Source of the DNA: Escherichia coli
GTDB lineage: Bacteria > Pseudomonadota > Gammaproteobacteria > Enterobacterales > Enterobacteriaceae
Assembly: GCF_002854065.1 (NCBI RefSeq)
Contig: NZ_CP024147.1
Reading direction: 5' to 3' (one strand)
Length of the DNA: 64,000 nucleotides
Part shown: positions 1 to 64,000 of the stretch, one piece after another
Layout: every line of letters begins with the position of its first letter
Position numbering within the stretch: position 1 is the stretch's first letter
Program-made: the position numbers and the translations under genes
Notes under the pieces: model-generated
Databases searched by the model: none
What the model was told of the DNA's origin: nothing
Seen by the model: the letters and a program-made list of their open reading frames with translations, nothing else

Positions 1-47
1 TACAATCTTCCAAAGTCACAATTCTCAAAATCAGAAGAGTATTGCTA

Positions 48-1697
48 ATGAAAAACATCAATCCAACGCAGACCGCTGCCTGGCAGGCACTACAGAAACA
101 CTTCGATGAAATGAAAGACGTTACGATCGCCGATCTTTTTGCTAAAGATGGCGATCGTTTTTCTAAGTTCTCCGCAACCTTCGACGATCAGATGCTGGTG
201 GATTACTCCAAAAACCGCATCACTGAAGAGACGCTGGCGAAATTACAAGATCTGGCGAAAGAGTGCGATCTGGCGGGCGCGATTAAGTCGATGTTCTCTG
301 GCGAGAAGATCAACCGCACTGAAAACCGCGCCGTGCTGCACGTAGCGCTGCGTAATCGTAGCAATACCCCGATTCTGGTTGATGGCAAAGATGTTATGCC
401 AGAAGTCAACGCGGTGCTGGAGAAGATGAAAACCTTCTCGGAAGCGATTATCTCCGGTGAGTGGAAGGGTTATACCGGCAAAGCAATCACCGACGTGGTG
501 AACATCGGGATCGGCGGTTCTGACCTCGGCCCATACATGGTGACCGAAGCACTGCGTCCGTACAAAAATCACCTGAACATGCACTTTGTTTCTAACGTCG
601 ATGGGACTCACATCGCTGAAGTGCTGAAAAAAGTAAACCCGGAAACCACGCTGTTCCTGGTAGCATCTAAAACCTTCACCACTCAGGAAACCATGACCAA
701 CGCCCATAGCGCGCGTGACTGGTTCCTGAAAGCGGCAGGTGATGAAAAACACGTTGCGAAACACTTTGCGGCGCTCTCCACCAATGCCAAAGCCGTTGGC
801 GAGTTTGGTATTGATACTGCCAACATGTTCGAGTTCTGGGACTGGGTCGGCGGTCGTTACTCTTTGTGGTCAGCGATTGGCCTGTCGATTGTTCTCTCCA
901 TCGGCTTTGATAACTTCGTTGAACTGCTTTCTGGCGCACACGCGATGGACAAGCATTTCTCCACCACGCCTGCCGAGAAAAACCTGCCTGTACTGCTGGC
1001 GCTGATTGGCATCTGGTACAACAATTTCTTTGGTGCGGAAACTGAAGCGATTCTGCCGTATGACCAGTATATGCACCGTTTCGCGGCGTACTTCCAGCAG
1101 GGCAATATGGAGTCCAACGGTAAGTATGTTGACCGTAACGGTAACGTTGTGGATTACCAGACTGGCCCGATTATCTGGGGTGAACCAGGCACTAACGGTC
1201 AGCACGCGTTCTACCAGCTGATCCACCAGGGAACCAAAATGGTACCGTGCGATTTCATCGCCCCAGCTATCACCCATAACCCGCTCTCTGATCACCACCA
1301 GAAACTGCTGTCTAACTTCTTCGCCCAGACCGAAGCGCTGGCGTTTGGTAAATCCCGCGAAGTGGTTGAGCAGGAATATCGCGATCAGGGTAAAGATCCG
1401 GCAACGCTTGACTACGTGGTGCCGTTCAAAGTGTTCGAAGGTAACCGCCCGACCAACTCCATCCTGCTGCGTGAAATCACTCCGTTCAGCCTGGGTGCGT
1501 TGATTGCGCTGTATGAGCACAAAATCTTTACTCAGGGCGTGATCCTGAACATCTTCACCTTCGACCAGTGGGGCGTGGAACTGGGTAAACAGCTGGCGAA
1601 CCGTATTCTGCCAGAGCTGAAAGATGATAAAGAAATCAGCAGCCACGATAGCTCGACCAATGGTCTGATTAACCGCTATAAAGCGTGGCGCGGTTAA
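48..1697 (+). CDS. pgi: glucose-6-phosphate isomerase
   Basis: Track ORF 42..1697 ([21 protein letters not shown]...) matches E. coli Pgi; start taken at second in-frame ATG giving 549 aa. Confidence 0.95.
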
Positions 1698-1709
1698 TCA
1701 TCGTTCATG

Positions 1710-1802
<93 letters not shown>

Positions 1803-1873
1803 GGTCGATGCCGATATGTACATCGTATTCGGCAATTAATGCATAGCACGATTAATTAAATAACCTTAAAAAC

Positions 1874-1901
1874 AATGCCGACTATAAGTCGGCATTGTTT
1901 T
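1874..1901 (+). terminator. rho-independent terminator-like hairpin
   Basis: aatgccgac-tataa-gtcggcatt inverted repeat followed by T-run (gtttt). Confidence 0.55.
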
Positions 1902-2209
1902 ATCAGATAAATCCCCTTGTCTGTGATTTAACGGAAATCATACCGTGAGGTTAATCCTAAAATAGATTTTTAATCGTGATTGATTTCGGAAAATACTCAG
2001 ATTAATTACTTTTACTTTTATTTTAACACTATGATTTTTAATGTTATTTATATATAAGTTGTAGCTTATATTTGATATTCATTCCAATTATCCTAAAACC
2101 CCATCTCTAATTCCCCGCGCCGTAATTCGCATGCTTTAGTTGTGTATACTCGATCCCGCCCGAAATGTTTTTGGGTAAATCTCCATTCATTCAATGAAGG
2201 GAAATTGTT

Positions 2210-2452
2210 ATGAAAAAAGTTCTGTATGGCATTTTTGCCATATCTGCGCTTGCGGCGACTTCTGCGTGGGCTGCACCTGTACAGGTGGGCGAAGCGGCAG
2301 GGTCGGCAGCAACGTCGGTTTCGGCGGGTAGTTCCTCCGCGACCAGCGTCAGCACCGTAAGCTCGGCGGTGGGTGTCGCGCTCGCGGCAACCGGTGGCGG
2401 TGATGGTTCTAATACCGGGACCACAACAACCACGACCACCAGTACCCAGTAA
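2210..2452 (+). CDS. yjbE: small secreted Ser/Thr/Gly-rich protein, first gene of yjbEFGH exopolysaccharide-associated operon
   Basis: 80-aa [24 protein letters not shown]... with signal peptide and low-complexity tail; position and sequence match K-12 YjbE. Confidence 0.85.
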
Positions 2453-2565
2453 TAAAGTATGTATCCCCAAAATAATTCGAGTCATCGCATCTGTGGCTTG
2501 AAGTATGAAGGGATTTACCATAACCACACTCCGGTGTGGTTATTCTGCCCCTCTGGAGAAGAGTC

Positions 2566-3204
2566 GTGAAGCGACCTGCACTCATTCTTATCTGCCTGCT
2601 ATTACAGGCCTGTTCAGCCACGACTAAAGAGCTGGGCAATTCACTGTGGGACAGTCTGTTCGGTACGCCAGGTGTACAGCTGACGGACGATGATATTCAA
2701 AATATGCCCTACGCCAGCCAGTACATGCAGCTTAATGGCGGGCCGCAGTTGTTTGTGGTGCTGGCCTTCGCTGAAGACGGACAACAAAAATGGGTCACTC
2801 AGGATCAGGCCACTCTCGTCACACAACATGGTCGTCTGGTGAAGACTCTGCTTGGCGGCGACAACCTGATTGAAGTGAATAACCTTGCCGCCGACCCGCT
2901 GATTAAACCCGCACAAATTGTTGATGGTGCAACATGGACGCGCACGATGGGCTGGACCGAGTACCAGCAGGTACGCTACGCCACCGCACGCTCAGTCTTC
3001 AAATGGGATAGCACCGGTACCGTTAAGGTCGGCAGCGATGAAACCGCGGTTCGCGTGCTGGACGAAGAAGTCTCCACCGACCAGGCGCGCTGGCATAACC
3101 GCTATTGGATCGACAGCGAAGGGCAAATTCGCCAGTCGGAACAGTATCTCGGCGCGGATTATTTCCCGGTGAAAACCACCCTCATCAAGGCGGCAAAACA
3201 ATGA
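2566..3204 (+). CDS. yjbF: lipoprotein YjbF
   Basis: Track ORF 2536..3204; likely GTG start at 2566 gives 212 aa beginning (M)KRPALILICLLLQAC with lipobox LQAC. Confidence 0.85.
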   Translation: MKRPALILICLLLQACSATTKELGNSLWDSLFGTPGVQLTDDDIQNMPYASQYMQLNGGPQLFVVLAFAEDGQQKWVTQDQATLVTQHGRLVKTLLGGDNLIEVNNLAADPLIKPAQIVDGATWTRTMGWTEYQQVRYATARSVFKWDSTGTVKVGSDETAVRVLDEEVSTDQARWHNRYWIDSEGQIRQSEQYLGADYFPVKTTLIKAAKQ

Positions 3205-3938
3205 TCAAACAAACTTTTGTCGCGTTGCTTTTGAGTGTGGGAGCGTCATCGGTCTTCGCGGCAGGAACCGTCAAGGTGTTCAGCAATGGCAGCAGTGAGG
3301 CCAAAACACTAACAGGCGCAGAGCATTTAATCGATCTGGTAGGCCAACCGCGGCTGGCAAACAGCTGGTGGCCCGGTGCGGTGATCAGCGAAGAGCTGGC
3401 AACGGCGGCAGCATTGCGTCAGCAGCAGGCGTTGCTGACACGGCTGGCAGAACTGGCCGCAGACTCCAGCGCTGACGATGCCGCTGCGATTAACGCCTTA
3501 CGCCAGCAAATTCAGGCGTTGAAAGTGACGGGCAGGCAAAAAATCAATCTTGATCCCGATATCGTCCGCGTTGCTGAACGCGCTAACCCGCCGTTGCAGG
3601 GCAACTACACGCTGTGGGTCGGACCACCACCGTCCACGGTCACGTTGTTCGGGCTTATCAGCCGTCCTGGCTATCAGCCATTCACTCCCGGTCGCGACGT
3701 GGCGAGCTATCTCTCCGGGCAAAGTCTGCTTAGCGGTGCGGATCGTAGCTACGCGTGGGTGGTTTACCCGGACGGACGCACACAAAAAGCGCCGGTGGCT
3801 TACTGGAACAAGCGTCACGTAGAGCCGATGCCCGGCAGCATTATTTATGTTGGCCTCGCGGACTCCATCTGGAGTGAGATGCCTGATGCCCTTAACGCCG
3901 ACATTCTTCAGACTCTGACGCAGCGGATACCTCAATAA
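3201..3938 (+). CDS. yjbG: periplasmic protein YjbG
   Basis: Track ORF 3105..3938; start at [20 protein letters not shown] (signal peptide), ATGA overlap with yjbF stop; 245 aa. Confidence 0.88.
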
Positions 3939-6034
3939 TGAAAAAAAGACATCTGCTTAGCTTACTGGCGCTGGGCATTAGCACAGCTTGCTACGGCGAA
4001 ACATATCCTGCGCCCATTGGTCCGTCGCAGTCGGATTTCGGTGGCGTAGGATTATTACAAACGCCCACCGCGCGTATGGCACGGGAAGGGGAGTTGAGTC
4101 TGAACTATCGCGATAACGATCAGTACCGTTATTACTCAGCTTCAGTGCAACTCTTCCCGTGGCTGGAAACAACGCTGCGCTACACCGACGTGCGCACCCG
4201 GCAGTACAGCAGCGTCGAAGCGTTCTCTGGCGATCAAACGTATAAAGATAAAGCCTTCGATCTCAAACTGCGTTTGTGGGAAGAGAGTTATTGGCTGCCG
4301 CAAGTGGCGGTTGGTGCGCGGGATATCGGCGGTACGGGGCTGTTTGATGCGGAATATCTTGTTGCCAGCAAAGCCTGGGGACCGTTCGATTTTACGCTCG
4401 GCCTGGGCTGGGGATATCTGGGCACCAGCGGTAATGTGAAAAATCCGCTCTGTTCAGCCAGTGATAAATATTGCTATCGCGATAACAGCTACAAACAGGC
4501 GGGATCTATCGACGGTAGCCAGATGTTCCACGGTCCTGCCTCACTGTTTGGCGGCGTGGAATACCAGACGCCCTGGCAACCGCTGCGCCTGAAACTGGAG
4601 TATGAAGGCAATAATTATCAGCAGGATTTTGCCGGTAAGCTGGAGCAAAAAAGTAAGTTTAACGTCGGGGCGATTTATCGCGTTACCGATTGGGCCGACG
4701 TTAACCTTAGCTATGAACGTGGCAACACCTTTATGTTTGGCGTCACGCTGCGCACCAACTTTAACGATCTGCGCCCGTCTTACAACGATAACGCCCGCCC
4801 GCAATATCAACCGCAGCCGCAGGATGCCATTTTGCAGCATTCGGTGGTGGCGAATCAGTTAACGCTGTTGAAATACAATGCCGGACTTGCCGATCCGCAG
4901 ATCCAGGCGAAAGGCGATACGCTGTATGTTACCGGCGAGCAGGTGAAATATCGTGATTCGCGCGAAGGGATCATCCGTGCTAATCGGATCGTGATGAACG
5001 ATCTGCCGGATGGGATCAAGACGATCCGCGTTACGGAAAATCGCCTTAACATGCCACAGGTGACGACGGAAACGGATGTCGCCAGCCTGAAGAATCATCT
5101 CGCCGGAGAGCCGTTGGGCCACGAAACGACGCTGGCGCAAAAACGCGTCGAGCCAGTGGTTCCGCAGTCCACCGAGCAGGGCTGGTATATCGACAAATCG
5201 CGCTTTGATTTCCATATCGATCCGGTGCTGAACCAGTCGGTCGGTGGCCCGGAAAACTTTTACATGTATCAGCTGGGCGTGATGGGAACGGCAGATTTGT
5301 GGCTGACGGACCATCTGCTCACCACCGGCAGCCTGTTTGCAAATCTTGCCAACAACTACGACAAGTTTAACTACACCAATCCGCCGCAGGACTCGCACTT
5401 ACCGCGCGTTCGTACCCATGTGCGCGAGTATGTGCAGAACGATGTCTATGTGAATAACCTGCAAGCCAACTACTTCCAGCATCTGGGCAACGGCTTCTAC
5501 GGTCAGGTCTACGGAGGTTATCTCGAAACCATGTTTGGCGGTGCGGGGGCAGAAGTGTTGTATCGCCCGCTGGACAGCAACTGGGCGTTTGGTCTGGATG
5601 CCAACTACGTTAAACAGCGCGACTGGCGTAGTGCAAAGGATATGATGAAATTCACCGACTACAGCGTGAAAACCGGACATCTGACCGCCTACTGGACGCC
5701 ATCTTTCGCTCAGGATGTGTTAGTTAAAGCCAGCGTCGGGCAGTATCTGGCAGGGGATAAAGGCGGCACGCTGGAGATCGCTAAACGCTTTGACAGCGGC
5801 GTGGTGGTGGGCGGCTATGCCACGATCACCAACGTTTCGAAAGAGGAGTACGGCGAAGGGGACTTCACCAAGGGCGTGTATGTCTCGGTACCGTTGGATC
5901 TCTTCTCGTCTGGCCCGACACGCAGCCGTGCGGCGATTGGCTGGACGCCGCTGACGCGTGACGGTGGTCAGCAACTTGGGCGTAAGTTCCAGTTGTATGA
6001 CATGACCAGCGACCGTAGCGTCAATTTCCGCTAA
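3938..6034 (+). CDS. yjbH: outer-membrane beta-barrel/lipoprotein YjbH
   Basis: 698-aa [23 protein letters not shown]...; start overlaps yjbG stop (TAATG). Confidence 0.92.
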
Positions 6035-6080
6035 GTCATGGGAAAGGTGCCAGTTTTCGCAATCACTGGCACCCTCATTC

Positions 6081-6359
6081 TTAATGGCCTGTTGAGCCAT
6101 CAGGAACGCAGTTCACCCCCGGTTTGCGATCTGGTGTGTAAAGGCGAAAACATTCTGTCTTCCTGTCCGTCGATATCGGTTGCAGGTCTGGTTGCCTGAG
6201 CGACTGGGCCATCATTGGGCTGGAGACATTGCTTTGCGGTAGGTCGGCTTTATCAGCAGTACCGAGCGGACCAGCATAAGCAGGAAGAACAGAGACTGAT
6301 AACATCAAAGCAGCAAAATAAGGCTTCATTTTTACCACCTTTATCAGGTTATGTTTCAT
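6081..6359 (-). CDS. yjbT: small putative periplasmic protein
   Basis: 92-aa ORF with internal signal-peptide-like segment MKPYFAALMLSVSVLPAYA; position between yjbH and psiE as in K-12 (from memory). Confidence 0.6.
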   Translation of the reverse strand: MKHNLIKVVKMKPYFAALMLSVSVLPAYAGPLGTADKADLPQSNVSSPMMAQSLRQPDLQPISTDRKTECFRLYTPDRKPGVNCVPDGSTGH

Positions 6360-6460
6360 TTGTTCCAGAGGAACATTGTCGATTTTTCGCGCATTGCTGG
6401 TGGCTGGGAATCACCTGAATGGGTGATTTTTGAATTACCGGCTTTGGTGCGGTTTGTCTT

Positions 6461-6505
6461 GCCGGATGCGCCGCCAGGCGCGGCTTATCCGGCCTACGGG
6501 TAGGT
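6461..6505. repeat. REP element
   Basis: gccggatgcgccgccaggcgcggcttatccggcctac palindrome. Confidence 0.75.
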
Positions 6506-6628
6506 ATATCCGGCTTTGGTGGAGGCGCGCTCCAAATCCAGGTTGAACAAAAAATACACAAAAAATATAGATCTCCGTCACATTTTTGCGTTATACAGGA
6601 AGCTCGCCACTGTGAAGGAGGTACTGCT

Positions 6629-7039
6629 ATGACGTCACTCTCTCGTCCGCGCGTGGAGTTTATCTCCACCATTTTGCAGACCGTACTCAATCTTGGCCTG
6701 CTGTGCCTCGGCCTGATTTTGGTTGTCTTCCTCGGCAAAGAAACGGTGCATCTGGCTGATGTGCTGTTCGCGCCAGAACAAACCAGCAAATATGAGCTGG
6801 TAGAAGGACTGGTGGTTTACTTTCTCTATTTCGAATTTATCGCGCTGATTGTGAAGTACTTTCAGTCCGGTTTTCACTTCCCGCTACGTTACTTTGTCTA
6901 TATTGGGATCACCGCCATTGTGCGCTTGATCATCGTCGATCATAAATCGCCACTGGATGTGTTGATCTACTCGGCTGCGATCCTGTTACTGGTGATCACC
7001 CTGTGGCTGTGTAATTCGAAACGGCTGAAGCGGGAGTAA
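6629..7039 (+). CDS. psiE: phosphate-starvation-inducible inner membrane protein PsiE
   Basis: 136-aa [32 protein letters not shown]... matches PsiE; RBS gaaggagg upstream. Confidence 0.93.
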
Positions 7040-7082
7040 AAAGACAGCACGCCGAACTGGCGCGGCGTGCTGGACAGGAAGA

Positions 7083-8558
7083 TTACAGCGTAGCAGTTTG
7101 TTGTGTTTTCTTCGTTTCCGGTTCCCAGAGGGCTTCCAGCTCCTCAAGGGTTTTACCTTTGGTTTCCGGGACAAATTTCCACATAAATAGTGCTGCCAGA
7201 ACGCCCATACACCCGTAAATCCAGTAGGAGAAACCGTTGTGGAAATGGGCCACCAGCCAGGAGTTTTTGTCCATCATCGGGAAGGTCCAGGAGACGAAGT
7301 AGTTCGCCAGCCACTGGGCCGCCACCGCGATTGCCAGCGCTTTACCACGAATGGCATTCGGGAAGATTTCCGACAGCAGAACCCAGCATACCGGACCCCA
7401 GGACATGGCAAAGGCGGCAACATAGAACAGCATCGACAGTAGCGCCACAATACCCGGTGCCTGAGTGTAAAACGCGGTACCGAGGCTAAACATACCGATT
7501 GCCATTCCGAGCGCGCCGATAATTTGCAGTGGCTTACGACCAAATTTATCCACCGTCATAATTGCCAGAACGGTGAAGGTGAGGTTGATAACTCCGACAA
7601 TAATGGTCTGCAAAAGCGCGATATCCGTGCTGGCCCCCAGCGTTTTGAACACTTCCGGCGCGTAGTACAGCACCACATTGATGCCGACAAATTGCTGGAA
7701 GATGGAGAGCATAACGCCGATGACAATCACGCCCACGCCAAACATCAGCAGACGACCACCGGTTTTGCGGCCATGATCCAGAGAGTGTTTAATTTCCTGT
7801 ACTGCCTGAGTTGCAAGCGTGTTGCCCATAATTTTGCGCAGGATACCTTCCGCCTGTTCTTGCTTGCCGCGTGACATCAGCCAGCGAGGACTTTCTGGCA
7901 CGGTATACAGCAGCATTAAGAACAGCAGTGCAGGGATACATTCCGAGGCAAACATATAACGCCAGCCGTCAGTATTCAGCCAGCTGGCATCACCGGAACG
8001 GGCAATAAAATAGTTTACGCAGTAAACTAAAAGTTGCCCGAAAATAATCGCAAACTGGTTAAAAGAGACCAGTTTCCCGCGAATATGAGCTGGAGCCAGT
8101 TCCGCAATATACATTGGCGAGAGCATTGAGGCTAAACCAACGCCAATACCGCCAATAATGCGATAAATAACAAATTCCGGGACATAACCTGCCAGATAAA
8201 CAGGCACTGTGTTGTCCGGGTTTATAGAGGTAAAACCAAGTTCTGGCCAGGCAGAACCTACACCAGAAATAAAAAACAGGACAGCAGCAATCTTAAGTGA
8301 ATCACGACGACCGAAGCGGTTACTGCAATAACCACCGAGGGCACCGCCGATGATGCAACCAATCAGAGCGCTGGCCACGCAAAACCCTAACAGGGAGTTG
8401 GCAGCGGATTCACTTAAGTTTTGTGGAGCAACAAAGACGGTATTGAGTGACTCAACAGTACCGGAAATAACGGCGGTGTCGTAGCCAAATAATAAACCAC
8501 CTAATGTAGCGACTAAGGTAATCGAAAATATATAACTGGAATTATACTGGGTATTCAT
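7083..8558 (-). CDS. xylE: D-xylose:H+ symporter (MFS sugar porter)
   Basis: 491-aa ORF MNTQYNSSYIFSITLVATLGGLLFGYDTAVISG... matches XylE. Confidence 0.95.
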   Translation of the reverse strand: MNTQYNSSYIFSITLVATLGGLLFGYDTAVISGTVESLNTVFVAPQNLSESAANSLLGFCVASALIGCIIGGALGGYCSNRFGRRDSLKIAAVLFFISGVGSAWPELGFTSINPDNTVPVYLAGYVPEFVIYRIIGGIGVGLASMLSPMYIAELAPAHIRGKLVSFNQFAIIFGQLLVYCVNYFIARSGDASWLNTDGWRYMFASECIPALLFLMLLYTVPESPRWLMSRGKQEQAEGILRKIMGNTLATQAVQEIKHSLDHGRKTGGRLLMFGVGVIVIGVMLSIFQQFVGINVVLYYAPEVFKTLGASTDIALLQTIIVGVINLTFTVLAIMTVDKFGRKPLQIIGALGMAIGMFSLGTAFYTQAPGIVALLSMLFYVAAFAMSWGPVCWVLLSEIFPNAIRGKALAIAVAAQWLANYFVSWTFPMMDKNSWLVAHFHNGFSYWIYGCMGVLAALFMWKFVPETKGKTLEELEALWEPETKKTQQTATL

Positions 8559-8832
8559 TCAGACCTGCCTTAGACCATTCTGATCTTTTATCAGTGCATT
8601 GATGTTGGAATTGTCAGGCAGTTAAGGCAATTATCATTTTTTACAATGCGTTTACGTAATGTCTTTTCTGTGATCTTAATTGTGATAATTATCCAAAATT
8701 GATAAAAACAATACTATTGCCGTGACTCAGAGCACGAAAGAGAATTATCGTAAGTGGGAAAACAAATAACGTAAAAATAATAAGCTCTATGATGGAAATA
8801 TTAACCGGCGAACGATTCAGATTGCAGACGAA

Positions 8833-8859
8833 AGAAAAAAAGGCGCTCCGTGGAGCGCC
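8833..8859 (-). terminator. rho-independent terminator downstream of malG
   Basis: ggcgctccg-tggagcgcc hairpin, with A-run on plus strand = T-run after hairpin on minus strand. Confidence 0.6.
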
Positions 8860-8929
8860 GAATAACAGTCACAAGTTGGGATAACGTAAGTTGAGGGTGC
8901 AGCGGCATAACATTGGCAGAACAACATCT

Positions 8930-9820
8930 TTAACCTTTCACACCACCTGCCGTCAGGCCGTTGACCAGCCAGCGTTGAGCCAGCAAGAAGACGATGGTGA
9001 TCGGTAATGCAGACATCACGGCAGCGGCGGCAAAGTCACCCCACAGGTAGTTTTGCGGGTTGAGGTATTGCTGCATCCCCACGGCCAGGGTGTAGCTGTT
9101 TACGTCACGCAGTAACAGCGATGCGACCGGAACTTCAGTAATGGCAGCGATAAACGACAGGATGAACACCACCGCCAGAATCGGTACTGACAGCGGCAAC
9201 AGGACAAGGCGGAAGGCCTGCCACGGTGTCGCACCATCCAGCGCCGCCGCTTCTTCCAGCGAACTGTCGATGGTTTCGAAATAGCCTTTGATGGTCCAGA
9301 CATGCAGCGCAATCCCACCCAGATACGCGAAAATTACGCCGCCGTGAGTATTCAGGCCAATGAATGGAATGTACTCACCCAGACGATCAAACAACGCATA
9401 CAACGCGACCAGTGAAAGTACTGCCGGGAACATCTGGAAAATCAGCATTCCTTTCAGCAGCGTCGCTTTGCCTGGAAAGCGCATACGGGCGAAAGCGTAG
9501 GCGCAGGTGGTAGAGAGCGCCACAATGCCAATCGCGGAAATCCCGGCGACCTTTACCGAGTTCCACAGCCACAGCAGTACCGGGAATGGCGGTGGCGTAA
9601 TGCGACCATCAGCCTGTTCAACGCTAAAACCTAACGCCAGTTTCCAGTGATCCCAGGAGATTTGCTCCGGGATCAGGCTACCGGTCGCGAAGTTTCCCTG
9701 ACGCAGCGAGATAGCGACGACCATCAGCAGCGGGAACATAATCGCCGCGATAAAAAGTAGCAGTAGCAGGTGAGTAATAAACAAACGTGCTTTTTGCGAT
9801 TTCGGTTGGACCATTGCCAT
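8930..9820 (-). CDS. malG: maltose ABC transporter permease MalG
   Basis: 296-aa [35 protein letters not shown]... matches MalG. Confidence 0.95.
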
Positions 9821-9834
9821 TTTTGTTATCTCCC

Positions 9835-11379
9835 TTAATCAAACTTCATTCGCGTGGCTTTCAGGTTCACTATCGCCAGCGCACCCACCAGCAGGAAGAT
9901 CAGCGTGGCAATTGCTGCTGCCAGACCGAAGTCCTGACCCCCGCCGCCTTCAAAAGCGATGCGGTAGGTGTAGTTAACAAGCAGGTCGGTATAACCGGCT
10001 GGCGTGGTCGTGCCAAGACGATCCGGGCCGCCGTTGGTTAACAGTTGAATCAGCACGAAGTTGTTAAAGTTAAAGGCGAAGCTGGCGATCATCAGCGGCG
10101 TCAGCGGTTTAATCAGCAGCGGCAGCGTAATCTTAAAGAAGTTCTGGAACGGACCTGCACCATCCATTGCTGAGGCTTCATACAAATCGTCCGGAATCGC
10201 TTTCAGCAAGCCCATGCAGAGGATCATCATGTACGGATAGCCCAGCCAGGTATTGACGATAATCAACATCGTTCGGGCGGTGGTCGGATCGCTGAACCAG
10301 GCGGGCTTCACGCCAAACAGCGCGCTCAACATCATGTTGATCTCACCGAAGCTCTGGTTAAACAACCCTTTGAAAATCAAGATTGAAATGAACGATGGCA
10401 CCGCGTAGGGCAGAATCAGCAGGACGCGATAGACCGCTTTGCCGCGCAACGCTTCCCACTGCACCAGACACGCCAGAACCATGCCGACTGCCACCGTTAA
10501 AAAGACAGTGATCAGCGAGAACACCACGGTCCAGACGAAAATGGCGAGGAACGGTTTCTGAATGCCTTCGTCGGTGAAGACGCGAGTAAAGTTTTTCCAG
10601 CCGGTGGTCACGGTGTAACCGGGGCTTAGCTTTTCATCACCCCAGTTGCCGTCGGCGGTAATGGACTGGTAAAAGCCAATTTGGTTATTCGGACGATATT
10701 TCACGCCGCTCTGATTATTCGTCAACGTGCCGTCACCGTCGAGTGTGTAGAGCGGCTGCGTGCCAGAAAACTGGCGCAGGGAGCTCATCATCACTTTGTT
10801 GCCATCCGGCAGAATGGCGGTAATGTCACTCAGCGCCTGACGATTCTGGGTAATCACGCGTAGATTTACGCGTTCGCCTTCGGGCTGGGCGGTCGTTTCT
10901 TTCAGTTGCAGTTTTTGCTCTCCGCCAAATTTAAAAGCGTCGGAGAGGTAATTTTTGCCGGTTTCGCCGTCGCTGAGCGCCAGTTGCCACTCATCGCCCG
11001 CCGGGTAAAGACCAAAGTTATAGGTTTTGCCTGCTTGCCAGGAGCGATCTAACAACACTTCCTGTGCACGTTCAAAAGTCAGCTGGTTAGTGCTGCTGTA
11101 GTTGGTGAAGGCAATGGCGATGGTGCAGACCAGAGGGAAGAGGACGAATAATCCCATTCCAGCCATTCCCGGGTAAACATAGCGCCAGGCGTAGGCTTTA
11201 CGATTGGCGAAAATATACAGCCCCGCTGAACTCAATATCAGCGTGGTAATGGCGAACAGGTATTCCCCTTGTGCGTACATTAAAACAACAAGGTAACCCA
11301 CCAGCAGGCCGAGCAGACCTAACACTGACCATTTCAGCGCGTCGCTTTGCCACCAATGTTTCTTTTTAATGACATCCAT
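9835..11379 (-). CDS. malF: maltose ABC transporter permease MalF
   Basis: Track ORF 9835..11394; start at [17 protein letters not shown] gives 514 aa matching MalF. Confidence 0.95.
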
Positions 11380-11400
11380 GGGGTTCTTCCTCATTCCAGG

Positions 11401-11521
11401 ACGGATAAGGCTTTCACGCCTTATCCGACAACAACTGCCTGATGCGACGCTGACGCGTCTTATCAGGCCTACATACGTTTCGGTTTTGTAGGTCGGACAA
11501 GGCGTTCACGCCGCATCCGGC
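11401..11521. repeat. REP/BIME cluster in malE-malF intergenic region
   Basis: Tandem inverted REP copies (ggataaggc...gccttatcc, gcctgatgcgacgc...gcgtcttatcaggcctac, gccgcatccggc); classic location of REP. Confidence 0.85.
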
Positions 11522-11532
11522 ATTTCACAGCA

Positions 11533-13087
<1,555 letters not shown>

Positions 13088-14203
13088 ATGGCGAGCGTAC
13101 AGCTGCAAAATGTAACGAAAGCCTGGGGCGAGGTCGTGGTATCGAAAGATATCAATCTCGATATCCATGAAGGTGAATTCGTGGTGTTTGTCGGACCGTC
13201 TGGCTGCGGTAAATCGACTTTACTGCGCATGATTGCCGGGCTTGAGACGATCACCAGCGGCGACTTGTTCATCGGTGAGAAACGGATGAATGACACTCCG
13301 CCAGCAGAACGCGGCGTTGGTATGGTGTTTCAGTCTTACGCGCTCTATCCCCACCTGTCAGTAGCAGAAAACATGTCATTTGGCCTGAAACTGGCTGGCG
13401 CAAAAAAAGAGGTGATTAACCAACGCGTCAACCAGGTGGCGGAAGTGCTGCAACTGGCGCATTTGCTGGATCGCAAACCGAAAGCGCTCTCCGGTGGTCA
13501 GCGTCAGCGCGTGGCGATTGGCCGTACGCTGGTGGCCGAGCCAAGCGTATTTTTGCTCGATGAACCGCTCTCCAACCTCGATGCTGCACTGCGTGTGCAA
13601 ATGCGTATCGAAATCTCCCGTCTGCATAAACGCCTGGGCCGCACAATGATTTACGTCACCCACGATCAGGTCGAAGCGATGACGCTGGCCGACAAAATCG
13701 TGGTACTGGACGCCGGTCGCGTGGCGCAGGTTGGGAAACCGCTTGAGCTGTACCACTATCCGGCAGACCGTTTTGTCGCCGGATTTATCGGTTCGCCAAA
13801 GATGAACTTCCTGCCGGTAAAAGTGACCGCTACCGCAATCGATCAAGTGCAGGTGGAGCTGCCGATGCCAAATCGTCAGCAAGTCTGGCTGCCAGTTGAA
13901 AGCCGTGATGTCCAGGTTGGAGCCAATATGTCGCTGGGTATTCGCCCGGAACATCTACTGCCGAGTGATATCGCTGACGTCATCCTTGAGGGTGAAGTTC
14001 AGGTCGTCGAGCAACTCGGCAACGAAACCCAAATCCATATCCAGATCCCTTCCATTCGTCAAAACCTGGTGTACCGCCAGAACGACGTGGTGTTGGTAGA
14101 AGAAGGTGCCACATTCGCTATCGGCCTGCCGCCAGAGCGTTGCCATCTGTTCCGTGAGGATGGCACTGCATGTCGTCGACTGCATAAGGAGCCGGGCGTT
14201 TAA
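13088..14203 (+). CDS. malK: maltose ABC transporter ATPase MalK
   Basis: Track ORF 12998..14203; start at [24 protein letters not shown] gives 371 aa; Walker [10 protein letters not shown]. Confidence 0.95.
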
Positions 14204-14244
14204 GCACCCCACAAAACACACAAAGCCTGTCACAGGTGATGTGA

Positions 14245-15615
<1,371 letters not shown>

Positions 15616-15628
15616 TAGCAAAACCTGG

Positions 15629-15659
15629 GCCGGATAAGGTGCTTGCGCCGCATCCGGCA
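15629..15659. repeat. REP element
   Basis: gccggataaggtgcttgcgccgcatccggc palindrome. Confidence 0.75.
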
Positions 15660-37300: not shown

Positions 37301-40123
37301 TTACAGCATCGGCTTGAGGAAGCGTGCCGTATGCGAAGCTTCGCACTCCGCGACGGTTTCTGGCGTACCGGAGACGAGGATTTCGCCGCCGCCACTGCCG
37401 CCTTCTGGTCCCAGGTCGACAATCCAGTCAGCGGTTTTGATCACGTCGAGATTGTGCTCAATCACCACAATGGTGTTGCCCTGATCGCGCAGTTTATGCA
37501 GTACGTCGAGCAGTTGCTGAATATCGGCGAAGTGCAGACCGGTGGTCGGCTCGTCGAGAATATACAGCGTCTGCCCGGTGCCGCGTTTTGACAGCTCACG
37601 CGCCAGCTTCACGCGCTGGGCTTCACCACCAGAAAGTGTGGTTGCGGACTGCCCCAGGCGAATGTACGTCAGACCAACGTCCATCAACGTTTGCAGCTTA
37701 CGCGCCAGAGCTGGCACCGCATCAAAGAACTCACGCGCCTCTTCGATGGTCATATCCAGCACTTCGTGGATGGTTTTGCCTTTGTACTTAATCTCCAGCG
37801 TTTCACGGTTATAGCGTTTACCTTTGCACTGGTCGCACGGCACGTAAATGTCCGGCAGGAAGTGCATCTCCACTTTGATCACGCCATCGCCCTGACAGGC
37901 CTCGCAGCGTCCGCCACGGACGTTAAAGCTGAAACGTCCTGGCGTATAACCACGCGCACGGGATTCCGGTACGCCCGCAAACAGTTCGCGCACAGGCGTA
38001 AACACGCCGGTATAGGTCGCCGGGTTAGAACGCGGAGTACGACCAATTGGGCTTTGGTCGATATCGATTACTTTGTCGAAATGCTCCAGTCCCTGAATAT
38101 CGCGATACGGTGCCGGTTCGGCGATGGTCGCACCATTCAACTGGCGTTGGGCAATCGGGAACAGTGTGTCGTTAATCAGCGTCGATTTACCGGAACCTGA
38201 AACCCCTGTGATGCAGGTAAACAGACCGACTGGCAGCGTTAGCGTCACGTCTTTCAGGTTGTTGCCGCGTGCGCCAGTCAGCTTAAGTACTTTTTCCGGA
38301 TTCGCCGGAACGCGTTTCTTCGGCACTTCAATCTTGCGTTTACCGCTCATGTACTGTCCGGTCAACGACTCCGGCACCGCCATAATCGCTTCCAGCGGAC
38401 CTTCCGCGACCACTTCACCGCCATGTACACCTGCACCAGGACCGATATCGATCACATGATCAGCGGCGCGAATCGCGTCTTCGTCGTGCTCCACCACAAT
38501 CACGGTATTACCGAGATCGCGCAGATGGATAAGTGTACCCAACAAGCGCTCGTTATCGCGCTGGTGCAGGCCGATAGACGGCTCGTCCAGTACATACATA
38601 ACACCAACCAGGCCCGCACCAATCTGGCTCGCCAGACGAATACGCTGGGCTTCACCGCCAGAAAGCGTTTCTGCCGAGCGGGAAAGTGTCAGGTAATTCA
38701 GGCCGACGTTAACGAGGAATTTCAAACGATCGCCGATCTCTTTAAGAATTTTTTCCGCAATCTTCGCCCGCTGACCTGCGAGTTTGAGATTGTTGAAGAA
38801 TTCCATCGCATGACCAATGCTCATGTCGGAGATGGCGGGCAGCGGCGTATTCTCGACATACACGTGGCGCGCTTCCCGACGCAGACGCGTCCCTTCGCAG
38901 CTGGCACACGGACGATTACTGATAAACTTGGCTAATTCTTCGCGTACCGCGCTGGACTCCGTCTCTTTATAACGGCGCTCCATATTGTGCAGCACGCCTT
39001 CGAACGGATGACGACGAATGGAGGTATCGCCACGATCGTTCATGTATTTGAATTCAATGTTTTCTTTGCCAGAACCGTACAACACCACTTTATGCACGTT
39101 CGCGCTCAGGCTGCCCCACGGCGCTTCGACGTCGAACTTATAGTGATCTGCCAGCGATTTCAGCATCTGAAAATAATAGAAGTTGCGGCGATCCCAGCCA
39201 CGGATCGCACCACCTGCCAGCGACAGTTCCGGATTCTGGATCACGCGGTCAGGATCGAAATATTGCTGTACGCCGAGGCCGTCACAGGTCGGGCAGGCAC
39301 CTGCCGGGTTGTTAAACGAAAACAGTCGCGGCTCCAGTTCACGCATACTGTAGCCGCAAATTGGGCAGGCGAAGTTGGCGGAAAACAGCAGCTCTTCCGC
39401 TTTCGGGTCGTCCATATCCGCCACTACCGCGGTACCACCGGAAAGCTCCAGCGCGGTTTCAAACGACTCGGCAAGACGTTGGGTAAGATCGTCACGCACC
39501 TTGAAGCGATCAACCACCACTTCAATAGTGTGTTTCTTTTGCAGTTCCAGTTTCGGCGGATCGGAAAGATCGCAGACTTCGCCATCAATACGAGCACGGA
39601 TGTAACCCTGGCTTGCCAGGTTCTCCAGCGTTTTGGTGTGTTCGCCTTTGCGCTCTTTAATGATTGGCGCGAGCAGCATCAGACGCTTGCCTTCCGGCTG
39701 CGACAGCACGTTATCCACCATCTGGCTGACGGTTTGCGCCGCCAGCGGGACGTCGTGGTCCGGGCAACGCGGTTCGCCGACGCGGGCGAACAACAAACGC
39801 AAATAGTCGTGGATTTCGGTGATTGTCCCCACCGTAGAACGCGGGTTATGAGACGTCGATTTCTGCTCAATTGAGATGGCAGGAGAAAGCCCCTCAATAT
39901 GATCGACGTCCGGCTTTTCCATCAGTGACAGAAACTGCCGCGCGTAGGCGGAAAGGGATTCAACGTAACGGCGCTGCCCTTCGGCATATAAGGTGTCGAA
40001 AGCGAGCGAGGATTTGCCAGAACCCGAAAGCCCGGTCACGACAATGAGCTTGTCGCGGGGGATAACGAGGTTGATGTTTTTGAGATTATGGGTGCGGGCG
40101 CCCCGAACTTCGATCTTATCCAT
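37301..40123 (-). CDS. uvrA: excinuclease ABC subunit A
   Basis: 940-aa [56 protein letters not shown]... two ABC ATPase modules. Confidence 0.97.
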
Positions 40124-40208
40124 TCACCTTTCCCGGATTAAACGCTTTTTTGCCCGGTGGCATGGTGCTACCGGCGATCACAAACGGTTAATTATGACAC
40201 AAATTGAC

Positions 40209-40224
40209 CTGAATGAATATACAG
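40209..40224. promoter_or_regulatory. LexA box shared by divergent uvrA and ssb promoters
   Basis: ctgaatgaatatacag (CTG-N10-CAG SOS box) in uvrA-ssb intergenic region. Confidence 0.85.
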
Positions 40225-40377
40225 TATTGGAATGCATTACCCGGAGTGTTGTGTAACAATGTCTGGCCAGGTTTGTTTCCCGGAACCGAGGTCACAACAT
40301 AGTAAAAGCGCTATTGGTAATGGTACAATCGCGCGTTTACACTTATTCAGAACGATTTTTTTTCAGGAGACACGAAC

Positions 40378-40914
40378 ATGGCCAGCAGAGGCGTAAACAA
40401 GGTTATTCTCGTTGGTAATCTGGGTCAGGACCCGGAAGTACGCTACATGCCAAATGGTGGCGCAGTTGCCAACATTACGCTGGCTACTTCCGAATCCTGG
40501 CGTGATAAAGCGACCGGCGAGATGAAAGAGCAGACTGAATGGCACCGCGTTGTGCTGTTCGGCAAACTGGCAGAAGTGGCCAGCGAATATCTGCGTAAAG
40601 GTTCTCAGGTTTATATCGAAGGTCAGCTGCGTACCCGCAAATGGACCGATCAATCCGGCCAGGATCGCTACACCACAGAAGTCGTGGTGAACGTTGGCGG
40701 CACCATGCAGATGCTGGGTGGTCGTCAGGGTGGTGGCGCTCCGGCAGGTGGTAATATCGGTGGCGGTCAGCCGCAGGGCGGTTGGGGTCAGCCTCAGCAG
40801 CCGCAGGGTGGCAATCAGTTCAGCGGCGGCGCGCAGTCTCGCCCGCAGCAGTCCGCTCCGGCAGCGCCGTCTAACGAGCCGCCGATGGACTTTGATGACG
40901 ATATTCCGTTCTGA
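40378..40914 (+). CDS. ssb: single-stranded DNA-binding protein
   Basis: 178-aa [47 protein letters not shown]... ending DDDIPF. Confidence 0.97.
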
Positions 40915-40983
40915 TTTGTCATTAAAACAATAGGTTATATTGTTTTAAGGTGGATGATTAAAGCATCTGCCAGCCATAAAAAA

Positions 40984-41006
40984 GAAGCCTCCGTTATGGA
41001 GGCTTC
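40984..41006. terminator. terminator hairpin between convergent ssb and yjcB
   Basis: gaagcctcc-gtta-tggaggcttc hairpin preceded by A-run (T-run on minus strand). Confidence 0.65.
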
Positions 41007-41012
41007 TACGTA

Positions 41013-41294
41013 TCAGGTCAAAATCATTGGCCACTGTGGCGGTGTCTGATTCATCTCTTCTATCATCACCGACTCGATGTTGTGCCAGATGGCGGTGATG
41101 TCCGCCATTGTGATGCCAAGCAACCCCATTGCGAACCAGCAGGCGGAAACCACGCCCAGACCGCTGCTGATCACTGCAAGCCCGACATAATCAGACCGAC
41201 GAAAACGGATGTTGAGTGTGCTGGCCAGAAACATCATTACGGCACTAAGAAGTTGCCAGCGAAGAAGAACCATGCCAGTGGTGAGGGTAGCCAT
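41013..41294 (-). CDS. yjcB: small inner membrane protein YjcB
   Basis: Track ORF 41013..41393; start at MATLTTGMVLLRWQLLSAVMMFLAS gives 93 aa. Confidence 0.8.
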   Translation of the reverse strand: MATLTTGMVLLRWQLLSAVMMFLASTLNIRFRRSDYVGLAVISSGLGVVSACWFAMGLLGITMADITAIWHNIESVMIEEMNQTPPQWPMILT

Positions 41295-41722
41295 CAAACA
41301 ATTCCTCTGAAAAGAGCCGATGCCCTGGACAGCGCGGCGTTGTTCACGGGAGGCGTGGTACACTCTGGCTATCGCGGGGCTTGCAGAACACAAAAATGAA
41401 ACACTCTGTTTGTTTCATTAATTTTGTGAACTATATCACAATTGATTGTTTGTTAGCCATATTAGGCCGTGACTTTTATTGCTGTACAGATTATGTGGTT
41501 TTTCAGTGGCATTAAGGGTATATCTTCCCGCCGCCTCTGTATTCCTGTAGAAAATTAATTTTGAATATCAATGAATTATTTTCATCCAGGTGACGATTAA
41601 AAAGGTATCAATTTCAAATCAGGCAAAAGTGCTATTTATACCGTAAGATTTATCTAAAGACGTCGGTAGCCAGGGTTTCACCTTGCAATGGCCGGGTATA
41701 AACAGGCAGGAAATTGATAGCA

Positions 41723-43309
41723 ATGAGTCATCGTGCACGACACCAATTACTGGCGTTGCCGGGCATTATCTTTTTAGTTCTCTTTCCCATCATTCTGTCG
41801 CTATGGATTGCCTTCCTTTGGGCAAAATCAGAAGTGAATAATCAGCTCCGAACCTTTGCTCAACTGGCACTGGATAAATCCGAGCTGGTCATTCGCCAGG
41901 CAGATTTAGTGAGCGATGCAGCAGAACGCTATCAGGGGCAAGTTTGCTCTCCAGCCCATCAAAAGCGAATGTTAAATATTATTCGTGGCTATCTTTATAT
42001 TAATGAATTGATCTATGCCCGTGATAACCATTTTTTATGCTCATCGCTGATAGCGCCTGTAAACGGCTATACGATTGCACCGGCCGATTATGAGCGTGAC
42101 CCTAACGTTTCTATCTATTATTACCGCGATACGCCTTTTTTCTCTGGCTATAAAATGACCTATATGCAGCGGGGAAATTATGTGGCGGTTATCAACCCTC
42201 TCTTCTGGAGTGAAGTGATGTCTGATGACCCGACATTGCAATGGGGTGTGTATGATACGGTGACGAAAACCTTTTTCTCGTTAAGCAACGAGGCCTCGGC
42301 AGCAACGTTTTCTCCGCTGATTCATTTGAAGGATTTAACCGTACAAAGAAATGGCTATTTATATGCGACAGTTTATTCGACAAAACGCCCAATTGCAGCC
42401 ATTGTTGCGACTTCATATCAACGTCTTATAGCCCATTTTTATAATCATCTTATTTTTGCGTTACCCGCCGGTATTTTGGGGAGTCTTGTTCTGCTATTAC
42501 TCTGGCTACGTATTCGACAAAACTATTTGTCTCCCAAACGCAAATTGCAACGCGCCCTAGAAAAACATCAACTTTGTCTTTATTACCAGCCAATAATCGA
42601 TATCAAAACAGAAAAATGTATCGGTGCTGAAGCGTTATTACGTTGGCCTGGTGAGCAGGGGCAAGTTATGAATCCGGCAGAGTTTATTCCGCTGGCAGAA
42701 AAGGAGGGGATGATAGAACAGGTAACTGATTATATTATTGATAATGTCTTCCGCGATCTGGGCGCGTACCTTGCAACACATGCTGATCGCTATGTTTCTA
42801 TTAATCTGTCGGCCTCCGATTTTCATACGTCACGGTTGATAGCGCGAATCAATCAGAAAACAGAGCAATACGCGGTGCGTCCACAGCAAATTAAATTTGA
42901 AGTGACTGAACATGCATTTCTTGATGTCGACAAAATGACGCCGATTATTCTGGCTTTCCGCCAGGCCGGTTACGAAGTGGCAATTGATGATTTTGGTATT
43001 GGCTACTCTAACTTGCATAACCTTAAATCATTGAATGTCGATATTTTGAAAATCGACAAATCGTTTGTTGAGACGCTGACCACCCATAAAACCAGTCATT
43101 TGATTGCGGAACATATCATCGAGCTGGCGCACAGCCTGGGGTTAAAAACAATCGCTGAAGGCGTCGAAACGGAGGAGCAGGTTAACTGGCTGCGCAAACG
43201 CGGCGTGCGCTATTGCCAGGGATGGTTCTTTGCGAAGGCGATGCCGCCGCAGGTGTTTATGCAATGGATGGAGCAATTACCCGCGCGGGAGTTAACGCGC
43301 GGGCAATAA
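41723..43309 (+). CDS. pdeC: c-di-GMP phosphodiesterase (CSS-motif sensor + EAL domain)
   Basis: Track ORF 41714..43309; [21 protein letters not shown]...; EAL-domain motifs ([14 protein letters not shown]) visible; 528 aa. Confidence 0.92.
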
Positions 43310-43311
43310 AA

Positions 43312-43635
43312 CTACAGGCGGTGGCGATAATCGCTGGGAGTGCGATCAAACTGCCGACGGAAAACGCGGGAGAAGGTCTGCTGCGAGACATAACCCAGGT
43401 CCATTGCGATATCAAAAATCGGACGCTCGGTGGTGCGCAACTCAACGGCGGCCAGTAACAGGCGGCGTTGACGAATGTAATCGCCAAGCGTCTGATGCGT
43501 CACCGTGCGGAACATCCGTTGCAGGTACCACTTTGAATAGCCTGATTTTTTTGCGACGACATCAATGTTAAGCGGCTGGTCAATATGCTCGTCAATCCAT
43601 GCGATAAGATCCTGAATAATTTTCTGATGGGACAT
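43312..43635 (-). CDS. soxS: superoxide response AraC-family activator
   Basis: 107-aa ORF MSHQKIIQDLIAWIDEHIDQPLNIDVVAKKSGYSKWYLQRMF... matches SoxS. Confidence 0.97.
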   Translation of the reverse strand: MSHQKIIQDLIAWIDEHIDQPLNIDVVAKKSGYSKWYLQRMFRTVTHQTLGDYIRQRRLLLAAVELRTTERPIFDIAMDLGYVSQQTFSRVFRRQFDRTPSDYRHRL

Positions 43636-43691
43636 AAATCTGCCTCTTTTCAGTGTTCAGTTCGTTAATTCATCTGTTGGGGAGTATAATT

Positions 43692-43709
43692 CCTCAAGTT
43701 AACTTGAGG
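43692..43709. promoter_or_regulatory. SoxR operator within soxS promoter
   Basis: Perfect palindrome cctcaagttaacttgagg between divergent soxS and soxR. Confidence 0.9.
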
Positions 43710-43720
43710 TAAAGCGATTT

Positions 43721-44185
43721 ATGGAAAAGAAATTACCCCGCATTAAAGCGCTGCTAACCCCCGGCGAAGTGGCGAAACGCAGCGGTGTGGCGGTATCGGC
43801 GCTGCATTTCTATGAAAGCAAAGGGTTGATTACCAGTATCCGTAACAGCGGCAATCAGCGGCGTTATAAACGTGATGTGTTGCGATATGTCGCAATTATC
43901 AAAATTGCTCAGCGTATTGGCATTCCTCTCGCGACCATTGGTGAAGCGTTTGGCGTGTTGCCCGAAGGGCATACGTTAAGTGCCAAAGAGTGGAAACAGC
44001 TTTCGTCCCAATGGCGAGAAGAGTTGGATCGGCGCATTCATACCTTAGTGGCGCTGCGTGACGAACTGGACGGATGTATTGGTTGTGGCTGCCTTTCGCG
44101 CAGTGATTGCCCGTTGCGTAACCCGGGCGACCGCTTAGGAGAAGAAGGTACCGGCGCACGCTTGCTGGAAGATGAACAAAACTAA
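43721..44185 (+). CDS. soxR: redox-sensing MerR-family regulator SoxR
   Basis: 154-aa [39 protein letters not shown]... with [12 protein letters not shown] [2Fe-2S] motif. Confidence 0.97.
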
Positions 44186-44320
44186 AGCGCCACAAGGGCG
44201 CTTTAGTTTGTTTTCCGGTCTTTGTCTTTCTCTCTATCCCGCTGGTACACAGGAGGGTTTCCCCCGACGTCAACACACCTCATTCGAGCACGTGGTGGAG
44301 GTTCCGGTTGGTGTTGATGC
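44180..44320 (-). ncRNA. ryjA: possible small RNA RyjA (position inferred)
   Basis: In K-12 ryjA lies antisense immediately downstream of soxR (from memory); bidirectional hairpin aaagcgccacaagggcgcttt with T-runs on both strands at 44185..44205 would serve as its terminator; boundaries not verifiable by eye. Confidence 0.3.
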
Positions 44321-44460
44321 TTTAATTGTATGTCACCGACGTTTCTTCGCCAGTGTAAAAGTATACTTTTTAGCCGCAATATTTTTGTCATCTCAGACGA
44401 TTTTTTATCGCAATCCTGAACGGTATACGGCTCGATAACGCTGCAATCTTGCGCATCGAC

Positions 44461-44476
44461 GATAACGTTTGCGCAT
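44461..44476. promoter_or_regulatory. putative PurR operator (distal)
   Basis: gataacgtttgcgcat contains AACGTTTGCG core of the PurR box palindrome (gcAAACGTTTgc). Confidence 0.4.
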
Positions 44477-44602
44477 CAATTGCCTGGTTTTTCATCGTCA
44501 AGACAATAAAAGAGAAAAAAGCAGCAAACTTCGGTTGAAAAAGCCGCTATGATCGCCGGATAATCGTTTGCTTTTTTTTACCACCCGTTTTGTATGCGCG
44601 GA

Positions 44603-44618
44603 GCTAAACGTTTGCTTT
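44603..44618. promoter_or_regulatory. putative PurR operator (proximal) upstream of ghxP
   Basis: gctaaacgtttgcttt contains AAACGTTTGC core. Confidence 0.45.
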
Positions 44619-44731
44619 TTTGCGACGCAGCAAATTGTCGCAAACCTGGAGCGGGAAGATAACGTTTCGCTGGCAGGGGATTGTCCGCCACGCATCTTGA
44701 CGAAAATTAAACTCTCAGGGGATGTTCTCTT

Positions 44732-46081
44732 ATGTCTACGCCATCAGCGCGTACCGGCGGTTCACTCGACGCCTGGTTTAAAATTTCACAACGTGGAAGC
44801 ACTGTCCGTCAGGAAGTGGTTGCCGGGTTAACAACGTTTCTGGCGATGGTCTACTCGGTTATCGTCGTTCCAGGCATGTTGGGTAAAGCGGGCTTCCCGC
44901 CTGCGGCAGTTTTCGTTGCGACCTGTCTGGTTGCCGGACTCGGTTCTATCGTGATGGGTCTGTGGGCTAATCTGCCGTTGGCGATTGGTTGCGCCATCTC
45001 CCTGACGGCGTTTACCGCATTCAGCCTGGTGCTGGGGCAACATATTAGCGTACCTGTCGCGCTGGGTGCCGTGTTCCTGATGGGTGTGCTGTTTACGGTA
45101 ATTTCTGCCACGGGTATCCGTAGCTGGATTTTGCGCAACTTGCCGCACGGTGTGGCGCACGGCACGGGGATCGGTATCGGTCTGTTCCTGCTGCTCATTG
45201 CCGCTAACGGTGTCGGTCTGGTGATTAAAAACCCGCTTGATGGTCTGCCCGTTGCGCTGGGTGATTTCGCGACCTTCCCGGTGATTATGTCACTGGTAGG
45301 TCTGGCGGTGATCATCGGCCTGGAAAAACTGAAAGTCCCTGGTGGCATTCTGCTGACCATTATCGGTATCTCAATTGTCGGTTTGATCTTCGATCCTAAC
45401 GTCCATTTCTCCGGCGTTTTCGCCATGCCTTCATTGAGCGATGAAAACGGCAATTCACTGATTGGCAGCCTGGACATTATGGGCGCGCTGAATCCTGTAG
45501 TCCTGCCAAGCGTTCTGGCGCTGGTGATGACGGCAGTATTTGATGCCACCGGAACTATCCGTGCCGTCGCCGGCCAGGCGAACCTGCTGGATAAAGATGG
45601 GCAGATCATCGACGGCGGGAAAGCACTGACCACTGACTCCATGAGCAGCGTTTTCTCTGGCCTGGTGGGTGCAGCTCCGGCAGCGGTATACATCGAGTCT
45701 GCGGCGGGTACGGCGGCGGGCGGTAAAACCGGGTTGACGGCTATCACCGTTGGCGTGCTGTTCCTGCTGATTCTGTTCCTCTCTCCGCTTTCTTACCTCG
45801 TTCCGGGGTATGCAACGGCTCCGGCGCTGATGTACGTTGGCCTGCTAATGCTGAGCAACGTGGCGAAAATCGACTTTGCTGATTTTGTTGATGCGATGGC
45901 GGGTCTGGTTACGGCGGTATTCATCGTGCTGACCTGTAACATCGTAACAGGCATCATGATCGGCTTCGCGACCCTGGTGATTGGTCGTCTGGTTTCCGGC
46001 GAATGGCGCAAGTTGAACATCGGTACGGTCGTTATCGCCGTGGCGCTGGTGACCTTCTATGCGGGTGGCTGGGCTATCTAA
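44732..46081 (+). CDS. ghxP: guanine/hypoxanthine permease (NCS2/AzgA family)
   Basis: 449-aa [51 protein letters not shown]... Confidence 0.93.
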
Positions 46082-46231
46082 TCTTTCATCGGATTCTGAA
46101 AACGGGTGGCAATGGCTGCCCGTTTTTATTTTCTCCGCACATTGTGTGAGCTTTTGCGATATTCTGAAAAAATGAGAATTCAGGCATAACGTCTTTCTCA
46201 GATCATAAAAAACATCGCAAACAGGGAACGC

Positions 46232-47881
46232 ATGGAAATCTTCTTCACCATACTGATAATGACCCTCGTGGTCTCGCTGTCCGGGGTGGTCACTCGTGTC
46301 ATGCCCTTTCAGATCCCGCTTCCGCTTATGCAAATCGCCATCGGTGCGCTACTGGCGTGGCCGACGTTTGGTTTGCATGTGGAGTTTGATCCTGAACTCT
46401 TTTTAGTCTTGTTTATCCCGCCGTTGCTGTTCGCTGATGGCTGGAAAACGCCGACCCGTGAATTTCTCGAACATGGTCGAGAGATTTTCGGCCTCGCACT
46501 GGCGCTGGTGGTGGTCACCGTGGTCGGCATTGGCTTCCTTATTTACTGGGTGGTGCCGGGCATTCCGCTGATCCCCGCCTTTGCGCTGGCGGCGGTACTT
46601 TCTCCGACCGATGCTGTGGCGCTCTCCGGGATTGTTGGCGAAGGGCGCATCCCGAAAAAAATCATGGGCATTTTGCAGGGCGAAGCGTTGATGAATGACG
46701 CCTCCGGTCTGGTGTCGTTGAAGTTTGCCGTAGCAGTGGCGATGGGGACGATGATCTTCACCGTCGGCGGTGCGACGGTCGAATTTATGAAAGTAGCCAT
46801 TGGCGGTATTCTCGCCGGTTTTGTGGTTAGCTGGCTGTACGGTCGCTCGCTGCGATTCCTCAGCCGCTGGGGCGGTGATGAACCCGCGACGCAGATCGTC
46901 CTGCTGTTCCTGCTGCCATTCGCTTCTTATCTGATTGCCGAACATATTGGCGTTTCCGGCATCCTCGCTGCGGTTGCCGCCGGGATGACCATCACCCGCT
47001 CCGGTGTGATGCGCCGTGCGCCACTGGCAATGCGCCTGCGCGCAAACAGCACCTGGGCGATGCTGGAATTTGTTTTTAACGGCATGGTGTTCCTGCTGTT
47101 AGGTCTGCAGCTACCGGGTATTCTGGAGACGTCGCTGATGGCAGCAGAAATCGACCCTAACGTCGAAATCTGGATGCTGTTTACCGATATTATTCTGATA
47201 TATGCGGCGCTGATGCTGGTCCGTTTCGGCTGGCTGTGGACGATGAAAAAGTTCAGCAACCGCTTCCTGAAGAAGAAGCCGATGGAGTTTGGTTCGTGGA
47301 CCACACGAGAAATCCTGATCGCGTCTTTCGCCGGGGTGCGTGGGGCGATCACTCTGGCCGGTGTGCTCTCTATCCCGCTGCTCTTGCCGGATGGTAACGT
47401 CTTCCCGGCGCGCTATGAGCTGGTGTTTCTGGCGGCTGGTGTCATTCTCTTCTCGCTGTTTGTCGGCGTGGTGATGTTGCCTATTCTGCTACAACACATT
47501 GAAGTCGCGGACCATTCGCAACAATTGAAAGAGGAACGTATTGCGCGAGCGGCAACGGCAGAAGTGGCTATTGTGGCGATCCAGAAAATGGAGGAGCGTC
47601 TGGCGGCGGATACCGAAGAGAATATCGATAACCAGCTGCTTACGGAGGTCAGTTCTCGCGTCATTGGTAACCTGCGTCGTCGCGCCGATGGACGTAACGA
47701 CGTTGAAAGTTCCGTGCAGGAAGAGAACCTTGAGCGTCGCTTCCGTCTGGCGGCATTGCGTTCTGAACGTGCTGAACTGTACCACCTGCGCGCCACGCGG
47801 GAGATCAGCAACGAAACGCTGCAAAAATTACTGCACGATCTCGATTTGCTTGAAGCGTTGTTGATTGAGGAAAATCAGTAA
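46232..47881 (+). CDS. yjcE: putative Na+/H+ exchanger (CPA1 family)
   Basis: 549-aa ORF MEIFFTILIMTLVVSLSGVVTRVMPFQIPLPLMQIAIGALLAW... Confidence 0.93.
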   Translation: MEIFFTILIMTLVVSLSGVVTRVMPFQIPLPLMQIAIGALLAWPTFGLHVEFDPELFLVLFIPPLLFADGWKTPTREFLEHGREIFGLALALVVVTVVGIGFLIYWVVPGIPLIPAFALAAVLSPTDAVALSGIVGEGRIPKKIMGILQGEALMNDASGLVSLKFAVAVAMGTMIFTVGGATVEFMKVAIGGILAGFVVSWLYGRSLRFLSRWGGDEPATQIVLLFLLPFASYLIAEHIGVSGILAAVAAGMTITRSGVMRRAPLAMRLRANSTWAMLEFVFNGMVFLLLGLQLPGILETSLMAAEIDPNVEIWMLFTDIILIYAALMLVRFGWLWTMKKFSNRFLKKKPMEFGSWTTREILIASFAGVRGAITLAGVLSIPLLLPDGNVFPARYELVFLAAGVILFSLFVGVVMLPILLQHIEVADHSQQLKEERIARAATAEVAIVAIQKMEERLAADTEENIDNQLLTEVSSRVIGNLRRRADGRNDVESSVQEENLERRFRLAALRSERAELYHLRATREISNETLQKLLHDLDLLEALLIEENQ

Positions 47882-48016
47882 GCCGAAAGCGACGTAACCA
47901 GGCCCGAGGTAATCTGAAAAAGGTGCAATCTTTTGCACCTTTAACAGGTTAGCTCGGGCTAACATTCATGATTCTAAAACAAATAAGTTATCTCTCTTTT
48001 AGGTAATGACTCCAAC

Positions 48017-48520
48017 TTATTGATAGTGTTTTATGTTCAGATAATGCCCGATGACTTTGTCATGCAGCTCCACCGATTTTGAGAACGACAGCGACTTCCG
48101 TCCCAGCCGTGCCAGGTGCTGCCTCAGATTCAGGTTATGCCGCTCAATTCGCTGCGTATATCGCTTGCTGATTACGTGCAGCTTTCCCTTCAGGCGGGAT
48201 TCATACAGCGGCCAGCCATCCGTCATCCATATCACCACGTCAAAGGGTGACAGCAGGCTCATAAGACGCCCCAGCGTCGCCATAGTGCGTTCACCGAATA
48301 CGTGCGCAACAACCGTCTTCCGGAGCCTGTCATACGCGTAAAACAGCCAGCGCTGGCGCGATTTAGCCCCGACGTATCCCCACTGTTCGTCCATTTCCGC
48401 GCAGACGATGACGTCACTGCCCGGCTGTATGCGCGAGGTTACCGACTGCGGCCTGAGTTTTTTAAATGGCGGAAAATCGTGTTGAGGCCAACGCCCATAA
48501 TGCGGGCGGTTGCCCGGCAT
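48017..48520 (-). CDS. insB: IS1 InsB (expressed as InsAB' transposase by -1 frameshift)
   Basis: 167-aa [57 protein letters not shown]...; overlaps insA 3' end. Confidence 0.95.
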
Positions 48521-48714
48521 CCAACGCCATTCATGGCCATATCAATGATTTTCTGGTGCGTACCGGGTTGAGAAGCGGTGTAAGTGAACTGCAGTTGCCA
48601 TGTTTTACGGCAGTGAGAGCAGAGATAGCGCTGATGTCCGGCAGTGCTTTTGCCGTTACGCACCACCCCGTCAGTAGCTGAACAGGAGGGACAGCTGATA
48701 GAAACAGAAGCCAC
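48439..48714 (-). CDS. insA: IS1 InsA
   Basis: 91-aa [46 protein letters not shown]... Confidence 0.95.
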
Positions 48715-48811
48715 TGGAGCACCTCAAAAACACCATCATACACTAAATCAGTAAGTTGGCAGCATCACCTCTCTTTTAAAGTCATTTCATTGGCTGTTCT
48801 TCGACTTAACC

Positions 48812-49399
48812 TCAATCTGCGTGTTGCATAATATCTGCAGTAATCTTCATAGCGACTGCATTAATATTATCCTCAGTTTGTGACATGCCAGTATGAGAGG
48901 TACAATCTTCTTCAAAGAATTTCTGTAGTGTTACCAGGGTATCACTATCAATGGGGATATTTTCCTCCCCACGGAGAATGGAAATGCCCATTCCCTGGAC
49001 ACTAGCCTCATCGAAATTAACCCGATAGAGACGGGTATTAAACATCCAGGCTTTTGTTAAAACAGAACAGTTGAAATGGCAATTGCTTAAATTGGCATTA
49101 TTAAAATTAACATTAGCCATATTAGAGCCGGTACATATAACCATTTCGAGGAACGTATTTGTTAACCGCGTAAAAAAGAGTTTGCTATCAATTAAGTTTA
49201 TATTCTGGAGGGTTGCTTTATTCAGGTTGACACGAGACAGATCAGCATGTTCAAAGTTAATTAAATCAAGTTTAGAGAAGCTAAGATCGGCTCTAAATAA
49301 ATTAATATATGGCGCTATTACTTTATAAAGATTTACCTCAGCCATGTATGCCATATAAAAATTTGAATAATCAAGGAAGGTATTTTTAATATTGGCTCT
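48812..49399 (-). pseudogene. yjcF: yjcF 3' fragment (pentapeptide-repeat protein split by IS1)
   Basis: Frame is open from the IS1 junction (RANIKNTFLDYSNFYMAYMAEVNLYK...) through track ORF 48812..49354; pentapeptide repeats (ADLSRVNLNKATLQNINLIDSKLFF...NFNNANLSNCHFNCSVL). Confidence 0.9.
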
Positions 49400-49414
49400 G
49401 GTAATGACTCCAAC

Positions 49415-64000: not shown

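Follow-up and report, generated by a model that had tools for sequence, protein, structure and literature searches.

The bases at 6564-6585, immediately upstream of psiE, probably form a composite operator in which a CRP site and a very weak Pho box share the 7-mer CCGTCAC, with the partner of this 7-mer in the Pho box lying upstream of it. The bases are a documented CRP repressor site, and CCGTCAC is the sole recognisable PhoB half-site in the psiE promoter. A psiE promoter with CRP and PhoB sites is already known, having been described in 2000 and being present in RegulonDB. An initial annotation of the window (the whole stretch of 64,000 nucleotides analysed here) had pointed out the string ccgtcac-attt-ttgcgtt at 6575-6592 (ccgtcac 6575-6581, attt 6582-6585, ttgcgtt 6586-6592) as a weak PhoB box, and mentioned neither the CRP site nor the ChIP evidence at psiE. 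The practical value of the present analysis is that the register of the Pho box is corrected to 6564-6585, not 6575-6592, and that the same bases are recognised as a CRP repressor site; beyond annotation hygiene this has little consequence. The only mildly new point looks to be that, judging from sequence comparison, the Pho half-site may have arisen secondarily within an older CRP operator.

The window carries the psiE promoter of E. coli

The window contains the E. coli yjbH-yjbT-psiE-xylE locus (Table 1). Positions 6300-7100 showed 100% identity to E. coli chromosomes in which psiE and the adjoining xylE are annotated, and window positions are converted to MG1655 (NC_000913.3) coordinates by an offset of +4,233,696. 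Within 6500-6640 the window differs from MG1655 by one mismatch only, at 6553 (A in the window, C in MG1655), so the K-12 literature can be used directly for 6561-6628. Both the locus annotation and the match to MG1655 confirm that the element lies in the promoter upstream of psiE, as initially annotated, and the interval given for it, 6561-6628, also takes in an A-tract, the -10, the 5' UTR and the Shine-Dalgarno sequence, up to the psiE ATG. Positions 6536-6640 are covered by all 5416 E. coli genomes, and at least 80% of 6300-7100 is covered in 3790 of the 5416; upstream of about 6544, indel variation was observed among E. coli. A REP-type palindrome, GCCGGATGCGCCGC/GCGGCTTATCCGGC, is located between yjbT and psiE (6461-6493, and 6402-6494), and an Rfam scan of 6000-7200 returned sub-threshold naRNA4 (REP-derived) matches only, which were due to the REP element at 6461-6493.

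Table 1 Features of the psiE locus in the window; negative and small positions are relative to the transcription start.
Feature	Position	Strand	Basis
yjbH	3938-6034	+	ORF
yjbT	6081-6359	-	ORF
Candidate upstream Pho box GTTGAAC-AAAA-AATACAC, -62 to -45	6542-6559	+	11-bp phase with CCGTCAC
Downstream Pho box of the literature, AATATAG-ATCT-CCGTCAC-ATTT, -40 to -19	6564-6585	+	Equivalent of the Salmonella MEME motif; geometry
CRP box ATAGATCTCCGTCACA, ATAGA-TCTCCG-TCACA, centre -29.5	6567-6582	.	Genomic SELEX
CCGTCAC, one good PhoB half-site, also part of the right half of the CRP box, -29 to -23	6575-6581	+	6/7; 7.66 bits
TTGCGTT, promoter spacer reaching the first base of the -10, -18 to -12	6586-6592	+	3/7; -9.27 bits; conservation
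-10 hexamer TATACA, -12 to -7, 7 bp upstream of the start	6592-6597	+	TATA invariant in 77 orthologues
Transcription start (MG1655 4240300)	6604	+	Alignment transfer of the experimentally inferred Salmonella start (gttatacagaaaccTcgcc)
Shine-Dalgarno GAAGGAGG in the 25-nt 5' UTR	6614-6621	+	Sequence; GA-GG core conserved
psiE coding sequence, 136 aa, ATG at 6629	6629-7039	+	ORF; psiE in E. coli genomes and MG1655 (b4030, 4240325-4240735)
xylE	7083-8558	-	ORF

The psiE promoter of Salmonella 14028s has been printed with an experimentally inferred start (...taaaaaatatagatgcccgtcacatttgtgcgttatacagaaaccTcgccgc...), and the start transferred from it deviates by at most 1 nt from that implied by the RegulonDB CRP site at 6568-6589, which is centred at -25. 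The -35 position, at 17-bp spacing, reads AGATCT, and no recognisable -35 is present. A scan of 6300-7120 for sigma-70 consensus promoters found none, a result that is uninformative for a non-consensus promoter such as this one. A full-text search of the literature for strings of the promoter sequence gave unrelated primer matches only.

The -10 region at 6587-6597 reads TG-N2-TTATACA, and CTATACA is found in many genera. The sigma-S type of -10 is TGN0-2CYATAMT, and the likeness of CTATACA to it could contribute to the large PhoB-independent induction of psiE by phosphate (Pi) starvation in strain EDL933. A narrow literature search for RpoS as the cause of this induction gave no direct test on psiE.

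CCGTCAC is the only recognisable PhoB half-site

Candidate sites were scored with two PhoB matrices, one built from the 59 PhoB ChIP-seq sites in Table 1 of Fitzgerald et al. 2023 (training range 6.56-23.84 bits, median 15.3) and one from the 12 sites of the Yuan matrix (training range 13.65-21.91), and with a half-site matrix pooled from the 59 ChIP-seq sites, on which true half-sites have a median of 7.55 bits and the weakest half-site in any ChIP-bound site has -1.47. CCGTCAC was initially described as a good first repeat, and rightly so: it matches CTGTCAY at 6/7 positions, CGTCACA (6576-6582) scores 7.66 bits, which is at the level of the true half-site median and is equalled or exceeded at 0.07% of the positions in the window, and CCGTCAC is the conserved 7-mer of the psiE Pho box that served as a canonical input in a Salmonella study. 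Matches to CTGTCAY with at most one mismatch are expected 1.2 times by chance in the 270-bp region. TTGCGTT, which had been taken for a degenerate second repeat, proved to be no repeat at all, with 3/7 consensus matches and -9.27 bits for TGCGTTA, a random level that is reached by 31% of window positions.

As a whole Pho box, 6575-6592 is at chance level. Against the 18-bp consensus the 18-mer has 11/18 matching positions, for which chance alone would give 2.1 occurrences over both strands of 270 bp. Its ChIP-seq matrix score of 1.84 bits places it 427th among 127,966 window positions, so that about 1.8 equal or better matches are expected by chance in the 270-bp upstream region, and its Yuan matrix score is -2.6. 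The word "weak" was well chosen; 1.84 bits compares with a training minimum of 6.56. The register 6564-6585 scores 0.70 bits on the ChIP-seq matrix and +0.41 on the Yuan matrix. The low score of 0.70 arises because the upstream half, ATATAGA, has -11.16 bits, which is random-level, and the upstream partner AATATAG matches the consensus at 1/7 positions. Two CTGTCAT-like repeats at 11-bp periodicity were not found, CCGTCAC alone qualifying, and in both registers the scores on the two matrices fall below those of all sites known to be bound in vivo that went into them.

The best intergenic match to the PhoB matrix, GGTAATTCAAAAATCACC at 6422-6439 on the minus strand (5.86 bits), was rejected as a PhoB site: its score falls short of the training minimum, chance alone would yield about 0.4 matches as good, and it is located upstream of the REP element and outside the conserved block described below. 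The matrix itself predicts occupancy poorly, because strong matches in the window have no ChIP-seq peak in Table 1 of Fitzgerald et al. These are 50802-50830 (-), which consists of two overlapping 11-bp phased matches of 14.55 and 13.85 bits, far above psiE (14.5 bits for 50802-50819), and 5985-6002 (-) at the 3' end of yjbH, with 11.6 bits (16.7 on the Yuan matrix). The window also contains the intragenic malF PhoB ChIP-seq site of Fitzgerald et al., TGTCATTAAAAAGAAACA, at 11358-11375 (-), with its MG1655 peak at 4245063.

Promoter geometry places the partner of CCGTCAC upstream

With 0.70 versus 1.84 bits the matrix does not discriminate between the two registers, and the register was therefore chosen by geometry and published assignments. 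In TSS-annotated Salmonella sequences the proximal Pho repeat occupies -29 to -23 in phoB and -30 to -24 in pstS, and psiE CCGTCAC occupies -29 to -23. Taken as the proximal repeat, CCGTCAC thus has the position expected of a Pho box, whose proximal repeat replaces the -35 and has its end at -23 or -24, some 10 bp before the -10; in the register 6575-6592 the proximal repeat would end at -12. Because CCGTCAC is at the phoB and pstS proximal position, it is best read as the last repeat, with its partner upstream (AATATAG-ATCT, -40 to -30). A Salmonella study reported the psiE motif as AATATAGATGC followed by CCGTCAC and ATTT, at -44 from the ATG and with CCGTCAC as the second repeat, a call made by MEME and not by footprinting. 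The half-site CCGTCAC had therefore been located correctly by the initial annotation, but the register was off by one 11-bp repeat. The mapped site lies elsewhere only in half: the published box at 6564-6585 overlaps the flagged string by 11 bp (6575-6585) and extends 11 bp upstream of it, not downstream.

Further upstream of CCGTCAC, the 7-mers in 11-bp phase are AATATAG (6564), AATACAC (6553; CATACAC in K-12) and GTTGAAC (6542). The candidate upstream Pho box at 6542-6559 scores 3.74 bits in the register 6543-6560, below the training minimum of 6.56, with half-sites of -0.12 and 1.74 bits, and is poorly conserved beyond close genera. The single-nucleotide difference at 6553 falls in this candidate, changing CATACAC (4/7 to the consensus, K-12) into AATACAC (3/7, window). 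The original study of the promoter reportedly described two pho boxes, located near and upstream of the -35, of which the downstream one is overlapped by the CRP site. Later literature credits Kim et al. 2000 with multiple direct repeats for PhoB at psiE, and the same paper (J Bacteriol 182:5596) is cited elsewhere for dual PhoB/CRP control of psiE. A possible second weak box at 6542-6559 would fit the multiple repeats so credited, and we infer that they correspond to it.

The same bases form a CRP repressor site

RegulonDB gives a CRP repressor site, TAGATCTCCGTCACATTTTTGC (6568-6589), as "psiE repressor -25", which is reproduced in Shimada et al. 2011, and the Genomic SELEX table of the latter lists the psiE box ATAGATCTCCGTCACA with psiE among the known CRP targets that were found again. 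The 22-mer 6564-6585 agrees with AAATGTGATCTAGATCACATTT, the CRP consensus, at 15/22 positions, which is the tied second-best match in the 64-kb window, with 0.013 such matches expected in 270 bp. Every one of the three best CRP matches in the window (41422, 6564 and 35662) is a Genomic SELEX box; 41422-41443 is the yjcB/yjcC box TGTGAACTATATCACA and 35662-35683 the yjbS/aphA box TATGCGCAAGATCACA. The right half of the psiE box matches at 5/5 positions and the left half, ATAGA, at 2/5. The key positions G4 and C13 singled out by Shimada et al. 2011 are both present, inside the invariant AGAT and TCAC columns of the alignment. Three features expected of a CRP site were observed at psiE, namely a 16-bp TGTGA-N6-TCACA box with G4 and C13, published binding at these very bases, and conservation in orthologues.

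A Dam site, GATC at 6570-6573 (part of AGATCT), lies within the CRP/PhoB operator and is kept in nearly all 77 orthologues. Genera with the GATCAC state, which is presumed to be ancestral, have two GATC sites (AGATCTGGATCA).

CRP-likeness, and not Pho-likeness, is family-wide

To compare orthologous promoters, psiE loci were collected from 80 species genomes, and alignment of the 150 nt upstream of the ATG yielded 77 distinct sequences. The sole strongly conserved upstream block in the 77 promoters spans about 6560-6598 (AAAAATrTAGATCnnnrTCACAtTTtTGCGyTATACAg), with AGAT, TCAC and TATA invariant. At the aligned site 12-18 of the 22 CRP-consensus positions are matched in 77/77 promoters. Within the psiE gene tree, one clade has CCGTCAC or CTGTCAC at 6575-6581. 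Its members are Escherichia, Citrobacter, Enterobacter, Lelliottia, Leclercia, Silvania, Trabulsiella and Huaxiibacter, to which Salmonella is added on the basis of a published sequence; CTGTCAC was found in 15/77 aligned promoters, mostly Citrobacter. GGATCAC or AGATCAC is present in the deeper branches (Klebsiella, Raoultella, Kluyvera, Kosakonia, Mangrovibacter, Shimwellia, Cedecea, Pseudescherichia, Pseudocitrobacter and Phytobacter), and Pluralibacter gergoviae is the lone exception to this split. In genera with (A/G)GATCACA the CRP match is 15-18/22 and the Pho half-site scores 2.8-4.0 bits; in the C(C/T)GTCACA clade the CRP match is 12-15/22 and the Pho half-site scores 7.7-10.1 bits. 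CRP-likeness is therefore family-wide and Pho-likeness is not. TTGCG(T/C)T never moves towards CTGTCAT and is equally conserved with or without the GTCAC half-site, which makes it more likely to be core promoter than a PhoB contact.

These patterns tentatively raise the possibility, which we consider rather doubtful, that the psiE PhoB half-site is a lineage-specific, derived overlay on an older CRP operator; the clade split was taken from a single-gene, midpoint-rooted NJ tree and is a lead only. If true, psiE would have joined the Pho regulon by means of one half-site, gained through a change of one or two bases, and a derived half-site would explain the disagreement between studies on the membership of psiE in this regulon.

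Published in vivo evidence for PhoB at psiE is conflicting

Fitzgerald et al. 2023 observed no PhoB ChIP-seq signal at psiE, stated that an earlier ChIP-chip study had none either, and concluded that psiE is unlikely to be a PhoB target. In their RNA-seq of MG1655, psiE had counts of 4237/5239 in the wild type versus 2500/3622 in delta-phoB (1.5-fold, log2 0.6, q = 0.064, not significant). The cells had been grown in glucose at 0.2 mM Pi, and the FLAG-tagged PhoB was partly functional, being about 8-fold impaired at pstS. The delta-phoB counts show that psiE is well expressed without PhoB, so its promoter is not strictly activator-dependent and fires without this regulator. In EDL933 at 1 uM Pi, low-Pi induction of psiE was 20.8-fold and PhoB-dependence 3.1-fold. 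In P-starved Salmonella psiE was among the PhoB-dependent transcripts with a change of at least 4-fold; it is included, with a value of 2.15 (units not checked), in a microarray list of genes differentially expressed between MG1655 and a phoB knockout, and in a pst mutant of APEC its expression was raised 1.84-fold. The initial annotation expected a PhoB site because psiE is phosphate-starvation-inducible; no ChIP signal was seen there, and the expression data are mixed.

A composite operator and the alternatives to it

In the composite operator that we favour, psiE would be transcribed from 6604 with TATACA as the -10 and no usable -35. By binding at about -25 to -30, cAMP-CRP would block access to the -35 region and the PhoB site and so act as a repressor; CRP repression of psiE is documented in RegulonDB. 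The right half of the CRP site, CCGTCAC, would also serve PhoB, as the promoter-proximal repeat in a very weak Pho box. PhoB~P at -40 to -23, possibly aided by a second dimer at -62 to -45, would replace the -35 through sigma-70 region 4, a contact that is established for Pho promoters and that we infer for psiE in vivo by analogy. TTGCGTT would serve as promoter spacer adjoining the -10 and make no contact with PhoB. As only one repeat is recognisable, affinity for PhoB is expected to be low, and one good half-site at the canonical position without a recognisable partner predicts both a low affinity and a pattern that depends on the study. PhoB occupancy and PhoB-dependence may then be seen only when phosphate starvation is severe and PhoB~P is high, and may be missed by ChIP. 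Such a low-affinity, condition-dependent site would reconcile the reported in vitro protection and the PhoB-dependent expression of some studies with the missing ChIP signal of others.

The closest competitor, which we regard as unlikely, is an operator for CRP only (or for another factor reading AGATC-N-GATCACA), in which the PhoB half-site is fortuitous and phosphate and PhoB act on psiE indirectly, for instance by stabilising RpoS or changing cAMP. It would account for the lack of PhoB occupancy in two genome-wide studies and of significant regulation in the MG1655 RNA-seq, for a matrix score far under that of every bound PhoB site, and for the family-wide conservation of CRP-likeness and not of Pho-likeness; it also suits EDL933, where the Pi induction is mostly not PhoB-dependent and iraP/RpoS are implicated in that condition. 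It leaves unexplained, however, why the half-site sits exactly at the canonical -29 to -23 and improves to a perfect CTGTCAC in one clade, and why PhoB-dependent expression was found in four independent data sets (EDL933, APEC, Salmonella and the MG1655 list). The in vitro protection of psiE by PhoB that Kim and co-workers reportedly observed in 2000, with indirect support in citing papers, also argues against it.

The 18-bp Pho box at 6575-6592, with CCGTCAC first and TTGCGTT as a degenerate second repeat, is highly improbable. Its 11/18 matches and 1.84 bits are marginally above the literature register, owing to the A/T-rich TTTT spacer, but its second repeat is random-level and equally conserved in genera that do not have the GTCAC half-site, it would span -29 to -12 and touch the -10 where the proximal repeat of phoB and pstS ends at -23 or -24, and the published motif has the partner upstream. 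A chance resemblance devoid of regulatory meaning has next to no probability: the Pho-box match by itself is at chance level, but 6560-6598 is the sole strongly conserved psiE upstream block in 77 Enterobacteriaceae promoters and coincides with experimental CRP binding, so that conservation together with the SELEX and RegulonDB data rules this reading out.

Comparison with known promoters

The element in the window is the same as that in the psiE promoter of E. coli K-12 (RegulonDB psiEp), with the CRP repressor site on the same bases, and differs from it by the one SNP in the upstream candidate repeat. In phoB, pstS and phoA, 11-bp phased CTGTCAT-like repeats replace the -35 and end proximally at -23 or -24, exactly where psiE has CCGTCAC. 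The boxes of these three genes consist of two good repeats and reach 15-24 bits on the ChIP-seq matrix, whereas psiE has one good repeat and 0.7-1.8 bits; canonical Pho promoters have strong ChIP-seq peaks and more than 100-fold regulation, whereas psiE has no peak and 1.5- to 4-fold regulation. The Pho box of phnC (ATTAACCAAATCGTCACA) is similar in that its proximal half, CGTCACA, is identical to psiE 6576-6582 and its upstream half is weak. The phnC upstream half, ATTAACC, is still recognisable, however, and the box is ChIP-bound with about 2,500-fold regulation, in contrast to the random-level ATATAGA of psiE. With CRP repressor sites that overlap core promoters, the psiE site shares one perfect half, G4 and C13, and a centre at -25 to -30 over the -35; it differs from them in its poor left half and in doubling as a half-site for a response regulator.

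What the first reader, a model, noticed from the sequence alone, without database searches (positions are those of the whole stretch)
43309..43312. Convergent pdeC and soxS coding regions end 2 bp apart with no terminator between them
The pdeC stop ends at 43309 and the soxS stop codon begins at 43312 on the opposite strand. Transcripts of each gene must therefore read into the other's coding region, which allows antisense interference between a c-di-GMP phosphodiesterase and the superoxide-response activator.
Basis: seen in the sequence. Interest (0 to 1): 0.25.

Follow-up and report, generated by a model that had tools for sequence, protein, structure and literature searches.

The report
soxS terminator hairpin inside pdeC's end
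The E. coli genes pdeC and soxS really do end 2 bp apart, but this layout is already annotated and catalogued, and soxS has a conserved end-forming hairpin buried in the last codons of pdeC, so the case is largely ordinary.

Summary
pdeC ends at 43309, soxS (minus strand) spans 43312-43635, and 2 bp lie between the stop codons. RefSeq annotates K-12 MG1655 the same way.

"No terminator" holds only for those 2 bp. A GC-rich hairpin (43276-43307) sits inside the last 11 codons of pdeC. It is stronger on the soxS-sense strand. It is conserved with compensatory changes across Escherichia, Salmonella and Citrobacter. It survives two independent natural deletions of pdeC. A published E. coli 3'-end map puts the soxS mRNA end at window 43269, 7 nt past the hairpin. 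The soxS 3' UTR is therefore 43 nt, 41 of them antisense to pdeC coding sequence and stop codon.

A short obligatory transcript overlap is thus real. A 2025 genome-wide map already lists pdeC-soxS among 165 convergent "excludons" of MG1655. No pdeC 3' end has been mapped. I found no canonical terminator or Rho-loading-like composition downstream of pdeC. Regulatory interference is untested, and in Klebsiella the pdeC homologue is induced by paraquat and depends on SoxRS, which argues against simple mutual exclusion.

Verdict: real, conserved, already known in outline, low to moderate interest.

The parts
41723..43309 (+). pdeC (yjcC) coding sequence, 528 aa. It encodes a c-di-GMP phosphodiesterase with a CSS-motif domain and an EAL domain. 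The EAL domain ends at residue 505, leaving a 23-aa C-terminal tail.
   Evidence: RefSeq annotation of a matching strain; Pfam CSS-motif and EAL hits.
43310..43311 (.). The 2-bp spacer (AA) between the two stop codons.
   Evidence: Read directly from the sequence; same spacing in K-12.
43312..43635 (-). soxS coding sequence, 107 aa, with stop codon TAG here (TAA in K-12). The helix-turn-helix domain runs to residue 106, so the protein has no dispensable C-terminal tail.
43276..43307 (-). GC-rich hairpin with 12-nt arms (43276-43287 and 43296-43307), an 8-nt loop and the core CCCGCGCG/CGCGCGGG. It is encoded by pdeC codons 519-528 ([10 protein letters not shown]). I propose it is the element that forms the soxS mRNA 3' end.
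   Evidence: Inverted repeat found. Folding gives -22.5 kcal/mol (z = -4.5) on the soxS-sense strand against -18.9 on the pdeC-sense strand. Across 23 species 85.9% of pair cells are paired, against 33-50% when partners are slid, and four pairs show compensatory changes. Only 74.3% are paired on the pdeC-sense strand. The Pro codon in the stem is CCC in 22 of 23 species.
43269..43311 (-). soxS 3' UTR of 43 nt. Positions 43269-43309 (41 nt) are antisense to the last 13-14 codons and the stop codon of pdeC. The published 3' terminus is at 43269, 7 nt past the base of the hairpin.
   Evidence: TRS 3'-terminus table for cells in LB: soxS primary terminus at K-12 4277017 on the minus strand.
43100..43268 (-). 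C-rich, G-poor stretch of soxS-sense RNA downstream of the hairpin (C/G ratio 1.45-1.7). This composition resembles a Rho loading site (rut) and could provide back-up Rho-dependent termination of soxS read-through.
   Evidence: Composition computed. The link to Rho is inference only.
43310..43635 (+). Path of any pdeC read-through, antisense to the whole of soxS. The RNA is G-rich (C/G ratio 0.6-1.0) and I found no canonical terminator here.
   Evidence: I found no mapped pdeC 3' end.
41468..41482 (-). Motif matching the MarA ChIP-seq site reported in the yjcB-yjcC intergenic region of enterotoxigenic E. coli. It is a possible MarA/SoxS/Rob input to pdeC.
   Evidence: It is an exact match, but 15 of 100 shuffles also gave at least one match at up to 2 mismatches.

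Best explanation
The two coding regions abut because the element that forms the 3' end of soxS mRNA lies inside the last 11 codons of pdeC rather than in an intergenic spacer. That element is a GC-rich stem-loop at 43276-43307, which works on the soxS-sense (minus) strand.

soxS transcription runs 43 nt past its stop codon and ends about 7 nt after the hairpin, at 43269. This gives a short 3' UTR, 41 nt of which are complementary to the pdeC reading frame and stop codon. Because the hairpin sits upstream of the pdeC stop codon, every full-length pdeC mRNA must contain the complement of that UTR. A minimum 41-nt sense/antisense overlap is therefore built in.

Shown here or in the literature: the anatomy, the conservation and covariation of the hairpin, its bias towards the soxS-sense strand, its retention when pdeC is deleted, and the position of the published soxS 3' end.

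Inferred: that the hairpin causes the 3' end. It could do so by hairpin-driven termination despite a weak U-tract, or by blocking 3'-to-5' exonucleases after Rho terminates in the C-rich RNA just downstream. It is also inferred that pdeC transcripts read further into soxS antisense, since no terminator or Rho-loading-like composition lies in their path. Any effect of the overlap on expression is unproven and probably small.
For: - Geometry is confirmed in the window, in a strain identical over the 851 bases compared, and in K-12.
- The hairpin is stable on the soxS-sense strand: -22.5 kcal/mol, z = -4.5, with none of 200 shuffles folding as well.
- A published RNAtag-seq/TRS map gives the soxS primary 3' terminus at K-12 4277017 on the minus strand. 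That is window 43269, 7 nt beyond the stem.
- In an ungapped alignment of 23 Escherichia, Salmonella, Citrobacter and Intestinirhabdus sequences, 85.9% of pair cells are paired, against 33-50% for slid registers. Four pairs carry compensatory changes, and none of 500 shuffles reached the observed score.
- G.U pairs make the soxS-sense strand better paired than the pdeC-sense strand: 85.9% against 74.3%, with covariation scores of 0.295 against 0.152.
- Synonymous sites are held in the stem. Pro is CCC in 22 of 23 species and Gly is GGG or GGA in 21 of 23. The intervening amino acids vary freely: [27 protein letters not shown].
- The hairpin lies in a tail beyond the EAL domain.
- Two independent pdeC deletions keep the terminal 70-85 nt with the hairpin: Escherichia sp. 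MOD1-EC7003 and S. enterica subsp. arizonae. Intestinirhabdus has no detectable pdeC beside soxS and keeps the hairpin followed by UUUU.
- Across 66 sequences with an abutting junction (65 fetched species loci plus this window), the 90 nt after soxS hold a hairpin of median -15 kcal/mol, against -5.8 in 528 control windows of pdeC antisense. It is the best of nine windows in 54 of 66, although the hairpin differs between clades.
- pdeC-soxS is listed as a convergent pair with overlapping transcription in MG1655.
Against: - In E. coli the tail after the stem (UAAUUGCUCCA after the GC core, UGCUCCA after the extended stem) is not U-rich, and the consensus terminator scan did not report the site. 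Classical intrinsic termination would be weak.
- The soxS 3' end comes from one data set, from uninduced cells in LB, made with a method whose resolution is a few nucleotides. An independent Term-seq study did not list it.
- The 3' end could arise by processing rather than termination.
- The species compared are related, so the shuffle statistics overstate independence.
- The hairpin also folds on the pdeC-sense strand (-18.9 kcal/mol), so a function on that strand or at the DNA level is not excluded.
Confidence: 0.72

Rival explanations
1. Nothing stops either polymerase, both transcripts run deep into the opposite gene, and the arrangement acts as a regulatory excludon. On this view soxS induction represses pdeC, and pdeC expression represses soxS, through polymerase collision or RNase III cleavage of the RNA duplex.
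For: - The 2-bp gap is real, and the pair is listed among convergent excludons of MG1655.
- The two mature mRNAs share at least 41 nt of perfect complementarity.
- No terminator or Rho-loading-like composition follows pdeC.
- The tight junction is conserved in 65 of the 80 species loci.
Against: - A conserved hairpin and a mapped 3' end limit soxS entry to 43 nt, within a pdeC tail outside any domain.
- The supplements held for the RNase III / p19 double-stranded RNA survey have no entry for soxS, soxR, yjcC or pdeC.
- In Klebsiella, yjcC is induced by paraquat and depends positively on SoxRS, which is co-expression rather than exclusion.
- The junction spacing drifts between a 16-nt overlap and a 15-nt gap, and pdeC has been lost next to soxS several times. 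This suggests tolerance of the arrangement rather than a tuned switch.
Confidence: 0.15
2. soxS transcription is ended by Rho in the C-rich, untranslated RNA antisense to pdeC. The hairpin only stops 3'-to-5' exonucleases, which trim the RNA back to 43269.
For: - The tail after the hairpin lacks a U-tract.
- soxS-sense RNA for about 170 nt beyond the hairpin has a C/G ratio of 1.45-1.7, which resembles a Rho loading site, and it is not translated.
- From my own knowledge of Dar and Sorek 2018, whose supplements were not held: ends of Rho-terminated transcripts in E. coli are commonly trimmed back to a stem-loop.
Against: - No data with a Rho inhibitor (bicyclomycin) were found for this site.
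- In Salmonella and Intestinirhabdus the same hairpin is followed by U-rich tails (UUUGUUGU, CCUUUUC), as in intrinsic terminators.
- A 3' end 7 nt past the stem also fits direct termination.
Confidence: 0.3
3. The hairpin is a collision-type bidirectional terminator of the kind Ju et al. described in 2019. It pauses polymerases from both directions and defines the 3' ends of both pdeC and soxS.
For: - The hairpin folds on both strands (-22.5 and -18.9 kcal/mol) and lacks U-tracts. The Liu laboratory preprint describes this class as not resembling intrinsic terminators and not depending on Rho.
- A pdeC end 7-9 nt past the stem would fall just after its stop codon.
Against: - Pairing is clearly worse on the pdeC-sense strand across species.
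- By inference, a ribosome finishing pdeC would cover and melt the hairpin on that strand.
- The same preprint reports that such termination is less efficient at lowly expressed pairs. From general knowledge, pdeC is weakly expressed.
- I found no mapped plus-strand 3' end.
Confidence: 0.2
4. The inverted repeat is conserved for reasons unrelated to RNA 3' ends. It could reflect selection on the PdeC C-terminal peptide, a protein-binding DNA palindrome, or chance in GC-rich coding sequence.
For: The residues P-A and G-Q are conserved in the tail. The region is GC-rich.
Against: - Synonymous positions are fixed (CCC in 22 of 23 species) while the amino acids between the arms vary.
- Compensatory changes and G.U pairs are specific to one strand.
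- The hairpin is kept after pdeC is deleted.
- Clades that lack this hairpin have a different one at the same place.
Confidence: 0.04

Closest known systems
Convergent excludon: overlapping 3' UTRs of neighbouring convergent genes (concept of Sesto et al. 2013; E. coli map in ExcludonFinder, NAR 2025, PMC12288877)
   Same: The genes are convergent neighbours, and the terminator of one lies inside the transcription unit of the other, so overlap occurs whenever both are transcribed. The pdeC-soxS pair itself is in the published list of 165 for MG1655.
   Different: The soxS terminator lies inside the neighbour's coding sequence, not just its UTR. Mutually exclusive expression and RNase III processing, which give the concept its name, have not been shown for this pair. 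The Klebsiella data point to co-induction instead.
Intrinsic (Rho-independent) terminator
   Same: There is a GC-rich stem-loop of 8-12 bp, and the RNA 3' end lies about 7 nt past the stem.
   Different: E. coli has no U-tract after the stem, and the consensus scan did not report the site. Salmonella and Intestinirhabdus versions have more U-rich tails.
Overlapping bidirectional terminators between convergent genes (Ju, Li and Liu 2019; collision model in bioRxiv 10.1101/2022.10.23.513370)
   Same: A hairpin without canonical U-tracts sits at the boundary of a convergent pair.
   Different: Only the soxS-direction 3' end is documented, and the structure is biased towards one strand. The hairpin lies in translated sequence for the other gene, and that gene is weakly expressed.
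The neighbouring soxR / sraL (ryjA) pair in the same window
   Same: It is also a convergent overlap at the sox locus. The sRNA (44178-44318, minus strand) overlaps the end of soxR (44185) by 8 nt.
   Different: That pair shares a textbook bidirectional intrinsic terminator: a 13-bp perfect stem at 44179-44209 with U-runs on both strands. The contrast shows what the pdeC/soxS junction lacks.

Membership tests
Convergent excludon | Two adjacent genes on opposite strands with their 3' ends facing each other | tested here: met
   pdeC 41723-43309 (+) and soxS 43312-43635 (-).
Convergent excludon | The transcripts of the two genes overlap | tested here: met
   A published soxS 3' terminus lies 43 nt past its stop codon, inside pdeC. 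The pair is listed as overlapping in at least 50% of the RNA-seq samples analysed. I did not re-analyse the raw reads.
Convergent excludon | Reciprocal (mutually exclusive) expression, or RNase III processing of the duplex | tested here: inconclusive
   The supplements held for the p19 double-stranded RNA survey have no entry for soxS, soxR, yjcC or pdeC. Klebsiella yjcC is co-induced with soxS by paraquat. No E. coli experiment was found.
Intrinsic terminator | A stable GC-rich stem-loop in the nascent RNA | tested here: met
   -22.5 kcal/mol, z = -4.5 on the soxS-sense strand; covariation across 23 species.
Intrinsic terminator | A U-rich tract immediately 3' of the stem | tested here: not met
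   The E. coli tail is UGCUCCAU (UAAUUGCU after the GC core). It was not reported by the scan requiring at least 5 T in 8 bases.
Intrinsic terminator | RNA 3' end about 7-9 nt downstream of the stem | tested here: met
   The terminus at window 43269 is 7 nt from the stem base at 43276. This rests on a single data set.
Bidirectional (collision-type) terminator | Defined, overlapping 3' ends on both strands flanking one hairpin | not testable with these tools
   Only the minus-strand end is on record. No plus-strand 3' end between K-12 4276900 and 4277499 appears in the two data sets searched.
Rho-dependent terminator (back-up for soxS) | C-rich, G-poor untranslated RNA upstream of the release sites, and sensitivity to bicyclomycin | tested here: inconclusive
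   The composition fits, with a C/G ratio of 1.45-1.7 over about 170 nt. Bicyclomycin sensitivity could not be tested.

The most novel reading that the evidence does not exclude
The soxS end-forming hairpin, encoded within pdeC's own last codons, makes the two mRNAs obligate partial antisense partners. On this reading, the large burst of soxS transcription under superoxide stress would cut off or destabilise pdeC mRNA near its stop codon, either by polymerase collision that yields non-stop transcripts or by RNase III cleavage of the 41-bp duplex. That would couple c-di-GMP turnover and biofilm control post-transcriptionally to the SoxRS response, on top of any SoxS/MarA input at the pdeC promoter. 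In the other direction, pdeC read-through, which has no evident stop, could run antisense across all of soxS and into soxR. That would be a non-contiguous pdeC...soxR transcription unit.
Probability: 0.12. Interest if true: 0.45.

Novelty: already known. Interest (0 to 1): 0.2.

Why it matters
If the overlap had regulatory force, it would link the superoxide stress activator SoxS directly, in cis, to a redox-related c-di-GMP phosphodiesterase that affects biofilm formation. As things stand, the arrangement is one of many convergent E. coli pairs whose terminator lies inside the neighbour. The added value of this analysis is modest:

- It shows that a terminator-like hairpin can be maintained by selection inside another gene's coding sequence, fixing rare codons and shaping that protein's C-terminal tail.
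- It shows that deletions of the neighbouring gene spare the hairpin.

This is a useful caution for annotators and genome engineers. Deleting or recoding the 3' end of pdeC would probably alter the formation of the soxS mRNA 3' end.

Tried and rejected
- A consensus scan for promoters and terminators over 41400-44800 found nothing at the junction.
- An Rfam search of 40500-45500 at E-value up to 1 found no family at the junction. It found only sraL at 44178-44318 plus weak chance hits.
- I looked for pdeC or soxS 3' ends in several published data sets:
  - The Term-seq supplements of Adams et al. 2021 list only an end inside the soxS start codon.
  - The SMRT-Cappable-seq supplements mention neither soxS, soxR, yjcC nor pdeC.
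  - The supplements of Dar and Sorek 2018 are not held.
  - Ju et al. 2019 is not held.
  - The ExcludonFinder supplements are not held.
- The p19 / RNase III double-stranded RNA survey has no entry for the pair.
- Folding the plus strand inside soxS antisense, including the run of seven T at about 43546-43552, gave no structure better than shuffled sequence. I therefore rejected it as a pdeC terminator.
- I rejected selection on the PdeC peptide as the cause of the repeat's conservation, because synonymous sites are fixed and the hairpin outlives pdeC deletion.
- A literature search for a described soxS terminator found nothing relevant.
Full report
**What is there**

The window is Escherichia coli chromosome. 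An 851-base query around the site matched 5425 of 5426 complete E. coli genomes, five of them at 100% identity. The sequence at 43300-43319 reads cgggCAATAAaaCTAcaggc. The pdeC stop codon TAA ends at 43309, and two bases follow. CTA at 43312-43314 is the reverse complement of the soxS stop codon TAG.

RefSeq annotation of a strain identical over the 851 bases compared gives pdeC at 41723-43309 (+), soxS at 43312-43635 (-) and soxR at 43721-44185 (+), with locus coordinates equal to window coordinates. K-12 MG1655 has the same 2-bp spacing: pdeC ends at 4277057 and soxS spans 4277060-4277383. Over 43180-43420 the window differs from K-12 only in the soxS stop codon, TAG against TAA. K-12 data therefore transfer with an offset of 4233748.

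**Is it more than chance?**

I fetched soxS loci from 80 species of Enterobacteriaceae and measured the distance between the two stop codons.

- 19 loci have +2. These are all the Escherichia and Citrobacter loci that still have a full-length pdeC.
- 15 have a 16-nt overlap: Klebsiella, Raoultella, Trabulsiella, Pluralibacter and others.
- 9 have a 4-nt overlap.
- 22 lie elsewhere between a 14-nt overlap and a 15-nt gap.
- In 11 loci pdeC is not intact next to soxS: 10 gave no hit to the pdeC C-terminal probe, and Escherichia sp. MOD1-EC7003 keeps only the last 28 codons.
- The other four loci give +56, +449, +531 or +712; three of them are Kosakonia.

The tight 3'-to-3' junction is therefore old and tolerated, but its exact spacing drifts. 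Within the first 50 kb of this window the other nine convergent pairs are 34-502 bp apart, so this pair is the local extreme.

A 12-nt inverted repeat with an 8-nt loop lies at 43276-43287 and 43296-43307, with the core CCCGCGCG/CGCGCGGG. That places it inside the last ten codons of pdeC plus the first base of its stop codon. On the soxS-sense (minus) strand a 51-nt stretch folds at -22.5 kcal/mol (z = -4.5, none of 200 shuffles as stable). On the pdeC-sense strand the figure is -18.9 kcal/mol, with an A.C mismatch in the stem.

A published method for finding transcript termini from RNAtag-seq data (TRS, PMC10687069, Supplementary Data 4) reports the soxS primary 3' terminus in LB at K-12 4277017 on the minus strand, with a 3' UTR length of 44 by their count. 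That position is window 43269. It lies 7 nt beyond the base of the extended stem and 43 nt beyond the soxS stop codon.

**Conservation of the hairpin**

The 69 nt around the junction align without gaps in 23 sequences from Escherichia, Salmonella, Citrobacter and Intestinirhabdus.

- On the soxS-sense strand, 85.9% of pair cells form standard pairs, against 33-50% when the 3' partners are slid by 1-3 columns.
- Four of the 12 pairs show changes on both sides (UA/CG, UA/GC, and GC/UG/AU/CG).
- None of 500 column shuffles reached the observed pairing or covariation score.
- The same helix counted on the pdeC-sense strand is only 74.3% paired, with half the covariation score. Many positions are G.U on the soxS strand and therefore A.C on the other strand. 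That asymmetry indicates which RNA the structure serves.
- Translating the pdeC frame shows a variable tail ([37 protein letters not shown]). The codons forming the GC core are nevertheless held, down to their synonymous positions: Pro is CCC in 22 of 23 species and Gly is GGG or GGA in 21 of 23.
- Pfam places the end of the EAL domain at residue 505 of 528, so the hairpin (codons 519-528) lies in a tail outside any domain.

**Natural experiments**

- In Escherichia sp. MOD1-EC7003, soxS is followed by only the last 28 codons of pdeC and then directly by yjcB and ssb.
- In S. enterica subsp. arizonae, a remnant of about 70 nt is followed by yjcB.
- Both of these deletions keep the hairpin.
- Intestinirhabdus has no detectable pdeC beside soxS and keeps the hairpin followed by CCUUUUC.
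- Pseudocitrobacter and Kluyvera, which lack pdeC beside soxS, have unrelated hairpins immediately after soxS.
- Enterobacter and Lelliottia have shorter pdeC tails and carry a different hairpin (GCUGCUGCCAGG...CCUGCGGCGGC) 20-32 nt after soxS. Klebsiella pneumoniae has GCGCGGGAG...CUCCCGCGC.

Across 66 sequences with an abutting junction (65 fetched species loci plus this window), the best hairpin in the 90 nt after soxS has a median of -15 kcal/mol. The median in 528 control windows elsewhere in pdeC antisense is -5.8. The junction hairpin is the best of nine windows in 54 of 66 sequences. These species are related, so the nominal P value overstates independence, but the replacement of one hairpin by another at the same place argues for function.

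**How it probably works**

soxS mRNA ends at a hairpin embedded in pdeC. Its 43-nt 3' UTR (43311 to 43269) is antisense, over 41 nt, to the last 13-14 codons and the stop codon of pdeC.

Whether the hairpin terminates transcription directly is uncertain. The E. coli tail (UGCUCCA) is not U-rich, and the consensus scan missed the site. The soxS-sense RNA beyond the hairpin is C-rich and G-poor, with a C/G ratio of 1.45-1.7 over about 170 nt. It is also untranslated, so Rho termination followed by exonuclease trimming back to the hairpin is a serious alternative.

For pdeC the picture is emptier.

- The hairpin lies before the pdeC stop codon, where a terminating ribosome would cover it.
- The tail on that strand is A-rich (CAAUAAAAC).
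- The RNA downstream is G-rich, with a C/G ratio of 0.6-1.0.
- No structure better than shuffled sequence lies within soxS antisense.
- I found no pdeC 3' end in the two 3'-end data sets I could search by coordinate, and SMRT-Cappable-seq lists none of the genes.

pdeC transcripts therefore probably do read some distance into soxS antisense. SoxS has no dispensable C-terminal tail, since its HTH domain reaches residue 106 of 107.

**Comparison with what is known**

The pair is already listed by name, as pdeC-soxS, among the 165 convergent "excludons" of MG1655 in ExcludonFinder (NAR 2025, PMC12288877, Table 1). That study reports that 146 of the 165 have predicted terminators lying within the neighbour's transcription unit. 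The yjbJ-zur pair of this same window is on the list too.

The Liu laboratory describes hairpins without U-tracts between convergent genes as collision-assisted bidirectional terminators, which work less efficiently at lowly expressed pairs. The pdeC/soxS hairpin resembles these but is biased to one strand, and it has only one documented 3' end.

Right next door, soxR and the sRNA sraL/ryjA share a textbook bidirectional intrinsic terminator that overlaps the soxR stop codon. The contrast shows what the pdeC/soxS junction lacks.

**Does the overlap regulate anything?**

I found no direct evidence. The RNase III / p19 double-stranded RNA survey has no entry for these genes. In Klebsiella pneumoniae, yjcC (the pdeC homologue) is induced by paraquat, and its expression falls when soxR or soxS is deleted (PMC3720812; reviewed). 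The MarA ChIP-seq motif reported between yjcB and yjcC in enterotoxigenic E. coli is present exactly at window 41468-41482. The known link between the two genes is therefore positive and acts through the promoter, which is not what mutual antisense exclusion predicts.

**Verdict**

It is partly wrong, because there is a conserved end-forming hairpin, only it lies inside pdeC rather than between the genes. The arrangement is annotated and catalogued. The strand-biased covariation, the codon fixation and the deletion-sparing of the hairpin are small additions to what was known. Interest is low to moderate.

Noticed in passing
window 44178-44318 (-), hairpin 44179-44209: The sRNA sraL/ryjA (Rfam RF01408, 153 bits) overlaps the last 8 nt of soxR. 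The two share a perfect 13-bp hairpin with U-runs on both strands, which is a canonical bidirectional terminator. Both sox genes therefore have convergent partners that overlap their 3' ends.
   Followed up: partly
window 43634 (-) = K-12 4277382: The Term-seq data of Adams et al. 2021 list a strong RNA 3' end (score 43001) inside the soxS start codon. This implies an abundant short RNA derived from the 5' UTR, or premature termination or processing at the start of soxS. The paper's main text does not mention soxS.
   Followed up: no
window 41468-41482 (-): This is an exact copy of the MarA-binding motif GCAATAAAAGTCACG reported by ChIP-seq between yjcB and yjcC in enterotoxigenic E. coli. It lies about 240 bp upstream of pdeC and is a possible MarA/SoxS/Rob input to pdeC or yjcB.
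   Followed up: partly
L003 2824-3060; L006 2824-3224: Escherichia sp. MOD1-EC7003 and Salmonella enterica subsp. arizonae have lost pdeC by independent deletions. In both, soxS is followed by a 70-85 nt remnant of the pdeC 3' end, including the hairpin, and then by yjcB.
   Followed up: yes
L059, L072, L073, L045, L023 and others, around locus positions 2815-2830: In Klebsiella, Raoultella, Trabulsiella, Pluralibacter and Yokenella the soxS and pdeC coding regions overlap by 16 nt, both ending in TGA. In Lelliottia, one Enterobacter asburiae genome and several unnamed Enterobacter isolates they overlap by 4 nt.
   Followed up: partly
window 25450-26216: The convergent pair yjbJ/zur (41-bp gap) in this window is also on the published E. 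coli excludon list.
   Followed up: no
window 26535-27558, 35666-36379, 48031-48728: In the matching RefSeq strain, a DUF2713 gene is frameshifted, aphA carries an internal stop codon, and an IS1B element lies downstream of yjcE.
   Followed up: no

What the first reader, a model, noticed from the sequence alone, without database searches (positions are those of the whole stretch)
44456..44625. Two PurR-box-like palindromes upstream of the guanine/hypoxanthine permease gene ghxP
Both gataACGTTTGCgcat (44461..44476) and gctAAACGTTTGCttt (44603..44618) contain the AAACGTTTGC core of the PurR operator. The right half-site is perfect in each and the left half-site is partial. A purine transporter under PurR control makes biological sense, but I cannot confirm by eye that either site is functional.
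Basis: partly seen in the sequence, partly recalled or inferred. Interest (0 to 1): 0.3.

Follow-up and report, generated by a model that had tools for sequence, protein, structure and literature searches.

The report
Known PurR operators flanking ghxP promoter
The two sequences are genuine, strongly conserved binding sites for the purine repressor PurR in front of the E. coli guanine/hypoxanthine importer gene ghxP; both sites and the regulation are already published, so the finding is correct but ordinary.

Summary
The window is E. coli soxS-soxR-sraL-ghxP-yjcE. Both boxes are real. In the proper 16-bp register they are 44459-44474 (ACGATAACGTTTGCGC) and 44602-44617 (AGCTAAACGTTTGCTT).

With a PurR matrix built from 27 other published sites, they score 18.3 and 18.8 bits. 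These are the two best hits in the 64-kb window; the next best scores 12.4. Each has p of about 3e-7, and both score mid-range among accepted operators.

Both are conserved in GhxP-ortholog loci from about 80 species of Enterobacteriaceae.

Both are prior art. Box 1 is the motif listed for the adenine-dependent PurR ChIP-chip region "ryjA/yjcD" (Cho 2011) and for the PurR-1 iModulon (Sastry 2019). Box 2 is the RegPrecise-derived site at -130.

What this analysis adds:
- A published SMRT-Cappable-seq start maps to 44569, behind an invariant TTGAAA-N18-GATAAT promoter.
- The two strong boxes therefore lie at -110..-95 and +34..+49. Neither overlaps the core promoter.
- A third, weaker box (44558-44573) overlaps -10/+1. 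Its CGTTTGC is conserved in 79 of 81 sequences, and it sits exactly 99 bp from box 1 wherever both are found.
- A covarying RNA hairpin (44619-44644) abuts box 2.

Verdict: interpretation supported, already known, low interest.

The parts
44459..44474 (.).
   Evidence: Scores 18.3 bits, second best in the window. Identical to the motif listed for the ryjA/yjcD ChIP-chip region in Cho 2011 and within 1 bp of the Sastry 2019 motif position. Present at 14 bits or more, exactly 99 bp upstream of box O3, in 78 of 81 sequences. Conservation is 1.73 bits per column against 0.6-0.8 in the flanks.
44535..44564 (+). ghxP sigma-70 promoter: -35 TTGAAA (44535-44540), 18-bp spacer, -10 GATAAT (44559-44564)
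   Evidence: The only promoter-like site in 44150-44800, matching 10 of 12 consensus positions. TTGAAA-N18-GATAAT is present in 81 of 81 orthologous upstream regions. Both hexamers reach 2.0 bits per column while the spacer reaches 0.82.
44569..44569 (+). ghxP transcription start (within 1 nt); the 5' UTR is about 163 nt
   Evidence: SMRT-Cappable-seq full-length reads for b4064 start at NC_000913.3 4278317 and end at 4279876, with 86 start reads in the M9 sheet and 52 in a second sheet. Mapped to the window by alignment with K-12. The start lies 5 nt downstream of the -10 hexamer.
44558..44573 (.). Weaker third PurR-like box O3, GGATAATCGTTTGCTT, at -11..+5, overlapping the -10 hexamer and the start site
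   Evidence: Scores 11.1 bits, seventh in the window. Many other genera carry AGATAATCGTTTGCCT at 14.1 bits. CGTTTGC directly after the -10 is kept in 79 of 81 sequences at 1.91 bits per column. Mangrovibacter keeps the -35 and -10 but lost TTTGC, so the promoter itself does not require it. I found it in none of the papers read. PurR binding is inferred, not shown.
44602..44617 (.).
   Evidence: Scores 18.8 bits, the best in the window. Listed as the yjcD site at -130 (U00096.2 4276372-4276387) in the RegPrecise-derived regulon of PMC4576408. Present at 13 bits or more in 81 of 81 sequences. Its distance from the promoter varies from 42 to 205 bp.
44619..44644 (+). Covarying hairpin in the ghxP leader (UUUGCGAC, 10-nt loop, GUCGCAAA), at +51..+76, 2 nt downstream of O2
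   Evidence: On 74 distinct sequences, 91.3% of cells are paired. Six of 8 pairs show compensatory changes. There are 64 double-change cells against 13.3 (sd 10.2) in shuffles, with 0 of 500 shuffles as high. Pairing drops to 34-62% when the partner is slid. It is not a terminator: the U-run lies 5' of the stem and the A-run 3'. Function unknown.
44449..44455 (.). Conserved heptamer TTGCGCA, 4 bp upstream of O1; it repeats the right end of O1 (44469-44475) 20 bp away
   Evidence: Conservation is 1.68 bits per column against 0.62 in the flank. Two copies are retained in Pluralibacter gergoviae although the PurR box between them is lost. It resembles an orphan PurR right half-site. Unexplained.
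44656..44671 (.). Very weak fourth PurR-like sequence, AAGATAACGTTTCGCT, at +88..+103
   Evidence: Scores about 8 bits, 25th in the window and below all 27 training sites. Predicted as a 'novel' yjcD site at -76 in PMC4576408 Table 5. Only moderately conserved. Probably not a PurR operator.
44732..46081 (+). ghxP (yjcD) coding sequence, 449 aa, the regulated gene
   Evidence: ORF found. Annotated as guanine/hypoxanthine transporter GhxP in E. coli RefSeq genomes.

Best explanation
Both boxes are genuine operators of the purine repressor PurR, a LacI-family dimer activated by hypoxanthine or guanine, and they control ghxP. GhxP imports exactly these two bases, so the circuit is a negative feedback loop: imported hypoxanthine or guanine loads PurR, and PurR shuts down the importer together with de novo purine synthesis.

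Shown here or in the literature:
- The sequence matches and their statistics.
- Adenine-dependent PurR occupancy of the region in vivo.
- Co-regulation of ghxP with the pur genes.
- The transcription start and promoter.
- Conservation of the sites across Enterobacteriaceae.

Inferred mechanism:
- O2 (+34..+49) acts as a roadblock to elongating RNA polymerase, as described for purB and purR. Its distance from the promoter is free to vary between genera, which fits a roadblock.
- The weak box O3 (-11..+5) would occlude the -10 hexamer and the start site.
- O1 (-110..-95) is held at a rigid 99 bp from O3. It probably acts as an auxiliary site that raises local PurR occupancy or interferes with upstream promoter DNA.
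- Which box contributes how much is unknown.
For: - Matrix scores of 18.8 and 18.3 bits are the top two in 64 kb, with p about 3e-7 each, and fall mid-range among accepted operators.
- The PurR ChIP-chip region covers window positions of about 44084-44714, with log2 2.08 with adenine and no value listed without it; the listed motif is O1.
- ghxP is in the PurR-1 iModulon with the motif upstream, and is stated to be repressed by PurR. PurR-dependent adenine repression and 4-fold repression by a purine analogue are reported.
- O2 is the site listed at -130 in the RegPrecise-derived regulon.
- The start at K-12 4278317 maps to window 44569, behind the only promoter-like site. That promoter is invariant in 81 of 81 orthologous regions.
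- O1, O3 and O2 are conserved across about 80 species. The O1-O3 distance is always 99 bp, and the O3-O2 distance varies from 42 to 205 bp.
- Conservation footprints coincide with the boxes.
- Cho 2011 states that PurR sites usually lie between -35 and -10, and that those in purB and purR block elongation.
Against: - No site-resolved binding data were found. ChIP-chip cannot separate O1, O3 and O2.
- Cho 2011 does not name yjcD among the newly found members of its 23 repressed genes, so the effect may have been below threshold in those arrays; the full list (Table S4) could not be read.
- Neither strong box overlaps the core promoter, which is atypical for strongly repressed pur genes.
- An operator at -103 has no obvious repression mechanism. 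PurR is not known to tetramerise or loop DNA (my own knowledge of the family).
- The 99 bp O1-O3 and 44 bp O3-O2 distances correspond to about 9.4 and 4.2 helical turns, so the boxes are not all on one face of the helix.
- O3 scores below 25 of the 27 accepted sites, and its left half is constrained by being the -10 hexamer.
- Conservation of O2 could partly reflect a role of the leader RNA.
Confidence: 0.85

Rival explanations
1. Only O1, the site listed in the ChIP-chip and iModulon papers, binds PurR in vivo. O2 and O3 look like PurR boxes but are conserved for other reasons: O3 because it is the -10/start region, and O2 because it is part of a functional leader RNA next to the covarying hairpin.
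For: Cho 2011 and Sastry 2019 list only O1. O3 overlaps the invariant -10. O2 sits 2 nt from a covarying hairpin, and about 14 nt upstream of O2 are also conserved.
Against: O2 scores as high as O1. In the 74-sequence alignment, 10 of O2's 16 positions are invariant and 5 more are at least 90% conserved. Its variation is confined mainly to position 3 (C, T or G), with occasional changes at positions 1, 7, 10, 15 and 16, which vary among accepted sites too. An independent comparative-genomics regulon lists O2. The O2 sequence takes no part in the covarying stem, and the leader as a whole folds no better than shuffles (z +0.39). Mangrovibacter shows the promoter does not need the CGTTTGC of O3, yet 79 of 81 sequences keep it. 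The papers appear to report one motif per region.
Confidence: 0.1
2. The boxes are recognised mainly by another LacI-family repressor with a similar CpG-centred palindrome, such as RbsR or CytR, and PurR is secondary.
For: LacI-family operators resemble each other. The weak fourth site ends in ACGTTTCGCTG, which resembles the ribose-operon operator half-site as I recall it (memory only; sequence).
Against: PurR itself was immunoprecipitated on this region, and only with adenine. ghxP co-varies with the pur genes in the PurR-1 iModulon. O1 and O2 carry the PurR-type GTTTGC half-site, not GTTTCGC.
Confidence: 0.03
3. The matches are chance occurrences with no regulatory role.
For: The bare 9-mer core occurs 3 times in the window against about 1 expected, which is not significant alone.
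Against: The full-matrix p is about 3e-7 each, for two sites 143 bp apart. They are conserved in about 80 species while flanking columns drift. In vivo PurR occupancy is published.
Confidence: 0.01

Closest known systems
PurR operators of the E. coli pur regulon (purF, purL, purMN, purHD, purC, purT and others)
   Same: A 16-bp imperfect palindrome, ACGNAAACGTTTGCNT, with a central CpG. Occupancy depends on hypoxanthine or guanine. The target gene is in purine metabolism. Scores are comparable to purC, yieG and purM.
   Different: In those genes the single operator typically lies between -35 and -10. Here the two strong boxes lie at -103 and +41 (centres), and only a weak third box overlaps the core promoter.
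Downstream 'roadblock' PurR operators of purB and purR
   Same: The operator lies downstream of the start site and blocks elongation (Cho 2011 text). O2 at +34..+49 is in the same class. purR also has two operators (my own knowledge).
   Different: O2 is in an untranslated leader rather than in coding sequence, and it is combined with upstream and promoter-overlapping boxes. The roadblock role of O2 is inferred, not tested.
Other PurR-controlled nucleobase permease genes: xanP (yicE), adeP/purP (yieG), codB, tsx
   Same: These are transporter genes bound by PurR in the same ChIP-chip study. yieG also carries two predicted boxes, at -147 and -115.
   Different: GhxP imports the PurR corepressors themselves, so this loop is a direct feedback. 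Cho 2011 named xanP and yieG, but not yjcD, among the significantly repressed genes.

Membership tests
PurR operator (E. coli PurR regulon site) | 16-bp imperfect palindrome with central CpG matching ACGCAAACGTTTGCGT, scoring within the range of accepted sites | tested here: met
   O1 matches 13 of 16 positions and scores 18.3 bits. O2 matches 12 of 16 and scores 18.8 bits. Leave-one-out scores of the 27 accepted sites range from 8.7 to 24.3 bits, and the two boxes beat 13 and 15 of them. O3 at 11.1 bits beats only 2 of 27.
PurR operator (E. coli PurR regulon site) | Lies in the regulatory region of a purine or pyrimidine metabolism or transport gene | tested here: met
   The boxes lie in the soxR-ghxP intergenic region. 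ghxP is annotated as the guanine/hypoxanthine transporter. The mapped start and promoter lie between O1 and O2.
PurR operator (E. coli PurR regulon site) | Corepressor-dependent PurR occupancy in vivo or in vitro | tested here: inconclusive
   At region level the feature is met in the literature: ChIP-chip log2 2.08 with adenine and no value listed without it. The 630-bp region covers O1, O3 and O2, so occupancy of each box is unresolved. No footprint or ChIP-exo data were found.
PurR operator (E. coli PurR regulon site) | PurR- and purine-dependent repression of the downstream gene | not testable with these tools
   Literature only. ghxP is a member of the PurR-1 iModulon. It is stated to be repressed by PurR. 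PurR-dependent adenine repression is cited, and 4-fold repression by a purine analogue is reported. yjcD is not named among the newly found members of the 23 genes significantly repressed in Cho 2011; the full list was not readable.
PurR operator (E. coli PurR regulon site) | Site conserved upstream of orthologous genes in related genomes | tested here: met
   Among 80 GhxP-ortholog loci of at least 90% amino-acid identity from many genera, plus the window: O2 is present in 81 of 81, O1 in 78 of 81 at a fixed distance, and the O3 core in 79 of 81.
PurR operator (E. coli PurR regulon site) | Position compatible with repression (overlapping the core promoter, or downstream as a roadblock) | tested here: inconclusive
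   O2 at +34..+49 is of the roadblock type, and O3 at -11..+5 is of the occlusion type. O1 at -110..-95 has no standard mechanism.

The most novel reading that the evidence does not exclude
ghxP is not controlled by a simple single operator. It is controlled by a conserved three-box PurR array: a distal box locked at exactly 99 bp from a weak box on the -10/start site, and a leader box whose distance is free. A covarying leader hairpin abuts the leader box. If the rigid O1-O3 geometry reflects cooperative or architecture-dependent repression, this would be a mode of PurR action not described for this non-looping dimer. If the hairpin adds RNA-level control, ghxP would have a second regulatory layer.
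Probability: 0.15. Interest if true: 0.4.

Novelty: already known. Interest (0 to 1): 0.15.

Why it matters
GhxP imports hypoxanthine and guanine, the two molecules that switch PurR on. Its repression by PurR closes a direct feedback loop between purine salvage uptake and de novo synthesis. GhxP is also the entry route for toxic and mutagenic purine analogues.

The regulatory link itself is already in the literature and in regulon databases. The only added value here is the site-level map relative to a measured transcription start: two strong boxes flank the promoter, a conserved weak box lies on it, and a covarying leader hairpin follows. That map gives a concrete set of mutations to test.

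Tried and rejected
Searches for independent start-site data:
- The Cappable-seq supplement is truncated before 4.27 Mb.
- Kim 2012 has no yjcD entry.
- Thomason 2015 and Marbach 2012 are not held.
- The Shigella M90T tables have no ghxP or yjcD entry.
- The Adams 3'-end paper mentions none of ghxP, yjcD or PurR.
- The Cho 2011 supplement is not held, so I could not read the yjcD expression values.

Ideas tested and dropped:
- Riboswitch or known RNA in the leader: Rfam finds only sraL (44178-44318, minus strand) in 43500-45000.
- Globally structured leader: the 176-nt leader folds no better than shuffles (z +0.39).
- Attenuator or terminator at the T-run after O2: no plus-strand terminator-like site. 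The covarying hairpin has its U-run on the 5' side, so it is not a terminator on either strand.
- O1 as operator of a second or divergent promoter: no other promoter-like site on either strand in 44150-44800. By eye, hexamers around O1 are poor and not conserved. O1 lies about 140 bp upstream of the sraL 5' end.
- DNA looping between boxes: the spacings of 99 and 44 bp are not both in helical phase, and PurR lacks a tetramerisation domain (my own knowledge).
- Core-motif counting as a significance test: not significant alone, so it was replaced by the matrix and conservation tests.

I did not extend the comparison beyond Enterobacteriaceae, because the verdict would not change.

Full report
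**Locus.** The region is E. coli. A 1.2-kb query around the finding matches 5,420 of 5,426 complete E. coli genomes, annotated soxS, soxR and ghxP. In the window:
- soxR is 43721-44185 (+).
- The sRNA sraL/ryjA is 44178-44318 (-) (Rfam, 153 bits).
- ghxP is 44732-46081 (+), 449 aa.

The window is not K-12 itself. It shows 25 differences over 2.6 kb, including T8 instead of T7 in a T-run that begins at 44572.

**Observation.** Both motifs are present. PurR operators are 16-bp palindromes centred on a CpG. In that register:
- Site 1 is 44459-44474, ACGATAACGTTTGCGC.
- Site 2 is 44602-44617, AGCTAAACGTTTGCTT.

Site 1 carries TAACGTTTGC rather than AAACGTTTGC.

Counting the bare core is not significant (3 matches against 1.06 expected). 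The strict consensus with up to 3 mismatches finds only site 1 and one unrelated match.

A matrix built from the 27 other PurR sites in Table 1 of Cho 2011 gives a clear result:
- Site 2 scores 18.8 bits and site 1 scores 18.3 bits. They are the two best of all positions on both strands of the 64-kb window, and the next best is 12.45.
- The exact p-values are 2.5e-7 and 3.7e-7, so 0.03-0.05 such hits are expected per window.
- Against leave-one-out scores of the training sites, they are mid-range. They are close to purC and yieG, and above purM, xanP, carAB, gcvT and guaB.

**Prior art.**
- Site 1 is, base for base, the motif Cho 2011 lists for the PurR ChIP-chip region "ryjA/yjcD". That region has log2 enrichment 2.08 with adenine and no value without it. 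It spans U00096.2 4,275,855-4,276,485, which is about window 44084-44714.
- Sastry 2019 puts ghxP in the PurR-1 iModulon and reports the motif at 4278206, which maps to site 1 within 1 bp.
- Rodionova 2021 states that ghxP and xanP are repressed by PurR.
- Kozmin 2013 cites PurR-dependent repression by adenine and reports 4-fold repression by a purine analogue.
- Site 2 is listed as the yjcD site at -130 in the RegPrecise-derived PurR regulon reproduced in PMC4576408. That paper also proposes a further site at -76, which is window 44656-44671.

One caveat: Cho 2011 does not name yjcD among the newly found members of its 23 significantly repressed genes, and the full list was not readable.

**Promoter and start site.**
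- The only sigma-70-like promoter in 44150-44800 is TTGAAA (44535) - 18 bp - GATAAT (ending at 44564).
- SMRT-Cappable-seq (Yan 2018) records full-length b4064 transcripts from NC_000913.3 4278317 to 4279876, with 86 start reads in M9 and 52 in a second sheet.
- Aligned to the window, this start is 44569 (within 1 nt), 5 nt after the -10 hexamer.

Relative to this start:
- Site 1 (O1) is at -110..-95.
- Site 2 (O2) is at +34..+49.
- The weak fourth sequence is at +88..+103.
- The 5' UTR is about 163 nt.

Neither strong box overlaps the core promoter.

**A third box.** The matrix's seventh-best hit in the window is 44558-44573, GGATAATCGTTTGCTT, at 11.1 bits. It spans -11..+5. Its left half is the -10 hexamer and its right half is a perfect CGTTTGC. 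It shares the 13-nt string CGTTTGCTTTTTT with site 2.

**Comparative evidence.** I retrieved 80 GhxP-ortholog loci of at least 90% amino-acid identity from Escherichia, Salmonella, Citrobacter, Enterobacter, Klebsiella, Raoultella, Kosakonia, Buttiauxella, Kluyvera, Trabulsiella, Mangrovibacter and others.
- TTGAAA-N18-GATAAT is present in 81 of 81 sequences (window included).
- CGTTTGC directly after the -10 is present in 79 of 81.
- O1 at 14 bits or more, exactly 99 bp upstream of O3, is present in 78 of 81.
- O2 at 13 bits or more is present in 81 of 81.

| Segment | Conservation (bits per column) |
|---|---|
| O1 | 1.73 |
| -35 hexamer | 2.00 |
| -10 hexamer | 2.00 |
| CGTTTGC | 1.91 |
| Flanks and spacers | 0.6-0.8 |

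The O1-O3 distance never varies. The O3-O2 distance ranges from 42 to 205 bp because of insertions in the early leader. O2 mostly stays 114-135 bp from the ATG.

Two exceptions are informative:
- Mangrovibacter keeps the -35 and -10 but has lost the TTTGC of O3. The promoter therefore does not need it, and its retention elsewhere points to another constraint, most simply PurR.
- Pluralibacter gergoviae has lost the O1 box.

**Mechanism.** Shown: PurR occupies this region in vivo when adenine is supplied, ghxP is co-regulated with the pur genes, the start and promoter are mapped, and the boxes are under selection.

Inferred:
- O2 blocks elongation. This is the mode Cho 2011 describes for purB and purR, and it fits O2's tolerance of variable distance from the promoter.
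- O3 occludes the -10 hexamer and the start site.
- O1 is an auxiliary site whose fixed geometry relative to the promoter matters for an unknown reason.
- Looping is unlikely. The spacings of 99 and 44 bp are about 9.4 and 4.2 helical turns, and PurR is a dimer without a tetramerisation domain (my own knowledge).
- Because GhxP imports the PurR corepressors hypoxanthine and guanine, the circuit is a direct negative feedback.

**Side observations.**
- Immediately after O2, a hairpin (44619-44644, UUUGCGAC / GUCGCAAA) covaries across genera. It has 91.3% paired cells, and 6 of 8 pairs show compensatory changes. There are 64 double-change cells against 13.3 (sd 10.2) in shuffles, with 0 of 500 shuffles as high. 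Pairing falls to 34-62% when the partners are slid.
- The hairpin is not a terminator on either strand. The leader as a whole is not unusually stable (z +0.39), and Rfam has no match there.
- A conserved TTGCGCA (44449-44455) lies 4 bp upstream of O1 and repeats O1's right end 20 bp away. It persists in the species that lost the box.

**Verdict.** The regulatory link and both sites are already known. The residual novelty is limited to the site-level architecture and the leader hairpin, none of which has been tested experimentally.

Noticed in passing
window 44619-44644: A hairpin in the ghxP 5' UTR (UUUGCGAC, 10-nt loop, GUCGCAAA) directly after PurR box O2. It shows clear compensatory covariation across Enterobacteriaceae (91% paired, 6 of 8 pairs with double changes). 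The loop is C-rich (CCCC) in most genera but CAGC in E. coli. It is not a terminator and has no Rfam match.
   Followed up: partly
window 44449-44455 and 44469-44475: The heptamer TTGCGCA occurs twice, 20 bp apart: once 4 bp upstream of O1 and once as O1's right end. The upstream copy is conserved (1.68 bits per column) and is retained in Pluralibacter gergoviae (L080), where the PurR box itself is lost. It may be an orphan half-site or a site for another factor.
   Followed up: partly
window 44459-44573 versus loci L001-L080: The distance between box O1 and the promoter/O3 is exactly 99 bp in every genome that has both, although about 40 bp of the intervening sequence is poorly conserved. Neighbouring segments show indels of 1 to 160 bp.
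   Followed up: partly
window 44570-44579: The initially transcribed sequence is G-C-T8 (T7 in K-12 MG1655). A T-run just after the start is kept in most genera, though not in Klebsiella. Such runs support reiterative transcription in pyrimidine genes (my own knowledge); no evidence for that here.
   Followed up: no
window 44656-44671: The weak fourth box, AAGATAACGTTTCGCT, ends in ACGTTTCGCTG. As I recall it, this resembles the RbsR (ribose repressor) operator half-site more than the PurR half-site. It was published as a predicted PurR site at -76 (PMC4576408).
   Followed up: no
window 44670-44695: A second conserved palindromic stretch in the leader, CTGGCAGGGGATTGTCCGCCACGC. Other genera carry GTGGATTGTCCAC or GTGGACGGTCCAC. 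It lies about 45 nt upstream of the start codon and could be a hairpin or a protein-binding site.
   Followed up: no
loci L053, L076, L080 and others, between the start site and O2: Klebsiella, Raoultella, Kluyvera, Pluralibacter and others carry insertions of 45-160 bp in the early leader, several containing GC-rich hairpins (for example CCGGCGTTTACGCATAAACGCCGG in L080). These lengthen the 5' UTR but leave O2 intact.
   Followed up: no
window 44178-44318 (minus strand): The sRNA sraL/ryjA (Rfam RF01408, 153 bits) overlaps the 3' end of soxR. Its terminator hairpin is at 44179-44209. Cho 2011 labels the PurR region 'ryjA/yjcD', but O1 lies about 140 bp upstream of the sraL 5' end.
   Followed up: partly
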